Assembly (NCBI RefSeq): GCF_009914755.1
Contig: NC_060947.1
Length of the DNA: 64,000 bases
Direction: 5' to 3' (one strand)
Source of the DNA: the human T2T-CHM13v2.0 reference genome, Homo sapiens
This document shows positions 1-64,000 of this stretch, in pieces (the stretch's first letter is position 1; the number at the start of each line of letters is the position of its first letter). Position numbers and translations under genes: made by a program. A model generated the notes under the pieces. That model ran no database searches and was not told where the DNA came from. It worked only from the letters and a program-made list of their open reading frames with translations.

Positions 1-102
1 TTTTTGTGGGCAAATATATGATGTTCTCTTTTATTAATACTATAAATAATATGTACTTATTATAAGAAAAATAGCATTAGTGTAGAAAGTAAAAAGTAGA
101 AT

Positions 103-813
103 TGTTAGCAGCAGTGAATCCGTAAAGGTCTGCAGCAACTCAATTCTTGCCTCCTCAAAGGAAAGGATTCATCTGAGGGGCATAAGGCAGAGAGAGAGAC
201 TGAGGCAAGTTTTTGAGCAGGAGTGAGAGTTTATTAAAAAGTTTTAGAGCAGGAAGGAAAGGAAGTAAAGCACACTTGGAAGAGGGCCAAGAGGGCAACT
301 TGAGAGATCCAACTGCCCTACTTGGCCCTTGACTTAGGGTTTCATACATTGGCATAATTCCAAAGTTTGCATCTTTTCTCCCCTGATTCTTCCCTTGGGG
401 TGGGCTGTCTGCATGAGCAGTAGCCTGCCAGCACTTGGGAGGGGCCGCACGCACAGTGTGTTTACTTAGGTTGTGCGCATGCTCATTTGAGGCATTTTTC
501 TTTTACCAGTCGAGTATTCTTAGAGGAAGGTCATATACCAGTTAAACTCCATTATTTTGCCTCTTATTGCGCATGTTTGACCCCAGTTGCCCAACTCCTG
601 AGATCATATCAGGAAGCTGTTGATCATCAGCTTCAAGTATTTTCTATCTATTGGGAGACTGCCGTTCCCTGGCACCAGCTGCGACCAATTATTATTTTAG
701 AGAGACGGTTAACAACTGCCTGACTATTACCTGACGGTCACCTAATATTCCTGGGTTGGGGGTGGGGGATCTCTCCTGCCCTGCTCATGTCTGCCTAGCT
801 ACCTATTCTGACA
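103..813 (-). mobile_element. Solo ERV1-class LTR (MER50-like)
   Basis: TG...CA termini with a 4-bp target-site duplication GAAT (99-102 and 814-817); the - strand begins tgtcagaataggtagctaggcagacatgagcagggcaggagag, as I recall for MER50; - strand AATAAA near 230. Confidence 0.8.
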
Positions 814-1760
814 GAATCTGTCCCTCATTTTCAGTGCTAGGAGTAACCACTGCTCAGATGTTTGGTGGGTATCCTTTCAGACCTCATTCTTAAGTGTATC
901 CAATCATATACACAAATATGCACATTTACTACTTGTTCCCACACACAAAAAATGGAATCACATTATACACACTTTCTTTTGCACATAACCATATACCATG
1001 AGCACCTTTTTATTTTGGTGAAGAGTTATCTCATTTTTGAATGGCTATGTGCTATTCTATTGTGTGAGTGTGCCATAATATATTTAATTACTCCTCAACA
1101 TTGGGAACATTGAGGTTGCTTTCATTTTATCATTATTACAAACAAAGAGTTTAGTGAACATTCTTCAACATGTATTTTGGTCTTGATATCTCCATAGGAT
1201 ATTTTTGTTCATCATTATTCATAACAGCAGAAGATTAGTAGCAATTTACCTGGTTAAATAAATTATGTTTAATTCCTTCCATAAGAAGAAATAATAAGAG
1301 GGAATGGTATTCAGCCACTAAACATGATGCTGCAGTAGAAATGTAACCGTATGGGGAAATGCTCATGATATACCATTAAAGGAAAAATAAAAGCAAATCT
1401 CAATATAACAGAAACCCTATTTTGTTCAACTTATATATGTGGGAAATAAGATCAGAAAGTACAAAGAAAAATGTATTTTGAGTGATAGAATTACAGGTTA
1501 TCTTTAGGGTGGGTTTCTGAGTAATTTTATCTTTACTTTTTTGTGTTTTTCTATATTTACCAAACATTTTGCATTGAGGTTTTGCTGTATTCAGTTAGAT
1601 ATTATCTTTTAAATGCTTACAAACCATAAGCAGCCTCCAGCTAAGCCCACACATTGAAAGGAAACAAAAGTTCCAGAAAACTGAGGCAATCGACTGAGAC
1701 TCTGGGTGGCTTCCGTGTCCTTCATCAGCCTGTACCACCACGGCTTAAGGTCTGTGTTGA

Positions 1761-2039
<279 letters not shown>

Positions 2040-2145
2040 TGAAGAAGGTGATTTATTTTCTTGGGTTTGGTATTAGGATGTCTTCTACACATCTTGTAAT
2101 TTACATCCTGCTAGCACTTTCTCATAAAATCAAAAGGGATAAATC

Positions 2146-2231
2146 TACTCAGAGGTTGAGGTGGAAGGATTGTTTGAGCCCAGGAGTTCAAGTCCAGCTG
2201 GGGCAACACAGTTAAGACCCTGTCTTTAGAA
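2146..2231 (+). mobile_element. Alu monomer fragment (FLAM/FRAM-like)
   Basis: ctactcagaggttgaggtggaaggattgtttgagcccaggagttcaag is diagnostic Alu monomer sequence. Confidence 0.7.
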
Positions 2232-2488
2232 ACATCAAAGGGGATGAAAGTTTTTCCAGTGAAGATTTCAAATAATTTTTTAAAAGGAGTCATTGAAAGC
2301 TGAATCTGAGTTTTTGCTGAGCCCCAAACGTTGAAAAGACATCAATTTTCTGCATGAAAATAATGGGATAGCCATTCCCTTCTGCGCTGACCAATTCTTA
2401 GTGTAAACACCACACATGACTTGGTACTTTCTTTGACTCGTGCCTAGTTTCAAGTAGTCTCCTCTCTGTTAAAATTTATATTTTAGAT

Positions 2489-2697
2489 TGGGATTGGCAA
2501 ACCACAGCCCAGGACCAGGTCAGTTGGTTTTTGTAAATAAAGTTTTATTGGAACACAGTCATGCCCATTCATTTATGTATTATCTATGGCTCATTTTGTG
2601 CTACAACAGCAGAGTAGAGTAGTTGCCACAGATACTGCATGTCCCAAAAAGTCTAAAATGCTATGTGGCCCTTTATAGGATAAGTTTGCTGACTCTT
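2489..2697. mobile_element. MER58A-like hAT-Charlie DNA transposon relic
   Basis: Core tttgtaaataaagttttattggaacacag...tggccctttat...gtttgctgac matches MER58. Confidence 0.7.
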
Positions 2698-3142
2698 ATT
2701 TTACTAAAATATCTATATTAAAATTTAGTAAAGGTCATTAGAAAAGGGAAACAATTCTTAAATTGTGACTACATTTTATGATATTTTTTCTATGTTGTGA
2801 GAATATCAAGGCTATTTTCAATCACTGTCGGATGGACCCAGGATAAGTAATCCAAATGTGACTGAGACCTATTTCATGCCTTAGTTCATAAGTGTAATTT
2901 GATTTACTGCTTGTCACCTACAAGACTGCCTTTGAAAAGGGGAAAATTTAGTTATTTATTTCTCTATGTGACACAATTTTTAAAACTAACTATTCCCTTT
3001 GTAAAAGTGGCATTGTTCGTTGTTAAAAAAAAAGATAATCAAATACACACAGAAAAAGAAAAAAAATCACAAAGATAGCATTTTGGTGAATACTTGATGC
3101 CATGTTGTACTGATTAACTTTTGTACCTTGTTGTCAAAATTA

Positions 3143-3463
<321 letters not shown>

Positions 3464-3899
3464 TCAATTATAAGTGATAGCAAAAAATCAATGCCCTAAT
3501 TTAATAATTACAGCTTGTTTTTGACCAAAAAATAGTATTACCCAGCTTGATTATTTACCGTATGCCATAGAAGTTGGCCCCAGATATTTTCCAGCTGTTT
3601 ATAAACACTAAATTCATTCTTAAACAATATATCCCAGTGAGGATACCCAAAATGAATCAGGGCCTCTGATAGCAATTCCCAAAGAAGAACCCCACAGATA
3701 TTTTGAAATAAGTGTGTAGCCTTCCAAAGAGAAAGTTATGAGGAAACTGCATTCTTTTGGATTGTTGTTTTAGACTGTGTGATTTAAAAGAAAAAAGCAG
3801 CCATAAAATTTATAAGGTTGCTTTATTATAAATATTTGAAACTGGCTGACTGTTGAAATTTTCTGACCTTGGCCAGCACAGCACAACTGCCACCATTTA

Positions 3900-4115
3900 G
3901 AGAGCACTTGAAACATCTCAGTGCTCTTTTAAGTGCTTTACGTGTTTTATCCTATTTAATCCTCACAGCAAGTCCATGAGGTGCAAATACCCCATTTTAT
4001 AGACGGAGAACCTGAGGCTGAGAGGGGTTGAGAAACTTATCCCACCTGTAAGTGACAGAAGTCAACTTCAAAGGCCATGTCTAACTGATCCCAAATGCCA
4101 TCCTCCTGACCACCA
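3900..4115 (-). mobile_element. MIR SINE
   Basis: tttaatcctcacagc...ccccattttatagacggagaacctgaggct matches the antisense MIR core. Confidence 0.7.
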
Positions 4116-4768
4116 TGACCAGAACCGAGATTTCTTAACCTGGGGACTGCAATTTCCTGGATGAGTTTTGGGGGACTGTGAACATCCTGAAACTGAACAC
4201 AAAAATGCTGTGTATTCACTTTCCCAAAGGCGGCCAGTGGCTTTCATCAGATTCCCAAAAGGGTGCCTGGCCCATATGAGATTAGGAACCACTGCAGCAA
4301 TAGAAAGGAGAATGTTGTCAATGATTTTATCTTGAAATTTCCACTGAAGTGTAATCTGATTGTGCAATGAAATTGTTGCATGCAGCTGCCAAAGCCGAGA
4401 GACGGAATGGGTGAGGACATCAACCACTCATTCATAAGGGTTGGGGCAGGGGCTCACTACACAGGTAGTTGTCACTGTGAGGCTGACAACTCACACTTCA
4501 CAGGACTAGCGCAAGAATTGTGTCTTGGCCCCAAGAGGTTCCTCTGTGGCTGCCCTTGCCATTCACCCACTTTCCAGCAAGCACAGATGTACAGGTATCA
4601 GGGAACATGGGGAAGAAACCCCAGGCTCCAGAAGCAATGGCACAGGCTCACCTTCCAAGCTCTGCTCATTTCGCTGGGACTCATTTCCCAGGGATCCCTC
4701 ACTCTGACCCATAGCCTTCCTGACCTGTTGTGTGAAACTCACTCCACAAACCCTGTACTTTCTGATAA

Positions 4769-5056
<288 letters not shown>

Positions 5057-5637
5057 TGAGGGAAAGCAACTGGTACAGAGCAGGAGAGAATGGTCCTCAG
5101 CCCCTGCCCTAAAATGTTTGTAATCTAAAACATGCGGGTGCCAAACAATTTACTGAACAACTTACATACAGCAGTGTTCTAAGAACACTATAAATATTAA
5201 CTTACTTATGCATCAGGAAACACACTGAGGTAAGTACTATCATTGCTGAAACTAACAGAAGAGTAAACAAGGACTCAGAAAGGTTAAGTGACTTGTCCAA
5301 GGTCACATAGCTAGTAAGAAGTAGACTAGCTAGTGCCAGCGTCCCTGTTCTTAACTGCAACACTATGGAGCTCCTCGAGTAGAAAATAAGTAGCAGAAAA
5401 CATCTAACCACACGTAGAGAACACATAATGGACACTATCCCATCTTCTCTCCCCCTGCCTCCCAAACACTGAATAAAAGCATTCCATGCAGGTAGAAGAT
5501 AAGGGTATCTTATGGGGAAGACATGGAGCTGAAGCTTCAGGGGATTAATTTGCAAAGCATCCACTAAGTTCATAGAACTAATGGAGGTTGTTAAGGAAGT
5601 ATGAGGCTCCATTTGTGCCCTCACTGAACTCAAAGTC

Positions 5638-5640
<3 letters not shown>

Positions 5641-5687
<47 letters not shown>
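5641..5687. repeat. (CA)n microsatellite
   Basis: Uninterrupted AC dinucleotide run of about 23 units. Confidence 0.97.
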
Positions 5688-5689
<2 letters not shown>

Positions 5690-5743
5690 TAGGACTGAAA
5701 ACACCAAGCAGTTTATAATTATGTGCCCAAATTAGAAAGACAA

Positions 5744-5801
5744 GGTTTTTGCCATAACTTTCAATGGCAAAAAACGTGATTACTTTTGCACCAACCTAAT
5801 A
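5744..5801. mobile_element. MADE1 (Hsmar1 mariner MITE), left end truncated
   Basis: ggtttttgccat...atggcaaaaa...attacttttgcaccaacctaata: palindromic core plus one intact mariner TIR ending in TA. Confidence 0.85.
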
Positions 5802-6254
5802 CAAGAAGCGCTCAGAGGAAAGAGAAACCAGCTTCCTGAGAGAAAGCAGCTTCTTGAATGCATTGGTACCTGAGCTGAAGCAGGAAATCTCTACAAAATT
5901 TCCTAAGTATGTGAGTGGAGACATTGTAAAAGGGTGTCCAGGTGAGAACAGCACAAGCAAAGGTGTGGAGGCAGGAACGAGCATGGCACGCTAGGCTGGT
6001 GCTATCGTTGGAAGGGCTGGAGATAAGTTTGGAAGAGTAGGTCTGGTTCAGGTTCTGCAAAGTGAATAACAAGGAGACAAGTGAGAGTTTTGGTTTTTGT
6101 AGGCGATGAGGAGCCACTGAAGACTTTTGAGCAGTAACATGATAAAAGGAGGCTTTTGAGAACATTATTCTAAGAGCCCATGTTCATAATCATTATATGG
6201 TACTTCCTCAATGGCAAAGGGCCTAATGCTGCATTCATTTATTCACTAGTAAAA

Positions 6255-6485
6255 GGCAAATTGGTGTAATGGTTAAGCCTGTGGGTTCTGGCATCAGAAT
6301 ACCTGGGTTGAATCCTGTCGTGATCACTTACTAGTTATATGACCTTGTACAAACCTCCTATTATTATCTCTGTGCTTCACTGTAATGTAATGCTTACCTC
6401 ATAGAATTTTTGGGTGGATTGAATGAATTAGCATTATAAAGGCCTTAGGACAATGCCTGGTACACAGTGCTGTTTTTCTGTTATT
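6255..6485 (+). mobile_element. MIR SINE
   Basis: gtgtaatggttaag...acctgggttgaatcctg...cacttactagttatatgaccttg...tgcctggtacacag. Confidence 0.75.
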
Positions 6486-6490
6486 AATAT

Positions 6491-6521
<31 letters not shown>

Positions 6522-6628
6522 TTTTTTTTTTTTACAAAGCATCTATGCACCAGGCAGTACGCTTGGTGCTAAGAATAAATTGACGCACACAACTTAAATA
6601 GTTTCTAAACTCTTGTACCGGAGCCTAG

Positions 6629-8633
<2,005 letters not shown>

Positions 8634-9149
8634 AATATTGTGTCTAAGATTATCAGGCAGCACTAGAGGGTCAGACTGGGTCTGGGTAGAGTTGGTCACA
8701 GCCAGGCTGACTTACTGCTGTCACCTGTCAGATGAAGAAGAGCAGACAAGGGTTTTTCAGTTGAAGCCCAGAACCTCCCTGGCCCTCCCTACTCTAGCTC
8801 CTGGGAATATGACTGCACCATAGGATGGACAGGGGCCCTGAGTCGGGAGGAACTGCCTTCTTCTCATGGTTGGTTCATAAAAGCATGTGAATTGTGGCAG
8901 AATCTGTGAAGAGGGGTTTGCACTGAGACGACAATATCCAGTTAAAACATTGCACCTAATGAGCAGAGCTTATAGATTTGGGTTTTCCCTCCTTTTTTAG
9001 ATTTTATTTTGTGACTTTCTCAATTCATAAAGAGATTGAAAGAACATTCACAATTTTCATTAGATTTTGATTCATCCTTCTGGTATTTCTGTATGCAAAA
9101 ACAAGCATATGTATAGATGTGTGTTTTCTTGCTTCCCTTTCTCTCTTAC

Positions 9150-10980
9150 AAAGAAAAAGTAGCATATGAACTTCTCCTCTCCATAGGCGTTGCCTCACTA
9201 GCAATGTAAGAGGGTACCTATTTTCTTATAACCTCACCAATGGAGTGCATTGTCAAGCTTTTGAAGAATTCTTGCCAATCTGATAAGTGAAAGCTTGATG
9301 GCATCTTAGTGCAGCTTTAATATATATATCTTTCATTATGAGGTTGAGCCTCTTTTCACGTTTTTAAGGGTCATTTTGTGTCTTTCTGAACTGTCATGTC
9401 TTTTTTCTTTTTTCTGTCAGGTTTTAAAGATCTCTTTACAAATTAGGGAGAGTAATACTTTAAGTTATCAGCTTTATTTGATTGAGGGTGGGTGGGTTTT
9501 TTTTTCTTTTTTTGACCATGCAGAAATTTTTCTTAATATAGCTGAATATATCAATATTTGTTTTCATTGCTTCTGGAAATTGTCATAGATAGGCTTTCTC
9601 ATGCCCAAATTATAATGACTTTTGCCAGGATTTTCCTCTAGTACTTTTAAGATTGCATTATTTTCCATTTATGTTTCTGATATAGTTTGTGTTTGTTATG
9701 GTATATGGTATTAAATATGGCTCCAAATATATAATTTTATGTGACTATTCTGTTGTTGGCAGCCCTATTTATTAAAAGACCATCTTATCATCAGGAATGA
9801 GATACCACCTTAATGGTGGTGAAATGCCACCCTAATATTATACTAAATTTCCATATGTACTTGAATCTATTTGGAGACTTCCTCTTCTGTTCTTTGGTCT
9901 CTTTGTTCATGTGCTAGCACCACACTGCTCTGATTCTGTAGAGACTTTATGATATGTTTGAATACTAGGTAGGCTAGCACCCCTCATTGCTCACCTTACT
10001 GTATAATTTCTTAGCCATTTTTACATATTTTTTAATTCTATAAACCAAAGAATCAATTTGTTTAGCTTGAAACAAACTCATTCATATTTTTGAGGAGATT
10101 GTATTTAGTTTGTATTTTAAGTTGGGAAATTTGACATCTTTATGATACTGACTTGTCCTAGTCTAGAACGAGGGAAGCTTTTTTTTTTTTTTTTTTTTTT
10201 TTTAAGACAGAGTCTTGCTCTATCACTCAGGCTGGAATGCAGTGGTATGATCTAGGCCTACTGCAACCTCCACCTTCCAGGCTTAAGTGATTTTCATGTC
10301 CCACCCTCCCGAGTAGCTTGGACTACAGTTGTGCACAACCACAGCTGGCTAATTTTTGTATTTTTAGTAGAGACAGGGTTTCGCCATGTTGTTCAGGATG
10401 GTCTCGAACTCCTGGCCTCAAGTGATCCACTCACCTCAGCCTCCCAGAGTGCTGGGATTACAGGCGTGAGCCACTGCGCCTGGCCAGGGATGCTTTTTTA
10501 TATAGTCAAGTCTACATTTGCATTTTTCAGCAGTGTTTTAAAGTCGTCCCCATTTTAGAGGGGCACACTTTTTTAGTGTTTTATTTTGGTGGCGTTGCTA
10601 TTATAAATGGGGTTTTCTCTTACATGATAACTTCTAAGTGGTTACTGTAGGTATATGTGAAGGCTATTGATTTTGTATGTTAATTTTATATCCTGCTCTC
10701 CTAGTGAATTCCTTTATTCTTTAAGTCTGTTCTAACATTGATACTCTCAGATTTTCCAGGTATACACTAAAATGCTTGCAAATAAAGAGACTTTTTCTTT
10801 TCCAGTTATTGGGGCTCTAATTGTTCTTGCTTTCCAATTGCATTGGTTAACACCTTCAACATAATGTTAAGAGTGATTATTATAGTGAGCGTCCTTGCCT
10901 TATTTCTGACCTCAATTGAAATGTCTGTTGTGTTTCCACATTTTAAAAGTTGCTAGCTTTAGGACTTAGATGTAAATATT
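9150..10980 (-). mobile_element. Ancient L1 (L1M) fragments interrupted by an Alu
   Basis: Antisense L1 ORF2/3'-like motifs (gccaatctgataag, ttttcctctagtac, gctattgattttgtatgttaattttatatcctg, gtccttgccttatttctgacc). Confidence 0.65.
10179..10484 (-). mobile_element. Alu (antisense)
   Basis: Poly-T followed by the reverse-complement Alu body; near-TSD agggaagctttt / agggatgctttt. Confidence 0.93.
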
Positions 10981-11049
10981 TTATATATTTTATCATTGAT
11001 CATAACTCTCATCATCTAAAACATTGGGTTTCTTGTTGTTTTTGTTTAG

Positions 11050-11124
11050 CTTCCAGAAAAGCGTCCCACATTTCAGCAACTCCTGTCTTCCATTGAACCA
11101 CTTCGGGAAAAAGACAAGCATTGA
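11050..11124 (+). CDS. BMX: BMX last coding exon (LPEKRPTFQQLLSSIEPLREKDKH*)
   Basis: Pyrimidine tract with tag acceptor at 11047-11049; kinase subdomain XI motif P.KRPTF; TGA at 11122-11124. Confidence 0.96.
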   Translation, partial: LPEKRPTFQQLLSSIEPLREKDKH

Positions 11125-11474
11125 AGAAGAAATTAGGAGTGCTGATAAGAATGAATATAGATGCTGGCCAGCATTTTCATTCATTTTAAGGAAAGTAGCA
11201 AGGCATAATGTAATTTAGCTAGTTTTTAATAGTGTTCTCTGTATTGTCTATTATTTAGAAATGAACAAGGCAGGAAACAAAAGATTCCCTTGAAATTTAG
11301 ATCAAATTAGTAATTTTGTTTATGCTGCTCCTGATATAACACTTTCCAGCCTATAGCAGAAGCACATTTTCAGACTGCAATATAGAGACTGTGTTCATGT
11401 GTAAAGACTGAGCAGAACTGAAAAATTACTTATTGGATATTCATTCTTTTCTTTATATTGTCATTGTCACAACA

Positions 11475-11480
11475 ATTAAA
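11475..11480 (+). terminator. BMX: BMX polyadenylation signal (ATTAAA variant)
   Basis: ATTAAA about 350 nt after the stop codon, followed by U/GU-rich sequence. Confidence 0.65.
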
Positions 11481-11929
11481 TATACTACCAAGTACAGAAA
11501 TGTGGACATTTGTCTTAATATTTCAATGTTTTCAAACTTCAGTAGGCATGATAATCAAATGCAGAGTTTATGAAAAGATTCCTAGAAACTACCTCCATAA
11601 AACCTGGCGGAGGAGGTCTGAGTGCAGCCTGTGAATTTGTATTTTTAGCAAACTCCCAGATGTTACTGAAGCAGTTGTTCTGAACTGCCCTAGGGGACCT
11701 CATTATATGGTGGGGTATCATTAGGTGGTCCATTACCCAATCCAAATGGCACAATTCTCGTCTAATATCCAGATTAGTACAATGACTCTTTATGTCATGT
11801 ATAAAACTAAAGTTAAATAATATTAAATAATACATTAAATATGTTCACATAAAGCAAATTTTTTAAGATGCTGAGGTACAATTTCTAGAATTAATTACAT
11901 TGTTGCTTTCTAATCATCTTTTTTTTTTA

Positions 11930-12690
11930 TATAAGTAGACAGTTTATTTGGGTCAAGTTTAAGGATTATAACCTGGGAGCAAAGACTCAAGTTGCCTGGA
12001 ATCTACACTTTGATTAGCAGCAGTTGCAAGAGGAGTTGTAAAGACAAAAACAAAGGGACAGAGAGTGGGCTGATACAGAGTTGTTTGTCAGAAATTTTTA
12101 TTTATTTAAAGAAATAACATTGGTTATTGATTAGATATATATCATTATGGTTTAGGGTATGAGATATAGTGTCCAATGTGGTATTATTAGTTTAATATAT
12201 ATCTACTTGTGGCAATAGTGAACAGTTTCAAGAGATGAATACATAATTTAAAGGGGGAGAACGACATAACTGCACGTTCATTTCAATGTCTGAGTTTGAT
12301 AACCAAAAGTACTTTCATTTTTTAGATAAAAATTTTCTATTTCCCAAATCTCAAGACCTGGATACAAAATGTAGAGCTGCAGATTTAAGGCCTGAATGGC
12401 TGGAGTAGCAGGTGTTACCTGAACATTTGTGAACATTTTACCAAGAGAAAAAAGGGGAAAGTGGAGATTCTCATGTCTACATGTGTACTCAATGAACACA
12501 TGTTACTCTGATTAGGTTTGTGGGCCCCATGGTCTCCGAATCAGTTTCAGGTCTGAAGATAACAAGAGTCATTGAGGGAAATAAAACGATTGATTGTTGC
12601 CCAGTGAAGTTGGTAGAAATTAGGATGAACTATGTATGACATGGTGCTGTAAATTCTTCTACTTGTGGACTAATTTTGGTGACCATCTGT
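11930..12690 (-). mobile_element. Probable ERV1-class LTR/internal fragment
   Basis: LTR-like antisense features (agtttatttggg, gattagcagcagtt, gttgtttgtcag); the family could not be resolved by eye. Confidence 0.35.
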
Positions 12691-14309
12691 CTAATCATCT
12701 TAAATCCTTGAGTTTGGGGATCTGGGGCTTCTGGCTAGTTTGATAACTGAAGTTTCTATTTCAGTCTGCTATCTTAACACAAAAATACAGAAGTACTATT
12801 TTAGCTTCTCATGCCTATTACTAAATAGTATTTCACCTTTAAAACAGTACCTGCGGATGCCCTTCTTCACGGCCTGCTACCGAACCCACAGGTTTTAACC
12901 TCTTTCTGAGTATTCCATTGTCTTTTCTATAATGTCAAGAAGGGAGAGACAGATTCTGTAGAGGGCACCATTACAATGAAGAGACACCCCAATTAAACCC
13001 TGCTGCTATTTTCCAGAGATCAGTCAATAATCTCTCAGAGACACTTATATCCTCTCTCATCCCACTCTGTCCTTCAGCCACCAGCTAGTTTCAATGCTCC
13101 CTCTTGCTTATTTGTTTCTTGACATTTCATTAATAATTCCTTCATTTCAACACAGAATTGACACTCGTTAACAGTCTTCTATTTTTTACAGAGGTACACA
13201 AATCTCAATTTATAATTAAATGTAACTCAAAATAATCACTAGGGCATTTGTATATTTTATTTTTGTGGGTTTTTTTTGTAGTGTTGACTGTATGCTAGGT
13301 TCTTTCCTACCCAAGAGAAAAGAAAGAACAGGTGACCCAAACCCTCTTTCTCAATGGACCCACAGTCCGATGGGGGTGCCAGCCTTTCCTGCACCAAAGA
13401 CTGTTTCCCCACTCAGAGGATGAGCTCATGCACAAGCTGGGTCTTTCTGGTCTCCCTCTCGAAGATTTTTTTCCTTTCTTCTTCTTATTTTTGTATATTT
13501 ACCTTTTAAAAATAATCCTCTTTATAACAAAATACACGCTTGTTGCAAAAATTGTTTACTATGAAAAGAGGCCAAAGCCCTGCTTAGAAGCCTAGCTGCA
13601 AAAATCAAGTCAGGCAGCAATTTAAGGTACCACTAGAGGTTTATCAGAAAACAAGTCCAGTGATGCTAGGAGGAGCCAAGTAAAAGAACACTATTCATAG
13701 TATTTCAAACGTGCACAATGATTTTTTAATGCTGTATAACTGTGTTTAGTGGTGATATGCAGAATTTATTGTTGTTATCTTAAACCAAGTGTCTGCCTAC
13801 ACTCTTTTGGCAGTGAAGAAAAAGGAAGACTATGTGGTAAGAAACTTTCCCAAAGGGCAGGCTGCAGAGCAAGTTCAGATAAATCACTTGCTAGGTAAAA
13901 TCCAACAGATGCTCCCTCGTCTTGCTGAGCATTTTCTGACCTACCAGAAGTCAAACACAAAGTCAAGAGGGTCTGGCAAAACTCACCTCATATCTACTTG
14001 AGTTTATTAAGATTCCAACACAGTAGATTTAGCAAGTTGAGTTTCTCAGTTTTTATTCTATCTTGAGAGTGGGTTTATGAGGAGGAGAGATTGGACCTAA
14101 GGCCCCATCTTTACCTAAATGTGGAGGGAGGAGGCTCTCAAATTAGGAAGAATAGTTCATTGAGAGACACCAGAGAAGAGGAAGCTAGCACCTGCCATTT
14201 CTGGCCTGATCACTATGTTTCTCTGGTCTGTGAGCTCCACAATGGACCTTTTGCATTTGCAGTTTCATTTAATCCTTGCTTCCGTATAGCCCAGGGTTTG
14301 GCAAAGTTT

Positions 14310-14982
<673 letters not shown>

Positions 14983-16009
14983 TCAGAGGATGCTGCTACA
15001 CAGGAGAAGGACCACAAGCGTTACCTGGTGGGCACAGTGAGGACTGTTCTGGAGAAAACCCCAAAATTAAGTTACGGAAATAAGCAGGTTTTTCTTTCTG
15101 TGTTACAGTTGGACACTATGTCACATGCACATGGGTCCTTTGCCATGTCTGGGGAGGCTCTTTTGAAGGTGTTAGATGATGAAATTGGTTCCTGCAGAAA
15201 TTATTCTTGCACTGTGCTGAACCAAGTTTATGAACTTCATAAAGATCTTGTGGCAACTACAAAGGATGTTTAGATAGCAGTAGCTTGACAGAAGATTTTC
15301 ATGATATATTAGAGAAGATGGGACATATGCAAGATAAAAGAAAAAACTGTCTATGAAATGGTTGCTTAGCCAAGGAGTAAATTATATTGTATGTTGCCCC
15401 AAGCTGTGGGCCCAGTGAATGGCAGGATGGTGCAGATGGTGATGCGAAATGTTGATTGTATCTCGTAAAATAACAAAGAACTCTATCTCTGCTACCTGGG
15501 TATCAGATAATTAAGACATCAAAGAGCCTCAAATGACCCTTATTTTGAGGTTATTTTACAGATTATGAAAGTCATCTTCCCTTCACTTGGCTAACTGATC
15601 CACAATTACCATAGAGAATTTATGAAGTACAAAGTCATTGTAACATTATGCTGGTCACCACATAGAATGAGTTAATGCATAGAGTTTAGATATGTTAATC
15701 TATTTAATCTAGTTTTAACCAGTCTTCAGGTATCTAAGAAATGCTGTGCTCACACTGGGGTAGTGACTGTGAGAAATATAAAAGCAGCATCAGGTTTGGT
15801 TCCTAACCTGATGGTGTATACACTCTGTACACAACTTTTTTGGGACTAGTTTTACAATTACTTTGTACAATAAAGCAATCTGAGAATTTGCAATACATCA
15901 CGAGACATTTGGAAGGCCAGGAGCCCCAGACACTCAGATGATAACTTTGTTCATAGAACTGAAAAGCAGACAAAACGTAAAGAAGCCCCAGCACATAAGT
16001 AAGCACAAG

Positions 16010-16881
16010 GAGTGTGTAAATCTAGCATTTATTGAGTGTCTGCTTTGTGCTCAGCACTGCTCAAACACTGTGAGCAAATACAAAAGATTTAAGAGACTGG
16101 GTACCCACTTCAGAGGGTGAACATACAGTTGGAATTTCCATTCACTCCACAGTTAGAGAACAGTAGAAATGAGTTTCTATCAGGCATGCTCTGGGAGTTC
16201 ACGGAGGCCCCTGGCTCTAGTTTTGTGTTGTCAGGGAGATGTTGATCAAGCACCTTGGAAGTGAAAAAGCAATGTCCTCTACCTGTTCCCTGGATTCTTC
16301 TCTCTTTAGACCTGTCACCTTGAAGAAAGCATGATCGATTCCAAACATCACTGTAGGCAAATCACCATAGTACTTGAACTGAGTTACTGTGAAGAAAGCA
16401 TGTCATCCTTGACAATGGATTAAATGAAAGTGAGCTAATGCATGCCATTCTCAATCCTTGCAGCTACACCAGTTCCCAGGCACTGTCCTTACAAGTGATC
16501 CATCCATATTCCATACAAGATCCAACACTTGCTCCAATGATATATCCTTGTTTTCAACTTCAGAAATTCAACAGACATTTACATTTAGATTATCCCTGAA
16601 CAGCCTGTGAGACCAAATACACACTTTCCCTAATATACTCTAATACAAAATCCTTATTAAGAAACAGAACAGAAGTCAAATCCAGAGACAGAAATAAATA
16701 CTGAAAGCAATGTCAATGAAGATGCTCTCTCCTTGGCCATGTTGTCTTTGGACAATTTTTTTTCTGAACAGAGTCATAGTTTTGACATTTAATGATATCT
16801 TTATCATCTTATATTTTCTATACCATGAAATTAACATTTACATACAACAAAATCACCTCAAGAGGAAAAACATAGATTTTT
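16010..16881 (-). other. ACE2: ACE2 3' UTR
   Basis: Lies between the TAG stop (16882-16884) and the AATAAA (16028-16033); cleavage expected about 20 nt downstream of the signal. Confidence 0.85.
16028..16033 (-). terminator. ACE2: ACE2 polyadenylation signal AATAAA
   Basis: tttatt on the + strand; GU/U-rich element downstream on the - strand. Confidence 0.85.
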
Positions 16882-17013
<132 letters not shown>

Positions 17014-17629
17014 TTAATATACTTATGTTAAAATCAATCGGACTGATGAAAATCAAAAAGTTTCAGGGGAATCTGTGTTAAGGAGGCTGGGAGGGAGGAA
17101 CAGGAAGTTTCATAAACTGTTGATGTGAGTATAAATTGGTACAGCCGCTATTGAGGGCAATTTGGCAATATTTATCAAAATTAGCAATTGCACGTATGCT
17201 TTCACCCAGCTTTCCCACTGCTAGGATTCATCTTAAGGGTATATTGGCATACTCAGGAAATTACCTATATTAAGCCATCACTTTTTTTAAGTAAACACAA
17301 ATGTTTGGAAACAACATAAAAGTTCATCAATAGATGACTGTTTATCAAAATTACAATCCATTCGTGAAATGGGAAATTATACTGCCAGAAAAAAGGAGAA
17401 GTTTTTTGTGCAACTAATGTGTAATGATCTCTAAAACACATTAAGTGGGCTGGGTGTGGTGGATCACACCTATATAAATAAAAATTTAAAAAAACCATTA
17501 AGTGGAAAACAAAATATGCAGAACATTGTTTATAGCCTGCTAACATTTGTATACTAAGAAATGAGATATACATATGCACATACACACAAATATACACACT
17601 AAAAAAGTATATATTTGTATACTAAAAAG

Positions 17630-17632
<3 letters not shown>

Positions 17633-17667
<35 letters not shown>

Positions 17668-17685
17668 TGAGAAAAAAGAAAAAAG

Positions 17686-17728
<43 letters not shown>
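17633..17728. repeat. Compound (TA)n / (TG)n microsatellites
   Basis: Runs are directly visible. Confidence 0.95.
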
Positions 17729-17730
<2 letters not shown>

Positions 17731-18241
17731 CTCCAAGGAACTGATAATTTTGTTTGGCTTTGGGAAGATAACTTGGAGGCAAAAGGTAATAAGGAAGACT
17801 CTTCATGTTCACCTTTGTATTTTTTAATTTTAACCATATGAATGTATTACACATTGAATGCCTAATATTTTAGATGGAGCTATTTTGGAGAAACGAAAAA
17901 TCTCTATAGTGAAGAAAATTGAGCAAAATAGACTAGCAAATATAGAGATTCAATCAAGAATATGTTTAAACAAGCTGAGGTGTGCATAGAGTTTTGTTAG
18001 GTGCTATAAAATATTAACCTTCATTCCATAAGCCCAGCAAGAGTCAATTTCTTAAGGACAGAAGAAAAACATCTAGTAGCAAAGCAAGACTAGAAATCAG
18101 GTCTCTGGTAATTTAAATCCTCAATGAACTTTGATCTTCAGTTCAGGAACAAATTAGAACGTGCCTAACCATGAACTAAGAGAATGACATAGAGTCTGAG
18201 CTACCCGGTGAGAAATAAAGCTGAGTAAAGAGTAGCAGTTT

Positions 18242-18553
18242 GGGCAGGGCACGGTGGCTCACGCCTGTAATCCCAGCACTGGAGGGCGAGGCAGGCGGAT
18301 TGCTTGAACTCAGGAGTTCAAGAAAAGCTTGGGCAACATGACAAAACCCTGTCTCCACAAAAAATACAAAAATTAGCTGGGTGTGGTGGCACACCCCTGT
18401 AGTCCCAGCTACTCAGGAAGCTGAGGTGGGACGATCACTTGAGCCTGGGAAATCGAGGTTGCAGTGAACTATGGTTGCACCACTGCACTCCAGCCTGGGT
18501 GACAGAGCAAGACTCTGTCTCAAACAAACAAACAAACAAACAAACAAAAAACC
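18242..18553 (+). mobile_element. Alu (AluJ-like)
   Basis: Full dimer with (AAAC)n tail; TSD aagagtagcagttt on both sides. Confidence 0.95.
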
Positions 18554-19001
18554 AAGAGTAGCAGTTTCAAAGAAATCTCACAGCCCATTCTTGAACAATT
18601 TCACGGTTCAAACCCATCAGCAATCCAGTCTCCAGCAATCCAGTCCCCACTTTTAGACTGAAAAGGATTCAGCAGTGAGAGCAGTGAAAACCATTCCCTG
18701 AGCCCACCCATACCTGCTGAGTTTGCAGTGCCTCTTTGTAGGAGGGAAATGACACTGTGGCTGGGATGGAGTTTACTAGGGCATGCTAATAAATCCCAGG
18801 CCAGATACTTACTGTGTGGGCTTACTAGGAAGATGAACTGCTGATCTATTAAATTTCTAGGGAATGCATCAGAGTATTTAGTTGCAAAATTGTCCAACTA
18901 AGTAATTGGTCTATACAATCTACCACTTACTGAAAATTTTCCAGTTACTGTTCTCTAAATCTTTCTATTTTTGGATAGTTAAGTCTAGGAAAGGCCACTT
19001 A

Positions 19002-19232
<231 letters not shown>

Positions 19233-19271
19233 TTAGACAAAATAAAATTGTGTGTAGTTATTTACTGTTTA

Positions 19272-19562
<291 letters not shown>

Positions 19563-20689
19563 TCATGCCTTGCAACCTAGATTAGGTTCATCAACAGCTC
19601 CATTGGAAAATTGAGTTGTAAGTGTGGAAATGTATAAATGGTTGGCATTTATTCATTTGTGACTGCTGTGTTTAAGGGCAAAGTTATCATATTTGGCAAG
19701 AATTTCCCTTCTGTCAGAGTACATCTACAATGACTTTATATCAAATAATGGAAACGGATAATTGGATACACCTCTTCTATTATACAAATGAATCAGGTCC
19801 TATGACCAAGTCTCTATAGTAGTATTTTCCAAATAAAAGGTATTGGCATTTGGAGGTAGCACTGGGGAGGCACATAAGAAAGGGACCTTTGCCAGTTTCT
19901 TCAGCACTGGGATGGGAAATGGCTTACTTTTATGGAGGCAAAAGGATAAAGATTGTTTAAAGAAAAAAAAAAACAATGATATGGAGAACATTCTGGATCA
20001 AAGACCAAAGTGTCTGGCATCTCATCTTCCTACCCTTGGGTATAGCCCAGGTCAGGAGGTCAGAGTCCACCAGAGAGAGAGAGAGAGATCAACGCAGAAT
20101 TAGTCAGGTAACCCCTGGCAACCTCAGCCAGAAAAGATCTGAAAAGAGTCATCCTGGAAACAGAGAGTCTGAGGTCCCCTGTAGCTTGCAGCTGAGTATC
20201 CAGGAAGGCTGAGCTTTTTCATAAAGATCTCAGCCAGAAGTTTTTCCCAAGACAGACACAAGTCTTCTGGAGGAAGTGAGTGAGTCTCTGGGCACAGTTG
20301 GGTCATACACTCCAACCAAGCCAGATTTTCTAGGCACACCCTGCCCAGCAGGTCTTAGATCTGCTTCCGAAGTTAAACAGGACTCTGACGCAGCTCGAGA
20401 GGGCCACCTAGTGAGCTGCCCAGAAGCAGTAGGTATATTAAGCCTTTTTATAATGACAGGAAACCATCTGCAAGGTCAATCCATTCTTCGCTCCTGCTGT
20501 CTGTTGTGGGAAACAATTGAGGCAAATTGGACAAACTGTTTCTTCTAAACATTCATTGCAAGTCCCTCACCTAGCATAGAGGCCAAGCAATATGTAAGGA
20601 ATCCTGTACTTGCCTACCTTGTTTCAGGATTTGGGCAGTTAAATGAATCCTACATCAAAGTCCTGAGAGCAAATGATGGCAATACCTGT

Positions 20690-21095
20690 CCACGTCCCTT
20701 CTGCACTTACTATTTTCCATGAGTTCTAGCCAGACTTTCTTCAACCAGCACCTGCTCCCCTTTACCAGAGAGCATTCTCAGACCACAAGATCTGCCCTGC
20801 CTGCAGGGCTGAAATGCTGGGGAATTAATGCCACCTGGAAGCAGTTCTCAGCCAATAACTGATGGGAGGTGGTAAATAAATACCCCAGCTTCCTCAGCCC
20901 TCTGATGGGACAATTCAGGTGCACATTCTACACAGTCTCTCCACATTTCCCAGCAGGACTGAGCTCTAGTTGCCCATAGTGGTAACTTGCTTGATAACAT
21001 GTAATCTATAGTTTTTCTTCCCTTTTGTAAGAGCCTACATCTGGCGGAACTCAAATCAAGATTATTCCCCTGCTGTGGGATCCTTCTGGAATTAC
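20690..21095 (+). mobile_element. LTR16-family (ERVL) LTR
   Basis: gcagttctcagccaataactgatgggag...taaataccccagcttcctc...tgggacaattc...gttgcccatagtggtaac resembles LTR16A/C. Confidence 0.65.
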
Positions 21096-21230
21096 GTGGA
21101 GTTTGTAGCATGAGGTAACACATGTAAATGACTCAGAATAATGCTTGGCACACAGGAAGAACACACAAAATACTGGTTATTGTTGTTGTATTTGGTAACC
21201 CCCTCACCCTTAGATGAAAGTAAAATGTCA

Positions 21231-21536
<306 letters not shown>

Positions 21537-21879
21537 TCAACTACATAAAAATTGTGATATCAAGTTTTGGCACTATTTGTTCTGCCTTTATATAAAACCC
21601 ACATCTTTTTCAATTATAGAAAATTTCCAAACTGAAAACAGCAGGAGAATCAACAAGGAATAATCGGTGGCCCAGGATTGTGGCAAACAATGTGGTGGGC
21701 AGAAATGGCTGAGTACCACACACGGATTTACACCCACAACCTGGTCCTACCCAGCAGAAAACGTCGTGTTGCACCCATGGATGAAGGTAATGAGTGGGGT
21801 CTACCATATGATGTGACAGGACTGTGCTCTCACAGCTGTCAAGCGATCCTAGCACAAAATAAGGTAGATCATGTGGCTC

Positions 21880-22420
21880 ATAGCCCTTGAGTGACTACTC
21901 ATCTAACTCAGAATAAAAGCCAAAGTCCTTAGAATGGCCTTCAAGGCCCACATGACCTTTTGTCTCTCCCTCCTTCCTCTATGCCCTAACATCGTCCTGG
22001 CCATGTCTCCACTTGTCTTCTAATCTGCTCCAGCCACACTGGCCTCCTTGCTGTTCCTTTAACAGGCTGAGGATATTCCTTCCTCAGGGTCTGCACCTGC
22101 TGTTTCCCCCAGCTGAGACACTTTCCCCATTGTCTGCATTGCTGGCTCTCGCTCTCGCTCTCTCGCTCTCTCGCTCTCTCTCTCCTGCTTCATATACTTG
22201 TTCAAGTATTAGTGACGTCTTTTCTGACCATTTTGGTTAAAATTGACCTACCCCCTGCCCAACACACACACACACACACCAGCCCTCCCCAGACCCTTTT
22301 ATATTTTTCTCCTAGCACTTAGTACCTTGTAACTCTATATTTCACTTACATATTACACACATAGACACATACACAACATACATACTAGAATATAGGTCAA
22401 TGAAGGCAGGAAGTTCTGCC
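21880..22420 (+). mobile_element. L2 LINE 3' fragment with (CTCTCG)n and (CA)n tracts
   Basis: cagaataaaagccaaagtcctt...ctccagccacactggcctccttgctgttcct...cctcagggtctgcacctgctgtt. Confidence 0.75.
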
Positions 22421-22696
22421 TTTTTTTTCTTTCAGTGCTGAGGGTGTATGAGAGCATTCTGAGAAGAGAGTGACAGCTGTTTAGTAAGAACAATACTCTT
22501 GCAATTTACCAGTCAAATAAGGCACGATCAGCCCTCTATGGAGTCACCCAAATTCCACAATACCAAAGAAGTATAAGTTACTAGGAGATTTTTATCAATT
22601 TCACTTGAAGAAAAGTTTAGGCAGAGTATCTCCTCAGACTCAAGAGTAAGAGAAATCCTAGTTGGAGTAATTTGAGAACCCAGCAAATCAACTCAC

Positions 22697-22797
22697 CCAA
22701 AAAGAATCATCTGATTTTTTACTTTTAAAAAGTACTGCCTCATAGCATATGCAACAGATGATCGGAACAGGTACATTTCATTGTCGTTCCATTCATA
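22697..22797 (-). CDS. ACE2: ACE2 coding exon 15
   Basis: [34 protein letters not shown]; cag/gtgagt boundaries; 101 nt. Confidence 0.97.
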
Positions 22798-22908
22798 CTG
22801 CAAATTCAGAAGAAAGACACTGCTCAGAGGGACTCGTAAGACACATTTATAATCTGATACTCCTCAAGAATTATTCTTAATATTCCAGAGATTCTTGCTA
22901 TTCATTAA

Positions 22909-23097
22909 GTCAGTGACCTTCAATGTAAGTGTGCATCCGTATCACCTGAAGGGTTAGTTACAACACTGAGTGCTGGGTCCACCCCTAGAGCGTCTGATTC
23001 AGGAAGCCCGAGATGAAACCCAATAATTTACATCTCTAACAAACTCCCAGGTGGTGGTAATGCTGCTGGTCAGGCAACCATGCTTTAGGAACCATTG
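22909..23097. mobile_element. MER5A-like DNA transposon
   Basis: atcacctgaaggg...tgctgggtccacccctagag...tctaacaaactcccaggtg...tttaggaaccattg. Confidence 0.75.
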
Positions 23098-24499
23098 GGT
23101 TCACGGGTCCTTTTACTTTAGTTTGATGTAAACTGAAATTAACACCTTGAGTGTAGGTTTACCGATGGGAGTCAAACAAAAGTTGTGGGTTTTGTAGCAA
23201 AATGTCTGTACCTTGTGGACAAAATCAGTTTTTACTATTTTTATGGTACGTTCTCAGAAATGTACTTATCTATAAGTGTAAAAGAAAAACTTGACATTCA
23301 AATGAAAAATAACACTTTGTAAACAGCAAGCTAATCTGTTTGTTCTTGTTTTCCAGTGCTAAACAAATAGCTTATGTTTGCATAGCTTTTAAAGACTTAA
23401 AAGAAAGCATTCACTCTTTCCTCCAGTAGCTGGCAGTAGGAATCAATGAATGGCACTAGTTGTATGTTTCTCCTTTCCCTTTAAAAAATTATAATATTTC
23501 ACAAAAGAATTGTTACATTCACTTCAGCTTGGTTTCACCGAGGTTTAGAGGAGTTCCTTTAATAGTAATAATATTATTAATATTGTTACTAATAACAGTC
23601 TGGCTACTATCTCTATAAATATAAAATATAAAAGATTTTAAAGGCTGAGTTCTCAAAATAATGCCATAGATCCATTGGAATTCACCATGAAATAGTTTGA
23701 ACTGAGCAGATATTCTGACCCTGTTGTGTAGATGCACTAAATATATGATCTCGTTTCATCAAAACAGATTGTTGCTCAGTGAATTGGCCTCAGAACATTA
23801 CAGAATCAAACCCCCTGAACACTATTTACCAACCCTCACTGCATGGAAAGAGGATGAGTATAAATGTCAAGAAAAAAGATAATTGAAAATATCCTGATCT
23901 GCCGAGACTAATTAAAATGTATTAAGCCAAGGAAGAGCTAATAAAAATATGACAGAGAAATAGTCCCACAATCACCCAATGATTATTATGAAATAGGAAC
24001 TTGAACTCTTAATGATTGGAAAGAAATGCACTTCCATTTTCATTTTTTCTTTCTTGAATGTTCATCTTTTTACTCCTGAGTTATTTATGTTTTGATGTCT
24101 TAACTATGAAAATTATACTAAAAGTGTTATTGAATCTTGGACAATGTTTAACTTTTCAGGAAAGGTAAGGGGGTAGAAACACAATCTTTGGATCTATCCA
24201 ATGCAGACAACAATTTGCTGTAGCATCTTGGACCATTTTATCCAATAGTCCCAGATTGACTTCTAACCCTGCAAAGCCTTCAGGGTGTCATACCCACTCT
24301 CAGGCTTTTGAGCCCCATCTACCCGAGACTACTCTTTCCTCTCCTCTTTCCCAATCAAAGCTACCACTTCCTCAGACTGGATCATCTGAGACAGGTGTTA
24401 ACGACAGAGCAATAGCTAAGTAAATAATTCACATTAAGGTGTAAATAACATAATTTCCTGTAAAATATTTTGTTACCCCCAAAATGCATTTCCCTAAAT

Positions 24500-24852
24500 A
24501 AGTGGTTCTCAAACTTTGCTGTGACTAGAATCACCTGGGGAGCTTTAAACACTCTTGATGCCCAACTCTTGACTCCATACCCCAGAACAATTAAATCAGA
24601 ATCTCTGGAGGTGTATAACCTAGGCATTAATATTTTTTAAACTTCCCATGTGATTCCACTGTGCAGCCAAGTTTGAGAAGCAGTGTTCTAAATTAGAGCT
24701 TCCCAGTCTTGATTGTACGTACAAATCACCTGGAGGCTTGCTAAAATGCAGATTCTGATTAAGTGGTCCAGGGCTAGGCTTGAAATTACGCATTTTTAAC
24801 AAGCTTCCAGGTGATTCAAATGCTGCTGGACCATGGGCCACACTCTGAGTGA
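24500..24852. mobile_element. Two tandem MER5-family elements
   Basis: agtggttctcaaactt...aatcacctgggg...tttgagaagcagtg, then a second atcacctggaggcttgctaaaatgcagattc...ccacactctgagt. Confidence 0.75.
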
Positions 24853-25265
24853 AGCCAGGATACAGGTGATTGACTAAAACAAAACAAACTAAAAAAACCT
24901 AACTGTACCGCTTCTAAAAACAAACTACCTTTCAAAATATAACCATATTCTCTTTCTAGAATAAAAGTAATGGTGACGAGAGTCAATTGAAAGGATTGGT
25001 ATCTGATATTTAAGGATTGATACAGATATTTTCTCATTGAAGTTCATAACACCTTCAAGGCAATAAGAAGTAGGAATAGCTTATCCAATAAGGAATAGGT
25101 TACTTTAAAAACCCAAAGCCAAAGGCCAGAATCTGGAACTTATAGTTTTGAAAAGAACCACATGGCCTCTCTTCTTTCAGTTCACACTGAAATGGGTTTA
25201 TTGTGTCCTATTTAAGTGAAGACTGTGCACTCAAAAATAATCAATTCACTGTCCAGAATACTCAC

Positions 25266-25324
25266 TGCTTTATCTCCAAGAGCTGATTTTAGGCTTATCC
25301 TCACTTTGATGCTTTGGTCTGCAT
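25266..25324 (-). CDS. ACE2: ACE2 coding exon 14 (peptidase/collectrin junction)
   Basis: Y|[19 protein letters not shown]; cag/gtgagt boundaries; 59 nt; too short for the ORF track. Confidence 0.97.
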
Positions 25325-26415
25325 CTGATTAAAGAGAAATAGCAGACTGCTGGTTACAGACAACAGATTGCCCACATGTGCTTATTTCCTTTTCCTCCAA
25401 AGATCCCACTAAAGTGATAGTAAAGGGATCTTTTAAAGGTATCAACAGGCTTTTGGAAAACGAGAAATGATGAGACAGGGGTAACTGCTTTCTCAGGGAC
25501 AGGAAGCCATGACCTAATTTGTACACAGAGGAGGCACAGACCCACAAAGAGCCAAAAAATCCAAAAGAGGTTTGGAATTCAAGCACAGGTGAGGGTGGGA
25601 AAATAATACTGGGCTGAAAAGAAGAGGAATGGAAGTCAGGGTGTGGTTAAAACCACTTTGGAGAACAGTTGATCCTCCTACCCCTTGTGCCCCTGCTTGG
25701 ACAGTCTGTGGGAGGCTATGCTCCAGAAAAACAAGAGGTAATCCAAGAAAGAAGACATGGAATCTAGGAAGCAGTGGATTCAACCCAGGAGAACAACAAA
25801 TGTTGGGAAAGGAGAATATAAGACTCCAAGAGGGAAGTCTCTAGGGAAAAAAAATGAGACTGAAAAGAATAGATATGTTGAAATATTTGGGAGAAAAACA
25901 AATACAACGTAGATAGCAAATTAGGTAAGCCGAAAAATTCAGGCAAGTAGAAACTTTGAGACAAACAACAAGCCACATAAGAAAGGACACAAAATAATAC
26001 ATTACTTGGCTCTTCAGGCATAGTGATGTAAACATTGATAACTGTTTTACTAAAAATCATTATAAGGCCTTATTGGAAGAGCAAGAAATGGAAGTGGAAG
26101 AGTAGACCAAAACGAAGGTTTAAAACTGAGCAATAACAAAATAGCAATATAAGAAAATTATTTAGAAATATGAAAGTGACTGCCAGAAAGAAGAGATAAT
26201 AGCATTAAAATTGTTTTAAAAAAAGTATTTGTCTTTGGAAAGCAGGATTCGAGTACAGTTGGTTGGAGACAGTTATAATATGTATTTTAAAGATGAGACT
26301 AATAAAACAGACTTGAAAGAGTACACACTCTTGTATGTGTATGCACACATGTGCATGCATCTGTGTGTGTTTGTCTGTACAGTTGCTTTCACTATGTCTC
26401 ATACATAGGTGCTCA

Positions 26416-26835
<420 letters not shown>

Positions 26836-27170
26836 CTATGGTTTCTTCTCTTTGACTTGGCTAAATTTGCTTCTGGCAGATAAGAAAAGAATGCATATTA
26901 ACAGATATATTCCACCCTAAACCGCTCTTTCCTTCCAATTACCAGGAAGAGAGGGCTGTAGTTATGATAGGGAGAAAAGAGGTGGCCCACCCAATTGTTG
27001 TATGGTCTAGGTTCCTGTCTGACCACAAATTAAATGTTTGGTTTGTAAATGAGGACATTTTGAGGCCATAAAATTTTCTTTTTAGAACAAAGAAATCAAA
27101 TACAAACCTAGGCATGGAAATGAGTAATACTGAATACTAGGAGAGGTTCAACATTTTGAGGTATTTCTTA

Positions 27171-27371
<201 letters not shown>

Positions 27372-27863
27372 TTAAATCTGGAGCCCAAGTAACCAAAGAG
27401 ATACTGATCAAATCTCTGAAATCTCTTTCTCCAGACATGAACTCTACACTCATCATAACCTATTTGTGTTTTATGTATCTGTTGATAAACATGGCAATAT
27501 TACTCTGTTAAATGTTAGCTAACATTTGTTTTGTGTTTTACAGATTAATAGCCCTTTCACATAAATGATGCAAATCCATCCTTATAACAGGTCGATAATA
27601 TTATTTTCATTTTACAAATAAACTGAGCTCCAGCAAATTCAAGGACTGGGGTTACTAGGTGAAGAACATATGTTTTTGGACTTCAAGTTAAAAATTCTCT
27701 ATCACAATGTACAATAAACTGCCAGTAACAAGAAGACAAAACTACTTTTTATTTCTCCCAATGATACTATTGATTGCTGATGACGGGGACAAGATCTTAC
27801 ACAAGTTTAATTTAACCCAATAAATTGTGTTAGTTTAAATTGAATTGAAATTGATCATCTATA

Positions 27864-28202
27864 CAGACAGTTCCCAACTTACAACGGTTGGACTTTTGAT
27901 TTTTCGACTTTACAATAGCGCTTTCAGCTGTATATGTTAATGGTAAGTACCCAAAGTTTTTCACTTTCAGCACAGTATTAAATAATTACATGAGATATTG
28001 AACACTTTATTATAAAATAAGGTTTGTGTTAGATGATTTTGCCCAACAGTAGGCTAATGTGAGTGTTCTGAGCATGTTTAGGGTAGACTAGGCTATGCTT
28101 TGGTGTACCATAGGTTAGGTGTATTCAGCGCATTCTTAAGGTATTTTCAACTTATGATGAGTTTATTGGGATGTAACCCCATTGTAAAGCAAGGAGCATC
28201 TG
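27864..28202. mobile_element. Tigger-type MITE (MER47A-like)
   Basis: Imperfect TIRs (cagacagttcccaacttacaa / ttgtaaagcaaggagcatctg) flanked by a TA duplication. Confidence 0.8.
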
Positions 28203-28336
28203 TATTGAGCTTGGTAGTTATGGGTGGAAATAGAAAAATTATAATTATCACTTCATTTATCCCTACTTTTTGTCGTTATTAGCACAGCTGTCCACAAACC
28301 CTAGAAGTTAAACAGAAACAAGAAAACTGTAATTTA

Positions 28337-28462
<126 letters not shown>

Positions 28463-28466
28463 TTAG

Positions 28467-28828
<362 letters not shown>

Positions 28829-30635
28829 AATCAATGGTATTTACATTAGAAATGGTTGTTGGGTGAAATAGAAACAATGTAAAAAAAAATCACCTACAAA
28901 AATAAAAAATAAATAAAAATTTTTAAAAAATCAGACAGTAAAGCTCATTATGTAGTTATCTCTTAGTTTTAATTAATTCAGCCAGAATATACCCTTGGAA
29001 AATAGCTATGTCTTCAAAAGACTAATTTAATAACATTCATAAAGTGCATTGCATGGCCAAAAATGTACAGTGAAAGCCCTAATAATTCCTCTCAGGCACC
29101 ACACTTCATGTACTCCTGGCAGAGAGAATTTAATAAAATTGAAATCTTACTTATTCTCCACGCCTACCTAGCTCAAGTGTTCCCTCCTCTGTGAAGCCTG
29201 GCCCTGATCCCATCCACCTTCTGGCAGAATTAACCCCTCAATCTCCTTTAGCCTTCTCTAGTTGTGCCTCCTTTGCCATTTATCTCCCCGTTTTGTAGTT
29301 ATTCAACTATAGTAACTTCCTGCCCTAGAGACTTGAGCTCCTAGAGGGTGGGGCTGTGTCTTGGTCTTCTCTCTAATTCCAGTGTCAAACATGGTGCCTG
29401 ACACTACAGAAAGAATTAATTTATATTTACTGAACAAAGGAACAATTGATGCATTAATGAATCACTCTAAGGATCTGATTCCATGTGCCTTTAAAATAAG
29501 CTAAGAGGGGTCAAAAGATTAATCCAACCAGAAAAAAAGGTAGCAAAATCATGTATTTGGCTTTGATTAAATGGAATACATTTTTCCTTTAAAATTGCAG
29601 GATCATTGTAGACATAACTTCAGTAATATTTAAACACTGGCAACAGTTCTTATAGGTGCTGCGTCTTTCCTCCCAAGTACGATTTATGTTAACAGAGAGA
29701 ATCTTGACAGAAGAAGTGTACTGTTTTAAACCTGTGCATGTGGAACTGCTTGTTACACATGAGTTCTTCACTTCAAAAAGAAAATATAAGAAAAATAAAG
29801 AAAGAAATAATTGACCAGGGTCTATGATGGTAAAAAGAAGATAGATTTCTTTCTTGTTTCCATTCTCTCCCTCCCTCTCTCCTTTCTTTTTTTCCTTCTT
29901 TTTCTTTTTCTCTTATAATTCCTTCCTCCAAAAACCTATTTATTTCATACTTGCATGTGACAGGCACAGTGTGAGGCACTTGTGACACAGCAATAAGTAA
30001 CGTAGTGCTGCAACCATGGAAATGGTCACTGTTGCCCAAATGTGTCAGGTTCTCTCTAGCTTGGAATTCTCTGTGTTCCCCTCTACACCCACACCTTTCT
30101 CAGGGCTTAAATGCCTCTCCTCATCTGACACCCCCAGTTGGGCTTTGGATCTCCCCTGGACGCTAACGGACCCTGTACCCTCCCATCACAACACTACAAA
30201 TTGCAGTGGTTTAATTTTCCACATCCTGCCATAAACTAAACGTTTTTTGGGGTTGAGGACCATACCTGAAATTATTAACATTGGATCCCCAGTGCTTTGC
30301 CTAAAATGTGGGGTCACCGTTTTGTTTAAAAGGCTGGATAAAAGAATATGTAAAATGAATAAATTGATCACTTTCAACATAATATCATAGTTTAATGAGT
30401 AAGCCAATACTTAAGAATATAGAGTATGAAGTAGTGTCACCTGACCCAAGGAAATTTTATCTGAGGAGATGGTATCCAAATGGAGACTAAAATATAAAAT
30501 ATAACAAACTAAAAATACAAAAAGTAGTTAGTTAATGTGTGCCTCTGTGTGTGTGTGTACACGCCAGTCAAATGCTTTTAAATACACAGCAAACTCATTA
30601 GAAAACATTTTACTGATTGCATATTCATTGACTTA

Positions 30636-30809
<174 letters not shown>

Positions 30810-31039
30810 TTACGATGAAGATGACAGTGGATGTTTTGTGTTAAAGAGAATTTTCCTAACCTCAAAATATTATTCCTCAAGATGTACTTACTATAAGGAT
30901 ACATGAGAAAAATTGACAGTATTCATAATGATATGTATATATTTATTTTCTCAGCTAAGGGATTTGGAGTAGGTTGAAGCCCTGGAACAGAACAGGTAAA
31001 TAAAACCCAAAGTTACTTCTAATCCTCATTTTCTTCATT

Positions 31040-31052
31040 AGTTTCAGTTTCC
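31040..31052. promoter_or_regulatory. Consensus ISRE motif AGTTTCAGTTTCC (intronic)
   Basis: Exact match to AGTTTCNNTTTCY; function not shown by sequence alone. Confidence 0.45.
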
Positions 31053-33027
31053 TCCCTTAAATACCTCTTATCAGAGTTCATTAGAGCTATTTCATCCACT
31101 TTCCCAGTCACACTGTTTATTCTGGAAAGCTCCATGAAGTCAGTGACTGTTAATGTCTCATTTAAGACTGTATAACTTAGTCCCATGTCTGCTACGTGAT
31201 GCCTTCTGTGAGTCTTTGTTAAATAAACAAATACTAAACAGATTCAGTGAAAAGCCTGTAAACCAGGGAGGGGAAATGAAACAAAAGAGCCCTCCTGGAG
31301 GGCACTATCCACTGGATGGTGAAAAGTACAATGTACTTTAAATGTAAGGATATCTTCCTTACCAAGAATTTAAAATGCTTTAACAAATCATGTTATTTCA
31401 TTTTATCCTTTATTAGTGACATAAAGAGGCAGTGGAGTTCATCTCTAGTGTATGAAGGAAATGCATTGAAATGTAAGCAGGGGATGTTATCTACTTTTCA
31501 CATCACTGTGTCTCCAGTGTCTAGAAAAATGTCTTGCACACAGTATGTGCTCGATAAATATGTTTGGAAGAAGAAAGAAAGAGAAAGAGGGAGGGAGGAA
31601 TGGAAGGAATAAAGGAATTTATTTAACATTATTCACAAATCAGGGGCAGAGTCAAGAAAAAAAGCAGGAGTTTTCCAAACCGGTGGTTTAACCATGTCTA
31701 ATACTATCTTTTTTATAAAAAAAAAACAAAAAAAGCTTTTATTTTAGGTTTAGGGGTATGTGTCCAGGTTTATTATATAGGTAAACTCGTGTCATGGGGT
31801 TTGTTGTACAGATTATTTCATCACTGATCTAATATCATCTTAAGAAACATAGTCATCAACCATTTTTACCTGCTGTCAGGGAATATTTAAAAATAATAAA
31901 ATATCTGTTCATTGACTTGAATTAATGATATTTTAAAATTAGGAAGCAGGTATGGTTACTGTTAACTACCTTTGTTTGTTACTGTCTTCATGGGAGGATG
32001 CTGCTACTGGTCTGTAATCCACTAGGACTGTGCTTACAGTAACTATTTCAAACATGATGATAGGCTTTACACTGGCTCACTCCCAGGCCCTTGTGGGATC
32101 ACCAAGTATCTGGAACCAGAGATCAAGGCAAAGTGAATTGTCTACTCAAGGATGGAGCTCATGACCTTGACCTCATCGACCAAATGCTCCAGACAGAGGA
32201 GCTGATCTTTATGTCACAAATAACTAAAAATAGGGGAGAGAATATACAGAAGAGAAGAAGGTATTAGGCTCTATTTGTCCTCCATTTATGAGGAAGAATC
32301 AAAAGCCATGGCATCCTCACTGAAGAAATTGGATCTCCTGAACATTTGTCATGTTCCATCAAGTCCAAGGCATCTAAAAGGAAATGGGCTGCCTCAGGCA
32401 GAAATGTTGAAGGATAGCACAGATCTAAGGGGATGTTACAGGGGAAATTCACGCTTCAGCAGGATGAACAAAATGTTTCAATCCCTTCTAATCTTGATAT
32501 TAAACACCTGTTCTTTAAGAATTCCAAAATTTAAAGCTACACTTTGCTTTGCATAATATTATGGAAAAGACTTTAGATTAGGGCTCTTGTTCTGGTTCCG
32601 CCACTACATTGCGTTTTGACTTCGGGCTACTTTCCCTCTCTTGTCTTCAGTTTACTCCTCTATAAAATGGTTTTTAGAATATATTCCAACTCTAAAGTTT
32701 TGGGAAGTTTTTACCTAGAACCAGAGGGGTCTAGTTAGAATGCTGACACTAATTGGACAAGCCATTTCAGTTCTGTGAGACTGTTTCATCATCTTTAAGA
32801 AAAAAACTTCTGTTAGATATTTCACAGGATCCCAAGTCCATTCATTCAGTTACCTCTCTTATTCCCTTTTCAATAATACAAAACCAAAAGTTGACATGTT
32901 CTGATATATACTTAAATTTTTTCACCAGTAGTAATTTCCAGTTACCCATAAATACCTCATACCTTATGTGGCAAAAAGTAAATATTTCCTACATAAGATA
33001 ATAAATACCTTTTCCCATATCAGATTA

Positions 33028-33324
<297 letters not shown>

Positions 33325-34321
33325 TCACTGACTTTCATTTAACCATTACAGTGGAGTTGTATGGGGTTTTGGTAGCATGAATCATCTTTCCAAGATTTAT
33401 TCACCAGTGAATCTTGAGTACCCACCTCTTATGTCCTAGAGACAATACTAGTTGCTCAATATAAAGCAATGGGCACAGCTGAATCCTGTTCTCTTGCTCA
33501 TAGACTAACAGGAAGACAGATAAGCAGAGTTCTCCGCTACAAGAACTCTGAGGCAAGTACTCTATAAGTGATCAGTACACACAGCCTTGAGCGTAAAAAT
33601 GAGTGAATGTAGGCACAGTTCCCTAGAAGCACCAAGAAGGGCATGACTGAGGATACAATGAGCAATTTGGACCTTAATCAATGTGCAGGAGTTTGCCCGG
33701 TAGATGACATGGAAGTTGACGTTCTAGTGCTCAATGAGAAAGGCTTAGGGGCAGGGGGGTGGAAATGTGGCATTCAGGACACTGCACGCTGTTTGGTATT
33801 GCCAGGATAGAGAAATAGTAGAAGGGGCTGCAAATTGAAACTTGGGAATCATTAGCATGTAAGTTGGGAAATAGATATGATGGGCCATGGAACAGGTATA
33901 GAATGCAAGAAAAGAGGACCAAAGATAAACCTTTAGAAGGTCCAAGTACCTAAGGAGTGGGGAGAGGAAGATTATTCAGGGGAGACGGAGAAAGTACAAT
34001 CAGAGAGGTCAAGGAAATCTGGAAAAGAATGACAATGTGGAAGTCGGTTAAAAAAAAAAAGCATTTGAAAGACAACTTGTAAATCTTGTCTAATGCTGCT
34101 ATAGCCCAGTGGGATAAGAACTGCATTTGGCAATGAGATGGTGGTCCTTTTTAACTTAGCAAGAGCATTTTCATTCAGATGGGTGTAGGGGTCATACATC
34201 AGTAGATTCCTAAATGTATTTCATACCACTTGGATCATGTCACCACCCCCTCCAATATCCTGCGAGGCCTCCTCATTGCTCAAGAATAAACTCAGCCACC
34301 TTTTATACACCAATATGACCC

Positions 34322-34610
34322 TGTAAACCAAAAACTATTTGAGATAGGTCTCAATCAATTCACAAGTTTATTTTGCCAAGGTTAAGAACATGCCCAGAAG
34401 AAAAGAACACAGAATTTATAGAAACAGTCTGTGGTTTGTGCCTTTCTCCAAAAATAATTTTGAGGGCTTCAACATTTATAGGAGAAAAGTGAGCTGGAGA
34501 GGATAGTGGGAGGGCATGGTAATTCACACATTGCAAGAGAAAGGGGGAAGGTAAGGAAATATTCAGTTATGTATTCATCTCATGCTCAGTAAATCTATTT
34601 TCCTTTCACA
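34322..34610 (-). mobile_element. MER4-family LTR fragment
   Basis: tgtaaaccaaaa...gagataggtctcaatcaatt...aagtttattttgccaaggttaag is the antisense MER4 LTR end. Confidence 0.7.
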
Positions 34611-34759
34611 ACCCCAACCTACTTTTCTAATTTGGTTTCTCTCTATTCTCTTTTGAAATAATTATAAAAATAACTACTATATATTTACTGCCTACTGTAT
34701 GTAAGATTCTGTGCTTGAAAACTTACTTATACTTTCTCATTTTTAAGCCTCACTCTAGT

Positions 34760-34953
34760 ACTGGCATCAGTAAACTATGGCCTGCTGGCCAGCCATTGTT
34801 TTTATAAATAAATTTTTATTGGCACACAGCCACATCCATTGGTTTGTGTATTGTCTATGGCTGTTTTCATGTCACAAGGGCAGAGCTGAGTAGTTGTAAC
34901 AGAGATCTGCAAAGCTTAAACTATTTACTATCTGGCCCTTTACAGAAAAGGAC
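34760..34953. mobile_element. MER58A-like element
   Basis: taaactatggcc...ttttataaataaatttttattggcacacagccac...tatttactatctggccctttacagaaaa. Confidence 0.75.
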
Positions 34954-35370
34954 TGTAGATCCAATCCCTACCCTAGTCAATGCTGGTGCGGGCCTGCCAA
35001 GACTTTATCCACCATCCCCTAGCTGCCTGAGTCACAGCTGATAAGGGCCTACAGCTGCTCCCTTCACTGCCTTTGGCTAAATGGGGGTTATGCTCCCCCA
35101 TACTCTGGGGCAGTCCACAGCCAAAGACTGCCTGATATAAAAGGCTAGCCCCCTTGTCTTGAGGTGTGGCCTAGTCTGTGGCTCAAGTTATGCTCCAGAG
35201 AGCTTCATGGGATAAGGCTGAGGCCAAGTTTCCAGTAAAGATCACATTCTTACTTACCTCCCTCCTTTGTCCCAGCCTGCTTCCCTCATTCCCCTCTGCC
35301 TCAGAGCTCTCCTCAATGAAGCACTTGTAAAACGATCTCCTTTTCAAGCTAGGGAATCCAACCTAAGGCT
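34954..35370 (+). mobile_element. LTR16-family (LTR16A1-like) ERVL LTR, antisense to ACE2
   Basis: gcagtccacagccaaagactg, tataaaa, and the 3' end ctcctcaatgaagcacttgta...ctagggaatccaacctaag resemble the LTR16 U3/R/U5. Confidence 0.75.
35258..35289 (-). CDS. ACE2: Alternative internal first coding exon of truncated ACE2 (dACE2 / MIRb-ACE2): MREAGWDKGG + AG|gtaagt
   Basis: ATG at 35289-35287; 32 coding nt; consensus donor GAG|gtaagt in phase 2, matching the phase-2 acceptor of coding exon 9; the peptide matches the dACE2 N-terminus as I recall it. Confidence 0.92.
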
Positions 35371-35374
35371 CTCA

Positions 35375-35520
35375 CAAGCCTGCAACCTGGGAATTACTAT
35401 TCTACTTTATAAAATAAGGAAACTGAAACCAAAGAAAGTTAAATACCTTGTCCAAGGTTGCATAGTCATTAAGTGACACACCTAGGATTCTGAAGCCTGT
35501 GCTCATTCTGCCACATTACA
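35375..35520 (-). mobile_element. MIR (MIRb-like) carrying the internal promoter
   Basis: tactttataaaataaggaaactgaaaccaaagaaagttaaataccttgtccaaggttgcatag aligns to the antisense MIR core cattttacagatgaggaaactgaggcacagagaggttaagtaacttgcccaaggtcacacag. Confidence 0.85.
35406..35430 (-). promoter_or_regulatory. TATA box (35406-35411) and ISRE (35418-35430) of the internal ACE2 promoter
   Basis: The - strand reads GGTTTCAGTTTCCT tattt TATAAA, about 120 nt upstream of the MREAG ATG. Confidence 0.8.
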
Positions 35521-36197
35521 CAAACTCTCCTTCACTTATTTCTCATTCTAGCCTAACTTGCCGACTTCAGTATGCAGGTCAGGTCCTGCCTCTCTGTATT
35601 TGATCCTGCTGTTCTCACAGCTTGGGTCCTCCTCCCGACTCTGTGTATCTGAATCCTTCTTGTCTTTCCAAACCTAATTCAAATCCCACTTGTAAAGCAC
35701 GGTCTGATCCTATCTCCTATTGCAAATGTGGTCAGTTTTCTTCCAGTTCTCCATAGAGCATGCCCTGTGTCTCTCTTACGACATGTACCACTTTCTCCCT
35801 TCGATCCAAGCGTATTTATTCACCTATTCTGTCTCATTCACAAGAGTGAAACATGGAGGGGAAGATCAATGTGTGATTCATATGTCCATCTTCCAAAAAT
35901 CTTAGCACCAAATCTTTCCTGATATGGGTGCAACCATCCCCATTACCATACAACGCCAATGGATGCATGATATTTCCAAGAAAGCAGATTGTCCACAGGT
36001 TCAAGTTAGAGCCTGCTGGCAATCCTCTTTTCCTGGGAAAACCCAAATGTGCTCTCCTGGACTCCCAGCCTTAGTTCAAGGAGAATTAACTTATCTTTTC
36101 TGTGCTCAGAAAAGCAGAGAAAGAATTCAAGTTAAACTTCAGCCTGCCTCTGTTGTCTCCCATTTAGTATCAGTTGTGTAAGTATCAGCCCCACTAC

Positions 36198-36367
36198 CTG
36201 AAGTCGCCCTTCCCCAGGTCCCAAGCTGTGGGATGGCAGACTGCTTTCTGAACATTTCCTGGGTCCGTTAGCATGGAATTTTCCCAGAATCCTTGAGTCA
36301 TATTAGGAAGACCAACAGATACAAAGAACTTCTCGGCCTCCTTGAATATTCTCTGTGCATCCCAGGC
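36198..36367 (-). CDS. ACE2: ACE2 coding exon 8 (includes H345 and K353)
   Basis: [57 protein letters not shown]; cag/gtagt boundaries; 170 nt. Confidence 0.97.
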
Positions 36368-36414
36368 CTGGGAAAAGAGAACAGTATTAATTCCAGCATC
36401 AAAACAACAGCATT

Positions 36415-37760
36415 CTTAAATTAAATAAGCCAGGCACCGAAAAACAAATACCACATGTTCTCACTTATGTGTGGAATCTAAAACAATGGAACTGGTAGAA
36501 GCAGAGAGTAGAATGGTGGTTACAGAGGCTATGGGGTGGGGGCAACGGGGAGATGATGGTCAAAGCGTACAAAGTCTCAAACAGGATGAATAAGTTGGTT
36601 TTATTTTTTTGAGATCTACTGCACAGCATAGTAAATATAGTTAATAATAGAACATTGTACATTTTGAAATTGCTAAGAGAGTAAATTTCAAATGTTCTCA
36701 CTGCAAAAAAAGTATGTGAAGTAATTGATATGTTAATTAGCTTTATTTAATTATTTTTCATTGTATTCATAAATCATGAAATCACCTTGTACCCCATAAA
36801 TATATACAATAATAAATGTCAATTTACAATAAAATTTTAAAATGGAAAAAAGTGCTAATGTCATTTTTAAAATAGCAGCATTATTTCTGTTGGATATATA
36901 CATTGGCATAACCTTTCCAAAAGGTAATTTGATAACACACACGGATAGCATTTGAAATTCTTCTCTTTGTCTCAGTAATGCTGTCTCTAAGGAACTAACC
37001 TAAAAAATTATCAGAAATTAGATTCAACAATTACATTGAGAATTATTTTTAATAGAGAAAAAGTTGAAACGACCATCAGAATGGTTAAATAAATAATGAT
37101 ACCTTTGAAAAATAGAATAATGTGCAGCCACCCAAATTATATTTATGAAAAATTTTTTGGTTTATATCCAAAAGACAGGCAATAACAAATGCTGATGAGG
37201 GTGTGGAGAAAAGGGAACCCTCCTACACTGTTGGAAGGAATGTAAGTTAGTACAACCACTATGGAAAACAGTTTGGAGGTTCCTCAAAAAAGTAAAAATA
37301 GAGCTACCATATGATCCAACAATTCCACTGCTGGGTATATACCCAAAAGAAAGGAAATCAGTATTTTGAAGAGATATCTGCACTCCCATGTTTGTTGCAG
37401 CACTATTCACAATAACCAAGATTTGGAAACAACCTAAGTGTCCATCAGTAGATGAATGGATAAAGAAAATGTGGTACACATACAAATTGGAATACTATTC
37501 AGCCATAAAAAAACGAAATCCTGCCATTTGCAACAACGTAGATGGAACTGAAGGTCATTATATTAAGTGAAATAAGCCAGGCACAGAAAGACAAACATTA
37601 CATGTTCTCACTTATTTATGGCATCTAAAAATCAAAAGAGTTGAACTCATGGACATACAGAGTGGAAGGATGGTTACCAGAGGCTGGAAAGAGTAGTGGG
37701 AAGGTGGCAGGGGCAGGTGAGGATGGTTAATTGGTACAAAAAAAAACAGAAAGAATGAGG
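36415..37760 (+). mobile_element. Two L1M(A) 3'-end fragments (about 36415-36840 and 37165-37760)
   Basis: aaataagccaggcac...catgttctcactta; ORF2 C-terminal remnant [29 protein letters not shown]. Confidence 0.85.
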
Positions 37761-38228
37761 CTGTGTGATTTGTGACTTTGGGCAAATCATTTACCTGAGC
37801 CTCAGTTTCCTCACCTATAGCATGGAGCTGTCACAATACCTATCCTGAGTCAGAGATGACAATAGAAGAGACGGGTGTAAAAACCCTTTAGAAAGACTAA
37901 AAATCTACATCAAGATGGCCCTATACTGCTGCTCAACTTCAAAGTGGAGCTACAACAGCTACAAGAGTTTAGAGGCCCTTGCAGTTTCACTTTTTATTCT
38001 GCAGTGGACTTTTCCCAGGAGTATGTTATGTATGTGAAGATGTTCATTGCATTGCTTCTTACAGATGTAAAACTATTAACAAGCAAAGGTTCAGCAATGC
38101 ACAAATAGTAAATTATGGTGCAATTATCTGAATAAATTTTATAAGGCAAATAGAAATATGATTAGATATTCTACTCAGAAACGTAGAATTTTAGTTGAAT
38201 GAACAAATATACATAATTATAACTATAA

Positions 38229-38563
<335 letters not shown>

Positions 38564-38569
38564 TGATAA

Positions 38570-39975
38570 TTTTTTAACTTTAATTTTAATTTTAATTTTA
38601 AATTCAGGGAGTACATGTGCAGGTTTGTTACAAGGGTATATTGTGTGATACTGACGTTGGGTTTCTATTGGTCCTATCAACCAGATATGAACATAGTACT
38701 CAATAGGAAGGTTTGTACTTCTGTGGGATCAGTTGCAATGTCACCTTTGTCATTTCTGATTGTGCTTATTTGGATCTTCTCTCTTTCTCTGTTAATCTAG
38801 CTAGAGGTCTTTCCATCTTGTTTATCCTTTTAAAAAACTGACTTTTCATTTTGTTGATCCTTTGTATGATTTTTTAGGTCTCAATTTCATTAATTCTGCC
38901 CTGATTTTAGTTATCTCTTTTTTTCTAGCTTTGGAACTAGTTTGTTCTTGTTTTTCTAGTTCCTTTAAGTGTGGTGTTAGATTATTAATTTGATATCTTT
39001 CTAGGTTCTTGATGTAGGCATTTAGCACTATAAACATTCCTCTTAACATTGCTTTTGCCACATCCCAGATATGTTGTTGGTATGCTGTGTCTCTGTTTTC
39101 ATTTGTTTCAAAGAATTTTTTGATATCTGCCTTAATTTCATTGTTTACTCAAAAGTCATTCAGCAATAAGTTGTTCAGTTTCCAGGTTATTTCATGGTTT
39201 TGAGAGTTCCTCCTGGTATTGATTTCTATTTTTATTCTACTGTGGTCTGAGAATATGTTTGGCATAATTTTAATTTTTTGAATTTATTAAGACTTGCTTT
39301 ATGACTGAGCATGTTGCCAGTCTTAGAGTATGTTTCGTATACAGATGAGAAGAATGTATATTCCATAGCTGTTGGGTGGAATATTCTATAGATGTCTCTT
39401 AGGTTCAATTGGTCAAGTGTCAAGTTTAAGTCCAGAATTTCCAGAATTTCTTTGTTAGTTTTCTGCCTCAATGATCTGTATAACACTGTCAGTGGGGTGA
39501 TGAAGTCCCCCACTATTATTTTCTGGATGTCTAAGTCTTTTCCTAGGTCTAAAAGTGCTATGTTTATGAATCTGGATACTCCAATGTTGGGTGCATATAT
39601 ATTTAGGATAATTAAGTCTTCTTGTTAAATTGAACCCTTTATCATTATGTAATGACCCTCTTTGTCCTTTTTTACTGTTGTTGGTTTAAAGTCTGTTTTA
39701 TCTGATACAAGAATAGCAGCCCCCTGCTCTTTTTTGTTTTCTATTTGCATGATAGATCTTTCTGCATCACTTTACTTTGAGCCCATGGGTGTCATTACAC
39801 GTGAGATGAATCTCGAAGACAGTAGAAGGTTAGGTTTTGTTTTTCTCTCCAATTTGCCACTCTCTGTCTGTTAGGTGAAGCGTTCCTGTCATGCTGTTGT
39901 TAGCTGGTTGCTTTGTAGTCTCCATTGTGTAGTTGCTTTATTGGGTCCATGGGCTATGTACTTACTTGTGTTTTG
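38570..39975 (-). mobile_element. L1P element remnant (short 3' end joined to the ORF2 endonuclease region)
   Basis: Degenerate ORF2 peptides GDFITPLT...DIYRIFHPT...YTFFSS and AKAMLRG.FI.LNAYIK; L1 3' UTR gtacatgtgcaggtttgttac. Confidence 0.9.
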
Positions 39976-40432
39976 AGGAACCTAGCACATTTAAATAATT
40001 AAACCAAAGTAGTAATAAAGATGTTACTTAAAATTGTTTTAAAGATTCTTGTAATATTTTTAACACTAATAATTTTTTAAATATGCAAAAATCCCCTCAT
40101 AATATTCTTGTTTTTACTATCCATAGAGATTACTGGCTGGTTACTTAGCAATGACAAACTTTGGAATGAGTGATACCAACCAGTTGACAATTCTACATCT
40201 TACCGCTTAATGGAAAACTCAGGTAATCTCCATTTCAAATACCTTTCAATGAGATCAATACTACACCTGCAATTCAAGTTATCTGAGGCCATTGTAAACT
40301 GCTTTTCCATGAAACTATAGCTACATAAGAAATAAATTTCAATTAGCTTAAATTTTTTATTTACATGGTTTCACATAAAAATAAAAATAGAAGGATGACA
40401 TAAAAATAAATGAAGTTGAGAATTTAGATTTA

Positions 40433-40612
<180 letters not shown>

Positions 40613-40970
40613 TTATTAAATATATGGACCATCATTGACACTGTAAATTAGAAAGAGATTTCTATAATCTACCATCCATGGTACAAAATATTACAAATTA
40701 AGCTGTTAGTAATTCCTAGTGTTGGCTTCAAAAGAGATCATATAAGATCATCATTCAGGAACTTCTACTAACTGGTAACTAAATTCCACTTTTATTCCTA
40801 TATTCGTGTACTTAACTTGGTGACTTTGTAAACATCTCAAACAAATGTTAAGTTGTATTCCAAGGCCAGGGACCATAAAAAAGAAGATGTATCTAGAAAA
40901 AGTCAATCCAAGAGCAGGACCAGAATCCTGGTGCCAAAAAAATGGGGCAACAAACTTCATGAAGAGTACT

Positions 40971-41238
40971 CCTGTAATCCCAGCACTTTGCAGAGCTGAA
41001 GCAGGCAGATCACTTGAGATCAGGAGTTCGAGACCAGCCTGGCCAACATGGTGAAGCCCTGTCTCTACTAAAAATACAAAAATTAGCTGGGCATGGCGGC
41101 TTGAGCCTGTAATCCCAGCTACTCAGGAGGCTGAAGCAGGAGAATCGCTTGAACCCAGGAGGCAGAGGTTGCGGTGAGCTGAGATCAGCCACTGCACTCC
41201 AGCCTAGGCGACAGAGCGAGACTCTGAAAAAAATAAAA
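40971..41238 (+). mobile_element. Alu, slightly 5'-truncated
   Basis: Alu body with TSD agtactcc on both sides. Confidence 0.92.
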
Positions 41239-42734
41239 GTACTCCCTAAACTTATATTTTAAAACATAAAATTTAGTAGTGATACATGTGAAGTCCTATG
41301 CTTAAATTTTAAAGAAAAACCTATCCATCATAAAAACATATATGTGACATCAGGCTAAAGCACAGTCCACATGTAAAAGACCAAAAATGAGCCAACAAAC
41401 AGTATGACCTGGCTTCTAAAGCATAAATGTGAACTTGAGCTAAATCAATAGAAGTATAGTGTCTAGAACAAAGGTAGTCATGGTACCATGTCTTTCTTTA
41501 TGTTGGTCAAACCTCATCTGGAGTAACTGTTCATCTCTAAGCATGATAATTGAGGAGGGACATTGACAAAGTACAGCTCATTGAAAGGAGAACAATTATA
41601 GAAAAGTGAGGTTTTAAGGAATGGTTGATAATGTATAAGATATTTAACTTGACAAAAGAAAATAGGGTAAACATGACAATAACAATAATAGTCACTAAAA
41701 TGTATTGCACCAGGTACTATGCTATATCTTATATGATGGTTCTTTATGAATATCTGGAAGGTCATCTTGTAGAATAGGAATTGACATTCTGGGTAACCTC
41801 ATAGCATGGAAATAGGGCTAATGAATGGAAGGCATCAGAGGGGTGTTGCTTAAGTTCCACATAAGGTAGAATTGTATTACATTGGTTCCATGTAGCAGTA
41901 AATTAGTCTATATTGGAATGAAGAAATTATCCCATCACACCAGACAGGTTTAAGCAGAAACTGAATTACTAAATAATGCTTGCCATTGACATTGTAGGAA
42001 GGATTTCCATATTACTTTAGAGTTAAAAGCCTCCACAGGTCCTTTCTCCGCATTCTCTCCTGCTGACAGACACGAGGTATGGCTGTGGAGGAGATTAGCT
42101 TCCAGCAACTTAGTTTGACTACAGTAGAAATGCTATATATGCATGGCATGAAATTTTCAAATATTTATATTTTATTTGGCCTCAGCTGCTGCGGTGGGAG
42201 AGGGGAAGATGGTCACTTTCATTCATTCTTCACTTATACGATTCCAAGCCAAGCACTTTTCAGCAAGAGTAATTGGTGAAGTCTAGAATGAACTTAGGAA
42301 GCTTTCGCTCAAGCTATAACCTTCTGTTACCCCTGACCACCCCCAGCCAACCAAGCTCTGACAATATGATACTAAAATCTCAAATTCCACCTTAAGAGCT
42401 TAGCCAATCAACTTGAATACTAAAAATTATTTTCCCCATTTCCACTCTCATTTGAGCCTGTAATTCTTTCTCTAGTTATCTTAAATAACCCCTTTATCAT
42501 TTGAATTGCAGCCAAAATAATAACTCTTTATGTACAAAAAAAGTAATACAATAGAGAATTGTTTAAAATAGACTTTTGGTTGAAGAAAATGCTTTCAAAA
42601 TGCGATTTCTACAATGTTACTAACCACTTACAGAATTTTTCAAAAGTTTTATGTTAAGGCTCACTCAAAAAGGCAATTTTATTGTTAGAAATAACAAAGA
42701 GCCAAGTACACGAAGAATTCATGGGGCTTCTTAC

Positions 42735-42840
42735 CAAGCAAATGAGCAGGGAGGCATCCAATTGGACTGATATAGGAAGGATAGGCATTCATCAACTTTG
42801 CCCTCACATAGGCATGAAGATGTTCATATAATGGTTTAAT
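42735..42840 (-). CDS. ACE2: ACE2 coding exon 6
   Basis: [36 protein letters not shown]; 106 nt. Confidence 0.97.
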
Positions 42841-43114
42841 CTGAAAAGCCCAGGAAGAAAGTTTAAGACAAAGAGTAACCAATTCTAATTTCCATTCCAC
42901 AACACTAGAAATAGGAGATTCTTTAAACAAGTAGAATTTCCCCAAATTATAATTCTTCTTCTCTCAAATTTCTGGAAAATTTAAAAGTATTCCTTCTTCC
43001 TAGAACTTGATGATAACTCCACTGCATAAACCAATAAACATACTTGGGAGAACACAGGTCCCAAAATAAAAGCAGATGCAAAAAATATATATTCATTTTT
43101 AAGATTGTTACCTA

Positions 43115-43780
43115 CTTCCTTTGTTTTTACATTGAGGTATAATTTACATACTATAAAAGCCACCCATTTTCAAGTGTGTAGTTCCATGAGTTTCAATAAA
43201 TTAAAACTACCGGGAAACCATCACCACTATCTAGTTTTTTAATATTTCTATAACCACAAAAGGTTTCTTGTAGTCAGTTCCACTCCTATCTCCGGCTACT
43301 TTGAGTATATCAGAGTCTGTTTATTCATTCACTAGTTGAAGGACAGCTGGGTTTTCCAGTTTGGGGCTATTATGAATATTGCTGCTATGAACATTTGTGT
43401 ATGTCTTTCTATGGATAAGGACACATGTTTTCATTTATTTCATATAGAAACCTAAGAGTCATGGTAAGTGTGTGTTTAACTTTTTAAGAAATCGCCAAAC
43501 TGTTTTCCAAAGTGACTGCCCCATTTTACATTTCTTCCTGCACTGTAAGAGGGCTCCAGTGTCTCCACATTCTCCCCAATACTTGGTATTGTCCATCTTT
43601 TTAATCATAGCTATCCTGGTGGGTGTGGAGTGGATTTTCATCATAGCTTTAATTTGCATTTCCCTAATAACTTTTTATTTGCCTATTTGCCATTTGTGTA
43701 ATTTCTTTGATGATGTACTTATTCAAGTCTTCTTCCCATTTCCTTTTTGGGGAGTTGTTTGTCTTACTTCCATTTTTGAT
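43115..43780 (-). mobile_element. L1M 3' fragment
   Basis: Antisense ORF2 C-terminal remnant MQIKA...TPTRIAMIKK.DNTKYW; L1 3' UTR motifs. Confidence 0.8.
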
Positions 43781-44262
43781 AGCTCTGCCAAACTATGGCT
43801 GTGACAAGGTAACTCACATCAGAAGTTTGAAGGTTCACGTAAAGGGGAGGCATGGGGCCAAAATGAAGGAAAAACATCCATGGGACATTTCTGTTCACAA
43901 AACTCTCTCTTCCCTATGAAGACTAGCTTACTCAAAGTAATAGTATCAATTGTCCTGAGGAAGAAAGCAAAGTCCATAGCTCTGCTAACACAGGAAGACA
44001 GTGCCAGCCCCAGGTAGCTCAAGAAGATCATTCCTACTTATAATCTAAAGGACCATTTGTTCTTATAATATTTCATTCTTATAGTCTTTCTATTGGTAAT
44101 TAATGGTCAGTGACTGAAAGAAGGAGGAAAGCAGCGCAATTCTGATCATCTGTAGGGGCTGTCCTATTATTCTCTAAAATCTTTCAAACTCTAATATTCC
44201 ATAACTTTATGAGGCCTGGGAATGGCTGACCAATGTGTTAAGAATGAGCCAGAATGCCTTTA

Positions 44263-44454
<192 letters not shown>

Positions 44455-44737
44455 TTAAAGAGAAAGGGAAGAACATAAGGGAAAGAAAGAGAGAAAGCAC
44501 AAAATACACAGATTAGCCTTGCTGGGAGGTTAAAAGAAATTTAAAGGCTTATCACATTTTTATTGTGATAAACATCAACTCAAAGGGATGCAAATGAATA
44601 ATAACATTAAGTAATCTCTGTTTAAGCACTTGCTCTGTGCCAGGAGTTTAAATGTATTATTTTATTTAATAAGCACAAGAACCATACAAGATTGTCATTA
44701 TTATAACTCCCACTGTGCAGAGTAACAGCCTATGTTT

Positions 44738-45495
44738 ATTTTTAAATAAATTTTATTGTGTATATTTAAGGTGTACAACATGATGTTATGAGATACTTAT
44801 ATAATAAAATGGTTACTATAGTAAAACAAATTAACATATCCATCATCTCACATAGTTAAGCATTATCCCCCCCATGGAAGAGCAGCTAAAATCTACTCAT
44901 TTTGCAAAAATCCTGAATACAAAACATTATTACTAACTACAGTCCTTATGTTGTACATTAGATCTTTAGACTTGTTCATCCTGCATATCTGCTACTTTGT
45001 ATCCTTTAACCCACTTCTCCCCATATCCCACCCCGCTCCACCTCACCCCTGGTAATCACTATTACTCTATCTCTGTATATTTGATTTTTTTGTAGAATCC
45101 ACTTTTGAGTGAGATGATGCCATATTTTTCTTTTTATGTCTGGATTATTTCACTTAGCATAATGTCCTCCAGGTCTATCCATGTTGAGGCAAATGACAGG
45201 ATCTCCTCTTTTTTAAGGCTGAATAATATCCCATTCCATATACCTACCACGGTTTCTTTATTCATTCATCCCTTGACAAACACTTAGGTTGTTTCCCTAT
45301 CTTGGCTATTGCGAATAATGCTGCAGTGAACATGGCAGTGTAGATATCTTTATGAAGGGGTAATTTCATCTAATTTAGGTATATACCCAGAAGAGGGATT
45401 GCTGGATCATACGGTAATTCTATTTTTAATTTATTTAGGAATCCTCATACTATTTTTCCATAACAGCTTCACCAGTTTATATTCCCACCAACAAC
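44738..45495 (-). mobile_element. L1MA 3' fragment
   Basis: ttttattgtgtatatttaaggtgtacaacatgatg...ggtatatacccagaagagggattgctggatcata. Confidence 0.85.
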
Positions 45496-46677
45496 CTGTG
45501 CTTAGAGTGGTTAAATCACTTGTCCAAGATCACACAGCTGGTAAGCGAAAGAAGCACATTCCTAGTCTCTTAACCCTGGGTGTGTACTCTCTTGATACAT
45601 CAGTTTGTATCTTTAGCTTTAAAATATGTGACTGGATCTCTAAGTTTTTAAATTCTTCTTTTGTTCATGGCCTTTTATTTTTAGATCAGACCCAACTCAT
45701 CTTAGACTTTGCCACAGTGAACCTGTGTTTGTTTGCAAATTATATGTATCAATAGCATGTTTCTATGTGCTTCCTTTAGTATCTCACCATCAGAAAACAC
45801 AAGCTTGTGTTAGGATATTAGCTAATAAAGTTTGTAAACATAATTTAATAATTTTTATTTTTACATTCACATTGGCAATTAATGATCAGGAAGATGAGGA
45901 GAGAAATAAATATTTGGATGAAAGGACATGCAGGATATTGTTTTAAAAATGGTGATAAGCTATTGTCTCCAGCTTGCCTAAGGCTTAAGAATACTGAATT
46001 TAAGTGGCAGTGAAAGAAATGTTAAAACAACAAATGCGGGAAAAAAATTCTTCCTTACTCAACCTCAGTGGGCAGTAAATCATCAAAGCAAAATGTGAAT
46101 CATGATTCCATGACTTCAGCTCACTATTCAGGGAAGAGAATAAGTTAAGAGATATGGAAATTCCTTCCTATGTTAAGATTTTTTATGACCACATAATCTG
46201 AGATATAATTACAACTGCAGAAAATAATACATTTCCAGCCTAAACTAATCTGATATTTTTTCTTTCTGGGGTATCACCCTAAGGTAGACACACAAATGAC
46301 CTTTGAAAGTGAACTGTGGGGGCTTTAGACAAAAGGCAGTGACTCTGTCTTTCATCCTGAGAAATGGGATTCCCCCCCTTAATCCCCAGACTCCCTCGGG
46401 AACTTTTAGGGGCCTGAGATCTTCCTAGATTACTTATAATTCATAATTCCTGGATAATTTACTTTAGGCCTTGTAGTTGAGTCTCATTCTTGAGCTTCTT
46501 GAATTGTAGAATGCCAGTGCACCTTTTCTTTTTCCCCAGTAATTTCTTTTGAAAACAGGTAATCTGAATTGTTGAGGACATGATTGTTAATTGAGGGGTA
46601 TCCCTGATATCAAAGGGCAGGCTTGGTAATGCAGAAGAAATAGCCCCGTGGCCACACAGAGAGCTTCAGGACCTCTA

Positions 46678-46902
<225 letters not shown>

Positions 46903-47210
46903 CTACATGAACTTTAAAGAATTAAAAGTAAGGTTGGCAGACATCAGGTCATAAAGTGGTTAAATAAAATCTCATGATTCATTCATGTCCTTGCCCTTAT
47001 AGTTCCAAAATATGTCTGCAGAGAAAATAAACCACTGAAATGACTTACTTACTGACTTGATCAAATTAAGTAAATGTGATACAATTTACAAGAAAGTTTT
47101 ACTAAAAGTTAAAAGAGCATCTATGTGTTGAAACACACATATCTGCAATCATTTTTAAAATCTGAGAGAAAAGTAAATTTCATAATCACTACTAAAAATT
47201 AGTAGCTTAC

Positions 47211-47304
47211 CTGGTTCAAGTAATAAGCATTCTTGTGGATTATCTGGGTTACAAACTTTTCCAGTACTGTAGATGGTGCTCATTGTATTTAGAATTGTGT
47301 TCAA
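47211..47304 (-). CDS. ACE2: ACE2 coding exon 3
   Basis: [31 protein letters not shown]; cag/gtaagc boundaries; 94 nt. Confidence 0.97.
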
Positions 47305-48299
47305 CTGCAAATTAAAGATAATAAACAATGTTAACAATGGAAATTTTGCTGAAGAGAATGCTAATATAAAGATATCCTTTTGACCACATGATTTTTTGAT
47401 TACTCAAAATACAGCAATTTACTTCTTTGCCATGTATCTTTCTGTATGTGGAGAAGGAATAGCCCAGTTAAGTTTCCCCACTGTCGACTAGCACAAAGTA
47501 CTATAAGCACATAATAAATATATATGGAGTAATTGAAATAACCAGATCTACCAAAACCCAAAGAAGTTTTCTTATCCACACATACACAGAGAGGTGCATT
47601 TTTTGTTTCATTCAGCATTTATTGAACCTGGAATATGTCCTACACTCTGACAATTCTGAAGTGAACAAGTCAAAGACCATAAAGTCATAGGACAGTGAGG
47701 CAGCCATGAAATCAATAACTATTAATACATAACAGAATGACAAGTGCTATAACTGTCACCAAAAAGTGATGCGGTAGTATAGGAGCAGGGAGAAATTAAT
47801 AACTAATAACCAGGAGATTCAAGAATGGGTCCAAAGAGAAGGGAAGATAAGAGCTGTGTCTTGGAGAAGAAGTAGGCACTGGTCATGTAGAGAAGGGAGG
47901 TAGAGGGAAGAGTCTAAAAGATGGAAGGAGGTTGGAAAAGACAAGGCATTCTCAGGGGACAGTGAGATGTTGAATGAAACTGGAGCAATGGTGTTCATTA
48001 GGGGAAATGAAAGACATGAGAATGGAGAGACAAGCAGGGGCCAGATCACGAGGGACCGTCTATGCCATACCAAAGTTTTTAAACTTTACCCTGCAGATAA
48101 AGTGAAGGTGATATAGTGAAGCAGTGCTACTCCAGGTGTAATCCGTGGACCAGTGCAAGTGACAGTTTGTTTCCATTCTGTGATAAGTACAGGAATTAAG
48201 AGAATAAAAGTTTATAAACTTTGGAGAACAATTTGATATTTCCATGACATCTAAGCATGTAATCAATGAACTTAAGCAAGTATTGATCTGCAATGTATT

Positions 48300-48404
48300 G
48301 GAAATAAAGGAATAAAGGAGGGAGAAAGGAAAGACGGGAGGGAGGAGAGAAGGAGGGAAGGAAGAAGAGAAGAAAGGAAGGAAGGAAGGAAGGAAGGAAG
48401 GAAA
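48300..48404. repeat. Purine-rich tract ending in (GGAA)n, probably an L2 tail
   Basis: GA-rich run with about 7 tandem GGAA units. Confidence 0.85.
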
Positions 48405-49104
48405 TGGTTCTCTCCCTCAGATTGATTTAAGAAGCACTGGATTAAAGGATCTGTTTCTCCTTCTCCTATTTCCCTTTGGTTCTGCCTTGAGAGTCATCCT
48501 AAAACATGAAATAGATCCTATGTTTAAAACTTCCACACGATCCCATAGTCCAAAGGAACAAACCTAAATTCCTTACCATGGCACAAAACCCCTCATGGTC
48601 TCTCTCCAGCTCTTCTTCAATCTCCACGGCTTCCTCTCCATCAAATCTAAGCAACCTTGAGTCCCTCCTCTTCCCAAACACTTTAAGCTCTTACATGCAT
48701 TTCAGTGGTTTTCAGTCCTGGCTACACATTAGAATTATCTGGGGATTTTTTAAAAAATAGAATTTCTAGGTTCCACCTAGGCTAGACCAGATTGTCTATA
48801 TGCGAATGGGCAAGGTTTCTTATAGTGTCCTTGTTGGGGGAAAAAATGGAGAAACATAGAATGGATAAAGTAAAGTGCATTGATAATTAGTTGGATAATT
48901 GGACCCAAAGAATGCAGAAAAATAAATGTTAACTTGTAGAAAGATACATTTCACATGGTTTTATCTTTGCCTTTTTGATGCATTTTTATTTTTATATTCA
49001 CAGATTAGAACATACAAAGTTCCAGAGGACAAGCAACTGAGAAAGAAGACTTTCTTTTTAAATAGCTAAATATTTTAGGTTAAAAATATTTCAATAGGCT
49101 ATAT

Positions 49105-49505
49105 CAGAGGTCTGCAAACTGTGTTCTGCAGACCAAATCCTGTCTGCTGCCTGTTTTTGTAAAGTTTTATTTGAACACAGCCATACTTGTTCATTTATAT
49201 ATTAGCTACAGCTGATTTCCTGATACAACAGCACAGTTGACTAGTTGCAACACAGACAATACCTAAATACACAAAACCTAAAATATTTACTGTCATCTGT
49301 TCCTTTACAGAAAAAAAGTTTGCTGTTGACATTGTGGACAAGATCATTCTTTGTTGTTGGGGGCCATCCCATGCATTGTGAAATGTTCTGCAGCATCCCT
49401 ACCCACTAGATGTCAACAGTATCCCCATTTGTGGCAACCAAAAACGTCTCCAGACATTGTCAAATATCCCCGGAGGGCTAAATCACCCCCAGTTGAGAAC
49501 CACTG
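49105..49505. mobile_element. MER58A-like element followed by MER20
   Basis: cagaggtctgcaaact...cctttacagaaaaaaagtttg; then ctccagacattgtcaaatatcccc...ccccagttgagaaccactg. Confidence 0.8.
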
Positions 49506-49824
49506 ACATAAACTAACTGTATTCTTCAGGCTGCCTGATCCTTCAGGAAGGTGACCTAACACTAGGGGGTGTCCATACACACCACAGTGCCAGGGACAAT
49601 CTCAGTTTAACTCTGTGTTTGAATATAATAATTACCAGTGTCTTTCACTCTCAAAGATTCCAGTTTGAATAATAAATTATATGGACACCTTACCTAGGCA
49701 TAGAGAGAGATTTTTCTAACATCAGCATTACTATTTTTTCAAATAAAGGCAGCTGCTGTGGGTGATATTAATGTTTAATATTTCCCAAATATTTCAACTC
49801 TTGGGATCAATGCTAAAATGTTCA

Positions 49825-50103
<279 letters not shown>

Positions 50104-51391
50104 TTAGTCCTCTACTCCGCTGAAGGTCAAGGTTTAGGTTAAGAGTGACCAGGCCACTTTTGACCACTCTCTCTCTCTCTGTCTCTCTCTGGCCTATTGC
50201 CTGGTTTTCCCAAGGGTCTTGTCCCCAGAACTGGAAATGAATTCTCACAGATAATCCACATTGTGGGGCCCTGGAATTTATAGCCTTAGTGCTGTGACAT
50301 AGATGAGTTGGCCAAGAATTCAAAGACGAGTGCTCTAAAAAGAGAATCCAGTAGAGCTCAGAGTGGACTTAATGAGAATACAGCCCCCTAATAACAATGG
50401 AAACCATAAGAAATGAGAACCGGTTCACAGTAACCTCCTAGCTGCCGTGACTTAGCCCAGGGATTTTGATCTTAAGTTAGGATTCCCAAAAAAGGCTTCC
50501 CAGAAAATGGCCATTGGTAGCCATGGTGATTTTCTACCAGCAAAAGAAATCATCAAGCAAGTGATGATGCCAGGACACATTTCCCCCCCTCCTGAATCTT
50601 GAACATCAGTTGGAAAGTGGACTTCTCCAAACTACTGTAGTGTAGTCTTTTCTCAACTTACAAATTCATTTCCATTTACCAAAGACCAAAATGAGCAACT
50701 ACTTGGTATATTGTACTGCCCTAGACCACACAAAAGAGATAACGTTTGAGGAAAGTAAGAATTCTGCTCCTGGACTCAAGTACCTTAGCCTCTCTGAGCC
50801 ACAGTTGTCTTATCTGCAAAATGAAAGTAATAATAGGACTTACCTCCAAGGACTGTTGTAAGGATTTGAAGAAGTAACAAAAAAATGAAATGCTTACAAG
50901 AGTGCCTAACACATCCTAATCATTCAACAAATGTTAGTTATTTTATTATTTATTTATTATTTATTATGTTATGATTTATTTTATATTTTGTTATGTATAG
51001 GGGAAAAGTCATTGTCCTTAGATTGCTTTCCATTTTATCAGACAGATAAGATATGCATTATAAATGTTTCATTAATGAAACATAAGAGTATATAATAATG
51101 TATAAATTATGAGTGGGCCAAGCAGTTTCTGTTACAAGAAAGAGGAAATTCATGCAGGTGACCATACTTGGCCAAGCCCTCATGCAGAAGTTGCAACTTA
51201 AGACAGACCTGAAAGTAGGTAGGAGTCAGATGAGTAGAGAATACTTTGCAAAATAATTTACCTCATTTGATTTTCTTAACAACACTATGAGGTAGAAAAT
51301 CACTCTCTCTCCTTTTTTGTACATACAGAAAGCGGCTGAGAGAAATAAACAGTGGAGCTGGCAATCAGCCACCAGCATTTGATCCTGGCCC

Positions 51392-51891
51392 TGTGGCAGA
51401 CAGACTCTAAGAATGCTCCCATGATCTCTGCCTTTGGTGGTCACACCCTTGTGTGATCCCCTCCCCATAAGTATGAGCAGACCCGTGATTTACTTTCAAC
51501 CAATAGCATACAACACAGGTGACAGGATGTTCATGTTTACGTTACATAAGATTTTAACTTTAATCTTGATAGAAGACTCTCTCCTTTGCTGACTTGTTGC
51601 AGCAAGATGCCACGTTGTGAGCTACCCTATGGAAAAGGCCACATGGCAAATAATTAAAGACGGCCTCTGAGTAATTGCATTGGCTTGGAAGTATATCCAT
51701 CCCCAGTCAAGCCTCAGAAGAGACCATAGCTCTAGCCAGCACCTTGAATGCAACCATATGAGACTTAGAAGCAGAAGATCCAGCTGAACTGTGCCTGGAC
51801 TCCTAGCCCACAGATACTGTGGGATATTAAATATGTGTTGTTTTAATCTGCTAAGCTTGTGGTAACTTTTTACACAATAGATAACTAGTAC
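51392..51891 (+). mobile_element. MLT1-family MaLR LTR
   Basis: tgtggcagacagactctaag...cacacccttgtgtgatcccctcccc...gctaagcttgtggtaactttttacacaatagataactagtaca. Confidence 0.85.
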
Positions 51892-51953
51892 AGCTCCCAC
51901 AGGTAGAACTTCAGGCATGATTGCACTTTCCAGGCCAAGGAATTTCACTTTTA

Positions 51954-52409
<456 letters not shown>

Positions 52410-54458
52410 TCACAACCTCTCAGAAACTGCTTTTTCATTAATCTTCACAACAACCTTGTGAGGGAGTTGTTATTGTCTCAACTTTACAAATAAGGGAAAT
52501 GAGGCACACAGCAGGTAACTTTCCCTAGGTCACACAGCTAGAAATTAGAAGAACCAGGGCATCAACCTAGTGTTTACTTCCGAAGCTAATGCTCTGAACT
52601 ATTATCCTATAGGTTGTATTTGACACATTCTAGTCTTCTCTCTAACATGCAGGAGTGGGAAGAAGTGAGCTATGGGAAGAGGAGTTTGGTCTGCAGCACA
52701 AACTCATCTATGCAACCCACCTGACTCACTTCTCAATCCCTACCTGGCTTCACCCAATCCAGATGATTTACTGTGAAGCAAAATTTCTGGTAAAACTTTC
52801 ATACCAAATTATAGGAATAATTTTACTCTCTATCTATAGGAAATAACTCACTACCTCCCAAAGGCCTCAGTCTTAGAACATTGTTTATCATACTACATGT
52901 AGGAATTTTGAGGCTATCCAATTTTATTTTAGTTATCACTACCATACTACATGTGTTATAATTATATCACCAAAAAAAATCACTTTGTGTTGCCTTGCAT
53001 TTTGGCCCCTGAGGAGGTATTATTCCTTGCCAAGCTATTCTTTTAATATCATTTACAATTTATTCCGTATCCTTACCCTAGGGCTCCCAAGCCTAAATAA
53101 AACAGATAGCTTAGTAGTTATGCAAAGAATCAGTCAGTTCATGCATACCTATCAGATAATTTAGTGGTTGATAGCTATATTTAGACTGAATGATGAATGG
53201 AATGAAGCATATATAGCAGCTTACATAGCCCCAGGCTTGAAAGGAACCATTACAGATAAAATTGGTGGCATTCCACACTACCTCTGGGCAAAGGCAGGGG
53301 AGAAGCAACTAAAACTGCAACAGTTTCTGTAGCCATACAAGGGAGTTTTGGGAGTAAGGAACACGTTGTTTGAGATAATCACAAGAAATTAAAACAGTCT
53401 CTAAATCCCATCCGTAACTGCAATGGATAGCATATTCCCAACTTGAGAGAGATCCTTTGTAATTTCAAGGACTGTAGGCATAAAATCCTAGATTATATTT
53501 TAAAACATTCAAAAAGATACTCTGCTCTTTTTGGCCCTAACTATATGCATAAATTAAATACATGATTTATCAGGCCATAGGTCTGGTTGTCTTTACCCAA
53601 CTTGTGATAATTGTATTTAAACTATTAAAATCCTTTTGTAAGAAGTTGTTTGAGATTTAAAGTACTGACAACTTATTTTCTCTTTTTCTATAGCTCACTA
53701 TCACCTAAACCAGGCTATATACTTTTAGTAACCTCTAAACCATTTCTTCCCCTGTAGGTGTGAGAGTTCCATGAAGACAGAAAATGAAAAACTGAATGGA
53801 ATCTTTAGCATCTATCCAGTACCTTGGAGCCCAAATCTCCCAGGAAAACTTTCACCCTTGGCTCCCATATGCTGGCTCAATTTCCAGATAGAGCTGTCAA
53901 AACCGCATCAGGTTCAAAGACAAAAGCTGCCTTGGTTACTTTCTAAATATGCCCAGGTACTTGCATATTAAAAAAAAAAGTCTTCCATTTAACAAAATAG
54001 GTAATGTAAATTATAAGAATGTGAATTCCATAACTCAAGCTTAGGATTTAAGAAATTATTTTTTCTTTATTTTAGATTGGGGGTTTAATATTTTAACATT
54101 TAAAATTTTTAATCTGTATGAACATTTTTATTTTTTCCTAACTTTATCTCATGGGAAAAAAAGTGCTCGCCCCTGAATTTTATTTTATGTGCTGCACAGT
54201 GATCTTCCCCGACTTGTACCTGTGTGTAGGTGTTCATGTGTATTAAGGGGCATGGGACAGACTCATTAGAGACAGGGATGAAATTTCCTTGGGTATATAC
54301 AGAATAGCAGTTTAGAATTACCCTGGTCTGAGTTCACTGTGACTCTATCCCTGGAGACAGGAATAGGTTCAGAAATGGGGCATGCCCAAGACCCTAGGGA
54401 CCCTGGCAGCAGGGGGGCTGAAGAAGCTCTAGAGACCACGCAAAGAGTAAGTGTGGTA

Positions 54459-54703
54459 GGCTAGGTGCAGTGGCTCATGCCTGTCATCCCAGCACTTTGG
54501 GAGCCTGAGGCAAGAGGATCACTTGAGCCCAGGAGTTCAAGACCAGCCTGGGAGACAAAGTGAGATCTCATCTCTACAAAAAAAAATGTTAAATGATGCG
54601 AGAGAATCATTTGAGCCCAGGAGGTCAAGCTGCAATGAATCATGATCATGCCACTCCATTCCAGCCTGGGCAACAGAGCGAGACCCTTCAAAAAAAAAAA
54701 AAA
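54459..54703 (+). mobile_element. Alu (AluJ-like) with an internal deletion
   Basis: Left arm, shortened right arm and A-tail. Confidence 0.88.
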
Positions 54704-55678
54704 GTATGGGCCTCATGCTCTCTCTTCACAGCTTCTGGTAACTCACCAAGAAATAGCTACAACGTGTCCTTGATTTTGTTTTTTGGCGAGGAATTGCTTG
54801 ATCCTGAAAGTCTTGTAAGAAAACATGATGAGAAATGGTCAACCACACATACCACAATGGCAGAGAAAGGGAGAGAACTTTGGAAACCTGTTTTAACCAA
54901 GCTTTTTTTTCCATATCTCTATCTGATGGGCCTCTCCACACTTCTACATCAGCAGCTTTATGACACTATACTGATCAAGTTTGGATGCCTTCTATTATTT
55001 TGAGGTATATTCTCACAGCTTGACATAAGGATCACCACTTAAGGATACTGTTTTGGGATCTGTGAGAGAAGAAATTCCTAAATCCTTGCACTTGTTAAAG
55101 CATCTGGCTTTCCCAGAGCATTCTGATATTTGTCAGAACTGGTTTAATCATAGTTTTTTTGTTGTTTGTTTTTGTTTTTGTTTTGGAGGGCTCTGCCTGG
55201 ATTCTGTGACCTTTTGGAGTCCCTTGGAGGTCTGTGACAAAGAGGAAAGGAATTCCCAAGTCCAGCCTCACCCAAGCCCTGATTAGCTTAATTACTAGTT
55301 CTTTCACTAAGCCTCCAGTTGCATTTTTCAGTTAATATATCATTTGTAGAGAATCTTTAGATATTCCTATTGATATTGTAGGCTAAAGGAAATTATTAAC
55401 TCAATAACTTATGGCATTTCCATGAAATGCTTTGAAATCCTGACTGTGATGAGAATTATGGTGGTAACTTTATAAAGAATATTCTCTTGTTTCCAAGCAT
55501 CTGGATTGAGACCAGTGAATTATTTTGTAACAATTTTCTGAATGAACCCCAGGGTCAATTAAGTTTAGTTATCTGGGACTCCAAAATCAGGGATATGGAG
55601 GCAAACATCCAATCTCACAACTCAGAGCATTTTTTTTGATTTCCCTTTTCAGTTTCACGGGCAGTAATCTAATCTTTA

Positions 55679-56006
<328 letters not shown>

Positions 56007-56290
56007 CTGAGCAGGAAAGACCAAAAAAAGAAAAAGAAGAAGAACACAGTAAACAATCTGCTGAGCCAATATAAAGTTCATCCTGGAGAGGACAGATATG
56101 TAACAGATTTTAGAATAATTTTTTAAAGTGAATCAAATAAGAATACGTTATTCTTTAATCCTAGAGAACCTTACCTCTCCTGTCACTTTATGGCCAAATC
56201 AAAACCGGTACTTTTGGTTAATATTTTCCTAGAAAGCTGTTAAAGATACACGGAAAATGTTATAATTTTACAGTGACCAAAGAGGTCTAG
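56007..56290 (-). promoter_or_regulatory. ACE2: ACE2 proximal promoter (HNF1-like and FOXA motifs)
   Basis: HNF1-like GTTATTCTTTAAT (56147), GTTAATATTTTC (56217), GTTATAATTTTAC (56259); forkhead GTAAACA (56049); consistent with known HNF1/FOXA control of ACE2. Confidence 0.7.
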
Positions 56291-56469
56291 AACTAGGGAT
56301 CATGAAGATAATGTTGGTGTTTGTATGGTTTTCAGACAATTTCATTAATAGGTTATCTCACATTTATTTTTATTTCAAGATCATATTCCCAGAAACTCTC
56401 TACTTGGGCAACATTTTCCCTTCCAAATACATGACTTTGCCCTTGTCTTTATGGAATTCATATTTCTGA

Positions 56470-56776
<307 letters not shown>

Positions 56777-56947
56777 ATTTCTGATCAGTTTTAATTTCCA
56801 TGGCCATTTTTTAAAATTATGACTACTCTCCACTCCACAGGTCAACTCTCCTGATCTGCCTTTGCAAAACTTAAAAAAGCTCATTTCCTATTTCTCACAC
56901 TGGTTCTGTGGCTGACTTCTTTGAGTGCCTCCTTCTCCTTCACTTAC

Positions 56948-57150
56948 CTATTCAAAACTCAGTCAAGGTCACGTGGAAGTAAGAAAGCCTCCACATGGTA
57001 TGAAATCCAAAGAGTATCTATGTCAACTCCTGATCCTCTGTAGCCATGGGATCACAACAACATAGAATTCAAAGAGATTTTAGTGGTTATCTTGTCAAAT
57101 TTCAGAAGCGAGCTCAGTGTCCTCATTGCCAGAGTGTATGTATGAGTGCC
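56948..57150 (-). other. ACE2: ACE2 distal non-coding first exon
   Basis: TAG|gtaagt donor at 56948/56947; TATA-like ATTTAAA about 25 nt upstream of 57150; matches my recollection of the long ACE2 mRNA leader. Confidence 0.8.
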
Positions 57151-58555
57151 ACAGATCAAAGAGAGGAGCACTTTAAATGGCAGGGTTCAAGGGCCTACCT
57201 GACGATGATTGTGAAACTCTGACACAGAGAAAATATTTCTTCACCCAGAAAAACAAGTCTTCCAGGTTCAGGTGACATTGCAATAATCAAGCCTTTAAAA
57301 AAATGTCCACTGCTTTTCCTTATTCCAAAGTTGTGTATATTATTGTAGAATAGGAAAAAAACAATTATAAGTAACTATTCAAAGTGCTTTGTGTTATAAT
57401 ATCTCATTTGAGCATCACAAGAAACCTATAGGCAAATATTTTATCACCATTTTATGAATTATGAAACTAAGTTTAAGTAAATTGCTATATCTCACTCAGC
57501 TAACAAATGATGGAATCAGAACATGGATCTATGTATTCTGATTCTAGAGTATAGGCTCTTAACTAACTTGTAGTCAACAGTCTAAAAGCAATAGTGGAGG
57601 CATAGATAAAATGTGACAGAGGGCCTTGTGCCTCAGTGAAGATGACAGATTTAGTTACACTGCATCAAAAAGAGGTGGACTCTTACTTCCCTTGATGTGA
57701 ATCAAAATATACTCTCCTTTTAAAAAAATAAAGCAGCTCACAAATATAAGTAATAATAATAAAGAATTTTAAATGAAAGTGAGATGAGGGTAAAAAAAAA
57801 AAATCAGTGCAGAAATTTCAGAAAAGCTCCTCCCACATTCCAGGAAACCTAGATCCACTCACTCCTTGCACACAATAGGAGAAAAAACAGGCAAGAAAGA
57901 GGACAGCACACGAGTATCTGAAGAAAAGGTTGAAATGTTACTGTAATAAAAGCGGAAATAAATTTCTACACAGGTAAGTTCCTAAATGAAACACGTGGGT
58001 TTAGTGGAAAAAATGGGAGTAGTCCAAATTCAATTCGCTGAGGCAGAAAATACGATTAACTTGATCAAACTGAAATGGAGAAAGCAAGATATAAAATCTG
58101 AAAGCTAAGAATAAATGAACAAGGAGCCTGGGACAGCAGTGAGGCAGGCAGGAAAATGCTAGAAGCCAAGAAACTTTGAGAAGCAAGGGAAAAGGGAGAA
58201 TAGTCTACAGTGATTCTGTAGAAAAACTAGCCCAGAATGGCCAACTGCAAGCACTGACTGAATTATTGGAATTTTTGTTCACACTTTTTTGAGAAGATAT
58301 CAATGTTCTGATAGTTCCCCAGAAGCGTTCTCTCTGAGCGCATTCCGAGAATGGAAAGAATTCACTGAAGACTCAGGAGATGAGACCCAGAAAAACAATT
58401 GGTCTAAAGGAATGTATTGTCTTTGAGAAAAATTGGAGAATCAGAAAAAATTAGAAGACCAAAGATGCAGGAAAGATGTTCTATGTTTCAAAAAGATTGG
58501 AGGAGGGGGTGGATTTCATAATGGTAAAGGGAAGTTTGACCTTAACACCTAGTAA

Positions 58556-58864
<309 letters not shown>

Positions 58865-59154
58865 TAAAGTAAAATTTTTAGAATGTGATTTGCACTTGGA
58901 AAAATATATCTCTGGTCCATTAGGAATTCACTAGGAATAAGTCAGATGCTGCCTGCCCTATCTCCTCTCTGATAGAATACAATAGTAAAAAAATATATCC
59001 AAAGACGTAGTGTATCTTCCTTTTCAATAAGGGATTTAACAGAATGTAAAATGCTATGACTAGACCCAAATGTCCCCTGAAACAATTACACAGTACAGGA
59101 TTAGGCAGTCCTCTGGTAAACAACAATTCATGTCCAAAACAACAAGAATCTTGC

Positions 59155-59770
59155 TTCAATCATTGTTTATTGAATACCTACTATATGCCAAACACTATTC
59201 TAGATTTTGAATGTAAGCTAATAAATATTGTATTATATGAGGTGACAATAGAAGGAAGACAAAAATAGTGATAAATGTCATGACTTATAATAAGCAAGAA
59301 ATGGAGGATAGAGAATTATGGGGTGGGGAGAGGGATTTTCTATAAGGAGGGCCTCTCTGAGAAGGTGACGTTTGAGCAAAGACCGGAAAGAAGTGATGAA
59401 AGTTGTGCGGATCTCTGGGTGAAGAAGTTTTCCTAGGGAGAGGGAGCAGCAAGTGTAAAGGATGTAGGCAGATTTCAAGAACATCAGAGGTCTTTGTGAC
59501 TGGAGCTCAGTGTGCAGGGGAAAGTGGCAGGAGGTGAAGTCAAGGAAGAAGCTAGGGTCACACCAGGGAGGTCTTAAAGACAATTAACTGTGAGACTTCA
59601 GCTTTACTCTCAGCAACATGGGAAGACACTGGAAGGCTTCAAGCAGAGAAGTGATCTAGTAGAAGCTTTAGCAGGGTCACTTTGGCTGCTGCTTAGAGAA
59701 TGGACACTAAAGGGGTAAGGATGGAAGCAGGGAGGCTAGTTAATGAGCTACTGCAGCAGCCCAGTCAAGC
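59155..59770 (-). mobile_element. L2 fragment
   Basis: tttattgaatacctactatatgcca...ggcctctctgagaaggtgacgtttgagcaaagacc. Confidence 0.8.
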
Positions 59771-61858
59771 TGGTTGAATAAAAGCTTAGTATGAGCTTCA
59801 AGATCCAACTAGGAGGCCCAGTAAAAATTACTGGGCCTATAATTACATCTTATACTATATTAGACTTTGCTAATATAAGCATTAGATACAAAATAATCTA
59901 GACTATAACATTCATTTCTGTGAACCACAATTTTAGAGACGCACAAGAGAGCATCCAGAGGAAAATAAATAGGAGAGCAGATGGATCTAAAATAATATAA
60001 TTTGGAGAATGGTTTAGATATGGAAGAGAAGACAGGGTGGACAGCTTTCTTCCATCATGGTACTGCCATTTAGAAGAAGACTTAGCATAGTGGATTTACT
60101 CTGCCACTTGTTAGCTGTGTGACCTTAGGCAGGTAATATCCTCCCTGCACCTAATTTATTTCAAGGCCAATGATAGTTTTATATCCATTTCATAGGGATG
60201 TCATATTACTTGAATTAATACATAAGAACACAGAGAGTAATGTTGTAAGCCTAGTAATAAAAGCCACAGAAAATGAAAGGAGCTGTGTAATAATTAGAGA
60301 ACTTCCACACTGGAATGTTTAATCAAACCATCTGCAAGGTCATCTTTCAGAGACACTGCAGCAGACAGAGACTGGCTGGGAGTTTGACTCAAAGGTCTGT
60401 TTGGACTATAGGATCCTGCATTGTAGGAGAAGTCTGCTAGTTTGTGCTGAAACAGCAGGATGGAGGAGCTCACCAATGGAATGAGTAGAGTCATATATGA
60501 AAGGAAAGGGGAGTCAGCCAGTAGTCTACATGAGCCCAGCCATAGAGAACCTCTCAGCGTGCTTTCATCACCCAGTCATGGTCAGGTCCTGGTATAAAAC
60601 TTCCTACATACAGAGAAGAGAAAACTTGAGTCTGTCACGCTATCTTGAGGAAGAAGGGGAAAGTCATAAAGGTAAATGACTCCCTCTCAATATTTACAGA
60701 TGTTGTATTTGTTGGTTGCATATGCTTTGTACCTGCTCCTGTATATAAACTCTTCACAACAACTTTACAGGTAGAAATAGTGAGATCCATTTTATAATTA
60801 AGGAAACCAACTGTTCCCATGATTAATTCAAACTTCCACAACTGATAGGCAATGGGGCTACATTTTGATCCCAGATTGCTTAAGAGACCTTTTCTCTCCA
60901 CAGAGTCATGGGTTCAGTTATCTGCTAACTTCATGCATGTCTAATAAGTCCTCATCAATCTGTCATATTCTGAGAATAAGCAGGTCCCCATAAGCAAAAT
61001 TAAAATGTACTGCTTTGATTACACCAGTTATACATTTTTAAACCGTTTTAGTTAGAAATTTTTCTTCAATATATTCCATCCCGATCGCGATGCTGCCTGG
61101 ACATTAGTTTAGGGTTATATTTCAGATGACTCAGTGTCATCATCTTAAATAATATTTACTGGCTAAGCTATAATGTGACAATGTCTTCAAGGCTTTACAT
61201 TAAATGACTCAACAGCTTTATTGCTATTAATTCTGCTGTTTCTGCACATTCTGAGTTCACAGTCACAGTATCAACTTTCAGTAGCCCTGCTCTCCACAAG
61301 TCCCCTCCCTGTTTCTGATCTGCTATCTGCTAAAACCTAAATGGAAACTAGATAACCATGGAGTTCAACTAGAAACCTCCCTTTTCATAGGCTGAAATCC
61401 GAGGGTGGGTCTTTATTCTGCTAGAGCAAAGTACATAGACTTTGAAATCCATATTTCCCTTACTGTTCAACTTTTTATATCCTTCCAACTGAGTCACAAA
61501 TGCTGAGGTTGCCAAATAGCTATAGGAGAAACCTCTTCCAGTTCCCCAAGTTGGGTGGATAACTTTGGTAAACATCAGAAAAGAAAGGATGTTTTGTTCA
61601 ATTTCTTATTGATTAATACTGCTGACAGAACAAGGAAGGGTATCAGGAACACAATGCATAGAGAAATTCAAAACTTTGCATGGTCAAGAACTATTTGCAT
61701 TCAGTACAATTGATTTTGACCACATGTTTATCACACAAAGTGAATTTATAAGTGCTTTATAGAAAATAAATAACTAGTTGGGCTTTCAGCCCAAAGGAAA
61801 AGCTAAAGCTCTTTCCTGTTTACATTTTTAGTTGCATAGCAGTCCCTTTTTTCCTAAA

Positions 61859-62452
61859 TGTAAAAAGTAAAGTAGAGGTTCCTCTTCAAAGACTTTCCTC
61901 CCTGTCTAATTAGGAATAAATAATAGCTTCTCTTAGAAGCAAAATTCATTCAAAAACCTGTGCTAACATTCTTAAATATCTGCTAGCCATAATAAAAAAA
62001 AATCAATGTACTTTATGTTCTTAGCTCCCACAATTTAACCTAAATATTTGCCCTGGCATCCTTAATACTGCTCCAAACAAGCATTAGGTCATAGCCTGTT
62101 CCTCTTCCTTATTTGAAGGGGTTTTTACCTTTCTCAACATTCCACAAGTTACTTCCTCCTTCCTTTGTTCTCCTCTGCCTTTGCCTCTTTTAAAAAGTTC
62201 TAAGTTGCTAGCCAGTCAAGACAAACACAAAATGTGAGGTCCCGTTCCAGCCAATAAGAACCAGACACAACAGTAGGGTAGACGCGTCAAGTTATAAATA
62301 ACCCTATCTCCTTTGTTCGGTATACTCTCGTAACAAAACTACTGGCAAGTGGACCCTTTCTACAGAAAGTATAAAAATAGCCTTACTAAAAAAAATAAAT
62401 CTATGTTCAAATACTATTTATTTATGGCACCAGAAAACAAACATTTCAAACA
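61859..62452 (+). mobile_element. Solo ERV LTR (LTR10C-like, HERV-I family)
   Basis: TG...CA termini with a 5-bp TSD CTAAA (61854-61858 and 62453-62457); CCAAT at 62251 and TATAAA at 62293. Confidence 0.85.
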
Positions 62453-62775
62453 CTAAAGATACAGCAAAGATAATCTTCATTAACCAAACTGATAAACAGT
62501 TTCAATAGACAGAGTTCAAATTTGTGAGAATAAACATTGGATTCCAAGAAGGTTATACTGATTGTTACTGGCCTGAATTTATGATAGTACAGTGCCTGCC
62601 ACAGTAACCGTAATTTATTTTGATACCTATACTGTACAAAATATCAGATAGCACTAGAGCAAGGAACTCACTAGTATAAATTTACATCTAAGACTTTAGA
62701 AGCAAAACATGAGCATTTATCCTAAGTGAGATGGGATGCATGGTAGAATTTGAACAGAAGAGTTACACGATATCA

Positions 62776-63108
<333 letters not shown>

Positions 63109-63734
63109 GGAATCCCTCTGGCCACTACATGAAGAACAAACCACATATGGGGCAAGACTACAGTCAGAGAGACCACTGAGGAAGCTGTTGCAATAATCCA
63201 GATGAAATATAATGGTGGCTTGGTGGTAACAGTAGAGTTGATGAGACGTGATTGGATTTTTAATACATTTTAAAAGTAAAGCAAACAAGCTTTGCTGGTG
63301 AATTGGATGTAGGCTATGAAAGAAAGAGTCAAAGATCACTCCGGGTTTTTGGATTAAACAGCTAGAAGGATGAAATTAACATCAATTTAGATGAGAAAGA
63401 TTGCTGGTAAAATAGGCTTAAAGGGAAGACTGAAAGTTTAGTTAAGTTTATGATATCTATTAGCAACCCAAGTGTAGATGTTGAGAAGGCAATTGGATAT
63501 ACAAATCTGGAGTTTGGCAGAGAGGTCAAGGATGGAGATACAAATTTGAGAATTGTCAGCTAGAGATGGTTACTCAAATATTGTCTCTCAGCTAAAACTA
63601 AAAAGAAAATATCTTACCTCTTCAAAATCCCAGTGTACTGAAAAGTATTAAAGTCTAGACCTCAGGAGGGAAATTGGAAGGATAAATAGTGGGGGAAAGT
63701 TACTTGAAACAACTCTCCTTAAAAGAGACATCTG

Positions 63735-64000
63735 TGAACAGAGACCTCAGAAATAAAACCACACATCTACAACCATCTGATCTTTGACAAACCTGACAAA
63801 AACAAGCAATGGGGAAAGGATTCCCTATTTAATAAATGGTGCTGGGAAAACTGACTAGCCATATGCAGAAAACAGAAAGCCGACCCCTTCCTTACACCTT
63901 ATACAAAAATTAACTCATGATGGATTAAAGACTTAAATGCAAAACCCAAAACCATAAAAACCCTAGAAGAAAAACTAGGCAATACAATTCAGGACTTAGG
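63735..64000 (+). mobile_element. L1PA ORF2 region (runs off the window end)
   Basis: catctacaaccatctgatctttgacaaacctgacaaaaacaagcaatggggaaaggattccctatttaataaatgg is classic L1PA ORF2. Confidence 0.95.

What the first reader, a model, noticed from the sequence alone, without database searches (positions are those of the whole stretch)
35258..35430. Hidden internal first exon and interferon-type promoter encoding an N-terminally truncated ACE2 (dACE2 / MIRb-ACE2)
Seen in sequence: on the - strand of the intron between coding exons 8 and 9, in order, are an ISRE (GGTTTCAGTTTCCT, 35430-35417), TATAAA (35411-35406), an ATG-free leader, ATG at 35289 (purine at -3), codons MREAGWDKGG, and AG|GTAAGT. 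The 32 coding nt end in phase 2, exactly like coding exon 8, so splicing to exon 9 restores R357-ILMC... and gives 10+449 = 459 aa. The product lacks the signal peptide, the coronavirus spike contact residues (K31 helix, K353) and the substrate residues R273/H345. It keeps HEMGH, E402, the collectrin domain and the TM helix. The exon is too short for the ORF track. Established knowledge: this matches the interferon-inducible truncated isoform reported as dACE2 / MIRb-ACE2 / short ACE2, so it is missing from classic annotation but not wholly new. Inference: 'ACE2 induction by interferon' measured with 3' probes would reflect this isoform rather than the virus receptor.
Basis: partly seen in the sequence, partly recalled or inferred. 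Interest (0 to 1): 0.95.

Follow-up and report, generated by a model that had tools for sequence, protein, structure and literature searches.

The report
Known interferon-induced short ACE2 first exon

Summary
The exon ends in phase 2, like coding exon 8. Splicing to 33292 gives a 459-aa ORF whose last 449 residues equal ACE2 357-805.

Three 2020 preprints describe the same exon. I read passages of each. They give the same ten residues, the 459 aa, the donor and the 1965-bp intron. They place the TATA box 148 nt and the ISGF3 site 159 nt upstream of the splice site.

The hub's RefSeq table lists exon 35258-35397, a promoter and two motifs here. Published work reports interferon induction, no spike-RBD binding, no carboxypeptidase activity, and a protein that is unstable or hard to detect.

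Added here:
- The ISRE and TATA lie inside a MIR-type repeat core, and two sibling copies in the window lack both motifs.
- The annotated exon start lies only 14 nt after the TATA box.
- A perfect ISRE lies in the next intron.

Verdict: already known, low interest.

The parts
36035..36044 (-). NF-kB-like motif GGGTTTTCCC, 787 nt upstream of the splice site
   Evidence: 2 matches in the window against 0.16 expected. The position equals the one quoted in the Blume preprint. Binding was not tested here.
35474..35480 (-). AP-1-like motif TGTGTCA, 223 nt upstream of the splice site
   Evidence: Quoted in the Blume preprint. Binding was not tested here.
35438..35459 (-). Core of a dispersed MIR-type repeat that carries the promoter. 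It lies inside the RefSeq mobile_genetic_element 35374-35497.
   Evidence: 3 copies in the window (5283-5304, 35438-35459, 45510-45531) against 0.06 expected, with 0 of 100 shuffles reaching 3. One search aligns the three copies. The name MIRb comes from the literature.
35431..35442 (-). Second GAAA-repeat (IRF-type) motif abutting the ISRE. RefSeq lists it as a nucleotide_motif.
   Evidence: reads TTAACTTTCTTT on the gene strand. The hub table lists 35431-35442. RefSeq's own label for it was not seen.
35417..35430 (-). ISRE / ISGF3 site, GGTTTCAGTTTCCT on the gene strand, which is GAAACTGAAAC on the + strand
   Evidence: RefSeq nucleotide_motif 35417-35430 (hub). The Blume preprint calls it a near-consensus ISGF-3 site 159 bp upstream of the junction.
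35406..35411 (-). TATAAA box
   Evidence: It lies 148 nt upstream of the splice site, as in the Blume preprint.
35258..35397 (-). Alternative first exon (Ex1c / exon 9a), 140 nt as annotated
   Evidence: The hub table lists 35258-35397 under 'exons of other transcripts'. The Onabajo preprint gives a 140-bp Ex1c. The Blume preprint gives about 122 bp, which puts the start near 35379.
35290..35397 (-). 5' leader with no ATG. An in-frame TGA lies at 35346-35344.
35258..35289 (-). Coding part of the exon: ATG plus 9 codons plus 2 nt (MREAGWDKGG, phase 2)
   Evidence: The same ten residues are printed.
35252..35257 (-). Donor intron bases GTAAGT. With the exon's last AG they form the full U1 consensus.
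   Evidence: The Blume preprint prints AG|GTAAGTA.
33293..35257 (-). Intron removed in the short isoform, 1965 nt
   Evidence: The length equals the GRCh38 intron quoted.
33066..33292 (-). Coding exon 9, the acceptor exon. Its first base completes the R357 codon, and it holds HEMGH and E402.
   Evidence: Pfam Peptidase_M2, E 1.6e-33, profile positions 332-404 of 581.

Best explanation
This is the published intragenic promoter and alternative first exon of human ACE2, known as Ex1c, exon 9a, dACE2, MIRb-ACE2 or short ACE2.

Mechanism:
1. Interferon signalling, by inference ISGF3 (STAT1/STAT2/IRF9) with IRFs, acts on the ISRE at 35430-35417 and the adjoining GAAA repeat at 35442-35431. Both lie inside an ancient MIR-type repeat.
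2. RNA polymerase II starts downstream of the TATAAA at 35411-35406.
3. The 5' exon is joined through a perfect U1 donor (AG|GTAAGT, last exon base 35258) to coding exon 9 at 33292.
4. The first AUG of the transcript (35289) opens a frame of ten new residues that runs in phase into ACE2 R357-F805. The product is 459 aa and 52.7 kDa.

The product has no signal peptide. It lacks the first ~57% of the M2 peptidase fold, most spike contacts and the substrate residues R273 and H345. It keeps the zinc motif, the collectrin-like domain and the TM helix. In published assays it neither binds the spike RBD nor cleaves substrate, and it is poorly stable.

What is shown here is the sequence anatomy and its exact identity with the printed descriptions. 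Transcription, interferon induction and loss of function are shown in the literature. Which factors bind and which base is the true start site are inferred.
For: Anatomy and reading frame.

Identity with print:
- Ten residues, 459 aa and 449 shared residues.
- Donor, ATG, TATA, ISGF3, AP-1 and NF-kB distances of 29/148/159/223/787 nt, and an intron of 1965 nt.
- The Ng isoform-specific primer maps uniquely at 35329-35311.
- The hub table lists exon 35258-35397, promoter 35398-36197 and motifs 35417-35430 and 35431-35442.

Transcription and interferon induction (passages read):
- Sendai virus, IFNs and rhinovirus induce Ex1c but not Ex1a/b.
- IFN alpha, gamma and lambda induction, with FANTOM5 CAGE support.
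- H3K4me3, a DHS and IFN-beta-raised Pol II and H3K27ac at the intronic promoter, with JAK-inhibitor sensitivity.
- Tilorone induces the short but not the long transcript in fully humanised mice.
- dACE2 rises in SARS-CoV-2-infected humanised mice.

Loss of function: no RBD binding and no carboxypeptidase activity; no enzyme activity and no stable protein.

Truncation point: Peptidase_M2 profile position 332 of 581.

Repeat origin: plus the review passage.
Against: Nothing argues against the identity. Open points on the mechanism:
- The RefSeq/Onabajo exon start (35397) lies only 14 nt after the first T of TATAAA. The Blume estimate (about 35379) lies 32 nt after it. The true start, and so the role of the TATA box, is not settled by what I could read.
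- The only STAT ChIP evidence I saw was STAT5 in K562 cells. I saw no direct ISGF3 occupancy of this ISRE and no motif-mutation test. The final journal versions were not held.
- Protein existence is contested. Endogenous protein was not detected. Against that, a ~52 kDa band and both isoforms on blots were reported, as were peptides in tumour proteomes.
- In small-airway cells the full-length first exons also respond to IFN 2-10 fold.
Confidence: 0.96

Rival explanations
1. The element works chiefly as an interferon-responsive intragenic promoter/enhancer. The spliced transcript is a by-product, and its protein is degraded and has no function of its own.
For: No stable protein was found even after over-expression, lysine mutation or MG-132. 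Endogenous protein was not seen on blots. The site carries combined promoter/enhancer marks. Human intragenic sequence made a mouse upstream promoter interferon-sensitive in MP-ACE2 mice. My own inference: there is one hydrophobic segment only (residues 397-415 of the short form), no signal peptide and a basic C-flank. A 394-residue N-terminal part would therefore have to cross the membrane without a signal peptide, which is unfavourable.
Against: A ~52 kDa band was reported in airway cells and both isoforms on a blot. Peptides matching the ten unique residues were reported in tumour proteomes. Ex1c is described as highly conserved among primates. This reading disputes only the fate of the protein, not the identity of the exon.
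Confidence: 0.5
2. dACE2 is a stable membrane protein with a role of its own, for example in cilia or amino-acid transporter chaperoning through the retained collectrin-like domain.
For: It keeps the collectrin domain (Pfam PF16959, E 1e-28) and the TM helix. Expression in ciliated airway cells and a 52 kDa band were reported. Primate conservation was argued.
Against: No function has been found. A 2026 review still says other roles remain to be studied. Protein instability is reported. There is no signal peptide.
Confidence: 0.15
3. The motifs co-occur by chance and no exon is there.
For: AGGTAAGT alone is not enriched: 5 observed against 2.76 expected, and 15 of 100 shuffles reach 5. Six other ATG/phase/GTRAGT cassettes exist in ACE2 introns.
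Against: RT-PCR with Sanger-verified junctions, RNA-seq junction reads and CAGE are in print, and RefSeq lists the exon (hub table). Only 1 of the 7 cassettes has an ISRE core, TATAAA and AG|GT together.
Confidence: 0.01

Closest known systems
dACE2 Ex1c (Onabajo et al., preprint PMC7386494; the final Nat Genet 2020 paper was seen only in reference lists)
   Same: Same locus, a 140-bp exon equal to RefSeq 35258-35397, ten unique residues and 459 aa. It is IFN- and virus-induced, with no RBD binding and no carboxypeptidase activity.
   Different: Nothing differs in sequence terms. Their numbering calls the host intron 'intron 9' because it counts a non-coding first exon.
LTR16A1-ACE2, later renamed MIRb-ACE2 (Ng et al., preprint 10.1101/2020.07.24.219139)
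   Same: Same ten residues, 449 shared residues and IFN induction, with an unstable product. Their primer maps at 35329-35311.
   Different: The preprint credits an LTR16A1 element as the promoter and as the source of the ten codons. By the hub's element coordinates the ISRE, the TATA box and the exon start lie in the 35374-35497 element. The review names MIRb and LTR16A1 as the two retroelements. The other element lies at 35584-35691, and the ten codons and the donor lie outside both.
Short ACE2 exon 9a (Blume et al., preprint 10.1101/2020.07.31.230870)
   Same: Identical donor, ATG, TATA, ISGF3, AP-1 and NF-kB positions, intron length, 459 aa and 52.7 kDa.
   Different: It gives an exon of about 122 bp, so a start near 35379 rather than 35397, and it reports a detectable protein.
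Testis ACE (tACE): an intragenic promoter giving a shorter isoform of the paralogue ACE. The comparison is made in the Blume preprint.
   Same: An internal promoter within an M2-peptidase gene yields an N-terminally shorter membrane protein.
   Different: By my recollection, not tested here, tACE is a complete, active single-domain enzyme with its own signal peptide. dACE2 starts in the middle of the only peptidase domain (profile position 332 of 581) and is inactive.

Membership tests
dACE2 / MIRb-ACE2 / short ACE2 first exon | Lies in the intron between coding exons 8 and 9 of human ACE2 ('intron 9' in 19-exon numbering) and is spliced to the exon that starts at R357 | tested here: met
   The intron of 1965 nt equals the published one.
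dACE2 / MIRb-ACE2 / short ACE2 first exon | Encodes the ten unique residues MREAGWDKGG and gives a 459-aa product | tested here: met
   compared
dACE2 / MIRb-ACE2 / short ACE2 first exon | Published isoform-specific primer and promoter motif positions map here | tested here: met
dACE2 / MIRb-ACE2 / short ACE2 first exon | Transcription starts here and is induced by interferons | not testable with these tools
   Literature only:
dACE2 / MIRb-ACE2 / short ACE2 first exon | Primate-specific exon | not testable with these tools
   No mammalian genomes were on hand. Stated.
MIR-derived (exapted SINE) promoter | The promoter sequence belongs to a dispersed repeat family | tested here: met
   3 core copies in the window against 0.06 expected, with the alignment. 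The best non-self blastn hit was 42 nt, 78.6% identity, E 0.004. The family name MIRb was not tested, as no repeat library was on hand.
ISRE (ISGF3/IRF site) | Tandem GAAA half-sites, GAAANNGAAAC | tested here: met
   The consensus itself is recalled. The Blume preprint calls the site near-consensus.
ISRE (ISGF3/IRF site) | Bound by ISGF3 and needed for induction | not testable with these tools
   I saw no direct ChIP or mutation data for this motif, only STAT5 ChIP in K562 cells.
Active M2 zinc carboxypeptidase | Complete Peptidase_M2 domain | tested here: not met
   The retained part starts at profile position 332 of 581. HEMGH, E402 and H505 are kept, but R273 and H345 are lost. No activity in the published assays.

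The most novel reading that the evidence does not exclude
The promoter ISRE cluster (35442-35417) and a second, perfect-consensus ISRE in the next intron (GGAAACTGAAACT on the gene strand, 31053-31041) together form an intragenic interferon-sensing module. Besides driving Ex1c, this module would lend interferon sensitivity to upstream full-length promoters in some cell types. That would explain the 2-10 fold rise of Ex1a/b reads in small-airway cells and the IFN-responsive mouse promoter in MP-ACE2 mice. Separately, the lack of a signal peptide ahead of a 394-residue part that is lumenal or extracellular in full-length ACE2 may be the direct cause of the protein's instability.
Probability: 0.15. 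Interest if true: 0.3.

Novelty: already known. Interest (0 to 1): 0.08.

Why it matters
The biology matters, but it has been in print since 2020. Interferon raises a truncated ACE2 transcript, not the coronavirus receptor, from a repeat-derived promoter inside the gene. This corrected the claim that ACE2 is an interferon-stimulated gene and eased worries about interferon therapy. It is also a textbook case of a transposon-derived promoter making an immune-regulated isoform.

For this scan, the value is as a positive control. A reader with sequence alone recovered a 32-nt coding first exon and its promoter exactly.

Three questions remain open in what I could read: the true start site, direct proof that the ISRE is needed, and whether the protein is stable and does anything.

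Tried and rejected
- Chance co-occurrence was rejected (and the published junction evidence).
- I looked for an extension of the ORF upstream of 35289. It is closed by TGA at 35346-35344, and there is no ATG in the leader.
- I tested whether the second GAAACTGAAAC site at 31041-31051 is another copy of the same repeat. Only about 20 nt align (20 nt, 90%, E 0.05). In the three-way alignment it shares little beyond the motif, so this is not shown.
- A cassette at 30904-30892 (ATG, 13 nt, ATA|GTAAGT) lies 137 nt downstream of that ISRE. It has a weak exon side at the donor, no TATA and no annotation. I treat it as chance.
- The final journal versions of Onabajo et al. and Ng et al. were not held, so promoter dissection or motif mutation data in them, or in the preprints' closed supplements (for example Onabajo Fig. 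S1), may exist unseen.
- Earlier findings of this scan were not open.
- The short isoform was neither folded nor searched as a whole, because it is a joined sequence. Only single-exon translations were sent to Pfam.
- A literal-motif search of papers (12 papers hold one of three 13-mers, 10 listed) tied only the Blume preprint to ACE2. None of the 10 listed titles concerns ACE2 apart from the Blume preprint, so I found nothing tying the 31053-31041 site to ACE2.

Full report
**Observation**

I read the minus strand at 35750-35150. All the listed features are there.
- GGTTTCAGTTTCCT lies at 35430-35417 and TATAAA at 35411-35406.
- ATG lies at 35289-35287, with G at -3 and A at +4.
- Nine further codons follow, so the exon encodes MREAGWDKGG, and two further bases AG precede GTAAGT. 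The last exon base is 35258.
- The acceptor of coding exon 9 is ...cag|G at 33292.
- Coding exon 8 ends ...TTC AG|gt at 36198.

A script over the annotated exons rebuilt an 805-aa ACE2 with one terminal stop.
- Coding exon 8 ends in phase 2 and exon 9 starts in phase 2.
- The 32 coding nt of the new exon also end in phase 2.
- Joined to exons 9-18 they give 459 aa, and the last 449 are identical to ACE2 357-805.
- The 108-nt leader from the annotated exon start (35397) holds no ATG.
- An in-frame TGA at 35346-35344 closes the frame upstream, so 35289 is the first AUG of the transcript.
- K31, R273, H345 and K353 fall in the lost part. HEMGH (374-378), E402 and H505 are kept.

**Chance**

- The ISRE core GAAANNGAAAC occurs 5 times in the window against 0.96 expected. 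0 of 100 shuffles reach 5.
- AGGTAAGT occurs 5 times against 2.76 expected, and 15 of 100 shuffles reach 5. Alone it means little. However, 3 of the 5 sit exactly at exon ends in the hub table: 35258, 56948 (an upstream ACE2 first exon) and 57973 (ACE2-DT exon 1).
- A scan of all 36,604 intronic nt between ACE2 coding exons looked for ATG / open frame / correct phase / GTRAGT within 300 nt. It found 7 cassettes on 6 donors.
- Only this cassette has both an ISRE core and TATAAA within 250 nt upstream, and only this one has AG before the GT.

**What it is**

Single-exon translations confirm the gene.
- Exon 9 matches Pfam Peptidase_M2 (E 1.6e-33) from profile position 332 of 581.
- Exon 13 matches the end of that domain.
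- Exon 17 matches Collectrin (E 1e-28).

The short form therefore keeps about the last 43% of the peptidase profile, the collectrin-like domain and the TM helix. One search gives 52.7 kDa. It finds one strongly hydrophobic segment (Kyte-Doolittle 19-window mean 3.32 at short-form residues 397-415) and a hydrophilic N-terminus (mean -0.38 over the first 40 residues). The flank after the TM segment is basic.

**Comparison with print**

I read passages, not whole texts.

The Blume preprint (10.1101/2020.07.31.230870) describes 'exon 9a'.
- It has an AG|GTAAGTA donor and an in-frame ATG 29 nt upstream of the splice site.
- A TATA box lies 148 nt upstream and a near-consensus ISGF-3 site 159 bp upstream.
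- An AP-1 site lies 223 bp upstream and an NF-kB site 787 bp upstream.
- The removed intron is 1965 bp and the protein is 459 aa, 52.7 kDa.
- The window gives the same numbers: 29, 148, 159, 223, 787 and 1965.

The Ng preprint (10.1101/2020.07.24.219139) adds the following.
- It prints the same ten residues and 449 shared residues.
- It reports induction by type I, II and III interferons and FANTOM5 CAGE support.
- It found no enzyme activity and no stable protein, even with lysine mutants or MG-132.
- Its isoform-specific forward primer maps once in the window, at 35329-35311.

The Onabajo preprint (PMC7386494) adds the following.
- It describes a 140-bp Ex1c, which equals 35258-35397, and 459 aa, with conservation only in primates.
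- It reports induction by Sendai virus, interferons and rhinovirus, no RBD binding and no carboxypeptidase activity.
- It did not detect endogenous protein on blots, but found matching peptides in tumour proteomes.

Later work agrees.
- H3K4me3, a DHS, and IFN-beta-raised Pol II and H3K27ac mark the intronic promoter, and the response is JAK-inhibitor sensitive (PMC8172581).
- Tilorone induces the short but not the long transcript in fully humanised mice (PMC9987828).
- dACE2, there called 'transcript variant 5', is detected and rises on infection in other humanised mice (PMC10632133).
- A 2026 review lists it as a MIRb/LTR16A1-derived start site and promoter (PMC13709765).

The hub's RefSeq table carries the exon, a promoter at 35398-36197, a cis-regulatory region at 35398-35497, motifs at 35417-35430 and 35431-35442, and two mobile elements at 35374-35497 and 35584-35691. 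The final journal versions of the Onabajo and Ng papers were not held.

(a) Repeat origin of the motifs.
- The promoter core belongs to a dispersed repeat. A 22-nt core pattern has 3 copies in the window (5283-5304, 35438-35459, 45510-45531) against 0.06 expected, and 0 of 100 shuffles reach 3.
- blastn gave a 42-nt, 78.6% match (E 0.004) to the first sibling.
- In the three-way alignment (mean column identity 64%) the ISRE and the TATAAA lie just 3' of the shared core.
- At the homologous columns the two siblings have no GAAANNGAAA core and no TATAAA. Both motifs are therefore states of this copy. The literature names the family MIRb, which I could not test without a repeat library.
- By the hub's element coordinates the ISRE, the TATA box and the exon start lie in the 35374-35497 element. 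The ten codons and the donor lie outside both listed elements.

(b) Start site. The annotated exon start (35397) is only 14 nt after the first T of TATAAA. The Blume estimate of a ~122-bp exon puts it near 35379, which is 32 nt after the first T. By my recollection that is the usual TATA-to-start spacing. The start site is thus not settled by what I could read.

(c) Topology (inference). There is no signal peptide, a single TM segment and a basic C-flank. A 394-residue N-terminal part would have to cross the membrane unaided. This could underlie the reported instability.

(d) A second ISRE. GGAAACTGAAACT reads on the gene strand at 31053-31041 in the next intron. By my recollection of the consensus it is a perfect ISRE. 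It is not in the hub's element list.

**Verdict**

The feature is already known, experimentally characterised and annotated.
- It is no longer missing from annotation.
- Keeping the zinc motif does not mean activity.
- In primary small-airway cells the full-length first exons also rose 2-10 fold with interferon, so the '3' probe' inference is largely but not universally right.

Noticed in passing
window 31041-31053 (gene strand is -): A second exact GAAACTGAAAC, reading GGAAACTGAAACT on the gene strand. By my recollection this matches the ISRE consensus perfectly. It lies in the intron between coding exons 9 and 10, about 4.3 kb downstream of the dACE2 start, and is not in the hub's functional-element list. 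It could be a further interferon-responsive intragenic element or chance.
   Followed up: partly
window 5283-5304 and 45510-45531 (both - strand): Two sibling copies of the MIR-type core that carries the dACE2 promoter, one in a BMX intron and one in an ACE2 intron. Neither has an ISRE core or TATAAA at the homologous place.
   Followed up: yes
window 35379-35397: Published 5' ends of the exon differ by about 18 nt: 140 bp in RefSeq and Onabajo, about 122 bp in Blume. Only the shorter one gives the usual ~30-nt spacing from the TATAAA.
   Followed up: partly
window 56942-56949 (-) and 57972-57979 (+): Two of the five perfect AGGTAAGT strings in the window are the donors of an upstream ACE2 first exon (56948-57150) and of ACE2-DT exon 1 (57873-57973). 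With 35258, that makes 3 of 5 annotated donors. The other two (5228-5235 +, 50838-50845 -) are not annotated.
   Followed up: partly
window 30892-30904 and 34727-34740 (- strand): Two other short ATG / in-phase / GTAAGT cassettes in ACE2 introns. The first lies 137 nt downstream of the second ISRE. The second has a TATAAA within 250 nt upstream. Both have weak exon-side donor bases and no annotation, so they are probably chance.
   Followed up: no
window 35258-35373: The ten codons, the donor and most of the leader lie outside both RefSeq mobile-element spans (35374-35497, 35584-35691). Whether they are repeat-derived, as the Ng preprint's 'exonisation' wording implies, could not be decided without a repeat library.
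   Followed up: no

What the first reader, a model, noticed from the sequence alone, without database searches (positions are those of the whole stretch)
34954..35520. Promoter and exon assembled from two unrelated adjacent retroelements, with MIR point mutations creating the ISRE and TATA
The exon, ATG and donor lie antisense within an LTR16-type LTR, while the promoter lies in the abutting MIR. Relative to the MIR core as I recall it (ttttacagatgaggaaactgaggc), this copy reads ctttataaaataaggaaactgaaacc. The change gagg->gaaa completes GAAANNGAAA, and tacagat->tataaaat makes a TATA on the ACE2 strand. Other MIRs in the window act as internal controls and lack the ISRE: about 3995 ggagaacctgagg, about 52495 ggaaatgagg, about 60800 ggaaaccaac. 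Inference: a few substitutions turned a MIR half-site into an IFN-responsive promoter, probably in a lineage-restricted way.
Basis: partly seen in the sequence, partly recalled or inferred. Interest (0 to 1): 0.8.

Follow-up and report, generated by a model that had tools for sequence, protein, structure and literature searches.

The report
Known interferon-inducible dACE2 promoter and exon
This is the already published interferon-switched start site inside the human ACE2 gene, built from two ancient jumping-gene remnants, which makes a shortened ACE2 protein that cannot act as the coronavirus receptor.

Summary

Checked here:
- Exon 35258-35397 (minus strand) has one ATG (35289), giving MREAGWDKGG plus 2 nt, in phase with exon 33066-33292. 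The donor is GAG|GTAAGT.
- An empirical MIR profile built from other genomic copies matches 35357-35503 (E 1.2e-20).
- Against that consensus, two G>A changes (35427, 35428) turn GGAAACTGAGGC into the ISRE GGAAACTGAAAC. Changes at 35409-35413 make the palindrome TTTATAAA.

Added here:
- The two elements are nested. A 5' piece of the same MIR lies at 34669-34753, and CTCAC flanks the roughly 617-bp insert on both sides.
- None of 23 other copies of the LTR family has GT at the donor.
- 49 of 1778 strictly matched MIR cores genome-wide carry the same ISRE.
- TATAAA starts only 14 nt upstream of RefSeq's exon start, but 32 nt upstream of Blume's approximate start.

Not tested: cross-species conservation, factor binding, and reporter activity.

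The parts
34669..34753 (+). 5' piece of the MIR SINE (profile positions 2-84). It is separated from the promoter piece by the insert.
   Evidence: E 3.7e-5 in a 2.5-kb search and 9.6e-4 in the whole window. Same strand as the 3' piece, and collinear with it.
34749..34753 (+). CTCAC, left copy of the putative 5-bp target-site duplication
   Evidence: These are MIR profile positions 80-84, which are present in both MIR pieces.
34797..34949 (.). High-copy interspersed repeat lying between the MIR 5' piece and the LTR. No tool here names its family.
   Evidence: 3071 first-look candidates, of which 40 were scored at 75-82% identity.
34969..35370 (+). Solo LTR, called LTR16A1 in print. It carries most of the exon, the ATG and the donor on its probable antisense strand. 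The left boundary is approximate.
   Evidence: Dispersed copies. Right end placed by copies L002 and L004. Orientation inferred. The name and the 396-bp length come from the Ng preprint.
35256..35260 (-). Splice donor GAG|GT (exon ends at 35258; GT is at 35257-35256)
   Evidence: In 23 other family copies the +1+2 bases are CT 14, CC 6, AT 1, CA 1, GC 1, and none is GT.
35287..35289 (-). Start codon of dACE2. It is the only ATG in the exon and lies 32 nt before the donor.
   Evidence: Other copies at this site: GTG 9, ATG 5, other 8, of 22 without gaps.
35258..35397 (-). Alternative first exon (Ex1c / exon 9a), 140 nt, as annotated by RefSeq
   Evidence: Hub annotation.
35371..35503 (+). 3' piece of the MIR SINE. 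It holds the TSS, TATA, ISRE and second IRF-like motif, and begins with the right copy of CTCAC (35371-35375).
   Evidence: profile positions 68-216, E 1.2e-20. The profile was built without this copy. Also.
35406..35413 (.). TTTATAAA palindrome. It reads TATAAA on the ACE2 strand at 35411-35406.
   Evidence: It differs from the MIR profile consensus at 35409, 35410, 35411 and 35413. Blume places a TATA box 148 nt upstream of the splice site.
35417..35430 (+). ISRE, AGGAAACTGAAACC. It coincides with a RefSeq nucleotide_motif.
   Evidence: G>A at 35427 and 35428 relative to the MIR consensus. Blume describes a near-consensus ISGF-3 site here.
35431..35442 (+). Second A-rich, IRF-like motif, AAAGAAAGTTAA. 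It coincides with a RefSeq nucleotide_motif.
   Evidence: It differs from the MIR consensus at 35431, 35433, 35434, 35435 and 35437.
33066..33292 (-). ACE2 exon 10, the acceptor exon joined to the new first exon
   Evidence: 1070 nt of upstream coding sequence leaves 2 nt over (1070 mod 3 = 2), which matches the 2 nt left after the 10 codons. Blume's intron coordinates map to 33293-35257.

Best explanation
This is the intronic, interferon-inducible alternative promoter and first exon of human ACE2. It produces the truncated isoform called dACE2, MIRb-ACE2 or short ACE2.

Shown here:
- An old MIR SINE on the + strand, antisense to ACE2, was split by insertion of an LTR element. The 5-bp sequence CTCAC flanks the insert on both sides.
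- The MIR half that now adjoins the LTR carries the ISRE, the TATA-like palindrome and the start site.
- The LTR carries the rest of the 5'UTR, the ATG and a near-consensus donor that splices in frame to exon 10.

Inferred from comparison with other copies:
- Two G>A changes in the MIR core made the ISRE.
- About four substitutions made the TATA.
- A G at donor position +1 is unique to this LTR copy, where 21 of 23 others have C.

Taken from print, not tested here:
- Interferon signalling through JAK/STAT, presumably ISGF3 or IRFs acting on the ISRE, recruits Pol II and drives the transcript.
- The product lacks the first 356 residues and neither binds spike nor acts as a carboxypeptidase.
For: Sequence anatomy and reading phase.

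MIR identity, using a profile built without this copy: (E 1.2e-20).

Consensus comparison.

Split MIR and CTCAC duplication.

LTR family copies and their states at the donor and ATG.

Genome-wide counts of strictly matched MIR cores: 1339 ancestral (GG), 390 with one of the two changes (obtained by subtraction), and 49 with both, out of 1778. The change is therefore recurrent and plausible.

Print:
- Ng preprint, abstract and sections 5 and 19.
- Onabajo preprint, passages.
- Blume preprint, passages naming the TATA, ISGF-3 site, ATG and donor.
- Lee et al. PMC8172581, passages on DHS, H3K4me3, IFN-beta-induced Pol II and JAK-inhibitor sensitivity at ex1c.
- PMC9987828, passages on dACE2 induction in humanised mice.
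- RefSeq lists both motifs, a -100 regulatory region and a -800 promoter at these coordinates (hub annotation).
Against: TATAAA begins 14 nt upstream of RefSeq's exon start at 35397, which is too close for a canonical TATA-directed start. It fits only Blume's approximate 5' end (about 35379, 32 nt away) or the CA at 35382/35381 (30 nt away).

GAAANNGAAA is not rare in this window: 17 found against 5.8 expected.

The 5' MIR piece is a modest match (E 9.6e-4 window-wide).

The left end of the LTR is hidden by another repeat, so the left copy of CTCAC does not directly adjoin recognisable LTR sequence.

Whether the substitutions arose after insertion, and in which lineage, was not tested.

No binding or reporter data were seen by me. 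The two published Nat Genet papers are not held.
Confidence: 0.93

Rival explanations
1. The MIR-derived ISRE is not the main interferon switch. On this reading, induction depends mostly on other elements of the intron-9 promoter/enhancer, and the TATA-like palindrome is incidental.
For: GAS-like sites at 35974 and 36030. Blume lists AP-1 and NF-kB sites upstream. Lee et al. report preferential STAT5 binding at the intronic promoter/enhancer in K562 cells. PMC9987828 speaks of four ISREs. TATAAA starts only 14 nt from RefSeq's exon start.
Against: The MIR site is the only perfect ISRE core within 800 bp. It lies about 20-30 nt upstream of the annotated start. RefSeq marks it as a motif inside a 100-bp regulatory region (hub annotation). 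Blume calls it a near-consensus ISGF-3 site.
Confidence: 0.15
2. The MIR pieces at 34669-34753 and 35371-35503 are two independent MIR insertions. The LTR then merely landed between them, and the shared CTCAC is coincidence.
For: MIR fragments are dense, with 17 matches in 64 kb. The 5' piece is weak (E 9.6e-4 window-wide). The left copy of CTCAC adjoins a different repeat, not recognisable LTR sequence.
Against: The two pieces are on the same strand. Their profile coordinates are complementary (2-84 and, after trimming, 80-216). Their overlap is exactly the 5 bases duplicated at both edges of the insert. Five bases is the duplication length I recall as typical for ERVL-class elements.
Confidence: 0.1
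3. The ISRE and TATA bases were already present in the MIR source copy that inserted here, as a subfamily variant, and are not later point mutations.
For: Some copies picked for likeness to this one share parts of the pattern: L011 has the full ISRE, and L007, L008 and L009 have AAAATAAG. Observed double changes (49) exceed a rough independence estimate of about 28, which I worked by hand.
Against: The consensus of 40 copies has GAGGC. None of the copies that were not picked for likeness has the full ISRE core. Genome-wide, the ancestral form outnumbers the derived form 1339 to 49, with 390 one-step intermediates, as expected from scattered decay.
Confidence: 0.07

Closest known systems
dACE2 / MIRb-ACE2 / short ACE2 (Onabajo et al. 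2020; Ng et al. 2020; Blume et al. 2020/2021)
   Same: It is the same locus and the same object. Shared features: the 140-nt exon in intron 9, the peptide MREAGWDKGG, splicing to exon 10, the TATA box, the ISGF-3 site, and the MIRb plus LTR16A1 origin.
   Different: Nothing differs in kind. The following details were not seen in the texts I could read:
- base-by-base derivation of the ISRE and TATA from the MIR core
- the split-MIR anatomy with the CTCAC duplication
- the donor G that is unique among 24 family copies
- the genome-wide count of MIR cores carrying the same ISRE
The published Nat Genet versions and all supplements were not seen and may contain some of these.
Transposon-derived interferon-inducible regulatory elements and isoforms, for example LTR12C at GBP2/GBP5 and the Alu-derived exon of IFNAR2-S, as listed in review PMC13709765
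   Same: A transposon remnant supplies interferon-responsive regulation or a new exon for an immune-related gene (passages).
   Different: As far as my data show, the ISRE here is not part of the element's consensus. It arose through decay of a SINE core. The functional unit also spans two nested elements of different classes.

Membership tests
dACE2 / MIRb-ACE2 alternative first exon of ACE2 | Exon in the intron upstream of exon 10 that encodes MREAGWDKGG and is in frame with exon 10 | tested here: met
   ATG at 35289, 32 nt to the donor, and 1070 nt of upstream coding sequence leaving 2 nt over (1070 mod 3 = 2).
dACE2 / MIRb-ACE2 alternative first exon of ACE2 | Transcription induced by interferons | not testable with these tools
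   Print only: passages and the abstract.
MIR SINE | Significant match to a MIR profile, including the conserved core | tested here: met
   profile positions 68-216, E 1.2e-20. The profile was built from other copies of the same genome.
MIR SINE | Assignment to subfamily MIRb | not testable with these tools
   No Dfam or RepeatMasker library is held. The name comes from reviews.
LTR16A1 (ERVL-class solo LTR) | Dispersed, diverged copies elsewhere in the genome that cover the exon part | tested here: met
   4 places at 68-80% identity.: 39 other places using a family copy as the query.: 17 other places, which include the ACE2 copy.
LTR16A1 (ERVL-class solo LTR) | Match to the LTR16A1 consensus | not testable with these tools
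   Print only: the Ng preprint reports 285 of 396 bases identical to the Repbase consensus.
LTR16A1 (ERVL-class solo LTR) | Short target-site duplication flanking the insertion (5 bp for this class, recalled) | tested here: inconclusive
   CTCAC is at 34749-34753 and 35371-35375. The left copy adjoins another repeat, not recognisable LTR sequence.
ISRE | Tandem GAAA half-sites spaced by 2 nt, GGAAANNGAAAC | tested here: met
   AGGAAACTGAAACC at 35417-35430.
ISRE | Binding of ISGF3 or IRF factors, and dependence of induction on the site | not testable with these tools
   No ChIP or mutagenesis result for this site appeared in the texts I read.
TATA-box core promoter | TATAAA on the transcribed strand | tested here: met
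   35411-35406 on the minus strand.
TATA-box core promoter | Start site about 25-35 nt downstream of the TATA box | tested here: inconclusive
   The distance is 14 nt to RefSeq's exon start (35397), 32 nt to Blume's approximate start (35379, converted), and 30 nt to the A of CA at 35381.

The most novel reading that the evidence does not exclude
The dACE2 unit was assembled stepwise. First, an LTR element integrated inside a MIR, leaving the CTCAC duplication. Then at least five separate point changes in the two remnants produced the ISRE (two G>A), the TATA, the donor (a G at +1 that no other copy has) and perhaps the ATG.

More broadly, the MIR core is two transitions away from a perfect ISRE. 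The hundreds of thousands of MIR copies would then form a standing reservoir of near-ISREs. At least 49 are already complete and 390 are one step away among strictly matched cores. New interferon-inducible promoters could arise from this reservoir elsewhere.
Probability: 0.3. Interest if true: 0.4.

Novelty: already known. Interest (0 to 1): 0.2.

Why it matters
The feature explains why ACE2 once appeared to be an interferon-stimulated gene. [quoted passage not shown] That point is settled in print.

The small additions here show in base-level detail how decay of ordinary repeats can build a regulated promoter and a coding exon. They are the nested anatomy, the derived donor, and the count of MIR cores carrying the same ISRE. 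They also give a concrete list of other MIR-derived ISREs that could be checked against interferon ChIP data.

Tried and rejected
1. LTR orientation from a possible provirus. Two family copies lie 7.6 kb apart on contig C3 and were fetched. Their ends are only 68% alike over 162 bases. None of 19 stop-free stretches matched any Pfam family at E <= 0.01. This gave no provirus and therefore no orientation.

2. Classifying RefSeq's second mobile element (35584-35691). A genome search with 35520-35760 found only the query itself. The MIR profile does not match there. The upstream stretch 35504-35800 shows no convincing likeness to the family-copy loci L002-L005 (one 39-base match to L005, E 0.027).

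4. The published Nat Genet papers could not be read by PubMed id or PMC id.

5. Literature searches for a stated link between the MIR core and the ISRE:
- 'mammalian-wide interspersed repeat' + ISRE gave 0 papers.
- MIRb + ISRE gave 82 papers, and the 15 listed were mostly about microRNAs or unrelated topics.
- MIR + SINE + ISGF3 + transposable elements + STAT2 gave 2 unrelated papers.
These searches do not cover subscription papers.

6. Cross-species alignment was not possible, because no other mammalian genome is held.

Full report
**What is there**

On the ACE2 (minus) strand the stretch reads, in order:
- an A/T-rich block with GGTTTCAGTTTCC
- TTATTTTATAAAG
- the RefSeq alternative exon 35397-35258
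- GTAAGTAAG

The exon has a single ATG, at 35289. From that ATG to the donor there are 32 nt, which is ten codons (MREAGWDKGG) plus two bases. The coding exons upstream of exon 33066-33292 sum to 1070 nt, which also leaves two bases over. The new exon therefore joins exon 10 in frame. The donor is GAG|GTAAGT, and the acceptor of exon 10 is a normal polypyrimidine-AG.

GAAACTGAAA lies at 35419-35428. That bare motif is frequent in this A-rich window, with 17 found against 5.8 expected. It is nevertheless the only perfect ISRE core in the 800 bp upstream of the exon. It coincides with one of the two RefSeq nucleotide motifs: 35417-35430 is AGGAAACTGAAACC and 35431-35442 is AAAGAAAGTTAA.

**It is a published object**

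- Passages of the Onabajo preprint (PMC7386494) describe a 140-bp first exon, Ex1c, in intron 9. [quoted passage not shown]
- The Ng preprint (10.1101/2020.07.24.219139; abstract, sections 5 and 19) describes the same transcript as starting in an intronic LTR16A1. That element is 396 bp long, with 285 bases identical to the Repbase consensus. It is said to predate the mammalian radiation and to be truncated in mouse. Its exonisation is said to create MREAGWDKGG.
- Two reviews say that MIRb and LTR16A1 together form the interferon-responsive promoter and first exon (PMC13709765; PMC7618056).
- Lee et al. (PMC8172581, passages) report DNase hypersensitivity, H3K4me3, IFN-beta-induced Pol II loading and JAK-inhibitor sensitivity at ex1c.
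- PMC9987828 (passages) reports induction of dACE2 in humanised mice.

The final Nat Genet papers are not held. I saw no supplements.

The window's genome is held, so I built a MIR profile from the genome itself.
- An iterated nhmmer search over the window, earlier loci and 200 kb of flanks (292 kb in all) collected 40 core copies.
- A second, full-length profile was built without the ACE2 copy and without the five copies that had been picked for likeness to it. It matches 35357-35503 on the + strand at profile positions 68-216, with E 1.2e-20.

Against this consensus:
- The copy has G>A at 35427 and 35428, which turns GAGGC into GAAAC and completes the ISRE.
- It differs at 35409, 35410, 35411 and 35413, which yields TTTATAAA.
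- It has five differences within the second motif.
- Over the promoter piece, 79 of 126 aligned columns are identical. G>A is the commonest change, at 10 of 47.

Two of the three internal controls are good MIR copies, at 3885-4161 and 52398-52648. The third is a weak fragment cut inside the core. One of the 17 MIR matches in the window has GAAANNGAAA, and it is this one.

**How unusual is the ISRE-bearing core?**

I ran exact pattern counts in the whole genome. Each pattern required the 12-base core, then 18-30 bases, then CAAGGT.

| Core state | Count | Reverse-read control | Call |
|---|---|---|---|
| Ancestral, GG | 1339 | 0 | 31 |
| Both changes, AA | 49 | 3 | 32 |
| All four purine combinations | 1778 | 5 | 33 |
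| One change only | 390 | not applicable | by subtraction |

So 2.8% of strictly matched cores carry the same ISRE. The change is a recurrent product of decay and not a singular event. The exact 14-mer of the ACE2 site occurs 181 times, against 57 for the reverse-read control.

**Anatomy: nested, not merely adjacent**

The same profile also matches 34669-34753 on the + strand, at profile positions 2-84 (E 3.7e-5 in a 2.5-kb search; 9.6e-4 window-wide). Copies of the LTR family (L002, L004) place the LTR end at about 35370.

The five bases CTCAC, which are profile positions 80-84, occur at 34749-34753 at the end of the 5' MIR piece. They occur again at 35371-35375 at the start of the 3' piece. 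This is what a 5-bp target-site duplication would look like. The 5-bp length for this class of LTR element is recalled and not tested here.

Between the 5' MIR piece and the LTR lies a different, high-copy repeat at 34797-34949 (3071 first-look candidates, 40 scored at 75-82% identity). It hides the LTR's left end, so the duplication is suggestive and not proven.

**The LTR part**

- The stretch 34970-35373 has four weak dispersed matches.
- A family copy used as the query finds 39 further places out of 76 first-look candidates.
- Another family copy finds 17 other places, including the ACE2 copy.

I compared 23 other copies pairwise with the exon.
- At the donor +1+2 positions they read CT 14, CC 6, AT 1, CA 1 and GC 1. 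None has GT, and 21 of 23 have C where the ACE2 copy has the donor G.
- At the ATG, the 22 copies without gaps read GTG 9, ATG 5 and other 8.

The donor is therefore specific to this copy. The ATG is not.

For orientation, 7 of the 20 copies that cover the site carry TTTATT at the position aligned to about 35320. That is AATAAA on the + strand. Many copies also keep a TATA-like ATAAAAGG on the + strand near 35140. It remains an inference. A direct test through a possible provirus failed.

**A point against a simple TATA story**

TATAAA on the ACE2 strand starts at 35411, only 14 nt upstream of RefSeq's exon start at 35397. Blume's approximate exon start, converted to window coordinates, is 35379, which is 32 nt downstream. 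A CA dinucleotide lies at 35382/35381. CAGE data, which I cannot see, would settle which start is used.

**Mechanism**

Shown here:
- the sequence elements and their spacing
- their repeat origin
- the reading frame

Inferred:
- the order of events, namely the MIR first, then LTR insertion, then point changes
- the LTR's orientation

From print only:
- interferon and JAK/STAT dependence
- promoter chromatin
- the non-functional, unstable protein

Not tested by anyone I could read:
- reverting the two ISRE bases
- factor binding at the site

**Verdict**

The increments are modest: base-level derivation from an empirical MIR consensus, the nested anatomy with CTCAC, the copy-specific donor, and the 49 of 1778 count. 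They may already be covered in the published versions or supplements that I could not read.

Noticed in passing
window 34797-34949: A high-copy interspersed repeat sits between the 5' MIR piece and the LTR (3071 first-look candidates genome-wide; 40 scored at 75-82% identity). No tool here names its family.
   Followed up: partly
window 35584-35691: RefSeq lists a second mobile_genetic_element here. A genome search with 35520-35760 found only the query itself. Neither the MIR profile nor the LTR copies match it.
   Followed up: partly
window, whole: GAAANNGAAA occurs 17 times against 5.8 expected from shuffles. The window holds 17 MIR matches at E <= 1e-3.
   Followed up: no
window 35974 and 36030: GAS-like sites, TTCCAAGAA and TTCCTGGGAA, lie in the -800 promoter region.
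   Followed up: no
L065 (G000:C3:33142300-33150500): Two copies of the LTR family lie 7.6 kb apart in the same orientation. Their ends are 68% alike over 162 bases. No Pfam family matched any of the 19 stop-free stretches between them.
   Followed up: yes
G000, 48 places listed: Other MIR cores carry the same full ISRE core (GGAAACTGAAAC followed by CAAGGT), for example L011 (G000:C2:162380488-162380528). Whether any of them is bound or induced by interferon is unknown.
   Followed up: no
window 35315-35320: The dACE2 5'UTR reads TTCATT here. Seven of 20 other LTR copies read TTTATT at the same site, which is AATAAA on the opposite strand. This is probably the LTR's decayed polyadenylation signal.
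   Followed up: partly
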